DNA of 64,000 nt from contig AP026124.1 in assembly GCA_030295235.1 (NCBI GenBank), positions 992,001 to 1,056,000 on the forward strand. The letters are read 5' to 3'. Positions 1 to 64,000 of the stretch are shown in pieces. The notes below the pieces were generated by a model, which was not told the DNA's origin, did not search any database, and saw nothing but the letters and a program-made list of their open reading frames with translations. Made by a program: the position numbers and the translations under genes. Numbering within the stretch: the stretch's first letter is position 1; the number at the start of each line of letters is the position of its first letter. Source of the stretch: Fistulifera solaris. Taxonomy: Eukaryota.

Positions 1-3000
1 ATTCGCATTGACAAATGGGTCGTGGTTACCACCCTCAGAGCCTACAACAACCACGGCAGATACGAATTCTGAAAAAGCTTCTAGTGATGACGGCGAAGTC
101 GATGTCTCCGTTAGGGTAACGGAATCTCTCAGTGGCGCTGATGTCCCCGTGACCGCGTTTAACAGGAGAGTTCTTCATACACAGACGTCGGGGGCTTCAT
201 TTTCGATTTCCAGGCGGGAAAACGAGACAATTCTTTTTCCAAAGAGGTTGTCGCTGCATCATCTGTATCTTTCCTTGAAATACTGCAGTTGCTTACACTT
301 CAAATACATACCTTGGAAGAGTGCGCCTCGCTCCACCGCCTGCTTTCAAATCTGGACGATGAATCTCGACTATTGTCATCGGGATTGTCAATAAACTCAT
401 ACCTGAGTCGCCTAATACATGTGCCGACTAGCCTCGCAGATGTCTGGGCACTTCGTCCACACCCGCATGGACCGCTGCAATCGAAAGGAAGTGGAGAGAA
501 TCGAGGATCCATTCTTGGTCTTTTAATTGCCCTTTACGAGCATAGGTCAGATCACGGTGCTATCCTAGACTCGCAAGGAGGAGATCAAGTCGATGAAGGG
601 CATGGGGGTGCCCGTGCACTTGCTTCCAGTGGCCTCAAATGGATCTTGAGGTTTGTTAATGCCTTAGTTGACGGTGCACCAGCTGTCAGCGCAGCAATAA
701 GATCGGCGACCAACGGACTTCGAGAGATCAAAACGCAGGATTTCAGTGCTTTGTCGTGGACAATAGATGAAGAAGTGCGAAATATCATCCGAAGAATGTT
801 GGCAAACCTGACTGACTTATGGCCAATGGAACGCAGCAAATCGGAGTCATCAGAAAAGGCAACACCCAAAGTATCCGAAGCTGGTAAGGCAGCCCAGAAG
901 CGCCAGTTGGAGAAAATGAGGAAAATGCAAGCAAAGTTCGCTGCAACGATACAAGGTTTAGATGACGAGAAACAAATCAACGAAGCAGATACTGGAAGCG
1001 ACCAGTGTATTATCTGCCGCTGTGATGATGTTGATGGCGAGAACAACGGCCCATTAGGATTTTTAGGTCACGTCCAGCGCTCGCGGGTCCTCCAAATGCG
1101 TTTTACGATCGAAGCCGATAAGAGGAAGGGCGTCCCGCTTGATCTATCTCAGAGTTATCTCGTTGTCGGTCACAAAGGATGTCAGGTAAGTCGTCGTTTT
1201 GCTTTGCGCAATATGGCACTTTCATTTTCGCTAAGAATATCTTAAAGCTAAGAGAAACGGAAGCTATGGATTCTAGGCCTCTGACATGTTTGCCAAAAGG
1301 GAGTATTGTCACAATTCTCTCCCATAAAGTGTCCACAGAGTATGGGGTTCTATCTAGAAGAGTTTTCGTTCGTCACAGACCGGAAAACAACGCTGACGGA
1401 ACGTTAGCTGAGGGATGGGCTAGCATTCAATCCTCTCAAGGTTATGTAATTTTGAGCCCTCTGATCTCAATGTGCTTCACTAATTCGCGTTGGGGCAGTA
1501 CGCGCCCAGTTATCAAGCAATGTGGACACGCAGCACATCTAAGGTGCGTCGAGACGCACACTCTGTCTCTGCACCACCGAGCGGCGAGTGAGCAGACGTA
1601 TGATGGGCGATTTGCTGCAAATATTGACGACGGTGAATTTTTATGTCCGCTTTGCAAACAGTTGTGTAATATTCTGATACCAAGAGATAAAATGACTGAA
1701 GGAGACTCAATATTTATGGATGTAGAGGAGGTTTGTCCGTCCGGTAAATGTGAACTTTCAGCAGTCCGAATCATTTTGAGGAAAGGTTGCTCGGTTCACC
1801 TGACAAGCGCGGAAAGGGAATCTATGGCAAGCAAAGCTCTGGATCAATTCGGTTCTAAATTATATAGTGCCATGAACGTTCCGTGGGACCGAACAACCCA
1901 ATCTCAAAGAATGAATCAGCAAGAATGGCTTCGGGCTATTCAAATGTGGGATTTTGAAGACGTATCTAATGTTGATGGCAGTGTAAAGAATACGCAAGCA
2001 TTGTTGCGACAACAACTAATCTCATGGTCGGCTGTTGGGCACAACGCGTCTACCCTCGAGGCTAGTACCCGGGCGCTGGAAGAAGTTCTTCCGTTTGGAA
2101 CTTTTTCAGTGACTTCTGATCCATGGCAGGGGTTCAGCACAAAATCAAGAGATTCTCATCCCCTGCTACTGGAATTGCGACGCATGCTGAACGCATCGTC
2201 GGGTTTGCTACAACTTCTTTGCCGACGTGTTGCCGATCAATTAACTACAACAGACAACACGGGGCAGACCACAGTTATTGGAGAATGTCTCGCTAGTATT
2301 CTCGAGGGCCGATGCTGGGTGCAAGATGTTTTGTCCAATAAAGAAATCTGTGGAACCGATGCTGGATTATGGAGTTGTTTGTACAGCTTGATATCAGCCG
2401 TCCCTTGCCACGTAGCTCGAGATGGCACCATTGCGCAACGATGCGAAGCAAGAGCATCAGCTGTCGCGATGTGGACGATGAAGGGTGTAGGAAGATCGAA
2501 CGATGAAAGAAGAGAGGTCCCTACTCCTTTGCCATTCAGCAGCTACCTAATGAGCACACTTGCTCAACTGGCTGGGGAACAATGGACCCGTGTTTAGATC
2601 CCACTCAATCTTTTTCCCGGCCCTTTCGTCCCGCAATCGCCAGTGTCTTTCCCTATCTCCCTCTTCTTTCATGGGATCTTAACACTTACACTGCTTCCAT
2701 ATTTTCCGCCTTCCTGGGAAACCACATGAAAATGCTGCCAACAGCACAGCAAATACTATTTGTTTGCAAGACTCTCATGCTTGGACGTGTGGTGCAGGCC
2801 ATCGTCACCCCTTGTGGTTTTGACCTTCCTGATGAGACTGATTTGGACGAAGAAAGTTGCTGGGATGAAACTGAAGCGAAAAAGCAAGGGAATGCGTTGA
2901 GTAAACTATTAGCTCATTGCCGATCCGTTATCGACAGCAAGTCGATGTCTCACGGACAAGAGCTTCTGGGCGACGCCTCTTACTATCAAGACAATGTCGT

Positions 3001-4378
3001 TTTGGCTGGCCTTGGACGTGCTATTTTGCCGTTCTCCCGTTCACTTATTCTTATGGTGAGAGCTTTCGTTTCGACTGTTCATGAAAGACAGCAACGTGGT
3101 GGGCATCAAGTTGAGAGGAACAAGTTCAATGAAGTTTTGGAAAAAATTCTTTGCAATGACGATCTTATGACAGTGGAAGACGGTTTTTGTCTTATCAAAG
3201 CTATGGATGGGCCACTGCCTAGTCAAATGATTGACCCCGCCGACGAGTGGTGGGAATTAATCAATAAGTGGCTGGTAGCGGCTCTTGGTCTTGAATGTCA
3301 TCACGGCTCTCGGGGTAGCACGATTGGAAGGTCTGTTGACGATGTCCCGTCTTTGAATGCTAAACATATTGACCCGCAACACGAAAGCATTGCGTCTAAT
3401 CAAAGGGAACAGAACGTTTTTGAAGCTCCAGCCTACTTTAGAAACGAGCCTATGGATCACGGTGAAAGCGACGCTGAATCAATTGCAGAACCTGACCACG
3501 GTAACTTTTTCGGCCTCAGAACAGATTTTCATAACGATAGTAACGACGACGAAGAAGAAGATGTCATGATGCAAGATGTGGAGGAATTTCCGGATGTATC
3601 CGGTATGGTTCCTACTTTCACGTTTTTCAATCCGGCTTTGAACCGGAATACTGACGGAGAGGAGTCGTCTGAAGAATACAGTAGTTCTGAAAACGAGGGT
3701 CTGGATGGCGACCGTGCGTTTGCCCATGTCTCTAAGTCCCCTGTCATATATTATCAACCCAGTTTACTAGGTCGCGAAAAGGTTGGCCCAGGCAAGTCCG
3801 GGGAAGCCTTTGAGTCGCGCCGCGCGAGCTGCGTCATGTCGGATTTGAGCCACCTCAGCTTAGTGCATCTCAAGGGAGTCCCCACTTTTAGCTTGGTCCG
3901 TCTGCCGAAGTCATTCGTGGAACTTTACAACATGGTGAACATAGTGAAAGGAACTGGAGAAGATTCTCCTAATCTCGACGATAATGAAGACTTGGCTAAT
4001 TCCGAAACAGCGATTTGTCTGCTTACTGGAGCCGTCATGCGATCAGGATCCACTCGAAGAACATTTGCTCGTGCAACAAGGCAGCCCGGTTCATGCACGA
4101 TTCATGCCAGGAAAACTGGATCAGGAATCGGAATATTTTTCCTCGTTCAGAAGTGCACCGTTCTTTTGATGCACAACAATAAATCGGCATATTCTCCTAG
4201 TTTGTACGTAGATGTCCACGGAGAAGAAGACCCTGGATTGAAACGTGGCCGACCACTTTTTCTGCAAGAAGATCGATACAGGGCTTTGGAGCGGCTATGG
4301 CGTCAGCAAGGTATCCCAGGGGAAGTTGCCCAGATCCGATCAACATCCGACCGTGTCATTCGCGACAACTGGTATTAA
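1..4378 (+). CDS. UBR1/PRT6-type N-end rule E3 ubiquitin ligase, 3' part (5' end outside window)
   Basis: ORFs 8-394, 289-1245, 1179-2597 and 2582-4378 chain together. Split RING CIICRC...CGHAAHLRC...EFLCPLCKQLCN; UBR C-terminal motifs GIGIFFLVQ and SLYVDVHGEEDPGLKRGRPLFL. GT-AG intron 1186-1247 joins the frames; apparent 1-nt frameshifts near 250-290 and 2540-2590. Confidence 0.9.
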
Positions 4379-4450
4379 TAGGCAATTAAAAAAACTAATA
4401 CGTCGAAAGTTAAAACTGTCAGTAGGCATGATTCAAAAATTAACCAAGAA

Positions 4451-6021
4451 TCACTTAGCGTCGTCGACCGTAAATTCAGCACGGCCCCAGGATTGATCTC
4501 GATGGCAATATAGTTCACTGATGACCATCCCCGTGGCAAAGTCGTCAACAAATTGTCGTTTATCTACCTGAGCAATGTGGAGGCGCGTTGACTCACGCGT
4601 CGAGGCAATTAGTTTGCCCGCTGCAAGATCATCGCAGAAAGTTTCTGATCGGATGGCCCAGACCTCCAAAGCATCCACGTCAAATATTGCATCAACGTCT
4701 CGTTCCTTTTTCAAAAGTGATCCTGATTCAAATGTCGTGTCCATAGTTCCAGCGTAACAGCCTTCTAAGGACGGATGCAAATGCAGTCGAGGGATGTCGG
4801 CTGCAATTCCACCAATTGCCAAGCCTTCCAGAGGTCCCTGGCCCCGGCGATAAGAAACAGGGGTATTCAAAAATTGATGAAAACATCTGCTAGACGTATA
4901 AACAGTTTGTTTCAGTGGGCTGTCAGATGTCGCATCATCTCTCATCATATTGTAGCAGGTCCATGAGGGCTGAATGCGGAGAAGAAATGTCGCTTTCACA
5001 GCCATTGGGAATGAAGCCTCATCGCTGCTGGTAGAGTACCATTTAGGACCGTTCTTCCAAGGCAATGCTGTGTAGAAGCCAAGCACTTCATTTTCTGTAG
5101 TTCGAATAAGTACCAAGGTAGGACCCATGAATGATACCAAAGCATGGGAAAAGCTGGAAAAAGCGAGTCCGTCCTCGTCACTGTTGTACAGTCTGCGATC
5201 TTTCTGAAACCAAGGGCCGCCCAAACCCATCAAAGACAGATGGAAAGGAACAGGGTCCAGTGGATGCTTCCAAAAACCTGACAAGTCATTCAAATAATCA
5301 CTTTGTCGTTCACAACCAGTAATCCAGTTGAAAAGGGATGACTTATACCGTGGATTGGAGAACGAATCGTTTTGTAGATTTGTGCCGACGAGTGTCGCGC
5401 CCAGAAGCGCATAATGGAAAACAGTAGAGAGCAGGTGTACAGCATGCTTTGCTTGTCCCTCCAACCACACTTTGATTTGTATCGGTGACAAGTAGCAGTC
5501 CCTTTCATCCTTCAATGATGACAAAGTGGACAAGGATTCAGCCATCGTTTCGCGTATTCTAGTTTCGTTCCTTCCTCTCGACACCAGCGACCGAAAGTGT
5601 AGCAAGTAAGCAGCTTTCGCGAGTCGAAGAATGAAATCAGCTATTCGAGAAGGCGAACAGTCGTCACCGAACGCTTGGTAAAGTCGCGCAGCCAAAGCTT
5701 GTGCACTCCCTCGACCCGTGAGTGTGATGGCCGTTTCCATGAATTTGGCTCTGGCGTGCAATTCTGGTTGCTCATGTTCGAAAATACCGACAACGGCGGC
5801 ATTCTTATACTCCTGTTGAAATATTTGTGATAGTTCGGGCAAAATATCTGTCTCCACGGACACTACAATATCCGTAAACTCGTCTTCAACCAGACAGCTC
5901 GATAAACGCGGAGTTGATCGCTCATCACAGTGTTCGTAGACGGCAAAATTCCAAGCAGGCGATCCAGTTCATGATCACGAAGAGGATATCGATCAAGAAG
6001 TGATTCGCGAAGAGGATTCAT
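4451..6021 (-). CDS. TLDc-domain protein
   Basis: ORF 4451-5863 has TLDc motifs (GPTLVLIRTTENEVLGFY..PW, TFLLRIQP, GLAIGG, FDVDALEVW). Probable start MNPLRESLL at 6021 with a frameshift near 5870; possible 5'UTR intron 6052-6136. The 5' end is uncertain. Confidence 0.75.
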
Positions 6022-6213
6022 AAAAGAAGCTCCAGATGATGATAATATGAACTGTGAATGGAGTAGCATGAAGTATACGATGAAAGATGCCATGTTTCGA
6101 ATTTCTAACCTCACCAAGTACGTAGATTGTACGTACCACTCGTAGGGAAATTTATCGGCCGAGTGATCACCCAGATATTCAAGATTTTCACTTTGTTTGT
6201 CGCCGTTGTCTCG

Positions 6214-6482
6214 CTTTGCCTTCGTTTTTGGCCACGGGCGAAGAGGAAAAACCAAAATATTGAAATATTGCAGTTCTTCCATATAAGCAATCGTTTATTT
6301 CTAAAGAATGATATTATTCATCGGGATTTCGAAATGGGTGTGGTGTCTTTTTCTTGTGCAATGTTGGAGTCAACACGTCCGGTCGTCAGCCGTTCGGAAA
6401 ACGGCGTTACCCATCCCGTCCGGTATCGCTGGATCAAAGAAGTCACCACCATTCAAGAATCACGAATTGTGGGACTCGCATC
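6214..6482 (+). repeat. Left copy of ~269-bp host duplication flanking the retrotransposon (contains a truncated carboxypeptidase 5' end, ATG 6308)
   Basis: ctttgccttcg...gggactcgcatc recurs at 13010-13275 with only single-base indel differences. Confidence 0.95.
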
Positions 6483-6498
6483 GATGGGTCTGATAAAC

Positions 6499-6685
6499 AC
6501 AGTTAATCCTATTCACGGCAGCAATAGAATGAAATAGAGGCATGCAATAGATGAATTACGTTACACCTTCTAATCATGGAGATGACCACCATGTGTTGCA
6601 TGTTGCGACCGCGCAACGCGAGGTACGACGGCTCATCCGTGAACGGCCGTACATCCGTCAACCGTAGCATGACCGGATTCGCTGT
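6499..6685 (-). repeat. Extra LTR copy A (187 bp)
   Basis: acagttaatcc...ggattcgctgt; one substitution versus copy B; followed in element sense by the same 15 nt (6484-6498) that follow the 5' LTR. Confidence 0.9.
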
Positions 6686-6872
6686 ACAGTTAATCCTATT
6701 CACGGCAGCAATAGAATGAAATAGAGGCATGCAATAGATGAATTACGTTACACCTTCTAATCATGGAGATGACCACCATGTGTTGCATGTTGCGACCGCT
6801 CAACGCGAGGTACGACGGCTCATCCGTGAACGGCCGTACATCCGTCAACCGTAGCATGACCGGATTCGCTGT
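6686..6872 (-). repeat. 3' LTR (copy B, 187 bp)
   Basis: Head-to-tail with copy A at the junction ctgt|acag; lies ~170 bp downstream of the pol stop. Confidence 0.9.
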
Positions 6873-7041
6873 GTCCCCGGGAGCATGTCGCGAACTGGTT
6901 CTCACATGATCAGACTGCAGAGGCCCCTTCATTTTCAAATGGGGGCGGGTTGTTTTAACCCATGACATGTAAAATATGTAAAATAAATGAAACTCTCTCA
7001 CTGTCGACACCATCGGGCGACAATCAGCACAAGAAATAACA

Positions 7042-10000
7042 TCACCACAACACCCGAGAGCTGAGATCACGAAGACGCGGACCTCCCAACAACTTGGTGA
7101 GAATGTCACTCAAATTGCCTCGCCATCTTCCTTCGTCAATCGAATAATACCAGCAGCAATCGCTTCACGAACTTTGTGATACGCCACCGCATTAGCTTTC
7201 TTTTTCAAAGGACTCTCAGGGTGTGTCGTATTCTTGACCACGGAATCATTATCGCAGAAAACAGAAGTTGGCCCTTCAATCGGTACTCCCATCATCCCGG
7301 GAGTTTATAACGCAAACCTTCAATCATCTCGACGGCAATTTTCAAAGCTACTATCTCACTTCCAAATGTAGAAGTCTCAACAGTTGTCTGGCGCTTTGAG
7401 AACCAAAGAATAGGAGCCCTGTTTACAAAAAACAAGCACGCCACTATGTGAACGTCGAGTATCCCTACAACCGGCATGATCCGCATCGCAGAAACATGAA
7501 ATGAGCACAGGCTCACCACGCTCCTCCCGGTTTGTCTGGTGGAATCACTTCAGCTGCATCCGGATAAAACTCGCCTCCAGTCCCTTCTTATGAACCGTCT
7601 GTCATCAATGAAAGGCCTGGTATCATCAAAAACCAAAGTAGAACGGTCGTGAGATTTCAAGTAAGCAAATATGTGAAACACTTGATCAAGATGACCTTCT
7701 CTAGCTTGCGCTAGGTACCTCGACAACATCGAGACCGGTACAATGATATCCAAGCGTCCCAACTCGCATAACCATCGTAACACGCCAATCAACCCCTGGA
7801 AATAATTCTGACGCCGATCGTCCAATTCTGGTGAAACATCCAATTCCGGACGGTATCCTGCACTAAATGGAGTCGCCCGCTTTCTTTGGTAGATCTAAAT
7901 GAACTTTGTTTAGCTCAGTCTCGACCTCGCTGATAGCCTTTTTGGTATACTTTTCTGACGAGAGTGCCCAACGGTCCTTTGTTGGGTCTTCAGCATCATC
8001 AATATGCCATTTTTTAACGTCGGGCTCCAAGATATAGTTCCGGCTCTTCCGCTTTCCGTCTTTAAACTGAAAGATTTGTGCAATTTCGAACATCTTATCA
8101 GGATCGATACTTTGTCCTACAAGATCATCCACGACGCCAACAAATACTCGTATTACTTGGTGCCATCCGGCTTCAGGGCTGGCCGCATCCAGATGTCAGG
8201 ATCAGCCTTACACGGTATAGCCAAGTTCCCGTAACTTAGATGCGAGGGTGTGAACGGAATCGAAATCCGGCTGACGGAAGTCCATACAAAGCACGAACAA
8301 TCTTAGCCGGGCGACCCTGGTTCGAACCAAATTCCAACCCTGTCCTATACCAGTATTTCTCTTTGATCGGCCGTTAGATAAGCTGCTCTGAATATCGGCA
8401 GACAACACTTTCAAGTTATTCAAAGCAGCAAGCAGAAAGAACAGTCTTACGGAATCTCTCGACACGACAGATGAAAACGTATTCTCCTTCGGTTCATCGA
8501 CTTTGTGACCGTCTGCCACAAACCGTGCCTTGCGGACTAAGGTGATCTTGACGTCGAATATCATGTGACACTTGATCTCCTTATGACCCACAGGAATCAA
8601 ATCCTCGGCATTGAATTCGAAGGCAATCGGAAACATTCTTCATCTCTTTCTCAATCGCTTTCCGCCAGTAATCCGTACCGGTATCGCCGATCTATCTGTA
8701 AGGCTTCCGCCACAGTCTTTGGCAATCGAACTCCATACTTGTGAGTTCTCTTCCAGTATCTGTTCTTGGTCTTTGCAATAATCCGATCCTTTTTCCCGAA
8801 TCACGGGGAACCCACCAGGCGAACGCCGGTTCGTCGTCGATCTTGGCTCCAACTGCATAAAGCGCAACTTGTACTGGATGGGACTCCTTGATATCCGACA
8901 AACGGACCCAATCTGAGCTTCCATCTTTCCATTCGCACAGCAGTTCCCAGCCCCTGGTGGTAATCTTCCGACTAGGATTGCTGCCAGTTCCGTCAGGCAG
9001 AAAACCGTTCTCCTTGGATACTGCATGACCATTTTTCCGATGATCAACAATCTCCGATAATACTGCAAACATCCGACCCTCATCATCAATCTGAGCTTAA
9101 AGATTCTCAGCAATAATGTTAGCACTGTACGAGTCAACCGTCCCATCCGGAAACTCAATCTCGTGAATATCGCGGTGTCTAGGATTGGATTCTCATTCGC
9201 TGAACCTATCGGGTATACCGTCATCGTTTTTAACCCTCCGCTTGACGACACCATGCCTCAGCTCACCACCGACTAGGAGTTGAATCTCTGAGTTAATGTA
9301 GTGATCGTGACGCTTCCGGAGTATAGTCATCCAAATCTGGACGAGGTTCCTCTGGCTCTGGCTGTTCATCCGCATCCACGTCAAATAGATCAGCAGGCAT
9401 TGAAACGTCTGGTAGCAACTCTTCGTCGAGTTCCGCTGGTGTCCCCGATCTTTCGTTCAATGATAGCGGTCAGTTCATCGACTCTAGCCTTCATTGCATC
9501 GGTTCCGAAATCCTGGGCATCCACCGCCCACACCGTGGATCTCACAATCGGTTGACAAGACCTTGGGAGAATCCAGTAACAATCACCAGATCCGTATTCT
9601 CCAGCTGGCCCTAACCAACGACCTAGATGATGCTCGCCATCTTCGTCCAGATACCACACCCAGTCATACCACTCATGCTGAGCATAGGTACTGATATCGG
9701 GTGTGTAGCCCTTAACGTGCTCAAAAGGTGTCCGCCCTTGCAATGATGGAATGCCCAAAGCTGTAAAACATCGAATGCGCTGACCAAGTCGCCAAGGTAC
9801 GGCCAGAGCCGCCGTGGCTAACGCTTTGTCGTCCACTTCCGAATCCCACGTTTGATTTCTCGCACTTCAGATTCAGCTCGGTTCTGCCACCAGGAGAATG
9901 GCTGCGTGAAGGTATGATTGATGTGATAACGAGACACCACCTTCTCCCACTCAGTGTTCCCGGTTCCACTAGCTCCTTGTTCCCTGGAGTTGTCAGTAAT

Positions 10001-11192
10001 CAGCTTCTCCGGTATCCCATCCTCCTGGACCAGATTCACCAATCCATGACTTGCAAGACGCTTTGACTTCATCGGCCAGAACCGACCGTAACCTTTTCCG
10101 TTGGTAGTCAACTGAGCACAAGTTTCTCCACCCAAGCCTTTATCCTTGAAGAAAACACTATCTGAATACCATCTTCCTCTTAGCGTTGGATGCCTGAGGT
10201 ACGGTTGTGATTTCATTCGTCGTTGAACTGGATGTACCACTTTCCGAATTCCTTTCTGTGTTGTGGTTCTGATGGTATTAGAGGCTATCGTTGCCGATTC
10301 CCCATCGCTTACCCAACACAACTGGCGACAATGCCGGCTTTGGTGCTTCCTTCCTAAACGCCGCAACCTGTCTCGTGTCAGACCAGTCCCCGGAATCTTG
10401 ATACCGCTCATGACAGAAACCACAGATGTCTGAAAATAGTAGACCTTTTGCCAATCCGCAACAATGAAGTCCCCGTTCTTGGAGTCCACGATCCACCATG
10501 TCCCCCGGGCGGAATGCAAAGGGTCAAAGTCATACCGGGTTGTCAGCAATCACCAGTGCCGATATCTTACGACGAACAGGGTATGTTGGGTAAAGAAAGT
10601 CCACATCTTTAGCCGCCTGCTCAGCTCTTGAAAACGTGAGGATGAAGGATCCCACTCGTCCTCCCGACGTCACATAGATACGAGATGCATTACGTAACTC
10701 GGTGTCAGTTGGTAGGCCGAAGTGAAGCCTGAAATAACACCGTCCATAGAAAGAGGAATGACAAGTTCCGGGTTGCTCAGGAGGGCGCAAAATGATAGAG
10801 TGTCGTGATTCGGGAACATACTGAGTCGGACTGTCTTCCACGACATGACCAAAGTCACGGATCTGGTTCGGAGATAACAGACTAGAAGCTAACCGGTCCC
10901 CAAAATACAACGCCTGTCCAAAAATCAAAAGAATAACTTCGCCAGTTTTGGGATTGTCATAAGCGGTAGCACATGTGGCAATCGGAATGTCGGACAACGG
11001 TTGATACTCAGGGCTGTACGGAGAGACTTGTACCGTTTCCCCACTAGCTTCAAGTAAAACCATATTCCGTCCAGCAACGACCGTATCCGCATGGCTATCG
11101 AGCTCACATCGATCAAAAGAGCCAGCATCGTCCAGGACATCCATCCTATAGACGTGCCGTTCAACACAATGAATGTGTCGGAGCGACCCTAG
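7042..11192 (-). CDS. pol: Copia Pol polyprotein (protease, integrase, chromo-like domain, RT, RNase H), broken by many 1-nt frameshifts
   Basis: PR LDSHADT. IN YSD..ITDN..QNRAESE. RT CHMIFDVK..RKARFVADGH, LSADIQ, xVDD near 8125-8135. RNase H FCDADHAG, VETSTFGSE, FCDNDSV, NLSDILTK..RVLW* (stop 7042-7044). Confidence 0.92.
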
Positions 11193-12590
11193 TCAGAGAC
11201 TGGGGTTACCCTTGCTCTTCTTTGCCTTGTGTGCCGCACGACCAAACTGTTCTCCCGGCATTTTTCATTGGAACTTCTTCATCCGGTGGCACTACTGCTA
11301 TCATCGGCTTTAGCTGCTGCTGCTTTAGCAGCTGCGGCCGCTTTCTTCTGTTGCTTCTTGTTTTTCTTCTTTGCAGCCCGTGCGGTTTTCACGTCTGCCT
11401 TCTGACTTTCCGTCAAAGCGTGGAAAGCGCCGGCTGCCAGTTACCGCCTTTGACCTCAACGGACAGCTTCTTCCATTCAGCTGCTGAAGACGTCTTTGCA
11501 TCACCACCTGCGGTCTGCATTCCCGCGACCTGACGACCTTTTCTTCTTACTCTGAGAACTAGACAAGCGATTGTTCGAGTTCACAGTGGAAAAATACTTC
11601 TGGGTTGCATCAAGTCTTCCATCAGCTCGTTGTTCCCGTAGACATGCAGCTTTGCTTGAGACAAGACATCACACGTGATCCCGCTCAAGAAATCTTGCAC
11701 CTTTTTCTCGACTCAGGAACAGGTTCGCCACAGTAAGAAAGTTCGTTGTGAGCCTGCAAGTGCGCAGTGATGTAGTGATCGAAGGTGTAGTCACGCTGAG
11801 GTCCTGCGACACTGGGCGTCCGCAATGTCATTGTAAGCTTTGGTCTTACGGTTCAATCTTCCATTTGCAGTGTCAGTCTGTCCTTTTAAGGTAAGGATAG
11901 CCCTTCTTCCATCCTTTTGGGTATCAAACTGCTTGATGTAAGTCCATCCGGGCCCATCTTGCACCAAAGCCTTGAATTCATTCCAAACTCGCAAGTTATC
12001 AGCTTGATAATGATCCCCAGAAAGTACGGTACAATGGTGAAAGCGTGCATCAAAAGTCGGATATGCTGCATTGAGTTCTGCTGGTGTGACTTCTTCCTTA
12101 TCACGGAAAACATAGTCCAACGGAATTTCTGCTGCACCTCGAATGCTACCAAAGTAAGTTTGCACAGCTTCCCAAAACTTGACCCACTCAGACATCTTTT
12201 TTCAACTTCGGGCGGCTTCTGCACATCTTGATCCTTCATGGACGCTGCATATGCCTTCAATTCCGCCACACGACGGCCGAAGTGTTGCTCAATTCTGCAA
12301 CTGTGAGGTGTGCAGGATTCGGATTTTCAACACCCATCCGAAGTCTGTAGAATCGCCCCACTTTCTCACAATCTTCAAGTCTTCAACAGTCTTAGGTGTT
12401 GGGTGCACTCTCACATTTGCCGGCCTGTTTGGATGAGGATACTTCAAAATTGAAGAAATTGTCTGTGCAATTGTGTCCTCCTCCATTGCCAACAAATCTG
12501 CTATGTTCGCAATGTTATTCCATGCAAGTTCAGCCCTGGTTGCGCGTTAATACCCAATCGAGTCTCCAAGAGGTTGTTCCATGAAGCCAT
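11193..12590 (-). CDS. gag: Copia Gag (frameshifted in this sequence)
   Basis: ATG at 12590 (MASWNNLLETRLG). Fragments WVKFWEAVQTYFGSIRGAAEIPLDYVFR, YQADNLRVWNEFK, DGRRAILTLK; basic C-terminus QFGRAAHKAKKSKGNPSL* ending at TGA 11193-11195. Confidence 0.8.
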
Positions 12591-12809
12591 GTTGAGAGAC
12601 CACTTCTTCTTTTAAAACAGGACAAAGAGAAATTGCAAGAGATTGAGCGTTTTCGCTCGTGATGTACTGTGACTCGAAGAGTAGTAGTACAGATTGAACG
12701 TAGAGTAAAATTGCTTGCAAAAACGAAAATGTCTCCGCAGCAGCAATTGTCAACTTGTCTTGTGCTGTTGTGGTTCAAATCGAACTCCTTCGACCTGAAT
12801 CAAAGCTGT

Positions 12810-12824
12810 ATGGGTCTGATAAAC
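12810..12824 (-). promoter_or_regulatory. Primer binding site GTTTATCAGACCCAT (half-tRNA type)
   Basis: Directly follows the 5' LTR. Its complement A-TGGGT-CT-GAT-AA-AC has tRNA anticodon-arm geometry. Confidence 0.7.
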
Positions 12825-13009
12825 ACAGTTAATCCTATTCACGGCAGCAATAGAATGAAATAGAGGCATGCAATAGATGAATTACGTTACACCTTCTAAT
12901 CATGGAGATGACCACCATGTGTTGCATGTTGCGACCGCTAACGCGAGGTACGACGGCTCATCCGTAACGGCCGTACATCCGTCAACCGTAGCATGACCGG
13001 ATTCGCTGT
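12825..13009 (-). repeat. 5' LTR (copy C, 185 bp as read)
   Basis: Matches copy B apart from two 1-nt deletions. Confidence 0.9.
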
Positions 13010-13275
13010 CTTTGCCTTCGTTTTTGGCCACGGCGAAAGAGGAAAAACCAAAATATTGAAATATTGCAGTTCTTCCATATAAGCAATCGTTTATTTCTAA
13101 AGAATGATATTATTCATCGGGATTTCGAAATGGGTGTGGTGTCTTTTTCTTGTGCAATGTTGGAGTCAACACGTCCGGTCGTCGCCGTTCGGAAAACGGC
13201 GTTACCCATCCGTCCGGTATCGCTGGATCAAAGAAGTCACCACCATTCAAGAATACGAATTGTGGGACTCGCATC
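13010..13275 (+). repeat. Right copy of the host duplication (continues into the full carboxypeptidase gene)
   Basis: Direct repeat of 6214-6482. Confidence 0.95.
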
Positions 13276-15274
13276 AAATCAAAGAGGAGTTGGAACGATG
13301 GGCCTCCCATTATCCGCAATTTGTTCGGCTCACAACGTCACAAGACGCGTACGATATTCGCCGACGGCCGGTCGAGCGGAGGATTGCCCCTTTGACGAAG
13401 GTGACGGCTGTAAAAATTACATTCTGACTGTACAAGACTTTGAGGCGTATCCGGAAGGGTCGGAGGCCTCGAGGCATCTTCCCGAAGTCCTATGGAGTGG
13501 AGAATTACACGGGGACGAACGAGTTGGCCCGACCGCGGTGCTCGAGGCCACATCACTGCTTTTATCGGCAGCTGCATGTGAGGCACTGCCGCGTCGAAAT
13601 CTCATGCCAGATGGCGATGATGAAGAAATACAAAAGGCGTGGGAACGGGAACAGCAGTTAGCGGACACTTGTCGAACGGAATTACGACAATTTGGTATTG
13701 AGGATCAACATCGGAAATGGCTTGCCAGACTGCTTTCGACGCGACGATTGGTCGTTGTACCGACAGCAAATGCGCTAGGTTACTATAGAAGCCAACGAAC
13801 AGAAAATGGAGTGGATGCGAATCGTGATTTTCCCTTTGATTTGACGGATCCGAAACAATGTATGACGACCATCGCTGGACGAACTTTGAATGAAGTCTTT
13901 CGAGAACACTTGTTTCAGCTATCGCTTACGTTTCACGGCGGTACAGAAGTCGTGAGCTATGAATGGGGAGCACCGTCCTATGAAGGCTTCGCGTCACCGG
14001 ATGATATTGCACAGTCTGCTATTGGAGGTGCCTATAGCCGGTTTGCGGGTGGTTGGTCTACTACGAAACCGTACATTTACGGAAATATGAACGAACTCGT
14101 TTATCCTGTCAGAGGCGGTATGGAAGACTGGGCGTATGCAGGATCGTGGGATCCCGATCGAGTCATCGCCTGCGAGCCGGATTCGTTTGGTGGCTATCCG
14201 AAGGAAAAGACTATCTATAACAATTCAACTCTTCGGGTATTCAACATGTTGATCGAAACGAGTCACAAGAAAATTCCACATAAATCGACTCTGGGCACTT
14301 CTATGGATGTCATGCGCAGTGACACTGAGGCGAATGGTCATGTTTCTCGTAACATTCGACTAGCTTTGCTTTCTCTCGAGCTCGTTCAGCCATATCTTTC
14401 GGTATCATCCATTAACGGATATAGCTTCACAGACGACATCGTTCCACAGTACCCGCAAGAAGATTTGTATTCATGTAAGGTAACAAAAGCGCTGAATGTT
14501 TCGTCGGCCTTGACCGAGCTTACAATCCAATGGACTGTTGGAGGAGCCTTGCACATTGATGACACGCAGTTGTGGTATGGAAAATGGGATGACGCGTTGA
14601 TGAACGAACTGAGCTGTTGGTCGCAGCCCTCGGCCGAAATGTTGAAAGATGTGTTGACGAAGGCTTCGCCTATCGGGACCACGAGCAGCAAAGGTGGTTT
14701 TGCGTCAGGATCCCCCGTCGGAGGCGCCGGTGCTACATTTTCAGCTCTCATTGACACTTCATCGTTTGAAGTTGGAGATGAAATTATTGTCATCGCGCTG
14801 GCTGAGGTCGACAAGGGATGGAAAGATCAGCCTAAAAACACTAAACCTCAGGTACCACCGCAATCACACATTGTTAATGCAAGAACAAATCCTGAATGGT
14901 ATCACGAGGTTGATGGAAGCGTCATCCAAGGCAGAATACAATGGTTTTCGACGCCCGCGACCTTACATGTTGTGAGCTCTTCCAGTTCAGAAAGCGTTGT
15001 GGAAACTCAAAGCCGATATAAGCCTTCGAATGTTTCTCCGACATCAAGCTCGGCAGAGACGCACGAAAGGAAAGGAGAAGCATTTGTCAAAATCACAACA
15101 CTGTTAACTGTTCTAGCATTTTTTGGTGCGATATTGCTCATGGGACAAATAATACTTAAAAGACGATTCAGGATTGCAAAGCGCAACAGAGTTCTTCAAT
15201 ACGTGGATGGAGAATCAGTCGAGTTACCCGGAATATCGCAGAAAAATGGATATGCTGATCAAGAAATTTTATAA
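13104..15274 (+). CDS. M14 zinc carboxypeptidase, signal peptide and C-terminal transmembrane helix
   Basis: HGDE (HxxE), DANRDF, LTFHGG, GGMEDWAY; hydrophobic N-terminus MILFIGISKWVWCLFLVQCWS; TM LLTVLAFFGAILLMGQIIL; frameshift near 13360-13380. Confidence 0.88.
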
Positions 15275-15419
15275 TGAATTATTTTTCTTTAAAGTCATGT
15301 TAATTAGACAACTAAAACTATGTTAAATCACGTATGCTAGGATTAAATTGCATCTTATTCGATTAGTAAAACAATCGTGTGCAGCTCTTGAAGGCAGTGC
15401 TTTATACATTCTAAACGAA

Positions 15420-16982
15420 TCATGACCCATTTTGATTAGATTCTTCCATTGCAACGTTGGCCGAACTTGGCTGAGGGACATCGTCGAGTTCTTCGGCTTG
15501 ACCAAGCATTTTGAACAGCGAAGCTTGAATGACTCGTTGCCTCTCTGATGTCATACCCATTTCTTCGAAGTCGAACCCATTTTCAGAAGGTTCTCTTTCA
15601 GGTTCCGTTCTCGTTCGATTTGCTGCGGCGGAAGAGCTGTTGGTTTGACGTCGACGAGAAGCACGCTTCTGATACATCTCAAAGTACCATGGAGGGTACA
15701 TAAGATTCATCGACGTGGGAACATCCAATGCCCACTCAGCAGGAATTTGAAGACATGCCTGCAGGAAAATGGCGGCGGAATCAAACATGAATTTTGGGCG
15801 TGGCGAGTTATGGTCGCCCTCGACAATGATAATATTTTTATCGCCAGCATACCTGTCGAAAAGTTGCTCGGAATGGTGCTTCTTAATAAAATCATCGTGC
15901 TCTCCCGCAACGAATAAAGCTGGGATGAAACACTTGTCCGCATGAGTTATAGGAGATATTTTCTTGAGGTTAAACCCAGCTTGTTTGGTGACTGAATTTT
16001 GAAGCATTTTGATTGCTAGCCCAACGACGAAGTTGGGAACAATTATCCCTTGTTCTCGACCCTTGTCCACCAGCTCTTCGCAGAGTTGCGTCAAATCGGC
16101 AAAGGGTGAATCCAAAATCATGCACGCTATCGACGGATCCCGATCTCCAAACATTAGCGCCGTTGCTGCCCCCATCGAGCGCCCCCACAATGCGATTGTT
16201 GAAACAACATTCGTCGCGCGCAAATGGGCAACAACACAAGAGAGATCCTCTCGTTCATTGTAGCCCAAGCTCACATATTCACCATCTGACTTCCCTGATC
16301 CGGCAAAATCGAATGCAAAGACCGCAACACCCAGCGATAGGAGGTACGAAAGTTGCGGCAGAACTTCAACTCGAGCCGAAGAGTTTCCGTGCATATATAC
16401 AACCACAGGAATTCGGTCAGTAGCTCGTTCAACTGGTTCCCAATGAGAGCATTCTAAATTGAAGCCGCGCTTTGTCCTCAAAGTGAAATCCGTTCTCGTA
16501 AAGCGTTCACCGCAAAATGTAAAGGCCGGAGGACCAAGGCTTTCCATCTAGATGTTTCAACGATTAGGAAAGATGACTTCCGAGCAATTGGGCAATCAAA
16601 TTAACATACTCACCTTATAGTCAGCACGAGGGGGCCGAATAATCGCATTTACGAGCTCTTGATAGCCTAATTTGGCCATTTGTATGTATGACAATTTTTT
16701 CGGATCTTGCTGGGCTGGTGGTTGCTCTTGTTGCTGCATGTGTTGTCGTTTGTCTCGATGCTCAGGCTGTCCCGATGAATCTGAATGACCTGATTCTCTT
16801 GAATCCCGCATGTGTACATGACCTCCCGTCGAGGCACCTTCATCCTTCATATGTTTTGGTTGACATTGTGGGGCAGCTGTACCAAAGTTAATTTTCTGAT
16901 CAGCATCCGGCGATTCCATATTGAATCCCTCTTCCAGAAACACCTTGCCCCCTGGTTCCTCTTCTGATAATACGTTCCCCAT
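15420..16982 (-). CDS. Alpha/beta hydrolase (ABHD-like), possibly N-myristoylated
   Basis: YMHGNSS, DFAGSGKSDG, WGRSMG nucleophile elbow, HDDFI, GDHN; MGN start; in-frame intron 16548-16613. Confidence 0.9.
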
Positions 16983-17414
16983 TGCGGACTTTCAAGTTGC
17001 TATCCTATCGTTCATAGATCTAGCCCGTTGATGAAGGAATTGTTCATCGTCGTCAATGAAAAATTGAAGGTCGTAAAAACTCATCGTTATGGTTCGACAA
17101 CACCATGACCATTTTGTCCGTTGACGGTTTCTGTCTATTGCGAACAGTTGAGCGTTGCGTCATCAATACCAAATCCTCTCATGTCTTTTGCACCCCCAAA
17201 CAAATTCACGGTTTTTACATAAGTTCGTGCCATGCACTTTTTGAATCACGTCTTTGTGACGTGCGATGCTTGTGACGTCACGTTTCGAGCGAAGAACAGA
17301 CGGAACCCATTTTTACTTTTCAAGCCACCAAAAAAGAAATCGCGCTTTTGTTCTTCCTTCTTGCCTTTGACAAACCACACATACTTTATCAACGCAATAC
17401 ATCTAAAAAACACA

Positions 17415-18278
17415 ATGGGCGGAGACGACTTAGGAGATGACCCTTGGATACAAGATTTTGTCGCCGACAATGATTTTGAAGAGGAAGTTGTGGCAGTCGA
17501 AGTCAAGAAAAGAAAAAGTGACGATATTTCGGAAGAACAGCCAACAAGAAAACGGAGAAAGTCGCCGGAACAACTCATTGCTGAAGCAGGAAAAGGAATT
17601 GAAGACCAGTCAGTAGAAGAGCAGGCTACTTTGATTACGACGGTCGTCAAACACAACAGCATATCGTCCCTAGAGAATCCTATTGCAGTTGACGATATTT
17701 CCTTCACGGGAGGATCGTTCGTCAAAGCACCAAATGAGGGATGCTATGCGGATCGTCTTCGTCCATTATTGTCAATGAAGAAGATAAGAAGATGGAATCA
17801 ATCGCAAAGTCCTTGTGTGGTCATCGTTTGCCTATCAGCTCGACGAGCGGTTGAAATACTGAAAGAACTGACTTCGTTAAAGTGCAGGATTGCCAAGCTA
17901 TTTCCCAAGAACGGTTCAGTGGAACAACAAGCGAAAGAACTACAGAGCTTTCATTTTCCTATTGTGATTGGCACTCCGCATCGTCTTGCCGCTCTCAGTG
18001 GATGTAGAGGCTACGGAAGCGACCAGTTTTTGAAATTCAACAAAACTATGCTCCTTGTGATTGACTCGTATGTTTCCAACAAGATGTATTCAGTGGTAAG
18101 TCCAATGCATCGCTACTTCTTTTTAAAAACCGTATGTTCTTAGCTTTCTCATCCCTGTACATCAACCACAATCAAGATTTCACTTCCAGACACAGCCCCC
18201 GACTGTGCGGCGTTGCTACGTGACGCAGTTCATCCTCAACTAAAACAACGACAAGACTTAAAGCTAGCATTCATTTAA
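17415..18278 (+). CDS. CMS1/CMSS1-like pre-ribosomal protein
   Basis: MGGDDLGDD start; VVIVCLSARRAVE, IAKLF..EQQ, IVIGTPHRL; intron 18096-18176 gives the C-terminus ..LKLAFI*. Confidence 0.75.
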
Positions 18279-18470
18279 CTTTTCTGAAGCAAGCATGAAG
18301 AATGACCGCATTTCAAGAATTAGGTATCGTTACTTGTAACACGCTTGGGGAAAACTGTTTCGTTACAAGATTGTAATGACCATTGGGTACAGCCGATGTT
18401 GTCGATACATTGGTCTCAGCCTCAATTTCAAACACACTGAGTTAAAAGAACATCTTAACTAGAACATAGA

Positions 18471-20869
18471 TTAGACATCCAAAGGAACAGAAATAAACGA
18501 TGTCTGGGTCGTGTTCTGACTGTCAAATGGATCGATTTCGCGAAGATGAGCGACTGCTGCTTCAAACGAGGCGAAATAATACCCAGTTTCTCCTATTCGG
18601 TTGATAGGGTCACAAATGGTACGAAGCAAAACACAGAGGGCGCACGGTCGCGCCATTTCCGCCTTGACGACGCAGTAGATAAAAACAGGCAAAAATTCAT
18701 CCGCCCCTATGTGACCATGTCTCTCGTCTTCACAACCTTTGAGACGCACCAAGATTCTATTGATTTCGCTTGCGGCGTCAACAATGGCTCGAAGTTTGAT
18801 ACAGGGCAACGAGCTGAGTCCTACACCCTCCTTCAGAATTTTTGCCACGGACTCCCAATGATGAAGAGTGTTCTCACCCATTGAGAAAAACCTTCCAGAG
18901 TGCTTGCTGAGTGCGCGCATTTTGTAATGAGCTTCAATATCTTCATGCCGCCAGCCATTTACAAGCCACTTTGATAGTACACTTCGTAAAGGAACATACA
19001 CTTCAATTTCTATTTGCTCGCGAACTGCCTCACGTACGAGTTTGTCCCAGAACCCTCCCCCGTGCAGCGATTCATGAATCCTTGGGTGAAGCACGTCGTA
19101 AGATTCTCTCTCAGATATTGATCGAAGGTCATGCATGCATCCTAGTAGAATGATATCTTGCAAATGATCTATAAACGCTTGAACACGGGACAGTTCTTGA
19201 ATGGCACGAATTTTTAGAGCCTTTTGCCTTCGGCTTCTAGATGTTCGATTTCTTCTAAAGTAGGTTCATGAGATCGTGTCCCATCAACGAAGTTTTCGAC
19301 AGTGGCACCCATGGTATCAAGCAAAAAAATACGATAGACGTAACGTTGAATACTCCTCTTCAGTCCTAGCCGAACGTGACTCTCATTTGCGTCCATCTCG
19401 TGGATTTCCCCGTCATTTTCATGCCACCCAACATCTACCAAAGACCCAACTACATTATCCCAGCCCAAAAAACATTGAACATGATGAGCCACTTCCGCCA
19501 TAGCCGGGTGAATGTCCTCCTTGTAAATCATGGCAATTAAAGCGCGTAAGAACGATTCTAGCTGACGCATTTTGCTAGCCTTGTCGGATGACCGTTCCTT
19601 CACGATAGGACTTCCAAAAAGAGACAGCGGGCTTTTTGGAAACGGAAGCGATGCAATTGAGTTGCAAATCGGTAATGTCGCCGCCCGCAAGTCCTGAAAA
19701 TCCTTAAAGTACCTGACAGGAGCGTACCATTCCCGGCCTGACTCAACGTCGTAAATCCAAATTGTATAGGCTGTATCATTCTCGTTCTCGTAGGCGTTCA
19801 AGATGCGGACACAAAGCGCCTTTCTAACGCCAACTAGAGGGACGATGATCTCCTCGTCCTTCCCTTTCTTGGGTATGAATGTGAACGAGCCATTCATTTC
19901 CCATAGTCTTGCTCTTTCATTCAGCTGCATAAATATCCTGTACTCTTTCACTTCCTTTTTAGTGGAAAGCAGTTGCTGTGATACCATCCTAGCTATAAAT
20001 GGATGACGTAGATTGCGTTCGGAGAGACAGTTGAGCGGTGTCGAGTAAAATGGCCGCTCCGAGCGGAACGATATCTCAAAGGAGGGAAGCTCTTCCAAGA
20101 AATCAGACGTGTCTAGGATCGATTGAGTAATCATAGAAGTCGGCGCTCCGTCATGCTGAGTGTCATATTGTTTTGTCTTTATTTTTTGCCTCAAGCAATG
20201 CAACACCACTGGATCCGAGGAAAGAAGCAACGTGCTCGCTAATCGCTGTAGTACATTATTGGACTCAGTGCCATGCGAGAAAAAGGACTGCCCATTCACC
20301 CCAACAATAATATCTCCAGGTTTAATTCCCGCTTTTGATGCTGGGCCCTCTGCATCTTCGACATTGATACCAATGGGACGACAGTTCAACGAATGGACGT
20401 AAATTGAGCGATTTTCTGCGAGCAGATTCATCCCAAGCCCAATCAACGGATCTCGCACCAGCACAGCAGAAAAGAGATCGCCGTTTGTTACCATAGGAGA
20501 ATTTGCTGAACAAGTAAAGACCTGTTCCTCGAATCTCTCGATAAGTTCCGAATACAAGTGAGGCGCACTGAGAGATTGTGCTCCAGCATGTTCATCCTCC
20601 GCTTTCCCATAAAGAGATGAGAAGTGTAACTCCTTGGTGCGTCGAGTCCTTTGTAAGATGTCACAATGCATTTCTTTCAAATCGTCAACGGTTTCTTCTG
20701 GAAAAATTTGCTTGAGCAATGCTATTCCTTGAACATCGTTGTTGACATCTTCAAGCTCGTTCAGAGAGACAGAGTCGGAAGAGATCGATAGTATAGAATG
20801 GTTGTCTGGATGTATCGAACTAGCATTTTGTTGTTCTGACTGCATTTTAAGGGTATCCCCCGCCATCAT
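18471..20869 (-). CDS. PDZ-PX-VPS9 domain protein (putative Rab5-type GEF)
   Basis: PDZ (IGLGMNL..GPASKAGIKPGDIIVGVNG), PX (RYFKDFQDLR..LPFPK..RQLESFL), VPS9 (PCIKL..IGADEFLPVFIYCVV..GETGYYFASFEAAV); frameshift near 19210. Confidence 0.85.
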
Positions 20870-21543
20870 GACATGCTTCTGTTGGCAACCAGTGGTTTCA
20901 CGATGTTGTTTTTACTAGCTTTGAATAAAAGCTGGAACAATCAACTTCTTCTCTGTAAGGCGAGATTTGAGTGTGTGTGAACTGGGAATCAATAATTTCA
21001 ATCCCAAGAAATTTATTAGACTATCACGCTTCTATCGTAGGTCAGACTAAATAAAAGCAACCTTCTTACCCACACACCCGCTTAAGAAAGCAACGCTAAA
21101 GTACTCCATTACAGATTTAGTAAAAATAGTGGTCACTGGGACTATAAGGACTTTGAAGTGCTCGATTGGTAATTGAAGGCCGTATTGCATAGGTGGTCAG
21201 CAAATAACCAAAAACATCTCTTCAATGACAGAAAAAGACTTTTTTGAAACTGGTCCTTTAACAGGTAACAGATAGAGTAATACTTTACTTGAGCTATGAA
21301 TCGTTTAAACTTTGACTTCCCTCGGAGGATTAGTTTCTAGTTTCGCAGGCGAGTGTAGCCTGAGTCCTAAAAAGCATAAAAAATGCACTTCAAGAACCCT
21401 ATCAATCTGAATAGTCATCGAAAAATCATTCGGAACTAGTGTTTACATGGTAGTTTAATTTAAAAAAAATAAAATAAGCGATAATTTCTAGAGGTTATCA
21501 AAATCTACCAAAGACTCTTGTACATCTTAGATGGACTTCCCAA

Positions 21544-24312
21544 TTATCGGCCACTTGATCGACGTTTTCTCGGGAGAACACCAGGCCTATCACTATCTTC
21601 TTGTTCCCCTAGTTCAGGCAGCTCTCGAGGAATACCACCTGGGGAACTTAGACCTGTGTTCAGCGGTGGAAGCGGAAAGCTTAAGTCCGATCTAGCAAAC
21701 GGCCCACTCAGTCCGTATCCTGGACTAAAATGAGACGGAATGTGCCCAGAAGGCGACATAAAGAAGTTTGGCGGTAAAAATCCTTTTGACGTAGGCGATT
21801 GTAACGGCATGCTAAGGAAATCGGAATGCATGTGAGAAGGCGACTGAGGTCGACTAGGGCTGGAAGCGATACGAGGCGTCTCAGGAGGCCAGGACCTAGA
21901 AATGTCATATCCCGGATAGGGTTGCTGATAGTAGTATTCGCCAGGATGGGTCCTGCCGTGCGATGCAACTGGTGTAGGGTGCTCAGGATATGGTACATCA
22001 TTCCGCATTCGCTCGGGCGTAGCGCGACTTTTCACTGGCGTACTTTCGTGTCGACCTAGTTCATCAAGACCAGAAGGCATTTGAGGCGTTTGGCTCCATC
22101 CATGAGCGTATGGATATCCAGTGTGCTGGCGAGGCTCTTGCGAAATGTCAGCGTGGCAGCGTTTCCCGTGAGGTACAAACTTTTCATCTTTACTCCGATC
22201 GCTGGTCTTAGATCGTGCAATGGGACGGTTACTTCTAGTTGGAGTCGGTACAGGTAGAGGCTTAGTAGTCATAGCTGATTCGCAATCTCGCCCCTCGTCG
22301 CCACTTTCAGTGGGGAGTACTAACGGTCGAATAAGGTAGACATTAATTGGTCCACCAGACGAATTCTCTACCGAACCAGCTTTGCGATTCGCACTATTCA
22401 AGAACATTTGGTAACGACGAGATCCAGGCGCCGTACCTTGATCTGGATCTGGTACCTCCAAATTCGTTCCAATTGGAGCCTTAATACCGATGATAGTGTC
22501 GTCGCCGTACATATCCAAGCGCGTGATATCAGAGTATCGAATGTACATGTACTTCTGCTGCCGATCTTCAACTTCTGTCGAACCCGGTGACGTTTTCGCA
22601 GAGATATCGATTGCTCGCTCTTTAACAGTTTTGAGAAAATGGTCAAGTTGCTCTTCCTCCCGTTCAGCAGCTGCAATATTACTCTTCAAAAACTTCATCA
22701 ATCCTTCACTATCAACATCTCCCGATTCAAGGGACACCTCTGGTCCCATGGTAGATTCCGAATTCCAGCAAGAAAGGCCGACATCAGGGTGGTCGTTCCA
22801 AGCAACATAGTTTTTTCCTTCCTTTTTTAAGAGACCAATTCCTTCGAGAACGTTGGTGATGTCGTATATGCGGCGTTTCTGGACACCTAAGTCTTTCACC
22901 GCTTGGTTCAAGTCTAAGCTAGAAGACGGTGCCGTTCGTAAAATATGTACAAATTTCTTCGTCAAAAGTCCCAGAGACGAGTCGTACCTTGACTGACCCA
23001 ACGATGACGGGGTGCCCATTCGCTCCGAGTCCGCGGGACTTGTGCGATAGAATAGAGAGGAGTCCGGTGTTGAGTTCAAAGTAGAAGGTGTACCTTCTAT
23101 TGGTTGACGAGTGAATATTTCCATGGGGGTTGAAGAAAGATCACATGAAATTTGCGAGGGAGAGTGCATCAAGGGAAGGTTCATACAAGAAAGCGGAGAA
23201 ATAGGTAGTTCCAAAAAAGTTGAAGGTCGGGCAGATAAGAGGGGACGGTGATCAAGTACATGGGCGAAATTCGGATTGATGTAATGAGTAGACCCGGTCA
23301 GAATGAAGCATTTGGCCGTTTCAATCGAGGATCGTTCACAGTTCCGAGGCGGGTAATCAGAATCGTGGTCAACGGGATACATATTTAAGCATGAAAGAAG
23401 AGAAGTGAAGAAGGATGTGTTAGATTTGAAAGGACACAAAAAAAACATAGAAAATGAGATCACATTTTGTGTCCAACGCAAAGACGTCTCAGGAAGTTAA
23501 TCCGACAAGTTGATTCATTCTTATCCAAATATACATGCAACAGTAGAGGTAGACCTTTCTTCATGGGATTTTCCCCTTCCTTTCTCCAGTGTTAAGAAAG
23601 CTGACTAGCCCGGGCGCTTTGATGCAGGGAATCAAAGAGGCATTGAACGGCACAGAAATGCGGTCTCGTAGAAAACCAGGTGATCGTTCACGAGTGCCGC
23701 TTCGACATGGGTTCTTATGATGACAAAAATTTGGCGCGACGAGCGTTCCATGAAGAGCTATTTAGGGCGAAATTTTCCCCGCGAGCAGGAAAAACAGTAC
23801 CAATGGAATTTAAAAACGAATACATAGGAAAACACGCGATACAATATAGTGCGCACCAGCCTCTTCAAATGATTCAACGGAAAAGTCCCAACTTTTTAGC
23901 CACGGAAAAACTCACCTGGTCGTCTTTGACTCCGCAATGGGGAAAGCGTCCCCGTCCCCCCCGTAAATGTGCGCCTTTTGATGGATGTTGGTGGAGATCC
24001 GTATGGAAATGCAGCGGCTGACTCGGGTGTTACCTGTTGCGAATGCGCTCTCAACGGTTCCCCTATTTGGTAATGCATTGGACCAGGAGGCATTGACGTA
24101 GCACCATGCGGATGAGGATATACTGCGTGTCGTCCTAAACGCGATGGAGATCCATGCGGATATGAATTGTCATACACATGGTGATATAATGGAGCCTGAG
24201 GTGGACGTGCCATCGGCGGGGAGCCATAGTAAGGCTGAGTTGCAGCTGATGTAGATCCATCCTGCGGCTCACGTGCGCTTCGTTTTCTCGATGAAATCTT
24301 CTTCTCGGACAT
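21544..24312 (-). CDS. E2F: E2F transcription factor
   Basis: RYDSSLGLLTKKF and QKRRIYDITNVLEGIGLL winged helix, coiled coil, marked box IGIKAPIGTNLEVPDP. Probable exon 1 24312-23916 spliced via intron 23915-23097; the 5' structure is inferred. Confidence 0.9.
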
Positions 24313-25173
24313 CTTATAAACAACCAATTAATGAAGCAAAAGACGTCTTCGTCCTTAGAAAGAGTGCGGCACGCTGAGTTCGATAAAGCCTTTGCTCCTG
24401 GCAAGCATGAAGCTTGCAGGCATTATGAACGACGGATGAGGGAGACCGTTCGGCTGCGTTTGCTCCGGAGGCCGGAGGGGACCAGAGAAAGCGGCCCCGG
24501 CGTCAGATGGCCAAAAATTCATCCTACTTATTTTCTTATATACGTGAGATCTTACTGAATTTTTTCGTGGATACCTAGTTAATGTAGAATCCCATCAAAC
24601 AACTGTCCGACGCGAAAGACATGGTCTTCACTATGATCTGAAAGTCTCCAACGGCAACGCGCGACGCCGTTTCCAGAAATGTGGAGCCATGGCGGGAGTT
24701 GTCGTTTAACCGGCTCCAGGTCCAGTAGGATACGAGTAAGAGGCTCTGCAGAACCTTGACGGAGGTGACCGAAGTCCCAGTCCAATGTGCGTTCCGTGTT
24801 TGCATAATCAAGTCGGAAAGGAACTTTAGTAACTTAGGCGACGCATTGGCTTTATAGCAAAAGCGAAAAGTTGTTACACGATTGTTTGAATAGTTGATGC
24901 TTCAAAAACTAGTGCGCTCCAACCTAAGGAATACAATGGACAAGACCGAATCGCTTTAGGTATAATTGGAAGTAGATAGACTCCTCATCTAAACAACTTC
25001 TGATTTATTTTAGCCGTATCATCGGAGTTGATGCAGGTGCCCATCACTATCGACATATAGGTCAGTCAGTTCGGTAATTGGGAATGGTTCGTCAGACAGG
25101 AGCCGCGAACATCAGAAAATTTGAATAAGGAAAGTAACTATGCATTAGCATGTCGATCGCACGTTATAAATTC

Positions 25174-26511
25174 TTAGCCAACGCGAGTTTTCTTATTAGG
25201 CCTGTACTCCTCCTCAGAGAGGATGCATTCTTTGAGCTCGTACTCCTCTAAATCCACAAACTCAATGAGCACACTGGCATACGGATGGTGTGTCGGCTCG
25301 TCATTGAACACCACATGGTAAAGAGAAGCCGGCTTTCCCGTCTTCTCTGAAACAAAACCTGGCTCTCCTGCCTTATCAACATCGGTTTCACTGATCCAAC
25401 CCACCACTTCACCAATTTGTTCTACGGCAACTGTCCTTCTCGCAGAGGCTTTATGTTCCGTGACCCATCGCACATACTTGCCCAAATATTCGCTGCCGAC
25501 GGTTCTCCACGGGGGATCTTCTTCAGTCAGACTGTCCTTACTGGGCTTATCGGACTTGTTGTTAAAAGCCTGCAACGCTGCCTTTTTACTCTTGTAAACG
25601 GTACCATCCGGTCCGATGATTTTCCATCTGTTTCCGCCTTGCGAAAAGGCTTGCCATGTTTCATCAAAACCATTATTCGCGGCTGTTTTATGAGGGTCTT
25701 CGTCATTCATTCTCGGGCGAATCGAACTTTCCGCAACACCTGATTGCTTTGAGTTGTCCGAACTGTAAAATACCTGGTAGCGAAATCCATCGACCTTGTG
25801 TTCGTTTTTACGCAAAATCTTCGCGTCCCACCATTCTCCTTCGTACAGTACCTCTACCTTGTCGCCTACATCAAATTTAGACGATCGTGGTAACATGTGA
25901 CCGCCCTTGAAATCGAATGGAGTCGGTGCCGGACCAGATTGTTCGGGATCTTCGTGAATGGCTTCCTTTTCCATCCAGGCTAGAGCCGCTCGCGTTGCAG
26001 CAGAATGATGGTACCACATGTCACAGTCTGTACCAGGTTTACCAGCGTAAATCCTATCTACAGTGACTTTCACCATTCTTCCTGGTTGTGATTGAGTTGC
26101 AAGACTATCACTGTTTCTGGTTGGCGCGTCTCGAACAATACTTTCGTTTTGACCTTGAACGAGATTGCTTGGTTCATCGAGCGGGGAGGTTGCTCGTTTG
26201 CGGCCGTTTGCGTCAACTTTGTTTTCAGTAGAATCCTTCTCCGTTGTTTGAACCGGATCCTCTTTGCTTTCATCCGCTCGGACGTTTTCTTTTTTGATTT
26301 GACTATTCCCCAGCTCCGTCTCTTGCAATGCGGCATTCAATTCGGCAGGACTTGCTTCCTCGTTTTCTTTCTTTGCAACTAATTCGTTGTACTCCATCTC
26401 TTCCATGGTACGCACCACTCGCCAGCCCGCCGGATAGCCCAACGCCGCCGCCAACTGCTGCGCGAGGAGATCCGTTTGAGTGGGCTTGGCAGCCCATAAG
26501 GCTTGTCCCAT
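25174..26511 (-). CDS. Agenet/Tudor-like domain protein
   Basis: FDVGDKVEVLYEGEWWDAKIL..YQVFY..SSIRP; C-terminal NLS-like PNKKTRV. Confidence 0.7.
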   Translation of the reverse strand: MGQALWAAKPTQTDLLAQQLAAALGYPAGWRVVRTMEEMEYNELVAKKENEEASPAELNAALQETELGNSQIKKENVRADESKEDPVQTTEKDSTENKVDANGRKRATSPLDEPSNLVQGQNESIVRDAPTRNSDSLATQSQPGRMVKVTVDRIYAGKPGTDCDMWYHHSAATRAALAWMEKEAIHEDPEQSGPAPTPFDFKGGHMLPRSSKFDVGDKVEVLYEGEWWDAKILRKNEHKVDGFRYQVFYSSDNSKQSGVAESSIRPRMNDEDPHKTAANNGFDETWQAFSQGGNRWKIIGPDGTVYKSKKAALQAFNNKSDKPSKDSLTEEDPPWRTVGSEYLGKYVRWVTEHKASARRTVAVEQIGEVVGWISETDVDKAGEPGFVSEKTGKPASLYHVVFNDEPTHHPYASVLIEFVDLEEYELKECILSEEEYRPNKKTRVG

Positions 26512-27035
26512 GATGTTGAGCACAGTTTGATCCGACGCCAGGAGCAGCGGGATACAGAGTCGAAATAAGAAGTGTTGAGAACTACGTTAAAGGATTGGTT
26601 TTGGTTTGTCGGAGCAGAAAAAGAGTGACAACGAGAAGAAGCAGAGGTGTAAAAGAACCCGGATATCTTGAAATTCGACATCATCCGTTATAAGGTTACC
26701 GTTACCAGGTACCGTACCGCACCTGGTAGTCTAGTTTTGACTTATTTACAGCAACAACTATACCTAATACATTACTCCTGATTTCCTAAAGTCAGAATAA
26801 AATTTTGATGTTCGACTGGTTTTTCCATTTGTTCTTTTTCATTTCCTCACAAATATTTCAATCTGGCACTTTGCTGATTGCTGAGTACCTGGCAAGCTCT
26901 AGCTCAGTGCTAGTAGAGGGCGAGTAAGGAACCCGTTTCCCAATAAGGGTGGAATCGCCGTGGTACTCCTTTTCTCGGATTCCGAAGAACTCTTGAAACT
27001 GAGATGAAACCATGATACGCCGCTTTGGTCCTAAG

Positions 27036-27452
27036 TTCCAGAAATTCTGGATGCGATGAATTTTGGTCTTACAAAAATCGGTGTACGTTCCAGAAATTCT
27101 GGAGGAGCTGAATTTTGGTCATACAAAAAATCGGTGTACACTCCAGAAACTTTGGAAACTCTATTTTTGATAATACAGAAAATCTGTGTACGTGACAGAA
27201 ATTCTACGTGACTTCCAGAAATTCTGGACAGGGTGTCTCGTCATACAGAAATTCTGGGTAGGTTTTGCAGAAAATCGTGATACGCTGATTTCGGTTCAGA
27301 AAAATCCGCACAAGTTCCAGAAAAGTTGGAGACGGTGTTTTGGTCGTACAGGCATGCTGTGTACAAAGTACGTTGCCAAATTCTAGATGATCTTCACTGA
27401 TTTTGGTCCTAAAGAAAATCTAAAAGCTGCGTACGTTCCAGAAATTCTGGAA
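27036..27452. repeat. Degenerate tandem array with palindromic core TCCAGAAATTCTGGA
   Basis: Cores at 27038, 27090, 27143, 27195, 27215, 27245, 27317 and 27438; the first four are spaced 52-53 bp apart. Confidence 0.85.
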
Positions 27453-27859
27453 ACGGAATTTTTCTCATAAAAGCATTGCTGTTGAAAGCTCATACAAAAA
27501 TTTGAACCATTATTTGCAATGAAAGCATCGATTTTTTTGCGACGAACATAGAACCATTCCTGTCTCGTCCGTACTTGCTATAGTGCTCTCAGTGTTGGTT
27601 TTCGGCAACAACAGCTGTACCGCAGTCACTTTACGACGTATTCACTTACGGTGTATTATTAGGAAATCAAAACATTTTCTACACTTTTCTAATAGTAGAC
27701 TGGTCGGATAGGTACTTGACTATCGCAAGACGTGTGAGAAATCTTTGCCATTCTGTGACATTCCGCTGTCGTCCGTTTTCAATTTTGACCATGACATTTT
27801 TTTGCCTGGTATTGCTATTCAGTCGTTACATCTAACAACGACTTGACTATTATTGAGAA

Positions 27860-29260
27860 ATGACGGGCGCTATGGAAGTAGATCACGTGGAAGCAACCGC
27901 GGGAGGTGAAGTTGACGAAGAAGATGTCACCGTTCTCGAAGATGCACTAAAACACGCAGATGAACTTCCGGTCGGTAGCGGTCAAATCCCTTATTTTCTT
28001 AAAGTCATTGAGAATAATGAATTGACAGGTTCAAAAGCCTCTCAACTCAAAGAACGTGCTGTTTATGATTTGACACGGGCTTATTGTGCTGCACAGCAGT
28101 ACGACCAGGTCGTAGAGTTTGTTACAGGAACATCGGGCCAAGCCTTTCTTTCGACAATCACCAAGGCAAAAACCGCAAAGGTCGTTCGACAGCTTTTGGA
28201 TATTGTGTGCACGGCTGCACCGGAAGCGCATACTATGCAGGAATCTGTAGCTCGCAGTATTATTCAATGGACGGAACAGGAAAAGCGGTCTTTTTTGCGA
28301 CAACGTGTCGAAGCCAAATTAGCGAGCATTCTCTTTGTGCAGCACAAGTACGTTGAAGCGCTAGAAATTTGCGATCGCTTGTTGCATGAATTGAAGAAAT
28401 TGGACGATAAGCAGTTGTTGGTCGAAACACACCTGCTGGAAAGCAAAGTGCACTTTGCGTTGCGAAACTTGCCAAAGGCCAAGGCGGCTTTGACAGCCAG
28501 TCGCACGGCGGCCAACGCCATCTACGTCACTCCTCGTTTGCAAGCAGATATTGATAGTATGTCGGGGACTATTCACACAGAAGAGGACGACTACAACACA
28601 GCGCACTCCTATTTTTTGGAGGCGTTCGAGCAGTTGGATCAAATGAATAACGACGAAGAGGCTATCATTGCTCTCAAGTACATGATGCTTTGTCGTATTC
28701 TCGACTCACTCCGTAAAGCGCTGTTCTTATCATCCTCTGGAAATGTCGGTATCAAGAGCAAAGACGAAAGCGTTGACATGTCGGGCCTTTTGACAAGTAA
28801 GCAAGCTATCAAGTATGCTGGAAGTGAAATTCAAGCCATGTCCGCCGTTGCGAAAGCCGCTTCGAATCGAAATTTAAAAGAGTTTCAAGAGGTGCTGGAA
28901 CAATATTCGTCAGAATTGCTGGGCGATTTGCTGATCAAGCATCATTTACATGTGCTGCGAGAACAGCTGCTCGAATCCAACTTGATTCGCATCATCGAAC
29001 CGTACAGTTGCGTGGAATTATCACACATTGCTTCACTAATTGAGATGCCGGTTGTCGTGGTAGAAAAGAAGTTGTCACAAATGATTCTCGACGGAAAGCT
29101 GCACGGAATCTTGGATCAAGGAAAGGGACAACTTGTTGTTTACGAGGAATCCGAAAAAGATCGTGCCATGGAGAAAGGTTTGCAGGTCATTGCAAACATG
29201 GACGCGGTCGTGACGTCCTTATTTGAGCGAAGTCAAGCACTGAGGACCGTCATGATGTAG
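27860..29260 (+). CDS. RPN6: 26S proteasome regulatory subunit RPN6/PSMD11
   Basis: KAKTAKVVRQL, EKRSFLRQRVE, ELKKLDDKQLLVE, KAKAALTASRTAANAIY, PCI domain (VEKKLSQMILDGK..GILDQG). Confidence 0.97.
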   Translation: MTGAMEVDHVEATAGGEVDEEDVTVLEDALKHADELPVGSGQIPYFLKVIENNELTGSKASQLKERAVYDLTRAYCAAQQYDQVVEFVTGTSGQAFLSTITKAKTAKVVRQLLDIVCTAAPEAHTMQESVARSIIQWTEQEKRSFLRQRVEAKLASILFVQHKYVEALEICDRLLHELKKLDDKQLLVETHLLESKVHFALRNLPKAKAALTASRTAANAIYVTPRLQADIDSMSGTIHTEEDDYNTAHSYFLEAFEQLDQMNNDEEAIIALKYMMLCRILDSLRKALFLSSSGNVGIKSKDESVDMSGLLTSKQAIKYAGSEIQAMSAVAKAASNRNLKEFQEVLEQYSSELLGDLLIKHHLHVLREQLLESNLIRIIEPYSCVELSHIASLIEMPVVVVEKKLSQMILDGKLHGILDQGKGQLVVYEESEKDRAMEKGLQVIANMDAVVTSLFERSQALRTVMM

Positions 29261-29920
29261 ATGTCGTTCTATTTAGACTTTTTTATCATCCTATAAGTAT
29301 CATTGCACTGGCTTGATTGGATAGATTAGAATACGTTGAGCTGTGCTTCACAATTGGCTACATTTTACCCGGTAGGCGTAAATCGTTGGGTAAACCATGT
29401 GCCACATGCTAATCATCAACGATTTCATACCTACTATAGGCAAAAGTGTAGTCTGGTGGAAACAATTACGACTGAATTTCAATCATGATTCAGAAATCAA
29501 TCTATGATCTATAAACTGAATCAGAATACTTGTACAAACCCATGACGCGCGAGTCCATTTCTTTTTGATCACTTATTATCATACAATCTCAGTGGTTTTC
29601 GACTATATTCGTCAAATCACCTTGCAAATTGTAGGGCAGATCTTTCATGATTGAATTTCATTTCAGTCATGAGTCGTTATGATCACGGCACGCTCATTTT
29701 TGCGTTGCGCGCGAAACCGCGCGATCAACCCACATCCACATCCACCGCCTCCTACCGCGACACTTGTACCTGGTAGTAATTTGTTTCTTGAATGGAAGAA
29801 AAGGCATTCGATGATGGCTTTTATTCTAAAAAAAAGAACCAGGAGCTTGTCCTTATATCACATCCATTGCAATCAACCAGTGCTATACAATCATATTTCA
29901 GTGTCACGCAAACTCTCACC

Positions 29921-31018
29921 ATGTCAGTAATAGTCATTTGGTTCTCATTCTGGTGTCTGTGGCCGATGTATGAAGTCGTACCCTTTTTAATCATTCCGCG
30001 TGCTGTACGGCTCACACCAACCGTGGGTACTGTACTTTTCGGAGGTCGAGGAGTAGCAACAAGCTATCGGTGGAAGGAAGAAGCTTTTGAGATTGATGTG
30101 ACGGTTCAAGTGCCAAAAGAGACAAGGGCGAAAGATATAATATTTCGACCTACCGTTAATTCGATCGATTTGCGTTTGAAAGGAGACGACGCACCTGTTT
30201 TACTGGACGGTTCGAGGACGCTGAGAGGGCGTGTGAACTTAGATGGGACGTATTGGGTCATTTCGGACTCTGAAGAGAAAGATGACGCCTTTCGAGAAGT
30301 GACTGTAACAATTGAAAAGCTTATTCGAACACCACAAGACGATTTTGAGGTCGTTGAGTACGACTGGAAAGGTGTCTATGCCAATGATACCGAAGAAGTG
30401 TTAGAGCGAACATATGACGAGCCAGAAGAACTTAATGTTAGAGAATACGCGGCGAGTTTGGGAGTGGATATTGATAACATTAACATGTCGATGGTCGACA
30501 AGACGATGTTTTCTTCGGGGATGAACATTACAAAGAACAGTCTCGACGAACTAAATAAGGCTGGGCTGATAAAAGAAATCACACAACAAGCGGATGGTAC
30601 CGAGTACGATATCGATGATGAAGGGAATGCCGTGAAGTTTTCAATGTTTGGCGACAGCAACGATGACGACGAAACGGATAGCTTTACGCAAAGCGCCCCA
30701 ACGCCAATCCCTTTCTTAGATACAGATTCTCCCTGGCATTCCGCTGTAAGAGTCGATGATATCACGAACCAAACCTACGTGAAGCAGACTCGGCAATTTA
30801 CAAGAAGTGCTTTCGCGCAAGATAGTGTTAAAGATCCTGACGACGTGAAGACAAACATGGCCGACGCCAGGGACCCGATTGATAACTTGACCGTAAAACG
30901 ATTGAAAGAGATTTTGAAATCACAAGGACTCAAAGTTAATGGAACGAAAAAGGAGTTGCAGGATCGATTAAGGCAGCAGGTTAATTCACTTCTTCAAGGG
31001 AAGCAGGAGAACGAGTAG
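29921..31018 (+). CDS. CS (NudC/p23-like) + SAP domain protein, probably plastid-targeted
   Basis: YRWKE..IDVTV.VP..TRAKDI..LDG..L.G.V CS domain; LTVKRLKEILKSQGLKVNGTKKELQDRL SAP domain; hydrophobic N-terminus ending VVP-F. Confidence 0.75.
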   Translation: MSVIVIWFSFWCLWPMYEVVPFLIIPRAVRLTPTVGTVLFGGRGVATSYRWKEEAFEIDVTVQVPKETRAKDIIFRPTVNSIDLRLKGDDAPVLLDGSRTLRGRVNLDGTYWVISDSEEKDDAFREVTVTIEKLIRTPQDDFEVVEYDWKGVYANDTEEVLERTYDEPEELNVREYAASLGVDIDNINMSMVDKTMFSSGMNITKNSLDELNKAGLIKEITQQADGTEYDIDDEGNAVKFSMFGDSNDDDETDSFTQSAPTPIPFLDTDSPWHSAVRVDDITNQTYVKQTRQFTRSAFAQDSVKDPDDVKTNMADARDPIDNLTVKRLKEILKSQGLKVNGTKKELQDRLRQQVNSLLQGKQENE

Positions 31019-31307
31019 ATGGTGGTTGTTAGGTGGAGCAGCAAAGCGATTCACAATGCTACAACATACTATTCTTTTCTTTCAGCTATTTTAGATTATA
31101 ATAGCGCAATTCTTTGTTTTACTATGTTTAGTATCTTGCCGAACCCCTACCTCCTAGATTGTTGGCTGGAACGACCGACAGACAGATATCTCGCGGCGCC
31201 TTTTATCGAGCCCGCCAAAACTACATCCACAAAACTTAGACTAAATACATCGAGGGGATTACCAGGTACATTCAAGGTAAGATATGCATAATCTGAATAC
31301 ATCGAAT

Positions 31308-32784
31308 ATGGCAGATTTTCAGGATGTTCAAGAGTCTTCAAATGGCGACGACCCGCGAGCACAGGGTTACGATAAGCCGGCGAGTCTCACGGAAAATACT
31401 TTCATTGACGATGATGGAGACAACAGTTCTGGGCCACCTCAAGCCAAATATCAAGTGCTAGAAAAAGTTTTTGCGCGAGACACAGACGGGCTACTCTATC
31501 AGACTGTTATTCGGAGAGCACTTTACGGTCCTATTTACCACAAGCAGGTGCACGTTGCCATGTCAAATTCAGCAAGAGAAGTGTCGGATGAGAAAGATAG
31601 CTCAGAATCGTGGCAATATTTTGTCCACTTTCTCAAGTGGAATGTTGCCTGGGATCGTTGGATACCAGAAAGTAAGATCTTGCCAATGTCAGAAGAAACT
31701 GCACGATACGCAGAAAAGTTAGCTGAAGAACACAAGGCTTTACGAGCCGCTTTGACACGAAAAACGCCAGGGAGAAAAGCATTCCAAAACCTTGACACTG
31801 CAACCTTTCTAGCAGAGTGGCGTAAAACTTTAGACCGCATAGATCAGCAATTCATGATGAACGGTAGTCCTGCCACTTCTTCGACAATTGCTGCACCGCA
31901 AGAAGTTGCCCCGAAGCCGGCAACGTCGAGTAATCACCAGTGGACTAAGAGCGCAGTCCAAGCCGAAATCGCTTTCCGTACCAAAGGCTTGATCTCGAAA
32001 AAGTTTGAGCCTCCATCAAACGTCATTTTTCTCCCCTTCACGTTAAAAAAAGATTCTGGTGGAAGGATGGGAGATTATCAATCAATGCGGAATGGTAGCG
32101 AAGATTCCAGCCAACGTTTCCGTCCGAGAAGTTCTTGGGCAGTACTTGGCATCCAAAGGAATCGGTTCTTCGTCACACTTGATTAATGATGCTAAGGCCA
32201 AAAATGAAGACGCATCAACTATAGATCCGTTATTATCAGGCTCTTGTCACAATTTGGCTGATGAGTTTGAAGCTTCTAATCTTCCGCCTTCTGGAAGTAA
32301 AGAAGCAGAAATCACCCCTTGTGGCGATAATGCGACACCGGGCGATAAAGATGACGAAAAGAATCTTTTGATGGAGACAGAATGGAACAATCTATCCGAA
32401 GGTATCATACAATTGTTTGAAGAAGCACTTCCCAAACGGCTCCTTTACGAGAACGAGTTGTACCAGTTACAAGCAATCGATTCACAACAAGATACTTCAA
32501 ATCAAACATATGCCGACATCTATGGATGCGAGCATTTGTTGCGCTTGCTGGTGAGGCTTCCGGCCCTCCTTGCCGATACGATGACGGAGGATGAGTCAAG
32601 GTCTATCATTGCCAAACTAAACGATTTTGTACGTTACATGTACAAGAACCAGACAGTTCTTTTTCAACAAACTTACCGAAAGCTCTCTGACTTGGAGCAG
32701 GAGCTTCAACAAAAGGAACAAGCACGAAGAACTCGCAAACGTAAATTTGACAGGACGCAAGCATCAAATAATTTCGTTCACTAA
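31308..32784 (+). CDS. MRG15/Eaf3-family chromatin protein
   Basis: Chromo-barrel YFVHFLKWNVAWDRWI; MRG domain LPFTLKK..WEII, LLYENE, IYGCEHLLRLLVRLP; frameshift in the A-run at ~32045-32051. Confidence 0.92.
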
Positions 32785-33134
32785 ACTTTCTCAAACTATC
32801 TCAAGTTTCATAGTATTGTTTTTGAAACCATCCGTAAAGCTTTCATTGATAAATAATGCTTGCAGTAGTATCTACGGAATACATGATACCTAGCGAAATA
32901 GCATATAACTGAAGTATACCTAGCTAGCATTTTTGCCCTACTATGAACTATGAACATAACTTCCGGACGAAGCAAGGACGAAGGGAGAAAGCCTCACACA
33001 TCGTCTCTCGTGAAAAATTAACGACAAACGAAGAACGACACACCGCAAAGACGAAAACAAAGCAGAACATCGTCGGAATACCTGCGGTTCAGTCTTAATG
33101 GATGAATAGTATGCGCTTCTAAGCTCTTCAAAGC

Positions 33135-34984
33135 ATGGCGTCCCTAATAAGTCATTGCGTGGGGGGAAGTGTCCGGTACCTATCGCCTTTCTCGCTTCCC
33201 CCCTCGACCAATGTATCGGAAACTTTATGAATCTTCGAACTTATTGCTATCCGCTCGCTTTTATTCTGGAAGGAATACTAGGTCAAAAACGGAAAGAAGA
33301 ATTCGGCTGTGTAGTGCCTACCCGGGTATTCAGGGTAAAACGCTTTTGTCACTTTCGTCTCCGCATTGCGGTGCAGCACTCGCTTCGCTATCGACGATGC
33401 GCGTTTTAGAGCGTCAGACAATTTTAGATGACCAGAAACGGAAAGAAAAGAATACTCATGCTCATTTTCAAAAAAATGAAATGAGATTTCTGTCATCTGG
33501 CGGGAATGCAAGCGATCAAAATGAGCCAACCGGCGCACAGCCTCGACAAATTTCCGTACATTACCCGCCGCTTGATGACCCAGATCAGACTACGCAGGAT
33601 TCAAAGCAATCATCAGCTACACCTCTGTCGCAAGCTCACTTAAAGAGATTACAATACGTGCTATCAGTGGATGATGATAAAGGCTTATACAAGCGAATCC
33701 GTGAGACGCAATTACTGAAGCTAGAGCAAAGCCGTCAAAAGACGGCCGAAAACGTGAACCGAGCTTTAATGGGAAATGTCGTTATCTGTTTGGCGAAATT
33801 AGGAGCTTGGGTTTCGTCGGGAAGCAGTAGTATGTTATCGGAATTTATTCACTCCGTTGTCGATTGTGGTAATCAAGCTCTGCTACTTGTTGGTTTGAGA
33901 AGCGCACGGCTCTCCGCTGATCGCAAACACCCTTATGGTTATGGCAAAAGCGTCTACTTCTGGGCTCTCGTGTCCGCACTCGGCACGTTTTTCTTGGGAG
34001 CTGGTGTCAGTATGACACACGCCGTGGGTCAGCTCATGCATCCTTCGCTTCAGGAAATCACTTGGCAAGTCTGGGGTGTTTTACTCTTCAGCTTCACGGT
34101 AGATGGATATGTTCTACGAGAAACAATCAAAGATATTTACGAATCGAAGCCTGAATCAGTTTCCATCTGGCGACACATTTCCAACCTCCGCGACCCTTCC
34201 GTTTTGGCGGTACTGTTGGAAGATGGTGCGGCGTGTCTGGGTATTGTTCTAGCAATCGGCGGCATCTCGGCCTCGCACATTACTGGCAATCCGATTTACG
34301 ACAGCGTTGCAGGTGTCGCAATTTCGGCCCTTCTAGGAGGAATCGGGCTTGCCCTAGTTCGAATGAATCATCGATTTCTCTTGGGTCAAGCTGTTGACAA
34401 GGAAATATTGGAAGATATCGAAAAATGCTTCTTACCCGTCGCAGTATTGATAATATCGGCTCGGTACAAAGCCAATGGATTTCTTCCGATACATTTTCAT
34501 ACAAAGCGGAAGTCGACTTTGATGGGACTTATCTCGCCGCAAAATTGATGCCGATTGTGAGTTGTTATCCTTTGTTCGCTTTCTCTATTGCTGGCTCATT
34601 TCACTAACCTATCCTGGTCTTGTGTCACTCAAGTATCAACACGAATTTACCAAGATCCAGGACCCTTTATCATCTCATGGAGATTTACAGGTTCTTTTAT
34701 CTCTCTACGCCGAGGATGTAATACGTACGGTAGAGAGAGAAGTGAGACACGTAGAAGCAGCCATTCGGAAAAAATATCCAGGCGCGGAATACATTGAATT
34801 GGAGCCAATGAGCATAGATGCCCATCGATTGGCGATATATGACAATATTGAAGACGAGCTACGTCGTGTTGAAAGCGATGCATTAAATCGTTACCTAAAA
34901 TCACTTAAGAAAGAAGGTGCGTTGGAGGGCATGAATATCTCTACGGACCATGATAAAAAATCGACGAACGAACAACTCAAATAA
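33135..34984 (+). CDS. CDF cation efflux transporter, ZnT9/SLC30A9-like, probably mitochondrial
   Basis: SSMLSEFIHSVVDCGNQ, HPYGYGK, VLLEDGAA, FSYKAEVDFDG; Arg-rich presequence; frameshift ~34425; intron 34557-34633; start uncertain. Confidence 0.88.
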
Positions 34985-35032
34985 GGAAAAGTGTAGAAAG
35001 TATAAGTTTTTGTGCTATGATTTCTGAAAACA

Positions 35033-36525
35033 TTATTGGCTTGTCGCCCATGAACCTAGCTCTTCGATTTTCACATTAACCTGTTCACCTAGTTTCAGAT
35101 CTTTCACGGCTACCTCTCCGTTCTCGTACTCGGATTCTCCAACGATCAAACAATATTTAGCCCCGAGTCGATCAGCGTGCTTGAAGACCCACTTCGACTT
35201 CTTTGCTTCGAGAATCAAATCAACACTTTGACCAGCCTTTCGCAAAGCTGCTGCTGCGTGGATCGCCGCGGGGAAGAGTTTTTCATTCATTGCAAACACA
35301 ACCGTGTCAATTCCTGACTCTTCGAAAGAAGGAAGAATATTTCTCTCCTTCAGAAGCTCCACAATAACCGCATCCCCAAAACCAAAGCCTGCTGCTGGGA
35401 TAGAATCACCTCCAAAAGTCTCCAGCAGTTTATCGTACCGTCCGCCTCCAGCAATCGCTCGTAACTGCCCTTTACGATCGAACGCTTCGAACACAATACC
35501 GGTATAATAGGCTAGCCCACGAACTACAGAAGCATCCAAAATGATCCAATCTTGGATACCGTAAGCGTCACATAAACTCATGAATTTCTCCAGTTGTAAG
35601 ACTGCTTTAGAATCCGCCCCCAAAGTGTCGCGCAAAGACTCAATCGATTTGTTGGTAAGAACATTCAAAAGCTTCTCGACTACCGAGCGGTCCAGTCCCA
35701 GTTCTTCCAACTCTCCTTGAATCGCATCAACTGGTACCTTTTCCAGTTTGTCAACGAGCACGCACGTGGCCGCAAACTTTTCGGGTGGAATTCCGAGTTC
35801 ATTCAAGACTTCTCCTATCACCAGACGCGAATTCACTTTGATCCCCACATCCTCTGACGTGAGACCTACCCCTTCGAAAAAGCTCACCATAGCAGCGATA
35901 AGCTCAGCTTCGGCTTCTTCTCCCGCGACACCCCAAATATCCATATTCCACTGAAAATGTTCTCGTCGGCGACCTCTGGTCATCCGCTCGTATCGCCAGC
36001 ATTGTGGTATTGAAAACCATTTGAACGGCAGAGGTAAAGCTCCTTTTTGGCCATGACCATCCGAGCTAAACTCGGAGTCATTTCAGGACGCAAAGTGACG
36101 GCACGCTCTCCCTTGTCGACAAAGTTGTAGAGTTGTTGTGTGACTTCTTCACCAGCTTTTCGTGTGTACAATGCCTCACTTTCCAAGACCGGCGCATCGT
36201 ATTCGACGAAACCCGAAATACGTGCTGTATCACGCCATTGATCAAATAGCCAGTTTCGCAAGCGCATGTCTTCTGGGTAAAAGTCTCGAGTGCCTTTTGG
36301 AGGATTGGTGTCGAGTTTTTCGGAAACAACGCGACGCGTCTCGTCGGTATTGGTTTTATCCAGTAGCGATTTGTCTTGTATAGCATTCGAGATGCGACCG
36401 TTGCTGGAAGCCAAGCAAGTTGTTAACTTGGTGTAGGCTCGAGTTGTTGCTGGTGAGAATGCGGTTGAATATCGCACGGTTATCCAGACAAACATGATGG
36501 ATGCAATTCGATGACGATGATTCAT
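35033..36525 (-). CDS. Histidyl-tRNA synthetase, organellar
   Basis: [47 protein letters not shown]; signal peptide + STA-FSP; frameshift ~36045. Confidence 0.96.
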
Positions 36526-37078
36526 GGTCGTTTCAATGCCAAAAAAGCCTCAAATGCAATTGCTACCGGAGAGACTTAATTGTACGTTGCTTTCGGGTCA
36601 GGATCGCCTTTAGAAGAACTGAAATAGTAATAAAAAGCTCTTGTTTGTAGGTACTAACGATCATGAACAAGATGACGATGACGATGATGATTCCTTTTTT
36701 TTTTTTTCATTCGTTGCGATATTTTCGGTTTATTTGTTCGGGTGCGACGGACGAACGAGCTGTCGACTGACGTGCGTGCACGTGCGTGCGAAGCGCAATA
36801 CGAGTACTTATTACGTACTTTGTACCAGTAGAGCATCACTCAGCGCTACATTTATACCAGTACTTGCACGATACAAAGGAGTATAAGGAGGAGGAGTCGA
36901 TCTCGCACCGTGTTTCCCAAGGTCTTCACTTCTGTTCGGCAGAAGATCTTTTTGGATTTCTTCCCCCTCCAACTCAAAACCTTCAACAAACGTCGACAAA
37001 ACGAGAAGCGCAACAACGACACAAAAATACAGTTCGTTCTAGAATAACTGTATCGTTATCTTACTTTCTCATTCCAAC

Positions 37079-38818
<1,740 letters not shown>

Positions 38819-38886
38819 TGCTCTACTCTTTAGTTCATTGTCAGTAACTGTTTTTAGATAAAAGGAGTAAGTGTTTTCAAGCAAAT

Positions 38887-40831
38887 TCAACCTTTTATCT
38901 TGTCAACTTCTTTGCGGTGCGCAAGGTAATGTTCCAGCAATCTGCCCGTCGAAGCGTCGAAGCCCTGCACTGAAGCACCCGTTTTCCGCGAATTGCTTAT
39001 TTGAGCTCGCACCTTCTTTGAAAAGGCAATGCCGAGATCAGCACCATATCTATCAAAACTGTTAATGCCCCAAATGAAACCCTGTATCACTGTCCGATGT
39101 TCGTACATGGCTATCAACTGCCCCATCGCGTAGGCATCCAGGCGTGTCATAAGGAGACTGCTGCTGGGTCGATTCCCCGGACAAGCTTGATGTTCTCTCA
39201 ACTTTTCTGATACTCCTTCTTGAATAATTTCGACGACGGTCTTTCCGGTAGCCAGAGCATCAGGCTGTGCGAAAAAGTGGGACATGAGTTCATCATGATG
39301 GGAAAGTGCCTCTCCAGGTACGTCAAAGTGCTGTTGTGGTTCCATAAAGCCAATAAAGTCTACTGGCATTTCACGTCCTTGGTGTAATAGCTGTATCCAC
39401 GAATGTTGAATAGTCGTCCCTACTTCTCCAAGGTTAATTTCACCCGTCGGGTGGAGTAAAAGCGTTCCATCCAATGCAACCCTCTTTCCGTTGCTCTCCA
39501 TATCTAGTTTTTGTACGTAAGCGGGGGAAATCACGAAGCGCTCTCGTATAAGGCACAACGGCACGACAGGAGTAACCAAGGAAGGTCGAGTTCCAAACAC
39601 CAAGCAGTCCCAAGAGCACAGGTATGTTGTCGTAGAGTGGTGCGTTGAAGAAATGTTCGTCCATGTCATGTGCGCCTTTGAGAAAGTCGCACATCACAGG
39701 GTAAGAGAAATGAAGAGAGAGAGGAAGTAAACCCACTGGGGAACATAATGAGAATCTACCGCAAATAGCCAGGTAAGGGAACGTATTCTCTTTGCTGATT
39801 CCGAACTGACGAGAGCGAATGGGGTTATCCGTGACAGCAAACATTTGCAACGCGGACGCGTTGGTCTCTGTCGCACCTTTCGTCCCTTCCTCTTTCTTCA
39901 AATTTTCCACAAGCCATGACCGTGCAGTTCGGGCATTCAAGATAGTCTCAGCATCCGTGAAAGTCTTACTGATCACCACGACGATCGTCGTGCTTGGGTT
40001 CAAGTCCGATGTCGCTTGATGAAAATCCACAGGATCCATCGTAGCTACGAACCTTAATTTTCGACCTTTGCTGGCTTCAAAAGCTGCTGGATCCATTTGT
40101 AGAGCTGATGACACACAGTTTGTTCCGAAATAGGTGCCACCCGAGATACCGACGCAAAGGATTGAATCGAAAGGCTTTCCCGACACTGAACGCTTTTTTC
40201 CACTTCGAATGTCCTCCGTGATCTGCTGAATATTCTTTCGTACCGTGTGAATAAAGTTCAGCAAGGAAGGTCCATCTTTTAAATGCTGTTTAAGACTAGT
40301 AGGAGACACGGCTTCTGCAGTGGCATGAGTCTCTGTCGGAGGAGTGCGCGATCGATTTCGTTGAGTAGAACGCTCAGGACGCGGGAGATCCTCATTGTAC
40401 GGTCCTTGCAGGACAATAGGGTAATTTTCCGGAAGTCTCAGAACGTGATGCAGAACCGGAGAATCTTCCGTTGTATTTATTTTCACTCCCGACTTCATCG
40501 CTTCCCTCCGTTCTGTCATTTTCACAGCATCTGCTAGATCGAAAAGTAATTCCATCGTTTCACCGGTTACTCGCTGTCGACTATAATCTAGAATGACAGT
40601 TCGCGGTTTAATGCCCATGTAAGAAGACAGAGCCGGTGCAGTCCGATGAATGGTAACTAAGCCAGTACAGCGGGCCGAGTTTTTGCACAAGTTTCGAAGA
40701 TGCAATTTGTCGTCTGTGTAAAAACGTTCGGCATGAGCGAGCAGTGCATCAAATTGCGGGAGATCGGTGCACTTGAGAACCCAAGACGTTGAAGACGCTG
40801 AGCCGTTGCCGGCATTGTGTCGCATACTCAT
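38887..40831 (-). CDS. Divergent glucose-6-phosphate isomerase-like protein
   Basis: LDYSRQ, INTTED..VLH, SKTFTDAET, CGRFS, DMESNGK, GNRPS, WGINSFD; frameshift ~39530. Confidence 0.9.
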
Positions 40832-41576
40832 TGTTTGATAAGCAATGCTTTGGATACAAGGTATTGAAATAGAGGGTATTGCGAAGACGAAAATATACCA
40901 GTAACCAACGCAGAAAAGAAAAAAGTGCGTTGTCGTGGCGATTGGTCTAAATAATAAGAGTGCGCAGATCCAATCATGACTGAAACGGCAGTCGTGACAG
41001 AGACGAACGATCCGCAAGTATAATCTACATAACCAAGCGACATGTACATGGCAAACCCAGCAATAGCTGCGTGCATCTTGTGTTAATGTTAAATTTCTGA
41101 GCGTTATATTCGACTTCGTAAGAATTAGTAACGCGTATAATCTGGTGGCGTCATGGTGAAAAGCAAGCTATTTCGTAGTTTAAAAATTTAACCTAGGATA
41201 TCCAAAAAATCATAGGTCTTGCAAAATCCTCATGACTGAAATTCATTTGTGGTAAACTTGACAAAACACTGTGGTTCTATAGTAAATACTAATGAGAACG
41301 ATCCGCGGGACTTTTCGCCGTCATCTATCCTTGCGTGCCGTGTAAAATAAGCTGAAAACTATTGCACTGTAAAAAGACAAACAGAAAGGAAACGAATGAA
41401 GGCTACCGGTACCAATACTTGTACTACAGTCTCCTTTCTTTTGAATAGACAGTTAAATAAAAACCTATTTCGCATAAGGCCTAGTTTACCGAGCGCGGTA
41501 CTTCTCGCGAGTAAGAGAATAAAAAGGTTGCCTTGGGTGACACGGAAGCAAAGCCTGAAAGTAGACTCGAAACTCA

Positions 41577-42259
<683 letters not shown>

Positions 42260-42897
42260 TTATCGTAACCTATTCGTGTTGTGGCTCCTATTCGAGGATG
42301 AGAGGATAGTGTTAAAAACTTTTGTTATGCAGCACGAAGGCGACAAGAGCAGCGGCGGCGGCGTAACTGCCACGCGACTTTCAATACGGAACGCATTATT
42401 ATTTCCTCCTCCTTCCACCCTTCACTGTTCGTGCTTACACTCAAAACTCAACGGACAAAAGGACACAATGACCCTTCACACGGACCCGGATACAGATTAG
42501 TCGTGGCTAACATGGGTCGTGGGTCGTGGTTCTTTCAAACGGAGGATGGTGAAACTGAGCGATCAAAACGAAAATTTTTGTAGTATTATGAACAATGGCT
42601 GTAGTTTAAAAGGATAGCCTATCTGTTTTGACGTAGAAACTCATAGGATAGAGGAAATTTTGTGATGCTAAAGTTTAATCGAAGGTACGTACGGTTGTCG
42701 TAGGTGCTTGTGCTCGGGTGGAGGCCAGACTGATCAACAAAAATTTTACAGATCACACATGACACATGACAGCATTTTTTTTCGTTTCGACATTGAAAAT
42801 TGTCACTGGAAAAGCAGAAGGGGAAAGCAAAGATTTGGCTCAAAAAGATTGTGATACAATTTGATGACAAATTATCATCATCCTTCTTTGATAGTCC

Positions 42898-44076
42898 TTG
42901 CTGAAAGAACACGTTGAAAAGACTTGCCTAACAAGATGCCATCCGTCAGCGAAGCAATCTTTTCTTTTCTTTTCAATAATATCACTACTTGACGCCCGTC
43001 GTCTGGAACTTGACGAGCGCCACGTTTCATTCGGTAAATGGGGCTTGACGGGTATCAAGGACACAGTACATGATGCTCGTAGTGTGCTCAGAAGGCTTGG
43101 TAGGAGAGGCGGGGATGTTTTCGAATCGACTGTGTCGGCGTCCGTGACTGGCTCTATAGGTCTTTCGCATTCGCCTGTCCAACGAGCTCAGCTTTATGTA
43201 GAGAGGCTACGTCGGAAGATCCCTATGGCAATAAGAAACAAAATATCAATATTTCCAGAATTACCAGGCTATCAAGTATCGGTGGAAACGTTCAATACAC
43301 CTGATGCCGAAAGCTCTATCGCATTAGACGTACGTCTTCGTCATATGACAGAACCACTCATTCCTGAAGACGTTTGGGAAACAATGACGGGTCAGGAGTT
43401 TCAACAGCACCCTGAAGCTCTTGATCAACTTGCAAAGACAGGGGCATGGCTGGCAGAGACTGACGAGGTAAACGAATGGATAGATTGGAAAGTATTTGGA
43501 TCATTAGGATCATTAGAGAATGGCGACATTCAGGTATGGACTGGGAAAGCTAAGAAAAAAGGGCATGGGAGCGAAGTTCCTTTTATTAAATCACGATCGG
43601 TATTGCCCATGTCACCTGAAGAGGTTGTAGATCTTCTTATGGATTCTGAAAGAGTGAAAACATACAATCAATGGAGTCAAGGTCGAACAGACTGCTGGAT
43701 AGCCCCTGTTGAGGATGGCAGCCAAAAACAAACCAAAATTGTGAAAAGCACAACTCAACCGCCTTTAGGAGCGAAGGCGATGATGTCCGTTACGTTACTG
43801 CATGCTCGGCCATGGGGATCCGACGGAGGGTGGATCGTTGTGAGTCGATCTCCAGGAGGCAACGCCTACTTTGATTCGGATGACTCGCCCACGAGTCGTT
43901 CTGATATTTTGCTGGGAGTTAACCTGCTATCGCCACTGGATGAAGAATCGTGTATCCTAACATCTCTTACGCATGTATACTCCCCGGCGATTCCCGCAAT
44001 GCTCGCAGAAAGACTGGGAGCGAGAAGTGCTATAAACTTCGCAATCGACGTTCGCAACTCAAAGGTTCCCGCTTAA
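42898..44076 (+). CDS. START/SRPBCC-fold lipid-binding-like protein
   Basis: VPFIKSRSVLPMSPEEVVDLLMDSERVKTYN, WIVVSRS, RSDILLGVNLL..LTSLTHV; 5' end unresolved. Confidence 0.65.
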   Translation: MLKEHVEKTCLTRCHPSAKQSFLFFSIISLLDARRLELDERHVSFGKWGLTGIKDTVHDARSVLRRLGRRGGDVFESTVSASVTGSIGLSHSPVQRAQLYVERLRRKIPMAIRNKISIFPELPGYQVSVETFNTPDAESSIALDVRLRHMTEPLIPEDVWETMTGQEFQQHPEALDQLAKTGAWLAETDEVNEWIDWKVFGSLGSLENGDIQVWTGKAKKKGHGSEVPFIKSRSVLPMSPEEVVDLLMDSERVKTYNQWSQGRTDCWIAPVEDGSQKQTKIVKSTTQPPLGAKAMMSVTLLHARPWGSDGGWIVVSRSPGGNAYFDSDDSPTSRSDILLGVNLLSPLDEESCILTSLTHVYSPAIPAMLAERLGARSAINFAIDVRNSKVPA

Positions 44077-44165
44077 GTTTCAAACTGTCAATTTTCCGCA
44101 TGATAATGTTATCAAAAGCTGAATACCCTTAGTTCTAGAAGTCGATGCTTTTTCGTCTATGAAAT

Positions 44166-45827
44166 CTACGATAGAGTCATTGATTCGCCAGCTTGTTCAA
44201 GTGCTTGACTCCTCTGGTGCTTGCGCCGCCACTTTCGATTCGTCTGACATATTTCTCCTTCCATTTGCTGTTTCAATTTCTCAACTGTCATTTTTCCGTA
44301 GCGAGTATGCGAAAAGGCTTGAGCTGCCACAGCTACTGATTTTTCACTGATGCATCGAATCGAAACTTCAATTTGAAAGTGTCCTTCAAACGGTAACAAG
44401 AGTCTCCGTTGCTCCGGTGAAAAGTGACCATGTACCATTTGATGTAGTCTAGGTGGAAGTGTGTCATCTCCAAACCAAACGGATGAGTTTAGAGCTCCAT
44501 GGTGCTCTTCGATGATTGCAATATTTCGTTCCTGATTCCATCGGATCATGAGCTGTCGCCCTTGTACTCTTCCTTCGCAATACGCTTGCATCCGCGATGC
44601 AATTTCACTTACTAGCTGTTGATTGTTGAAATTTATGCCGCCTACGTCGACATAGAACGACCATAAGTCCGTATGAGCTAAAGGAGATCGAATATGAGGC
44701 CGAAGGAAGGTCCAGGCCAAGAACCATCGGGTCATGTGACCTGGACCAAACTCCGTACTTTGAACGTGCGACATTCCCAAGAGTTGTTCAAGAGCGTTCT
44801 TGAGAGTTGTCCAAGATGATTTCTTGCCGATCATCGACGAGCACCATTTTGGAGGTGAGATCGATGATGGTGCCCCAGCATTTGCAAATGACAACGAGCT
44901 TGATAAAAACGCTCGGATACTGTCGCACAAGATATCCAAAACAAATCCCATTTCACCTCCCGGATAACTTCCTTCTGACACCGTCATGGCAGTTCGGTGT
45001 CGTCCATCGGCTCGTATTTGCGACATCTCATTGGGGTTTTCGCTATCATAAAACGGAGGATTGGTCATGCACACATCAACTAATCGCGCTTCTGGAGGTA
45101 AATGATCCAAACTACATTGAAGGGGCCCATAATGGTCGCGTGCTTGATCCATTGAGACCTGCACGATGTGCAGAAAGGGATTCAATAATGGGTTTCCCTG
45201 AACGTTCTGCCGGGCTAAATCTACCGATTCTGGATCGATTTCCGTCGCAAAGAAAGCTCGCAGATACGGTTTGTGTCGATGATGTCCCTGCTGGTGGCTG
45301 GCGGCAAACAAAAGGGGATAAATGCAACTGGCCCCGGTCCCAATGTCAAGCATGATTCCCAAGAGTTGTTCTTGCAAATTCACAAAACAAGGTGAAGTAT
45401 GATTGCTGACTGGAATAAGGAGCGGTATTAACTCCGTTTGAATCCATCGAATGTAAAAGAAACGATTAGGAACTGGAGGACAGAGATGGTTATCCGGAAT
45501 TCTCGGAAGTGACACGTGAAAGTGAATGTGCAACAAAGCTTTTGTCAGTGCAGCACTGAAAGAATGCGTCAAAGAAGCAGCTAGCGAAGTGCTCCCTCCT
45601 CTCTGCTTTGCATTTCTTCTAGCATATTCCACTTCTTTCAAGGCTTTCCGGAAATCTGGAAAACGGCTCGCAAGCTCTTCGAAATCGGGCGTAAGTAGAG
45701 AGTTGAAAGAAACACCAAAGTAGCCACAAGAGCAAGTGGCTGGTCGGCTACAAAGACACGCTTGCGGACCTTCCGTTAGACTAGGAGGAGAAGCTCGTCC
45801 TCGCTTCCTACAGTGAGATGATTCCAT
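44166..45827 (-). CDS. METTL16: METTL16/RlmF-family RNA m6A methyltransferase
   Basis: PDFEELA..FPDF, LCPPVPNR, LDIGTGASCIYPLL, MTNPPFY, GGEMGFV, WCSSMIGKK, TRWFLAWTF. Confidence 0.92.
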   Translation of the reverse strand: MESSHCRKRGRASPPSLTEGPQACLCSRPATCSCGYFGVSFNSLLTPDFEELASRFPDFRKALKEVEYARRNAKQRGGSTSLAASLTHSFSAALTKALLHIHFHVSLPRIPDNHLCPPVPNRFFYIRWIQTELIPLLIPVSNHTSPCFVNLQEQLLGIMLDIGTGASCIYPLLFAASHQQGHHRHKPYLRAFFATEIDPESVDLARQNVQGNPLLNPFLHIVQVSMDQARDHYGPLQCSLDHLPPEARLVDVCMTNPPFYDSENPNEMSQIRADGRHRTAMTVSEGSYPGGEMGFVLDILCDSIRAFLSSSLSFANAGAPSSISPPKWCSSMIGKKSSWTTLKNALEQLLGMSHVQSTEFGPGHMTRWFLAWTFLRPHIRSPLAHTDLWSFYVDVGGINFNNQQLVSEIASRMQAYCEGRVQGRQLMIRWNQERNIAIIEEHHGALNSSVWFGDDTLPPRLHQMVHGHFSPEQRRLLLPFEGHFQIEVSIRCISEKSVAVAAQAFSHTRYGKMTVEKLKQQMEGEICQTNRKWRRKHQRSQALEQAGESMTLS

Positions 45828-46773
45828 TCGTTGTCTGTCTACTATCATGCACGATGATACGGTTCATGTGCGGCAATGGTAGTCTGTGCGCGCTCAAGGT
45901 CTTCTACTTCGTTTGCGCAACGTCCCAGTCTACTTCAATGCATCTACTTTCGGTGCCTGGACTATCGAGAGACTGTGAACTGCTTGTAAGGCTTACCAGG
46001 TAAATAAAGAAGCAACGGAGCCCAACATTTACAACTACATAGTAAATCCATTCGCAATTCGTCACAATCAACGATTAAAATTTCGTTCCTTATTGTACAG
46101 TAAACTTATGGGTACGGGTTACGGAAGAGAAATCCACGACTGGATTTTAGTACCTGGTAACGAGAAAACGATGATTCTTTGGAGTTGCTTACAGCGTATT
46201 ATGGCTCATGACATTTGATATTTTCGTTCTAGTTGGTATCGAATTGTGTTTATTGAGCTGGTGGTATATATCGATACATTGGCAAGTCATTAAGTTGCGT
46301 TTTTCAGCCGACAAGACTCTCGAATTCGGTACTATGACCCAAAGTGCGCATTCTCTGGATTCAAGACTAGATTTCAGTCATGAGACGTGCACCAGTGCAT
46401 GTAGTTACAATAAATAATAACTGATATTCAGTCCTGGAAAACGGTAGACCCATGATTTACAGAAGAAGACTTTCTCTTGCTAGGAATGGTACGTTAATAT
46501 GTTGGGTAGTAATTATTCTATAGAAAGGAAAAAGGAGGAGACACGTTAACGTGTTCGACGGTGCGACCAAAGTGCGACATCCCGTCCGCCCCCCCTCCCG
46601 CGCATTATTTCCATGTTGACGCGTGTGCAGACAGACGTTAGATCTCCTGAGTCCTCCCGAGCCTCGTTTTTGTTTTTTCACATAATACATCTCATACGTC
46701 TGATCGCAACTTCTACTTGATATTCATAGGATACAACAACTTTCTCCGTGAGCTCTCTGATACAAGTTTCATT

Positions 46774-47701
46774 ATGCGGCTTATATCACAGAATTCGCTC
46801 TTTGTCTTGCTGGCACTGAATGCTTTGATTCATTGCATCGCTTCCACCGAAGAAGCTACGATCGACCTCGACGGTATAGCCACCGAGGCCGTGTCGGATG
46901 CAATCCCTCAATCACCGGATATAACAGCAACAGATGTTGATTCCCAAGAATCCAAAGTAGAAGCTACGCAACAAGATTCAGGCGAAGAAAAGCACGAAGA
47001 GCTGCCGCTTCAGTCAGGCCCATTCATTGATCTGTTTGGGCCGGTACTCCTTTCGCTCGAAATGCTGGACGAAACACACGCCCAATTAGCACCACAATTA
47101 ACCAATGATGCTTTGAAAGGAAAAAAGGTTGTAGGTCTTTACTTCAGTGCAGATTGGTGCGGTCCGTGTCGTCAATTCACTCCAGAATTGAACTCTTTTT
47201 ACAGTAAGATGAACAAGAGGCGAGGTCGAAAAGATGAGTTTGAAATTGTATGGGTTTCAAGATGTCGTGATACAAACTCGTATGGCCAATACTTTACGCA
47301 GATGGGTGGCTGGTTGGCCTTACCACCCGAAGAAGCCATGGGGCAGCGCGGAGCGTGGTTGGGAGAGAAATTCAAAGTCAAGTCCATTCCCACTCTGGTT
47401 CTGTTAGACGACCTGGGCGTAAGTGTTTGTTGTTGAATGTGCTTTCTCGAAACGACAAAGTCAATATAAATCATCTCACTTGATTTTTTAGAATGTAATC
47501 ACACTAGATGGCCGCAACAAAATCCCACAGGACAAGGCTGGCATCGGATTTCCGTGGCGCAATCCCATTGCATCTCTTTACATGGCGTTGGTTCCTCGCA
47601 CGTTGAGATTGATGGTGAAATCACAGCTCATTGACGTGAAAGATAGGCTATTGGGTCAGATTGGGCGTATCTTACGACCAGGGAGTGCTAAAGTGGCTTA
47701 A
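46774..47701 (+). CDS. Nucleoredoxin-like thioredoxin with signal peptide
   Basis: GKKVVGLYFSADWCGPCRQFTP, FEIVWVS, SIPTLVLLD; intron 47419-47491, then GFPW and stop at 47699-47701. Confidence 0.9.
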
Positions 47702-47770
47702 GATAGTTGCTATTTGTAATCGAAGCTTGCATCTGATGATTGTCTACAATCAAGTAATGGTATTTTAATT

Positions 47771-49059
47771 CTAACCGCTATCACCATCGTTTAAAATACC
47801 AAGTCGCTCATAAATTTCTCCAATCATTTTGTACTGATCCAAGATCTCCAGCAAATCCCTTTTGCGTTCCTCATGGTCGCCATCCAGAAAAAGCGGATCT
47901 CCTCGAGCTGGTAAGACGACTTTGAAACGGTCCGCGTAATTTTGTACGAGGGACACTGCAGACTCCATTTGACGACCGATGCCACCTTTGTTGGTAGATA
48001 TGTACCCTCTACAATCCAAAGCAGGACCTGCTCCCCCAATGCCCATATTTTCTTCGATGCGTGTGTCTTCCACGGGGATGGTGTAACCGGCGAAGCATAG
48101 TTTCTGTGATGGAAATAGATACGACATCGAACCAAAACTGTGCCCAGGAGTATACAAAGCGACGATATCCATGGCATCTTCCTTCAATCGAATGTTTTCC
48201 GGAGAAAGCGACTCATTTTCGTTCATTTCTGCTTCTTCATCCGCTTCCGTTTGTCCACTGAGGATGCTCTCCGCGAGATCGTCATCCCACTCCTCCACCG
48301 TCAGTGGTCGGCCCAATTCAACAAAACTGGCATTGAAAAAAGCTTCAACTTCTATTGTATCTTTTAATCCAAAGGGTCCGTATCCGTCAAGAATCTGTGT
48401 TACAAACCGCCGGCATTCACGTGGAATATCAAGTCGATACGCTACAACCTCCAGATCTGGTAGTGCCTCTTTCCAAAGCTTCAAAACGGACCGTCTTGCT
48501 GAATATATTGCAGGTGCACTATCATAGTGGATAGCATCACGATTCGTAATCAGCGCCAGAGCTAAAGTCGACTTTTTTCCCAAAAAGCTTTGTATTTGAC
48601 CCAGCAGTTGAGGAGAGTAGGGAGGAATGTCAATCATAGCATATCTCGCCTCGTACACACTTTTATCACCTTCGTCTTCCTTGGTCTTCCGTAAAGGGGA
48701 TAACGGAACTAAGTATCTGACAGGCTCAAAGGAGCCAGTGTGGACGGCAGTCGTCACCAATTGAGCAACCCCGTCAAGCCCTTGATCGGCACTACTTCCG
48801 TGACAAAACGATCTTTCGCCGAGTTTTCTATTTCATCGCTAACTGACACGCCTGTATTCGGTATATGAAAGTCACCTCTCTGTTCTGTTTCCTCGGTGTT
48901 GCTGGGTTCGCCAAAAGGCCATGTGACTTGATCGTTGGCGGCCAACTCACAAAACGTTAGCCGAGTTGGACCTTTTCTTGAGGAGATTGTGAATGAGAAG
49001 GCAATATCGATCCACTGTACAACAAATAGAAAGTGAATTGAGGCTGCTCTTACGTGCAT
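47771..49059 (-). CDS. Degenerate metallo-beta-lactamase-fold protein, probably plastid-targeted
   Basis: AMID.P, LITNRDAIH, LYTPGHSFGSMSY, VVLPARG; signal peptide + AFS-F; frameshift ~48770. Confidence 0.65.
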
Positions 49060-49300
49060 GGTAGTAGTAATAGGGATTATTTTCTCGTAAATGTAAATAG
49101 AACCTGCTCGACCTTATTACCATAACGGGTTGGTGCTGGTATTTTATTGTTCTTTATATTATTTTCATTTTCATCGCTTCTTTATTTTTTTTTTGTTTTT
49201 GCGATGGTGGGAGAAAAGCCAGGAGAAAATGGGTGACGGTCGACGTACGATCATGGATACCTTCACTATTACGTAGTATATTATTATGGCATACGTAGTA

Positions 49301-49465
49301 CCACACTCTCAGATTTTCTGGAAACGACAATATATCATAATATCACACTCCCAGATTCTGGGCAAGTAAAAACTCAACACGCCCAGATTTTCTGGAGAAG
49401 TGAAAATACCACTCGCCCAGATGTTCTGGGGACGTCAAAATACCAAACGCCCAGATTTTTCTTCG
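49301..49465. repeat. Short array with core CCAGATTTTCTGG
   Basis: Five cores at 49309, 49351, 49383, 49417 and 49451 (32-42 bp apart), each preceded by a CAC/AAC-containing C-rich motif. Confidence 0.8.
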
Positions 49466-49652
49466 AGACCTTACAGAGTATGTACCGGTACGGTACCGTA
49501 CCGGGGGTATAAGAAACTCAGTTCAATCAAACTTTGTCAAGATCCTCCTTCGCTTCATTTTGAAAAGACGACGAAGGCTTGGCCAATAATAAATCAAAAG
49601 TAGGCTTTAAGCCACGTGCATTTCGAGCAAAAGCAACATATTCGTTCATACG

Positions 49653-52600
49653 TCATTCGACCATAGGCGTCAACTCGCTGTCAGCCTTCTCTGACGAGAT
49701 CAAATCAAACTTCCTTTTGCTACCATTTTGATGCTCGGTTACGGTACAGCCGGGCAAGTCTCTATCCTGGGAAAAGTTTTTGACGAGGTCCGACTTTGTA
49801 TCGATCACACTCCATCGCAAGCCGTCAACACTTTCATAGCCGACAAGGAAATGCTTACAAAAGTCTTCCTTAGTCATCGCAAAGTCGAAGTTTGATTCCT
49901 GCGCAGATAGTGTCCGCAACCAGTCGCGATAAGCGGCTTCAACTGTTCGAAAGCCGATGAGCACTTGTTTTGAATTGATATCCTCTTTAATTACCGCAAG
50001 ATCTGGAAGAAGGAAGAGGTCGCTGCCGTGACGCCTTACAGTAGATGGATCTGTTAACCCGAAGTTATCGATCACCAAGCTAATTTTCCTCCAGGTATTT
50101 CCGTCGAAACTCACATAATCGTCAACAGAGCTCAATGCATCTTCCAGTTCTGCAACGGTGAAGCCACGACAATTCACATACATGAAAGCTCGCTCGACCG
50201 AGTCGAAGAAATAACTATGCTCGTCAAGGCATACTTCGATGAAAGCTTTAACATTGTCAGCTTTTAACGTCTCTCTTTCAACAAGATCATCTTCTTTCTT
50301 GTCTTCTTTCTTCTCTCCGCATTTATGAGCCTCCGAAGAGCAATCTACATTCTTATCTTCCTCCTTTTCATTGCCTGCGTCAGATGCCGCATGCTGTGCC
50401 AAAGAATCGAAGGACACAAGCCCCTTCTGCAAGTCATCGAGGAACACCCACCGATAGCCGAAAATAAGAATTTTAGGATTTTCCGATGCCATGAGAATTA
50501 GCCGACGGATCTTCAGTGAGTTATCGATATCGAATCTGTCCCACTCACACGGATAGTTCAGATGCAAAAACAAGTTCATAACAGCAGCTATTGTCTGCAT
50601 CGTAGCATACAGTTTGATCACCCGTCCTGTATCAGGATCAAGCACGGCGATTGGACGGCCTTTCGTACCCGCGGAGGTAGCAACAATCTTATGTCGTACA
50701 GGAGGTCTCGTCGAGAAAGCGGTCGGGGCCGAGGTTTGTCGCTCCTGCTCTAGCATCATCTCGTAACGCGACAATTCTTCTTTGGCTTTCCGAGACAGAA
50801 GATGATCGAAACTTTTTGAGCGAATACTAGTAGCACGCCTTTTCTGTACCTGCGCCATACGATACACTGCACTACCCTCGCGATTGAAAATGAAACAATT
50901 ATGCCAAACAAGCTCTAGGTCCTTCAGGATTGCTATGAGAGCGTTTTCGATTGGCGTCGCTGAAGATTTGACGCGATCAAAGTAGATTCCATCGACGATA
51001 GCAGCTGCTATTGTTCCAAGATCCATGGGATTTTTTACAATGGTGAGATAGCTTGGAAACTGGACCACGTCTACTGGATCGCGAAAGACTTTTCCAAAAT
51101 CATAGTCCATCAAAGTCACGAGCATTGCATATATAATGCTGAAAGTGGAAATTGGTATTGACGGATCAACTCCTTTCGATTCGCATTTGTCGAACGCTTT
51201 CATAATCTGCTCCGAATATTTGGAACCATCCATAACATCTTCTACCATTCCAGTTTTCTCGCTTCTGCACGAAGGGCATTCCCAAAGGTCGCTTGTCTCA
51301 ATCGAATCGTCTGCTATGCAAGCACGATGGAATGCTCGGGGGCAAAAGTCACAACACAAAAGGTTCCCAACGGCCATGCAGACGTTGCAGTAATCCACAC
51401 TTCCATCTTCGACGACTGTTTCGCTTCCATGAACCGAATCGTCCAATATAGCTGCTTTGCTCTGTGTGACGTCGGTGTCCTGGCTCACAAATGAACCCTC
51501 TTTTGTATATACAGTTGCGTATATCACGTCTGATCCTGGATCAATGTCAACACCCTTGAAGACTTCCCTTGGAAAATCTGCAGGTGGAACTTTAGGTACC
51601 GAAGGACGCTCGGCAAGAGCGACTCGCCTTTTCCCTCTCCGCTTGTCCGTTTTCGCAACCAACGTTCGTCTTCGATCTAAAATGTCGTCAAAGCTTACGT
51701 CATCAATTGCCACTGCCTGTTTGTCGTGTTCAAAGCGAAACTGACGGCACAATGTATGGAGTATACTGGAACATGACTTGCAATCGCAACGCAACGTGCA
51801 GATGGGACAGTATTGAATTGTGGAGGAAGTGTCTGTAGCGGATGGAAAGAAAGCTTTTAAATGGTCAAAACACACTGCATGATTGCCAATGGAACAGGGT
51901 AAGCGACATTCCATCTCCTTGTCGCAAAGATGACAGGAACTGGCCTCAGCCACCATCGCAACGTCTGTACTAGTATTGCTATTCTGAGCAACCTCCGAGT
52001 CCGTCTTAGCCTCATCTTCCAATGCTGCTAGAAGTCTTCGCTGGATCTCTTCAACACATGTGGAATCCTCTATGTCACCGTCGATATCGGAGAAAGACTC
52101 TCGTTTGCGCTTTCCTGGTGGTCTTCCACGATTGACAATCTTTTCTGGTTGAGGGGCTCGTATTATGCCGCATGGTTTGCGCCCTCGGGGCTTTTGCGTT
52201 GAATACCATGCTCCGCCACGTTTTTCTCCGGTGACTTCGCCATATAAACAGGGCACATAAGACTGAGGTTTCTCTTGAAAGAATTCACTTTGAAGAGAAA
52301 CCGGAGGCGAATAAGAGCAATTGTCCTGAACGAAGGCTCGCAATTGACTTTGTATCGACTCCGAAAGCTTGTGCATTTCCTTGAACGACAGACCGAATTT
52401 CTGGGCCACTTCTGTCGCGAATCGTAGAGGAGTCGATGTACTGTCATCACCAAGATCCCATGTAATAATTTCTTTGTAGACGGCATCTTTTCCAGACCCG
52501 CCAAGCGGAAACTCTACTACCACGTTCGCTTTCAACTTTGGCTCGGTCAAATTGTTATTAGTGTCGGTGGGTTCGACATCACACAAAAGTGCGCCTGTGC

Positions 52601-53185
52601 TTTCGTCACGAAGCTCATCCCCCAGTCGCCCCCTATGATACATGTAGGTATCCAAGATTTTTCCGTCGTCAGATAAGCCTGAAAATGTGACATTATTCCC
52701 CTTTTCGTCGTAATGTCCTTTTGCCTCAGTTATATTTTCAGTTAGATGGGTCGTGCAAGTAGATTGCTTTTCTACTTTCCCCTCTTGATCATTGGCAACT
52801 GCACCCAGAGAAACACGTTCGCTTTCTAACGATCGGACATCACTGTCAGGATCAATGGATGACGATCTAGATATACTTGAGAACTGTCGTCGTCTCTTTC
52901 TCCCCCGTCGGCCCAGAGATGTCCTTGCATTGTTTCTCCTTGCTCTCTGAAAAGAAATAAACAAAGCGAAAGGTGAGAGAAGTGATTGGCTGTAAGTAAA
53001 AACAGCGCAGTGGATTAACATACCTGATGTGGAGGTAAGAGATCTGCGATTTCGCCGCCCGCAGTCCAGCCAAACTTCGAAGGATCCAAAAGAGCACGGT
53101 TAAAAGAAGATTCAACGCACTTTTCTCCACGACGGGCGCTAAAGGAAATTTTCGGCTTCTCAACAAGGTTCGTTAGAGAGCTCAT
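49653..53185 (-). CDS. Chromatin protein with SNF5-like repeat, Cys-rich finger, PHD finger and bromodomain
   Basis: YKEIITWDL..TPLRFA..SIQSQL; CHLC..CPICTLRCDCKSC; DYCNVC..LLCCDFCPRAFHRAC..WECPSC; FRDPVD..YLTIVKNPMDLGTI..NCFIFN; intron 52947-53023. Confidence 0.9.
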
Positions 53186-53827
53186 GCTTGTGGTGGCATT
53201 GGATACAATCAAACAGCAAAGTCTTTTCTTTTAAGGATAAATTATTCCTTCATTTGGGAGGCCGCAGGTGGCTTATTCATGGTCGCAAAGTTTGGAGCGG
53301 CAAGTTGAGCGGCGAGAAGAAACAGGCGCTTCCTACTTTAAGACCGACACAAACCGATGAAGATTTTTCAGAAGGCTAAACAAGAAAAGCCGGTACGACA
53401 GCTGAAATCTTTGCTGCCGCACTGGCTGATTGAGTCACGTAGAAACTGGTCACGGATGACAAGGATGACGTTACCTTGGTCAACCTTGTCATTGTCATGG
53501 CCATCACGACTTTAATTTATACGGAGTACATCAAACTTTTTCATCTGCACCTTGTTGAAAGGATTGATACTTTCATAAAGGATATCCGTGAAAGTCAATT
53601 TTAAAATCAATCGAACGAAGTGAAACATGTGGGTTTTATCGATTTTTGAAACGAGCCTCATGTTCGCGGTTCGCGTTCTCGCCTCCCAAACCCAAGGAAT
53701 TTAGAATTCAAAACCCTTAATATTTCATTTTACCGGCCTGGCTTGAGGTTGAGGCTTAAGCATTCATCTGACTATATATCTAGCTAAGTAGGTGCTCGAA
53801 GAAAGGCACATCTAAGATAAACCATGT

Positions 53828-56800
53828 TTATTTATTTAACTTTTCTATCAGCTGTCGAAGGCGGTCGCTAGGAACCCATTTCTGCGCAGAAGCATTCTCT
53901 GGTGATGTTCGTTTTGCCGCATTGTAAACGTTGTGAACCACTCGGTCTGGATGCAAATTGGGAAATAGTTGCTTCTCAATTTCCTTTATTTCACGCGATG
54001 CATGCACCAGAGTCTCGGAAGAACTGATGTTTCCCCATGGAAGCCATCCACAGCCAGCATCTTTTTTCAGCTGAACTCGCAACCGTTCGGTGTCGCACCC
54101 CTCCGCTTGCCCAAGGACGACCTTGCCGACAATTTCAAACCACTGCAGCGCTTTTTTTGATGTACTTTGATGCCACAATGGTTCTCAAAGCTTCTGCATC
54201 AGATCGGAGACTTGATGCAGGGCAGGATTCCATGAGAGTCACGTCGTCGTTCTTCATAGTACGAAGCCTACATATGTTATGCAAGCAGTAATAAATCGAT
54301 ACAACAACATCCTCGTCAACAACTGGCTCGACAAAGCATTCATTCAATAAGAGAGGTAAGACACGAATAATCGGGCAAAGAACTTCCCAGTTTATAGCCT
54401 CTTGGCCAGCTTCTTTGCGTTCGCGCCTGAGAATAGAACTGATAAGAAACAAGGCACCTTGTCGGCTTTCTTTCTTATTACGTTTTGCGATGACCACAAG
54501 CGTTTCTATAGCGTAATGCTTGAGATTAGCAAATTCTCCTTCCAACTTCGGGTCGATTGGATAATTGTTGAGCAAGCTTTCCCAGTAGCAGCCAAGATGG
54601 TGAGACATCTTGGATCCAATATGCATTGAAGACGAAAGTAGCGTAGCTTTGAAAAACAATCGACAAATGCCCTTCGACGTGGCTTTTGAATCCTTCACAG
54701 CAAATGACAGAATTACGTCTACCACCTCCATGGTACGGCCTTCGAAAACGAACATGGGCATTAGTAATTCTCTCGAGTAGTTGATAAGATTGCCAGAAAG
54801 AATCTTATGATACTCTCCAATAGCATCAATGTCATTGCACTTGGGAAAACTTAGAGATGGAGTCCCTAAGAACTTCGAAATACTAGTGTAGGTTTTCTCA
54901 ATACATGTGTAAACGACCCTTGTTTCGCTGCCAAGTATTGGCAAAATGAAATCCGTGCAAAGTATAGTCCATACCTCTCGAAAGAAGACACTTGGAACAT
55001 GGCTTCCCTCTCTAGAAATCCACCCAAGAATGGATGCAAAAACTCGGACTGACAGCGAAACAGTTCCGTGAGCCTGAATTTTGCGTGAGACAGTTCTGGG
55101 CTGGCACGAGACGCGACTTCTTCTACCCGGACAAGATGCAGTATTCGTAGCAGCCCCTCGCAACTGCGTGCAATGATTTCGGCGCACAAAACAGTGAAGT
55201 TTCTGCTCTCTTGATTTTCCATCTGCCGATAAGTAGTAATGATACCACGTATGCACTGAAATCGGCAAAGATACTCTTCTCAAGCGAGGATGGCAATTCA
55301 ACGACAGTCTGGTCACCATGGTCCCATTCCGCATTCAAAAGAATTGCCCCGATCTGATTGCAAAGAGAAGCACTCTCATCACTTGATTCTACCAATGATT
55401 TCCCCAGCTCACGACAAAACGCCCAGACAGATAAAGCTCTTCTTGACGCTGAGTTACCGCTACTAAACTTGAGAAGCTCGTCGACTACTTTCCGTTTAAG
55501 AGCGTCATTTCCATCGTCAGGGAGCCGGTCAAAGTTGCAGGATGGCACATTTTGTAGATAACTGATATCCAGTAGCGTATCTATCAAAACAGCAATCATG
55601 AGAGACGCAGAGGACCTGATTAAGGATCGTGTTCTTGATGATGAAACAGCGTGGCATAAGCTGCGGCAGCAGTTCAGAAGGACTTTCCTCCGAAATTCCT
55701 CATCATCTGCATTACTCGAAACTTGGAGTTGCACAAGCTCAGCCAGCGAGGGAAAGGGCACATTATGTTCCGAAACCAGAATAGAAATAAGTGTCATAAT
55801 AATGGGTTTGACGCTTCGAGAAACAAGCACTCTCCCTTGGGCACTAGTCCGCGACGCACGATCGTCTGAAGTGGAAATTTGGTATCGAAGCGAAGGTAAT
55901 GCAGACCGCAAGCTCTCCGACAGAGCAAAAAGAAGCTGCTGTAAGCTTCGGTAAATCCCGTTGGACCCCTTTCCTCCTGAGGAGCATCCTTCCACAGAAT
56001 CCATTATGCCTAACAATTCCTCATCATTCAGGTCTCCCCATATTTCGTCATCCATCTGGTTTTGAGGTCGAGAAGCCTCTTCTAAGTTTACGGATGATAC
56101 ACTAGTTAGTGACAAAAAGGTTCCGTGCTCTCAGGTTCCGTTTTACGAAATGTAAGGGACATTCGTAATAACGAAAGAACAGAGACCAAGCATTGTCCTT
56201 CTGCAATCCCACAAAAAGACGCCCTTAAAAGAAAGTCGACGGTTTTGATGCTTGCACGTACACATCCACCGACCAGCACGTCGGCAAAAGAAGCGATAGA
56301 TCGACTGCCACCTGCTTCGGTTAAGAGGCTGACGATACTCTTCGCCATGTCTGCTATAGAATATGTAACTTCACAGCATCCCAGGCTTGAAGAAACTTCA
56401 AGACATCTCAGTATGCCAGCTACGATGTAGCATATAGCTTCTTGATTTCCCCCGTGGTCAGGCACCTTAAGTGCTGTCGCTGTATTTCCCTTCGAAGGAA
56501 TAATCGCCAGAGTCCACGTCAGAAGGAAATAAAGCACCCTTGCCATAACATAGGGTCGAAGAATGTCGTAAGACGTAGACATAGATTTCTCGAACGGTTC
56601 ATCGAGGGTTCCCAATTCTTCTCCGAGGATCTCCCAAGATTTGTCAACAAGTCGTATCATTGACATCTCCACTTGATTCGTCCGTTGTGCAGCGGAAGTA
56701 GTTAGCTCTGTCACGATTAATAAATAAACAGCGCATTCTTGCAAAAAAAGAGATTTTCTAGATTGCGGAAGCCCTCCTTTGCACGTCAGGTTGGAGTCCT

Positions 56801-59800
56801 CTGAAAATGCATCTTGAAAAGTGTCGCGACTTTTCTGATCATCACAATTTTCGGAAAGTGGCTTTTGCTCTCTTTTGAAAATAAATAGCAAGCTTCCGAA
56901 ATTCTCGATCGCAATCATGTAACCTTGCATTGCTTTCACATTGAGCACTCTCCATCCAAGAAATTTGTAGCTTGAGGCTTGTACGCAACAAAACCGAAGA
57001 TGGCCCAGCGGAACACGTCGAAGATTCAGTGTGCCTTGTTGCCGCAAGTAAGTGCTCCAAAAAGTCAGTGTATTCAATTGCCAAAGAAGTCGAGAAACTA
57101 GCAGAGGGTAAACCGCTCCACGATTCCAGCGATGAGAGTTCTCGTTTCAGCGCGTTCTTGGCATCTTTCTTAATAGGTATTTGAGCTTCACGAAGTGCCT
57201 CATTGTGCCATAATGCATCGGCGTGGAGAAGTAAAGTTTTCCTGATAATATCCAAAACGATAGAATCTTTTCTTGGCAACGGTCTCAACGCACCCGAGGA
57301 TATAATCGAGGAGAACGTGTTAACGTCCATTTCCACGGCTTGCAAGTGCCGTTCTGATGGTACGCCCGATGTTTTTGAATCACGAAGTACTCCGTTTGAA
57401 AAAATATCATGGATGAACTTCCATCGTCCGCGGCTTCCCTTCTCTGGTAACACGGTAGGTCTCGCTGTCACCAAGTACACAAATACGCGCCACAAAGTCT
57501 CTACTTCATTTCGTGGTATGCAAGGATCTCTGCCGATTTCCTGATATCGGCTTTTTTCAACAGGTTCGATGTATATTGCTCGTTCAAGGTAGAGCTTCCA
57601 TGATGCAGGGTCGATGGAGGACACAAACAAGGCGCGCCGAGAGGAAACAAGGCGCCACAACTGTTTCCCAAGCTTCGTTTCTATAAGACAACATGCGTTC
57701 TCAACTAAAGCGTGTTGCTCCCCCAAAGCATCACGAAGAGGTGAGAGAAATTGAAGGATTTGTTTCCGGTTCGAGACTTGCAGGGCCCAAGCATCAGGAT
57801 GTAACAGAGCGTACACAGCATCAAGCAACTGAAGAAAGAGAGACTCGACGAACTTTGAATCTGATTTTCCAAAGAGCTCATAAGCTATGCCATGTTGAGC
57901 TGTAAGACTGTAATGAAGATTCTTCTTCAAAAGACCCAGAATAAAGACATACAGTGCGACGTATGAACTCAGTTGAGAACTTTGTTGTGACACTAGTTCT
58001 TGAAGCGTCACGGAACCCTTGCTCTTCATCAAGCTAATGGCGCAATTGAAAAGTGGCGGAGAGTACTCTGGTCGGCTAGATATAGAAGAGACGAAAAGCA
58101 GCTCCTTAAAAAGAGAACGACATGCTGGATTTGGGAAAACTTTTTTCAAGTCATCGCAGACGTCAGTAAGCGCTCGTGAGCATTCAACAGATGATTCGAA
58201 ATGGTCCAAGCTTATGTCGTTTTCGGCAGCATTCTGTCTATGCAGTCCTTGCAGTAGGTACTGCGACAAGAATTCGTTATCCATCTGGGGCATGGATGCG
58301 CAATCATCAGTGTTGTGGTCCCTCCGGATCCTCTGATCTTGGTCTAGATTTTCATAAGAGGCAAAGAGGCGCTGTCTGCCAGGCGTTTCTTTCTTCGAAC
58401 CGACGGACGGCTTTCTCTAGATGTCCGGAAAGGCTTAGACTTTCTTTCTTCACTATCAAAGTCAATCATGTTTTCCGTTTCATTGGCATTCTCTGACGAA
58501 AGATATCGCTCCAATCGTTCCACCGCAATATCAGACTGCCGGCGAGAAGCAAAGCCGCTGCTCGCTTCTGTTTTGTATGATCCCTTTCTTCCATTCGACG
58601 ATGATTTGCTGGTACCAAGGTGCAAAAAACCTGAGTTGTTTTGGTTTTCTTTCCCATCATGGCGCACCTCAGCGACCTTTTTATAGCCAATCCTTGGGTC
58701 TTTCTCCGAGGGTAAGCCTTAGGTAATTTTATTCCAGTATCTTTTCGTGAAGCTCTATTTTTCGACTTGAGTGAACTTCTTTCTATACGCTTCTTCCTTG
58801 CATGTGGATGTAGATCTATCGATGAAGTACTGCTCTGATAAGAAAGATGCCTGTCGACACTTTCCTGGTTCAGAGCTCTTTCGGGGGATTCTGTCGGCTC
58901 AGCCCATCCATCATCGCTGTCCACATCCTCATCACCATCGCACTCGGCGTCATCTAATGACCTCAACAAAACTCGCAATTGTTTCATAACATCATTTATT
59001 TCTTTCTGTAGTTGGCCGTAACGAAGCTCGCGGCTTTCGAGCAGAAGATCAGGCTTGCCCTTCATTCTCTTCAAAGCACGATCACATTGATCAATACCAT
59101 TCCGGATGAGATCGCCCATGAATTCATCGTATAGCTTCAAACTAGAGCATGCAATTAAGTCACTACCGGACGTCATGCAACAAGTCTAAACACCACTTAC
59201 CATGTTTCATGAAGAACAAGTATTGATTCGGTAGTCTTGCTGTCCCTTTCGAACTGTCTCACTAACTCCCTAACTTTTTCTTCAGCCCGTGGTAATATGT
59301 TCTCAAGAGAGTCCACCAGTGTCGTAAAAAGGGACCCAATTCCGTTAATTCAAGTGTTGCCGTTCGGTCGACCGTATCGTTAGGCATACAATTTGCATCG
59401 CCTTCGGGTTGTATAAAATCTTGTAGCGTCGAATCAAGCACCTCATCATCGTCGCTTTCAAAGTTTGCAACACCTGGTTCGGCTTCACTACTAAACTCAA
59501 CATCAAACAGAACTGGATCCAAATCACTCTGCTGGGTTCTCTCCAGCGAAAAGTCCGGCGACCCAGGGGGCGACACAGATTTGGCAAATTTGGAAGGGGA
59601 TGCCTCGGGAAAAACAATCCGTTCAACTTCAGATTCACTGGTAGAGTCCTCCACAACCAGGCGATACTTTGTACGCTGCTGTCGACGAGCTTTGTCATGC
59701 CGCCTTTGATTCGTTCGCATTGGCGACAGTTGAGAGAGCAGTTCTTGTCGAACAAGCTGGCGCAAAGGAATATTGTCAATGTCGCTACCGCTTTCTTCCG

Positions 59801-60380
59801 ACTCTACGGCGGATTCCGAGGAATCCTTGCTGTTGCTCAAGATTCTTTGCGCCTTTCTTTTCAGATGCATGTATTGACGATAGCGACGCTGTTGCCTTTC
59901 AAGTTCCCCGTCCGAGCTACTCGACGAGCTCTCCGAATCCAGTCCAAAGTCCATTTCATTGGGTTGATCTACGCCTTCTAAAACTGATCTTGTGTTCAGA
60001 AGCCTATTCGTTGCCCTTGATGATAATTGTCGATTGCGCACATTTTGACCACTAAGAAAGGCCTGGTCCAATGACAAGTCACAGGAGCCACAATCAGTCC
60101 GCAATGAGCCGCAATGGGTACATCGACCTTTCAATAAGCCGCGGTCTCTTAATCTCTCCGACGGGATACTGTAAGGTTTGACATACTTGATTAAGATCTC
60201 TTTTTCGTGGCGTCTTCCTACCAGATATCGAACACTGACACGATCTTCCGAAACCCCGGTAACTTGTCCGATTCCGCCAGGTTGGTTTATGCCGGGCCAT
60301 GTGCGGCTTTCAACGTCAACGTAATCACCCTCGACGAATGGATTCCTCTTTGCAGATGTCACATTAACTTGCGAAGTCAT
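53828..60380 (-). CDS. Large hypothetical protein (N-terminal Tudor-like segment, long helical C-terminal region); may be one or two genes
   Basis: A chain of abutting or overlapping minus-strand ORFs from 60380 to 53828; GDYVDVESRTWPGINQPGG..VRY motif; GT-AG intron 59142-59200; several frameshifts needed to join them. Confidence 0.55.
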
Positions 60381-60762
60381 GTTCTTATTGAATAAAGCTT
60401 GGAGACAAGTCAGGGTGTTATCTTCCGTTTTATGAGCAATGATATTCAAATGTGACACAATCTCCGGGTACCCCTACGTCGATAATTATCCTACGCCTAC
60501 CAGTACGGCATGTACGTGCAAACCACGTTGGCTATCGAAGCATTGTAATTCTCTCTTTTCTATAATTCAATTATCACTTGCCCATTGCTTTTTAAATACG
60601 AATGAGCTATGTTGTTCATCTCTAGATCGAATTCGTTAAAGTTCAACATCTATTAACCTGCTCGCTATTAAGGTGCATTCTACTTCTGTAGTCCAACCAT
60701 CATCTACAAGGATTAAAAAACTGCAAAGGAAAGTGAATGAATCACGAAACTGCTAACTTATT

Positions 60763-61871
60763 TTAAAGAGTAAAACCATTTTCGCAAACAGATCCTTGCG
60801 CCGAAACCTTAGCATAATAAGCCTTTCCTTGCGCCTTAAATTCCTTTTTGGCTTTCTTGGCGGGCTTGGAAGCAGGAGCACTGGCAGCGGCCTTTCGCTT
60901 TTCAGCAGCATAAGGATCAAGCTTCTCCAAAGCGACAATACTCTTGATAGCATTAGCCTTAGGAGCATAATCCTTCTGACCAGGCTTGACAGGATTGACA
61001 ACACTTTGGACTTCATCGGAGTTGATGATACGAGCAAGATCCGCGTTCGTCATGGAAGCAGCGGGGATTCGCTTGCCGTTCTCGCCGTAAATAGTCTCAA
61101 GAGAATCCAAGGCAGCCTGGGACCAAATGCAGAATCGACCCATGTGACCTCCGGGGGCAAGCTGGAGCAAGTTTAGTCGGTCAACACAACAGAGCTCGAC
61201 ACCGGGCAAGTTGCGGAATGCTTGCTCAACTCCATCGTTCGACTTGTAAATAACGAGAGGACCACGTCGGAGAGTGTAACGACGGTTTCTCATTTTACCC
61301 TTACCACTTCGGATCTGCTTGGAGTCAGCCGCCTTCTCAACGTCAGCGAGGGCGCCAATGGCAGCAAGAATATCCTTGGCGGCAGAGGTCTTCTTGGTGG
61401 CCTCAACAGCGGTGTCGAGAACAAGAGGAACCTCCGGAACCTCATCGATCGAGTGACCACGGGCCATGACAAGAGCAGGCACAGCAGACGCCGCAAGAGC
61501 AGAGGCAACGGCGTATCGCTTTTGAGTGATGTTGATTTTACGGTTCCATTTGCGCCATGTCTTGGTGGGGGCAAACATGCGTCCACCTCGACACATGTTA
61601 CCGAAAGCACCCTGTCCGGAACGAGAAGTACCACCTCCTCCAACACGAGGGATACGGGCAACGGCACGTCCAGTACCCCAGGAAGATGCGACGACTTTCT
61701 TACCAGCCTTGATGTTGACAGCGTAAGCTTGACGCTTGTTCTTGTTCATGTTGGTGTGAACGAACTGAACAACATCAGGACGAAGGGGCGCCGTCATGAC
61801 GCTAGGAGATTGGTCTCTCCGGCCTTGTCACCGGTGAGAGAGAAAACGCTAACTAAGGGTCGAGCAGCCAT
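60763..61871 (-). CDS. RPL4: 60S ribosomal protein L4 (uL4)
   Basis: [54 protein letters not shown]; 1-nt frameshift ~61805. Confidence 0.98.
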
Positions 61872-62290
61872 GGTTTCGATTTTCAACAAAAGGAAATTGA
61901 TACTTTTAGCGTGCGAGATTTTGGTTGCTCGAATCCGACGTGAGGTTTGATTTTAGCAAGGCGGTAAGAAGTAAAATGCATACCAACGGTAGAAGGACAG
62001 GCGCTATTCGAATGTCTGTGGTCTGTGTTCTGTTTAAAAGTGACAAACAAAATTGCTTAAGGTTGGGGCTTTATCAATCCATTATGTACAATCTATGGGC
62101 ATAGTGCGCAAGGTCTTGGAGCGAAACTTCATGCGTTTTCGGTTTCGCGTTCTCCAGAACAAAGTACTCGCGGGAAGCGATTTAACTTTACAGTCCTTTG
62201 TATAGACAATGGAATGAAACCATGTTATGAAGTCGTTACGTTGCTCACAATTTGAAACTACGTATCACCATCGGTTTGTTCAAAATAACC

Positions 62291-62785
62291 ATGAATTTAT
62301 TCCTTGAGATGAGTAATAAGCGTCCCAGTTTCCTTCGAAGATATCAAGTTCAATTGCCTGCCGCAATTGCAGCACTTTCAGAGCCAGCTACGCTGCTTGA
62401 TAGCTTCCAACCAACGGAGTTAGATGTCATTTGTGGACGAGGGAAAGGATGCTATGATCAAGCTGGAAACATACGCATGAGAGACATCTGTAAAGCCAAC
62501 ATCTACAAGTATTTAGCTGCAAAAACTAAGCTCGACAAGAGCCTGGTTATCAGCGATATAGTAGAACAAGTGCAGAACAACGGCACTGCTCGATTTGTAA
62601 AGCATGGCAAAGACTTAGGATGGGTTGTTATCAGCGATGAGAAGGCCAGAGAAAAGGTGGGACACGCTCTTCGCGAAGCGCTGACTGCCGAATGTGGACG
62701 TAGACAACCGAAAACTAAGTCTGGCACCGAACATCGCGAAGCACGACGTTGCCCCACGCCCGATGATTTTTCACTCAGTTTTTAA
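62291..62785 (+). CDS. DUF6824-type protein (diatom-expanded family)
   Basis: DVICGRG..GNIRMR..Y..KLDKS..IVEQV..RFVK..W..AREKVGHALR; start uncertain. Confidence 0.8.
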   Translation: MNLFLEMSNKRPSFLRRYQVQLPAAIAALSEPATLLDSFQPTELDVICGRGKGCYDQAGNIRMRDICKANIYKYLAAKTKLDKSLVISDIVEQVQNNGTARFVKHGKDLGWVVISDEKAREKVGHALREALTAECGRRQPKTKSGTEHREARRCPTPDDFSLSF

Positions 62786-63023
62786 ATTTAGGCAATAACA
62801 ATAGATCTTCTCATTTTTGTAAGAAAACAACACAAACAGTGCGTTGACTTCAGTACTTATCTCACTTAGCCGAGAAGCTTAAGCGGCCTCATGAACAAGA
62901 AAAAGCTTTTGATTTGAAGAACCGTAAGGCAAAAATGGATCCATTTTATTAACTCTTTAAAGGCTTCAAGGTCCACGAGCCAAAGATAAAAGACGATTTG
63001 CCAGGCCGTAAATAGTCCTCCAT

Positions 63024-64000
63024 TTACAAGAAATAATCCGGTGTGCGCGGGCTCTTGTGCCAAGATTCATCTCGTGGTGCAGGATCAAACTGAGAACTAT
63101 GGTGCATCAACAATATATCCATGAGACTCAAAAAAGAAAAAAAAAGCCAAAATGATGGAACAACAACACTTACAATCGACAGTGGTCGTGAATGCTTTCT
63201 TTTGTCGTTTGATCCACAGAATCGTCTACTTCCATTATGGCTGCCTGATTACCACACCTGTAGCAATAATTGGGGGCCGAGAACACTGTTACGACACTTC
63301 TGTTGTGCTGCCACTGGTAGCCCTCCATAACCAACTGGTGGGCACGCGCAATGAAATGTAAGCCGTTTATGTGCGTGAATTGCTCAGTGATGTCCTGGCC
63401 AAACGTATACCCTGCTCCACGAGGCGAAATACCCCAACCACATCTAAATCGATGATCAAATTAGAAATTCACGTATTCAAAAGACCAGAATATCTCAACA
63501 AACTTACCGGTCATCAGGATCCGACCACACCAAATCACACATAGGCCCTTCATGCGGCACTTCTTGCACACGGTCCAGATCACGAGCATGGTCGAGGGTG
63601 TCAATCGACGGTGAAAGTCCACCGTGGAGGCAGAAAATGCGATCCGAGATTACAGCTGTCATCGGAAGGTAATCAAAGGTATCGGTGAAGTGCTTCCAGA
63701 CATTTGCATTTCCATATTTTCGAAGGCATTCGTCGTAAAAGCCATAGACCTGAGTGATTTGGCGACTTTCATGATTACCTCTGAGAATTGTAATCCTGTT
63801 TCTGTATCGAACTTTCAAAGCGACAAGCAAGGTAACAGTCTCTAAAGAATAGTAGCCCCGATCGACATAGTCACCCATGAAAAGGTAATTGGTTTCAGGA
63901 CATTGGCCTCCGATACGGAATAGCTCTGCAAGATCATAAAACTGGCCATGAATGTCACCACAAACGGTAACAGGAGCGCTAACAGCCTGAACATTCGACT
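63024..64000 (-). CDS. PP2AC: Protein phosphatase 2A catalytic subunit (5' end outside window)
   Basis: GDIHGQ, GDYVDRG, RGNHE, SAPNY, C-terminal TPDYFL*; introns 63444-63507 and 63097-63173. Confidence 0.96.

Follow-up and report, generated by a model that had tools for sequence, protein, structure and literature searches.

Aberrant proviruses of HIV carry one normal end, while the other end is joined to extra viral DNA or to host DNA, and the accompanying duplications of host sequence range from hundreds to thousands of bp; in the available text of the same report, microhomology at the aberrant joints is usual, not constant (PMC5041404). Natural insertions of HERV-K (HML-2) with duplications of 61-450 bp have also been described, and for one of them, with 250 bp, the empty allele has been sequenced (Kahyo et al. 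2017, PMC5488345). For Tf1, about 50% of the cDNA ends keep a PBS tail and the reverse transcriptase (RT) adds untemplated bases (Li et al. 2022, PMC11042837). The CoDi3.x and CoDi4.1-4.3 elements have 4-bp target site duplications (TSDs) in 20 of the 22 rows of Table S11 of PMC8147415, the remaining two being given as 'not found', and TG/CA ends are missing in CoDi3.2, 4.2 and 4.3 (PMC2806351). Priming by a half-tRNA is found in Drosophila copia and yeast Ty5, and for the fungal elements Copia-18_PHord and Helenus it involves the anticodon loop of tRNA-Ile (PMC10886601); a general precedent for half-tRNA priming is provided by PMC4139406 and bioRxiv 2025.04.25.647736. These descriptions follow the accessible portions of the reports. 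In a literature search that left most subscription papers outside its scope, no copia insertion was found that combines a long duplication with an appended LTR-PBS piece.

The window analysed here is a stretch of 64,000 nucleotides from Fistulifera solaris, in which positions 6214-6482 and 13010-13275 form a single direct repeat with 97.8% identity over 269 columns (BLAST E 4e-126). A copia-type element that reads on the minus strand is located between the two repeat copies, both of which abut it. In the sense of the element, the order is host copy, 5' LTR (13009-12825), PBS (12824-12811), internal region, G-rich tract, 3' LTR (6872-6686), second LTR (6685-6499), second PBS (6498-6485), bases 6484 and 6483, and the other host copy. 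The features of the locus are the following:

4451..6021, minus strand: divergent host gene with a TLDc domain, likely ATG at 6021, whole native intergenic region kept
6214..6482, plus strand: host duplication, left copy; assembled length 269 bp, true length 266 bp
6483..6483, no strand: extra base at the aberrant junction, neither host nor element sequence at that place
6484..6498, minus strand: second copy of the 14-nt PBS (6485-6498) and base 6484, which equals the base after the element's own PBS
6499..6685, minus strand: extra whole LTR, head-to-tail with the 3' LTR, zero bases between them
6686..6872, minus strand: 3' LTR, about 185-187 bp, ends ACAG...CTGT
6873..6880, minus strand: short G-rich tract, placed by position as a putative polypurine tract (PPT)
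6881..12810, minus strand: internal region with gag, protease, integrase, RT and RNase H in copia order
12811..12824, minus strand: PBS, follows the 5' LTR directly and is complementary to tRNA-Ile(AAT) in its anticodon arm
12825..13009, minus strand: 5' LTR, with an exact joint between its first base and the duplicated host sequence; normal junction, likely made by integrase
13010..13275, plus strand: host duplication, right copy; 266 bp, the same sequence as an X1 contig, includes the ATG (13104) of the next gene
13104..15274, plus strand: host gene with an M14 zinc-carboxypeptidase domain, coding start kept, native upstream DNA reduced to 94 bp

Two sister copies of the element, on C4 and C3, fix the LTR ends and show that the right junction (13009|13010) falls at the exact terminus of the LTR and that, on the left, an LTR-PBS piece is appended to an intact 3' LTR, not to a damaged one. 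For the same reason a truncated right LTR, with the true LTR running into 6873-6907, was rejected. The earlier note had described this exact LTR end and had also reported a direct host duplication abutting the element. The duplication stands (97.8% identity, and the contig breaks discussed below), its length of about 269 bp does not, and the true value is 266 bp. The extra base 6483 was likewise correctly seen, while what had been called an abnormal left end is a whole extra LTR (6499-6685) with its PBS, which had been missed. Of the two element ends, the exact one marks the start of the duplicated stretch, and the aberrant one is found on the opposite side of that stretch.

In the search of its own genome, the repeat was found as the pair in the window and as the C1 homoeolog, at about 80% identity; the remaining matches are short and belong to an unrelated repeat located outside the duplication. 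A piece of roughly 60 bp (6119-6180), about 35 bp to the left of the insertion site, matches at least 31 other places at 79-89% identity, several of them about 427 bp apart, as in a dispersed or tandem repeat. The aberrant host junction (6479-6486) is the centre of a perfect 8-bp palindrome, of the kind present at 226 of the 64,000 window positions (0.35%), and a snap-back fill-in at this palindrome is possible, if unproven. The insertion is recent, since next to no differences separate the two host copies from each other or the three LTRs among themselves.

Two direct LTRs flank gag-pol, and the order protease-integrase-RT-RNase H with a copia-type RT is that of Ty1/copia elements. One fragment of the window element matches RVT_2 with an E value of 1.8e-5, which is below the curated cut-off, and the full-length homologs P0002 and P0006, which are colinear with the window element, pass it. 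The protease, integrase and RNase H, which we take to be such from their motifs, had no match in Pfam, and four of the five element fragments had no Pfam match of any kind. The genome holds at least two sister copies, C4 with 97% identity and C3 with 90-93% and internally deleted. The C3 copy is without the stretch from the PBS to window position 11509, which includes most of gag, and has an insertion of roughly 350 bp near the start of its 3' LTR (L010:7012-7361). The sister copies set the LTR ends as AC...GT (window 12825-13009 and 6686-6872; L009:2277-8614; L010 about 2138-7575). Ends of the type TG...CA and a 5-bp TSD are usual, not universal, in Ty1/copia, and here the ends are AC...GT and the TSD in the sister copies is 4 bp. 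The terminal inverted repeat continues for two bases beyond the LTR ends, with AC next to the PPT and GT next to the PBS, and the same two-base extension is present outside the LTRs of a CA...TG family, a hint of 2-nt end processing in both families. A protein search with the element returned no named CoDi sequence.

The 14-nt PBS is adjacent to the LTR and complementary to the anticodon arm of tRNA-Ile(AAT), at gene positions 28-41, which are the standard positions 27-40 (the anticodon is listed at 35). Five copies of this tRNA gene were found. Thirteen of the 14 bases pair with the gene, and the 14th is a C opposite the wobble base A34, as it is in all 11 non-tRNA matches to the PBS. A C in this place is expected if A34 is inosine. 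The site is predicted to bind a half-tRNA-Ile primer. The appended piece starts at the first base of the LTR and ends 1 nt past the PBS 14-mer, followed by the one extra base. Plus-strand strong-stop DNA is made of the LTR and the copied PBS, and the piece has this shape. The three LTRs of the window, the extra one included, share three substitutions relative to the C4 LTRs, and by this measure the extra LTR appears to be of the lineage of the window element, not of C4. Base 6484 is the element's own next base, which fits copying from element DNA. Templating of the junction bases by the tRNA beyond the PBS is not supported, as the tRNA would give CGCTC and the junction reads TC and then host sequence. 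Inspection of the LTR|LTR and PBS|host joints revealed no microhomology at either; this speaks in favour of blunt end-joining and weighs against strict priming.

The locus has an exact element end on one side, and extra element DNA with a long duplication on the other, as is found in one-ended integration, and differs from that pattern in the microhomology. We consider it probable that the 266-bp duplication goes back to a single aberrant event, with only one end attached by integrase and the other by host repair. The earlier interpretation is partly supported: its one-ended or repair-mediated reading agrees with the geometry and with the retroviral precedent in the accessible text of PMC5041404. 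According to this proposal, integrase would have joined the 5'-LTR end to the host at 6214/13010, while the 3'-LTR end would never have been joined to the host, because there is no TSD remnant at the LTR|LTR joint. The free end would then have gained the second LTR and PBS, most likely from strong-stop DNA (LTR, 14-nt PBS and 1-2 untemplated bases) by blunt end-joining, or, less likely, by copying from the element or from a 2-LTR circle. Repair synthesis would finally have joined this tail to the host at a site 266 bp downstream from where integrase had cut, copying the stretch between and leaving a direct repeat. That integrase made the normal end is suggested by its identity with the junctions of the sister copies; an exact LTR end could also arise by ligation of a blunt cDNA end in the absence of integrase. 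The homoeolog has one copy of the stretch and no element of the window family, and its intergenic region has diverged. The homoeologous loci, at 80-90% identity, point to two sub-genomes.

A more specific reading of the aberrant end is put forward only tentatively. It may be a fossil of plus-strand strong-stop DNA that became attached by ligation to the LTR end left unjoined by integrase, so that a by-product of reverse transcription rescued a half-finished integration and templated the 266-bp duplication. Its end point would then record where synthesis stopped in vivo on the inosine-bearing half-tRNA-Ile primer, in a copia lineage with AC...GT ends.

The absence of microhomology, the single extra base at the left junction and the blunt LTR|LTR joint would also be compatible with a capture in which integrase had no part, where fill-in at a host break whose nicks lay 266 bp apart was followed by end-joining to a cDNA multimer made of a full cDNA and an LTR-PBS piece. 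Indeed, 3'-LTR cDNA intermediates of Ty1 with extra bases found only in cDNA are captured at breaks, in the available text of PMC11372161. However, such a capture requires an untrimmed LTR end and an unusually long stagger, and the right junction is exact to the base, like the integrase junctions of the sister copies. In the case of Tf1, moreover, events of this type target PBS/PPT homology or yield tandems in which one LTR is shared, in the accessible part of PMC11042837, and neither is present here. We therefore regard the capture as unlikely.

A 2-LTR circle may instead have been the donor, with one of its strands opened where the two LTRs meet and then passed on to the host, and with repair synthesis afterwards copying the circle from the PBS across the joint. 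The head-to-tail joint without host bases is that of a 2-LTR circle, and the extra LTR shares its lineage with the element. Nonetheless, this explanation does not account for the end located 1 nt past the PBS, which is expected for strong-stop DNA and would be a matter of chance for a template switch, and it is considered improbable.

A normal insertion and an empty allele could have been merged in the assembly into a false duplication, an alternative that had been raised before and that the contig breaks of X1 make very unlikely. Contigs from four runs were compared with positions 5400-14400, the X1 figures coming from the 8 X1 contigs listed out of 92. X1 had been guessed to be RNA, yet it covers all 30 bins, including element and intergenic DNA, and appears to behave as DNA. 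It is perhaps the assembly's own sample or strain, and as such it checks the assembly and is no independent biological replicate. Among the contigs listed, one of 266 nt corresponds to 13010-13275 with 0 differences and a depth of 30.2, one of 279 nt starts at 5965 with a depth of 15.1, that of the adjoining flank, and one on the gag side ends at 12839. These breaks were compared with unitigs built from model haplotypes at an assumed k=31, with a control break (13307-13711) that all models reproduce; the test at 12839 was made without the C4 copy, since the contigs collapse the positions at which it departs from the window.

For the structure as assembled, the predicted values are 279, 266 and 12839, which are the X1 breaks to the base. 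A normal insertion at the start of the repeat together with an empty allele predicts 253, 313 and 12854, and one at the end of the repeat, again with an empty allele, 516, 516 and 12853, while a model with no insertion predicts 562. The three contig ends thus fit the model with real junctions and none of these three models with a normal TSD or no insertion. Omission of base 6483 predicts 267, and the 266-nt contig ends at 13275, not 13276, an end point that requires base 6483 to be real. The X1 breaks match only models with both host junctions and the extra base, which are supported in this way, and the true length of the duplication is 266 bp, not 269. An empty allele of the sub-genome that carries the insertion was not encountered; a model in which one coexists predicts the same breaks as the assembled structure. 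The depth of the duplicated piece (30.2) is twice the 15.1 of the flank, which suggests that most molecules carry both copies of the duplication. The homoeolog, about 80-90% identical, shares neither of the end 30-mers of the duplication, which also speaks against an artefact.

On the side of an artefact is the poor polishing of the element and of the left copy, which show up as 59 indel places in 9 kb against the X1 contigs, and the fact that the two left LTRs share the same errors. Neither the LTR|LTR joint nor the whole locus is spanned by any X1 contig among those listed. An artefact limited to the tandem LTR is fairly unlikely. A model with a single 3' LTR predicts the same listed breaks as the tandem. 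In favour of the tandem, both boundaries of its unit coincide with LTR termini, and the ratio of LTR to gag depth (80.1/28.3 = 2.8) is closer to the 2.5 expected for five LTRs than to the 2.0 for four, a comparison weakened by the depths of 17-22 in other single-copy contigs, with which four copies are compatible. The 6685|6686 joint is unique in the genome at the level of the assembly: of the four matches to its 14-nt pattern, the other three (two homoeologous loci and one unrelated locus) were rejected as chance, their surroundings having no match to the element.

The left and right copies differ only by single-base gaps, at four sites with five gap events, all of which adjoin CG. Of the 57 short gaps that separate the window element from the C4 copy, 49 have a CG within 3 nt, relative to a background of 33%. 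These CG-linked gaps are likely systematic errors of (long-read) sequencing, perhaps tied to CG methylation. The many single-base frameshifts of the internal region, as assembled, are likewise likely to be mostly sequencing errors and say little about the real state of the element, since the CG-linked gaps look like such errors. Frameshift counts in transposons of the Fistulifera solaris assembly are unreliable. The use of these gaps as proof that the left copy is methylated was dropped, given that the host-gene frameshift near 13383 also adjoins CG.

A later rearrangement, whether a crossover of elements 266 bp apart, an insertion into an existing tandem or the re-entry of a small PBS-LTR-host circle, is highly improbable. 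Recombinant CoDi elements without TSD have been described in a diatom genome (PMC2806351, accessible text), but a crossover or an insertion into a tandem predicts an exact LTR end at the left host junction, and after re-entry of a circle one would expect the remnant of a 4-bp TSD where the two LTRs meet; both are absent.

The search with the core of the PBS gave 16 matches, namely the five tRNA-Ile(AAT) genes, the two sites in the window, the two sister copies and seven other elements with the same half-tRNA-Ile PBS:

L039-L045: seven other elements with the same half-tRNA-Ile PBS, on C5, C6, C15, C22, C25, C33 and C37

TSDs of 4 bp flank both sister copies (C4 and C3), five of the seven relatives (L040, L041, L042, L043 and L044) and a solo LTR in L044. 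The measurement of flanking duplications at other genomic copies, which the earlier note had called for, thus gave ordinary short TSDs and no long one, and the normal TSD of the lineage is 4 bp, not the 5 bp that the note had taken as the norm. The ends are CA...TG in four of the seven relatives, a fifth of that family being truncated at its 5' side, and TG...CA in one. In the truncated one (L045:652-7077), the 5' LTR keeps the last 95 of about 238 bp and no TSD is present, so that it is possibly a second aberrant insertion or the product of a later deletion. L039 has no second LTR within the 10 kb examined, and its PBS matches five further tRNA bases. Self-BLAST of the DNA examined around L039 and L045 revealed no long flanking repeat. 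Since the sister copies, five relatives and the solo LTR have 4-bp TSDs, the long duplication is a single event, and a family-wide mechanism, for which the window locus alone speaks, is refuted and has practically no probability left.

The exact junction lies between the TLDc-domain and M14 carboxypeptidase-domain genes. From the carboxypeptidase gene, the left copy retains a truncated 5' fragment, made up of its first 172 coding bases, along with 94 bp of upstream sequence. Because of the duplication, the TLDc gene keeps its whole upstream region and the carboxypeptidase gene an intact start. Contigs of X2, X3 and X4, which are RNA by guess only, start at 13093, 13135 and 13159 and cross 13275 into the carboxypeptidase gene; they reach no further left than the 12925-13225 bin, which carries no evidence on expression. 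A carboxypeptidase transcript from the right copy fits these contigs and is unproven. Near 13383 this gene has a frameshift relative to the homoeolog, where the X2-X4 contigs show two gaps relative to the window, and the frameshift is probably an assembly error.

The locus is a single event of a known kind and not a new system, given that long TSDs (HERV-K), priming at the tRNA-Ile anticodon loop and capture of Ty1 cDNA at breaks are all published, as far as the accessible texts go; what is informative is the junction. As a natural case it is clean, and it shows in an LTR retrotransposon a repair route that has been examined mainly in retroviruses that were mutant or treated with drugs. Should the extra LTR-PBS piece be strong-stop DNA, a replication intermediate can be read from the junction. 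The locus further shows that a promoter region, along with the start of a gene, can become duplicated in this way. Finders that demand TG...CA ends and a TSD of 4-6 bp would miss this insertion.

In comparison with known systems, the element resembles CoDi3 and CoDi4 in its 4-bp TSDs, in the short LTRs that some of them have and in the lack of TG...CA ends of several, a likeness that concerns TSD, LTR length and termini alone; the accessible part of Table S11 (PMC8147415) lists neither an AC...GT motif nor a long duplication. It resembles the half-tRNA-primed elements described so far in a PBS that pairs with the anticodon arm, that of tRNA-Ile(AAT) included, and is unlike them, in the available texts, in having an apparently diatom host and a C in the PBS opposite the wobble base. 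As in Tf1, cDNA 3' ends with a copied PBS and untemplated bases would have taken part in the insertion, whereas the Tf1 events, in the portion of the report available, target PBS/PPT homology or yield tandems in which one LTR is shared, and the window locus has two abutting LTRs and no homology to the target. HERV-K shares natural insertions of LTR elements with long flanking duplications, but it is a retrovirus found mostly as solo LTRs, with no extra LTR-PBS piece in the accessible text. Unlike the aberrant proviruses of HIV-1 and ASLV (Varadarajan et al. 2016, PMC5041404, available text), this is a natural insertion of an LTR retrotransposon, with no drug or engineered end, its appended piece is exactly one LTR with its PBS, and its repaired joints are free of microhomology. 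With those proviruses it shares a normal LTR junction at one end, extra element DNA, and a long direct duplication of the host.

Follow-up and report, generated by a model that had tools for sequence, protein, structure and literature searches.

Introduction

Several described systems come close to parts of the locus analyzed here. Plant Bianca elements, which belong to Ty1/copia, use an inosine-edited half tRNA-Ile as primer (PMC6317226), and reverse transcriptases read inosine at tRNA position 34 as G (PMC8062790). The first plus-strand strong-stop DNA of Ty1 and Ty3 includes a copy of 12 nt of the tRNA, is displaced and piles up in the particles as a dead end (PMC5371799), and Ty1 cDNA intermediates are captured at breaks (PMC11372161). 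The Tf1 reverse transcriptase adds non-templated bases (PMC11042837). When HIV or ASLV integrates by one end only, hundreds to thousands of host bp are duplicated, and the bad end carries additional viral DNA (PMC5041404). In the diatom copia elements known as CoDi, 3 of 26 families have termini other than TG/CA (PMC2806351). A Chlamydomonas paper on large target-site duplications (TSDs) deals with LINEs only. No natural insertion combining an LTR-LTR-PBS end (PBS, primer-binding site) with a long duplication was found in the literature searched, which lies mostly outside subscription journals.

The locus described here lies in a window of 64,000 nt of Fistulifera solaris (contig AP026124.1, positions 992,001 to 1,056,000), and all coordinates below are those of the window. 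It carries an LTR element whose 3' end reads LTR-LTR-PBS and which sits between two copies of a host segment, called A. Four explanations are weighed below, and the preferred one, a one-ended integration of a cDNA that carried its own strong-stop DNA, is given about an even chance.

Architecture of the insertion

The element lies on the minus strand, in the order 5' LTR, PBS, coding region, a GGGGAC motif resembling a polypurine tract (PPT), and 3' LTR. Its parts and the flanking host segments are as follows, with X1 standing for the short-read contigs of one public run.

6214..6482, plus strand: segment A, left copy; 266 bp in X1 and 269 in the assembly, spanned exactly by one X1 contig at depth 30.2 against 15.1 in the flank
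6483..6483, minus strand: extra base, C in element sense, absent from leader and target and likely non-templated
6484..6484, minus strand: base 15 after the LTR (T), identical to the leader base and opposite tRNA G26; other families that share the PBS have t, a, c or g at this position
6485..6498, minus strand: extra PBS copy, complementary to tRNA-Ile(AAT) positions 27-40 by 13 of 14 Watson-Crick pairs plus C opposite A34/inosine; an X1 contig starts at 6484
6499..6685, minus strand: extra complete LTR (ACAG...CTGT), from sequence comparison and LTR-end patterns
6686..6872, minus strand: 3' LTR, end to end with the extra LTR at 6686/6685, the join being seen in the assembly only
6873..6878, minus strand: likely end of the polypurine tract (GGGGAC), with an identical motif ahead of the 3' LTR in the C4, C3 and CAAG-family copies
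7110..12546, minus strand: coding region, fragmented as assembled, with RVT_2 at 8211-8639 and an integrase-like region upstream of the reverse transcriptase (copia order)
12811..12824, minus strand: normal PBS, behind the 5' LTR
12825..13009, minus strand: 5' LTR, whose U3 end joins the host precisely at 13009/13010, a junction likely made by integrase
13010..13275, plus strand: segment A, right copy, immediately upstream of an M14 carboxypeptidase gene or reaching across its start, with in-frame ATGs at 13130, 13157 and 13298

The LTR-LTR-PBS end is confirmed in the assembly. As an earlier note on this DNA had claimed, the 3' LTR (6872-6686) runs without a gap into a second complete LTR (6685-6499); the two 187-nt copies are 99.5% identical and abut where ctgt meets acag, with no spacer between them. 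The extra piece begins at the U3 terminus and covers the whole LTR. The stretch 12810-13009, which comprises the 5' LTR, the PBS and one further base, matches 6484-6685 at 98.5%, and similarity to the leader ends there. The locus as assembled totals three LTRs and two PBS copies. Both LTR-end patterns occur in three copies at the locus and in two on C4. The same note had described the tail as exactly a 15-nt PBS with none of the leader, and the 15 nt are indeed those found behind the 5' LTR, but the part matching the tRNA amounts to 14 nt (6498-6485), and base 15 (6484) is the leader's own. That these 15 nt might be a normal part of the LTR, the possibility raised in the note, is ruled out by the C4 and C3 copies, which end in ..TGT and pass straight into a 4-bp target duplication.

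Towards the host, the U3 end of the 5' LTR meets segment A exactly, and the opposite element end is aberrant: its PBS-host junction shows no microhomology and one inserted base (6483). Host DNA at 6214-6482 recurs at 13010-13275 with 97.8% identity. Neither the inserted base nor this 266-bp duplication had entered the earlier description. With that duplication and one PBS-terminated end, the locus departs from the pattern of a short TSD and two precise LTR ends.

The insertion site lies between divergent TLDc and M14 carboxypeptidase genes, and the right copy of A keeps the gene-proximal sequence, possibly with the first codons. Only one further match to A is found in the genome, an 80% copy on C1 within a collinear region that has no element. 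There, C1 (1051000-1059500) carries a collinear copy of the flanking genes at 88-91%, as in a hybrid genome, and its intergenic stretch contains a different internal repeat. Just left of the duplication, at 6119-6180, lies a 60-nt remnant of a dispersed repeat with 32 matches of about 80%, some of them about 427 bp apart. Elsewhere in the window, short degenerate tandem repeats with periods of about 52 and about 34 nt occupy 27022-27451 and 49303-49459.

Classification and relatives of the element

Judged by its sequence, the element is copia-type, because the window fragment matches RVT_2 (E 1.8e-5, below the curated cut-off), RVT_2 is found above the cut-off in all six relatives scanned, and the domain lies downstream of an integrase-like acidic spacing. 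In the seven relatives found (P0001-P0007), whose names are uninformative, RVT_2 is downstream of the matched region. The integrase-like character of the region upstream of the reverse transcriptase comes from a D..D-35/40-E spacing of acidic residues, read by eye; Pfam rve and PDB give no match to this region, and no integrase, protease, gag or RNase H piece could be named by the Pfam and PDB searches. As in Ty1/copia, the LTRs are direct and are accompanied by a PBS and a PPT. The TG...CA termini are absent.

Genome-wide there are 11 exact copies of the PBS motif, two of them at the locus and the others in 9 further elements. A 4-bp TSD flanks 7 of these 9; the remaining two are an element with a truncated 5' LTR (L047, mis-paired) and one for which no LTR pair was found (the C5 element), both of them counted as misses. 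A second PBS was found in none of the 9, and the CAAG family yielded no end-to-end LTR join. The sister copy on C4 matches the element at 96.8%, and its TSD, ACGA, sets the termini as ACAG...CTGT.

Two types of termini, ACAG...CTGT and CAAG...CTTG (L011, L012, L043-L046), occur among these elements, both non-canonical and both flanked by TSDs of 4 bp. Each family has a PPT that finishes in AC and a PBS that starts with GT; a processed dinucleotide could be the cause, and these AC/GT dinucleotides are missing from the LTR-LTR join observed at the locus. The 3' LTR of the C3 relative (L012, about 7011-7362) is interrupted shortly after its start by about 350 bp of other sequence. Additionally, L046 contains a third LTR (about 8371-8616 in element sense), 94% identical and about 900 bp past the CAAG-family 3' LTR, which is probably a solo LTR.

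The primer-binding site and its tRNA

The PBS pairs with positions 27-40 of tRNA-Ile(AAT), placing a C opposite A34, and the match stops just before G26. Its length is taken as 14 nt because pairing covers positions 27-40 once inosine 34 is read as G. Allowing one mismatch, the PBS pattern has 36 matches; A stands at the anticodon wobble position in 5 of them, and all 5 are tRNA-Ile(AAT) genes. ARAGORN calls no tRNA at the first 20 of the 36 loci, and the tRNA genes are among the other 16. Self-priming from the element's own LTR was considered and rejected, since it gives 9 of 14 pairs against 13 of 14 with tRNA-Ile.

Position G26 of tRNAs is usually dimethylated, a modification that leads to misreading or stops, and Trm1-family proteins are encoded in the genome. 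Base 15, which lies opposite G26, is variable (t, a, c, g) among families with the same PBS. The same 14-nt PBS is common to several families with unrelated LTRs (C3, C4, C5, C6, C15, C22, C25, C33 and C37; L018-L024, L027 and L028).

Evidence from short-read contigs

An automatic guess classes the X1 run as RNA, but its contigs cover all 30 bins, sum to about the size of the genome and are read as DNA; they may come from the same strain, so they serve as a technical control and do not count as an independent biological sample. Contigs of X1 to X3 were compared over 4600-6720, and 8 of the 21 X1 records were listed. X1 contigs break exactly at 6214, 6482 and 6484, and these ends imply branch points of the kind expected from two copies of A together with an A-PBS junction. 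The contig that covers exactly segment A has twice the depth of the flank contig. The leftover depth fits two single-copy records, one running from the LTR into A at 6214 (15.0) and one across the A-PBS junction (15.5), both derived from depth; for the second, a 30-nt leader overlap at depth 27 is an arithmetical alternative. Contigs of X2 and X3 run from A into the right flank. The 266-bp duplication and the PBS-host junction are real. A mis-stitched heterozygous empty allele is excluded, as the left flank and the LTR-A record each have the depth of one copy and together add up to that of A (15.1 + 15.0 vs 30.2).

The check that had been proposed for the LTR-LTR join, read support at 6685/6686, succeeded in part: X1 supports the PBS-host junction and the duplication, but the join itself is absent among the 8 of 21 X1 records listed. 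X1 contig 8 is unbroken across 6499, where a path through the join should enter; the ordinary 3' junction on C4 causes no break in the LTR contig either, which indicates that graph simplification is at work in X1. The bins at the U3 end need one more single-copy record, and either the join (depth 8-12) or a plain PPT junction (19.3) would supply it. LTR depth per copy is 19.3 if there are five LTRs and 24.7 if there are four, against 18.8 +- 4.2 from 11 single-copy estimates, and depth thus mildly favors the doubling. Overall, the doubling of the 187-nt LTR is very probably real, mainly because a long-read assembly would be unlikely to repeat 187 nt exactly up to both termini.

Small differences between the copies are probably base-calling errors. 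Five single bases of the assembly (6388, 6415, 6461, 6514 and 6641) are missing in X1, and 55 of the 63 indels between the element and the C4 copy lie beside CG, vs a background of 31%. As these differences are probably errors, the insertion appears to be recent. Indels beside CG (window 6214-13009, and L011) are likely base-calling errors at methylated sites, and frameshifts in the repeats of this assembly are unreliable.

Origin of the insertion

The preferred reading, to which about an even chance is assigned, is one recent copia insertion produced by one-ended integration of a cDNA capped by dead-end plus-strand strong-stop DNA. Minus-strand synthesis would be primed by the 5' half of an inosine-edited tRNA-Ile, in keeping with the PBS match to positions 27-40. 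From the PPT, plus-strand synthesis would then copy the LTR and the attached tRNA and stall at the modified G26, where one or two stray bases may be added before the strong-stop piece is displaced, as in Ty1 and Ty3. This piece would become attached by its 5' end to the U5 terminus of the full-length cDNA, whether ahead of integration or in the course of repair. Integrase would insert the U3 end only, which is the end with the precise host junction, and the gap would be closed by host polymerase and end joining, in line with the 266-bp duplication and the junction lacking microhomology.

The end of the extra piece lies one base beyond the tRNA match, beside G26. To our knowledge, only plus-strand strong-stop DNA, among the normal intermediates of the standard scheme, runs from U3 to the far edge of the PBS. 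The claim that a strong-stop DNA had been captured, put forward in the earlier note, is stronger than it was, since the extra piece stops at the boundary of the tRNA-Ile match, beside G26; it is the best reading of the locus, qualified by the fact that base 15 is the leader's. The note had also attributed the aberrant left junction to the co-inserted intermediate. The junction is aberrant, and the 266-bp target duplication with a precise opposite end points to one-ended integration followed by host repair as what produced it. One precise end, one aberrant end and a large host duplication, the marks of one-ended integration, are all present, and the usual short homology at the junction is absent. 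The other proposal of the note, a 2-LTR circle, fails on the count of parts: a plain circle integrated here would give two LTRs in all, and the locus has three together with two PBS copies.

Several points weigh against the preferred reading. The LTR-LTR join is missing among the X1 records listed, and contig 8 crosses 6499 without a break, although graph simplification is at work there. Base 15 is the leader's T, where a C would be expected opposite G26. An 8-nt match, CTTTGATT, is common to the leader just past the PBS and to the target just past A; its chance is 0.36% for one 20x20 comparison, chosen post hoc, and the final junction does not use it. Moreover, this is a single case. The CTTTGATT match hints at a longer donor.

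Such a donor is the core of the first alternative, which is considered unlikely, though it is the best of the rivals. The integration would again be one-ended, but the extra LTR and PBS would have been copied from a longer molecule, either the 5' end of the same cDNA reached through a 2-LTR join or a second cDNA lying head to tail, and would have been cut back, or have switched to host sequence, near the PBS by chance. The leader base at position 15 and the 8-nt match beside the junction, at 0.36% per test, speak for it; host polymerase is described as appending viral sequence copied from the same DNA (PMC5041404), and LTR-LTR junctions occur in Drosophila (PMC5932611). On the other hand, the cut has to fall within 1 nt of the edge of the tRNA match, and because the 8-nt match is missing from the product a second deletion is required.

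A further alternative, judged improbable, accepts the 266-bp duplication as real and treats the doubling as an assembly artefact, so that a single 3' LTR would carry behind it a PBS copy that had not been removed. In Tf1, a PBS tail persists on about half of the cDNAs (PMC11042837), and one molecule would thus suffice for this end; the missing join among the X1 records listed and the unbroken contig 8 agree with this, and an ordinary PPT junction accounts for the extra U3-end depth as well as an LTR-LTR record does. Nevertheless, the concentration of indels beside CG suggests long reads, which can span a 187-nt repeat, the doubling is exact to both termini, and depth per LTR copy lies closer to the single-copy estimates with five LTRs than with four.

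The weakest explanation, a quite improbable series of steps in which a normal insertion was followed by recombination with a 2-LTR circle or by a second insertion, and then by repair of a break, with loss of most of the second copy and duplication of the flank, can draw on the frequency of tandem elements and element-mediated recombination (PMC11899658, PMC2806351), but tandems formed by recombination have one common LTR and double insertions retain a TSD where the copies meet (PMC5932611), neither of which is seen at the locus, and all parts look to be of the same age, as A collapses into one X1 contig and the differences in LTR and A fall at CG-type error sites. A double insertion at one site is likewise rejected on its own, the join being terminus to terminus and containing no TSD.

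Under the preferred reading of a cDNA capped by strong-stop DNA, a wider and more tentative interpretation can be offered, which is thought possible but somewhat doubtful. The locus would be a natural chromosomal fossil in which the strong-stop DNA of a copia clade with non-TG/CA ends, primed by half a tRNA-Ile, was ligated to its own full-length cDNA, blocking one integrase end and forcing a promoter-sized duplication, with the 3' end of the primer (position 40) and the stop at modified G26 both recorded. Wild-type retrotransposons would thus make HIV-like aberrant integrations in nature, by poisoning their own ends.

Significance

Each ingredient of the insertion is already known, and the insertion is a single accident arising from known processes, not a new system. 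If the preferred reading is true, it provides a natural, retained case of one-ended integration with a long host duplication and a captured replication intermediate, events known mostly from engineered or drug-treated systems. It also yields testable predictions on priming in this copia clade, namely the use of an edited half tRNA-Ile and a stop at G26, and it indicates a route by which LTR elements could duplicate gene-proximal DNA. Annotation pipelines that demand short TSDs would miss or mis-call such copies.

Comparison with described systems

With the CoDi elements of diatoms the locus shares a 6.3 kb copia element with short LTRs, and three CoDi families also lack TG/CA termini (PMC2806351). 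The main text of that paper does not describe primer-binding sites or an insertion of this kind. Bianca elements resemble the element in having a PBS directly behind the LTR that is complementary to the anticodon arm of an inosine-edited half tRNA-Ile; they are, however, a plant lineage, the element described here ends in ACAG...CTGT, and the likeness lies in the PBS (PMC6317226).

The strong-stop DNA of Ty1 and Ty3 and the capture of Ty1 cDNA at breaks also provide an LTR with a short tRNA copy and cDNA-specific ends in chromosomal insertions. In those systems, the pieces are captured alone at induced breaks and the primer is the 3' end of the tRNA, whereas here the piece is attached to a full-length element and the PBS matches the anticodon arm (PMC5371799, PMC11372161). 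Integrase-independent insertion of Tf1 proceeds by annealing at PBS-like targets and yields tandems with one common LTR (Li et al. 2022, PMC11042837), while here the junction shows no PBS match in the target, and the LTRs lie end to end.

The aberrant integrations of HIV-1 and ASLV (Varadarajan et al. 2016, PMC5041404) are alike in combining one normal junction, an aberrant end with added viral or element DNA, and hundreds of duplicated host bp. Those described in that paper were induced in cell culture by drugs, integrase mutants or mutated ends, whereas the present case is a natural copia insertion, and the bad end, which is truncated in HIV-1 and ASLV, is here extended and has no microhomology.

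Follow-up and report, generated by a model that had tools for sequence, protein, structure and literature searches.

The strategy of separating gag from pol by an in-frame UGA is already known from retrotransposons of fungi. Tca2 (pCal), a Ty1/copia element of Candida albicans, has the arrangement gag-UGA-pol, and its pol is made from the gag-UGA-pol RNA; tested in yeast by itself, its junction produced no readthrough, and it contains a minor promoter (PMC2194720). The fission-yeast Ty3/gypsy elements Tj1, Tcry1 and Tosmo1-3 carry an in-frame TGA-CT at the gag-pol junction (bioRxiv 2022.12.06.519325). The type II readthrough signal is given as UGA followed by CUA or CGG together with a stem-loop located 7-12 nt downstream (PMC3159437), and UGA-CUAG is stated to drive readthrough in mammalian reporters (PMC4132726). 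Plant and fly copia elements set the Gag:Pol ratio by splicing (PMC5580714), and copia-like elements from diatoms are designated CoDi (PMC2806351). The main text of the CoDi paper does not mention readthrough, and in a literature search that took in few subscription papers no account of diatom retrotransposons using readthrough came up.

The element described here is located on the minus strand of the window, that is, the whole stretch of 64,000 nucleotides that was analysed, and is a young copia element in which LTRs flank gag and pol. Repeat comparison defined a 5' LTR of about 186 nt (12825-13009), with the ends ACAG...CTGT instead of TG...CA, and a 3' LTR (6686-6872) that is 98.9% identical to it, the differences being gaps. 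The pol gene (7042..11192), which comprises the protease, integrase, reverse transcriptase and RNase H region and ends in TGA-T at 7044-7042, was assigned by an RVT_2 match at 8211-8639 that lies below the curated cut-off and by tblastn to the intact pol of the relatives L057 and L076. The cut-off is passed by L076 and by L100, and in L100 an rve match precedes RVT_2. The direct LTRs, the copia-type reverse transcriptase and the order protease-integrase-reverse transcriptase-RNase H place the element in the Ty1/copia group. The gene at the gag position (11196..12590, with a presumed start at ATG 12590) matches the upstream ORFs of L057, L074 and L076 in tblastn with E-values of 5e-30 to 9e-33, and the window is colinear with intact gag-position and pol proteins of relatives, for pol with those of L057 and L076. 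The assignment as gag relies on position, size and homology among the relatives, and no Pfam gag domain was matched in the window or in the relatives.

Both genes are frame-broken in the assembly, where they are split by many indels of 1-2 nt, and an in-frame gag over its full length is consequently demonstrated in the relatives rather than in the window copy. At the places of these indels, contigs built from the short reads of run X1 disagree with the window at full depth in 11 of 12 cases among the matches listed, and one gag contig of 1575 nt shows 23 gaps relative to the window. This points to assembly error as the source of the indels, and the X1 contigs may derive from other copies. No difference was found at 11193-11195 among the X1 matches listed. 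Run X1, which was available as contigs and is RNA by our guess, showed no joint inside the element, an observation that was not counted as evidence on splicing.

The surroundings of the element have several peculiarities. Instead of a short target-site repeat, a directly duplicated segment of a host gene, about 269 nt long, lies on its two sides (6214-6482 and 13010-13275), and contigs of runs X3 and X4 continue past 6482 into the far-flank sequence, which suggests that an empty allele exists. An extra tandem LTR copy is found at 6499-6685; the segment 6484-6872 thus holds two tandem 3' LTRs, and behind the last one stand 15 nt identical to those that directly follow the 5' LTR. The segment looks like the remnant of a solo LTR or the product of recombination. 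The LTRs of the window as well as of L034, L038, L043-L045, L047, L050 and L052 have inverted ends that differ from TG...CA (ACAG...CTGT, CGAA...TTCG and CAAG...CTTG); three CoDi families without TG/CA ends are reported in PMC2806351. A GTTTATCA(G)ACCC-like word lies 3' of the 5' LTR, at the place of the primer binding site, in the window (about 12812-12824) and in L035-L042, L045 and L049.

The host genome contains full-length silicon transporter matches (PF03842, best E-value 3.5e-222), so that the host is most likely a diatom, such genes being typical of diatoms, not exclusive to them; these matches agree with the diatom host that defines CoDi elements. In the window, TGA ends 10 of 31 long host frames, with C as the next base in 1 of the 10, and the pol of the element itself also ends in TGA. 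A genome-wide reassignment of UGA was rejected on these grounds; the host uses UGA as a normal stop, and any recoding would be local. The proposal in the initial annotation that the junction implies UGA recoding in this alga thus holds in the sense of site-specific leaky termination, and not in the sense of a changed code. A search of 6400-13100 with Rfam, at E-values up to 5, found no SECIS-family match, although an unusual SECIS could be missed by it; three chance-level Rfam matches were obtained, none of them at the junction. A bacterial promoter scan, a method not applicable to this host, gave no match.

At the gag/pol junction the minus strand reads ...AAC CCC AGT CTC TGA CTA GGG TCG... 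The in-frame UGA between gag and protease (11193..11195) is the candidate readthrough codon, and the four bases 3' of it, CUAG (11189..11192), correspond to the leaky context described in PMC4132726 and PMC3159437. Past the stop, the frame remains open as LGSLRHIHCVERHVYRMDV... up to LDSHADT (11082..11102), the active-site motif of the protease, which is conserved in 19 database homologues. The catalytic Asp codon lies at 11099-11097, and the Pfam search of the window gave no match for the motif region. The first AUG 3' of the stop in the pol frame (11142..11144), a rival start, is located 16 codons downstream of the stop and 15 codons upstream of the catalytic Asp, with no AUG between it and the stop. 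The UGA-CUAG with an open frame leading into LDSHADT, as first proposed, is borne out, the frame being open over the 31 codons that follow the stop.

A DNA search of the genome found three copies of the family, 100, 96 and 91% identical over the junction, and the sequence TGA CTA GGG is present in all three. Because the stop and its context are identical in the three copies, the stop was judged not to be a chance event. Between the motif NA.EQFGR at the end of gag and the stop, the sister copies are free of indels, and their LTR pairs are 98-99% identical. Such near-identical LTRs, combined with the shared stop, indicate recent transposition of the family with the stop already in place.

A protein search of the same genome gave 36 matches, 30 of which were retrieved. 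Among them are other, divergent families with TGA ahead of the protease, followed by CTGG in nine copies of one family and in three of another; further junctions read TGA-CAGA (one copy), TGA-CGGT (one copy) and TGA-GGAC (three copies). Indels interrupt the frame between TGA and protease in several copies of these other families. A CDSNADT copia family (L038, L039, L045 and L020) apparently has gag and pol in different frames and is a possible frameshift type within the same genome, with indels that make the frames uncertain.

Relatives from metagenomes extend the comparison, and the best 80 of 181 confirmed relatives were analysed. The protease motif pattern matched 77 of the 80 loci; L109, L119 and L120 were missed and left out of the junction census. 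An upstream gag frame of at least 300 codons is found in 44 of the best 80, and among these a single in-frame stop separates gag from pol in 33, more than one stop in 1, whereas 3 have a single ORF and 7 are shifted. Grouped at 80% protease identity, they form 28 clusters, with one in-frame stop in 22, a single ORF in 2 and a shift in 4. Three decayed elements of an otherwise single-ORF clade, in which the stop lies inside gag (L107, L108 and L116), were dropped from the 22; in the remaining clusters the stop is TGA in 19 of 19 and TGA-C in 17 of 19, compared with an off-frame baseline of 53% TGA among stops (5327 of 10095) and of C as the next base in 22% of these (1148 of 5327), and with TGA-C at 1 of the 10 host frames of the window that end in TGA. 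The relatives share ancestry and the cluster counts are not independent, so that simple binomial values overstate the case. Where C follows, the next codons in the relatives include CUG, CGG and CUC. TGA-A is present in L084 and also in L057, which is one of the two relatives that stand closest.

Intact relatives consist of a gag frame of 450-530 codons, one in-frame TGA and a long pol frame; in L076, L084 and L095 the gag frames have 472-529 codons and more than 1100 codons are open past the protease motif. The concern raised at the outset that polishing might shift gag and pol out of frame is answered by this layout. A single-ORF clade (L100, L123 and L131) is related to the TGA elements. 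L122, counted among the 19 clusters, has a TGA-CGC junction inside this otherwise single-ORF clade, and its stop may be a product of decay or a readthrough stop that arose separately. The protease tree is a quick version built on 144 columns with many open forks, and the number of stop origins is beyond its reach. A scan of viral contigs gave seven pattern matches, none of which was confirmed.

We further analyzed the RNA 3' of the stop by folding. A stem-loop is predicted on the minus strand at 11156..11187, with an inner 7-bp stem (11180-11174/11168-11162) and a weak outer 4-bp stem (GUCG/CGGC), and represents the best fold of the isolated 42 nt after the stop (-12.0 kcal/mol). The inner stem appears in three of four fold windows in the window copy and in all four for each sister copy. 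When longer stretches are folded, the outer stem disappears and a second predicted stem-loop (11123..11159), which contains ATG 11144 and competes with it, takes shape. The region 11120-11210 folds with a z-score of -3.69 (1 of 200 shuffles as good), the 45 nt after the stop with -1.9 (7 of 200) and the 70 nt with -2.5 (2 of 200). Position 11163 forms G.U in the window copy; the two sisters and run X1 have G-C there, a change that is compatible and not covariation; within the family of three copies no covariation was found for this hairpin. The stem-loop at 11187-11156 postulated at the outset is therefore retained as a prediction, the best fold of the first 42 nt, while its outer part does not persist in longer fold windows.

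Two further observations concern the same region. Longer folds place the stop itself in a hairpin with upstream gag sequence (11181-11211), which would be unwound by the arriving ribosome. Conservation of the junction as a sign of RNA constraint was considered and rejected: the 96-nt run without substitutions that covers the junction is the second longest between L034 and L035, others measure 107, 94 and 94 nt, and similar runs are found in reverse transcriptase/RNase H.

A different hairpin, of 13 bp and starting 7 nt after the stop, is predicted in a sister clade (27 sequences, 91.2% of cells paired). The covarying hairpin that had been sought among related diatom elements is thus found here, and not in the window family. 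One pair is C:G in 19 of the 27 sequences and U:A in the other 8, with no mismatch; it switched five times on the tree, which holds 25 of the 27 sequences (L109 and L119 are in the alignment and not in the tree), and at least four of the switches are forced by strong branches. The two-sided change count is reached by 2 of 500 shuffles and the number of such pairs by 75 of 500, in a test whose structure was read from the same 27 sequences. In 25 elements, the 60 nt after the stop have z-scores below -2 in 10 cases and a mean of -1.85, lower than at any other of the 15 offsets. Families B, E and F of the same genome show nothing unusual in the folding of the RNA past the stop, and outside the sister clade the TGA lineages fold no better than single-ORF elements (median z -1.8 versus -1.4, P 0.12). 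A universal 3' hairpin, which is absent or weak in several lineages, was rejected. On these results, the 3' stem is taken as real in the sister clade, plausible in the window family and not universal.

The main competing explanation is a separate start of pol at AUG 11144, where ribosomes would either reinitiate once they have terminated gag or begin on a shorter mRNA from an internal promoter. The position of this AUG speaks for it, as do a Met at a similar place, 4-5 codons past the stop, in most of the large sister clade and the minor promoter at the junction of Tca2 (PMC2194720). A separate start requires no shared frame, yet 22 of the 28 clusters are in frame, and it leaves TGA-C unexplained. 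We surveyed the spacer in 51 loci with TGA at most 70 codons from the catalytic Asp: 17 different spacings between 22 and 65 codons occur, all in frame, and 8 of the 51 loci have no usable Met (none, or a single one at most 6 codons from the Asp). In L094 the conserved Met position reads GTG, which retains the hairpin pair. Spacer changes are mainly synonymous in L065/L072 (14 versus 5 nonsynonymous) and L070/L082 (6 versus 1), where L072, L070 and L082 have no usable AUG in the spacer, and not mainly synonymous in L076/L078 (8 versus 9), L078/L081 (2 versus 4) and L055/L057 (14 versus 17); judged by these substitutions, the spacer is evolving like protein even in the two AUG-less pairs. Free Pol would also require a packaging route other than the Gag-Pol fusion. 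Taken together, we consider a separate start unlikely.

A minor splice that removes the stop, with the AG of TGACTAG (11190-11189) as acceptor, is less probable still. The pyrimidine-rich stretch before this AG resembles an acceptor, but between stop and motif no AG position relative to the stop is common to more than 7 of 26 sister-clade members, so that a conserved acceptor is lacking in that clade. In 10 of the 51 TGA loci, no in-frame GT-AG intron within 300 nt can span the stop. The shortest in-frame options in the window are 12 and 21 nt long, and usual introns are far larger. Splicing sets the ratio in plant and fly copia, but there it yields gag from a single ORF, the opposite of what is needed here (PMC5580714). 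The loci without a usable Met, the coding constraint without AUG, the unconserved AG and the loci without an intron imply that restart and splicing fail as general routes across the relatives; of the spliced or separate pol mRNA feared in the initial annotation, a restart at 11144 is the part that may still apply to the window family.

That the stop is a nonsense mutation or an assembly error in a dead single-ORF element is highly improbable. The many assembly indels and the related single-ORF clade would suit such an origin, as would a tandem-duplicated copy of another own-genome family (L017/L018; L046, G000 C33; a 2.3-kb duplicate) in which TCA replaces TGA; in that copy, however, the active-site motif is also altered, DLH replacing DSH. 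The same stop in all three copies with near-identical LTRs and the same layout in intact relatives with pol frames of about 1100 codons argue against decay. Decoding of UGA as selenocysteine or by a changed genetic code, which the invariable UGA in the 19 clusters might recall, is the least credible explanation given the host frames that end in TGA and the negative SECIS search.

Programmed UGA readthrough is, on sequence grounds, the likely and best reading of the gag-pol junction. The single in-frame UGA is kept by the sisters and by most intact relatives, which makes occasional readthrough the likely source of the enzymes, and the leaky UGA-C context accompanies it. The initial annotation had proposed this reading and had named a sense codon in sister copies, a frame offset and a pol mRNA of its own as findings that would speak against it; none of these appears to hold for the window family, and the alignment of relatives that it called for retained the TGA in all family copies and all 19 clusters. 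The UGA represents the inherited end of gag, in frame with pol, in a diatom-type Ty1/copia retrotransposon. One full-length mRNA driven by the LTR would be translated, and most ribosomes would terminate at the UGA and release Gag of about 465 codons. In a few percent of the events, a near-cognate tRNA would decode the UGA, aided by C at +4 (as CUAG in the window family and as CUG, CGG or CUC in relatives) and probably by the 3' stem-loop. The resulting Gag-X-Pol would be packaged and cleave itself, and readthrough would set the excess of Gag over Pol.

A likely mechanism for the Gag/Pol balance in many diatom copia elements, which we did not find spelled out in the literature searched, can thus be named. 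For annotation, the stop at this junction should not be counted as the mark of a dead element. The junction, for which the sister clade supplies a version with a compensatory hairpin, is also a compact natural cassette with which stop codon readthrough could be measured in diatoms. With somewhat more confidence than doubt, we propose a broader reading, a large diatom copia radiation built on an alphavirus-like type II signal (here UGA-C plus a covarying stem-loop 7 nt downstream) that has switched between single-ORF, readthrough and frameshift types and would provide the first natural, testable readthrough cassette for diatom ribosomes.

A comparison with the known systems reveals both shared and distinct features. 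Tca2 is likewise a copia element whose gag and pol share a frame that a UGA interrupts; its spacer is purine-rich and 8 nt long and a pseudoknot is predicted there, whereas the diatom-type lineage of the window has UGA-C(UAG) and simple hairpins. Tj1, Tcry1 and Tosmo1-3 share the in-frame TGA followed by CT and the presence of single-ORF relatives nearby. They are gypsy elements of fungal hosts with a strict GAA-TGA-CT, while the diatom elements belong to copia; in these the codon that precedes the stop varies, and the stop is followed by C and then by variable bases. The type II signals of alphaviruses, furoviruses and the mammalian UGA-CUAG genes have the same stop and the same next codon, CUA (CUG, CGG and CUC in the relatives), and the stem of the sister clade lies at the corresponding distance of 7 nt. 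Readthrough at type II signals is measured and that of the diatom elements is inferred from sequence, and the diatom hairpins are short, local and lineage-specific.
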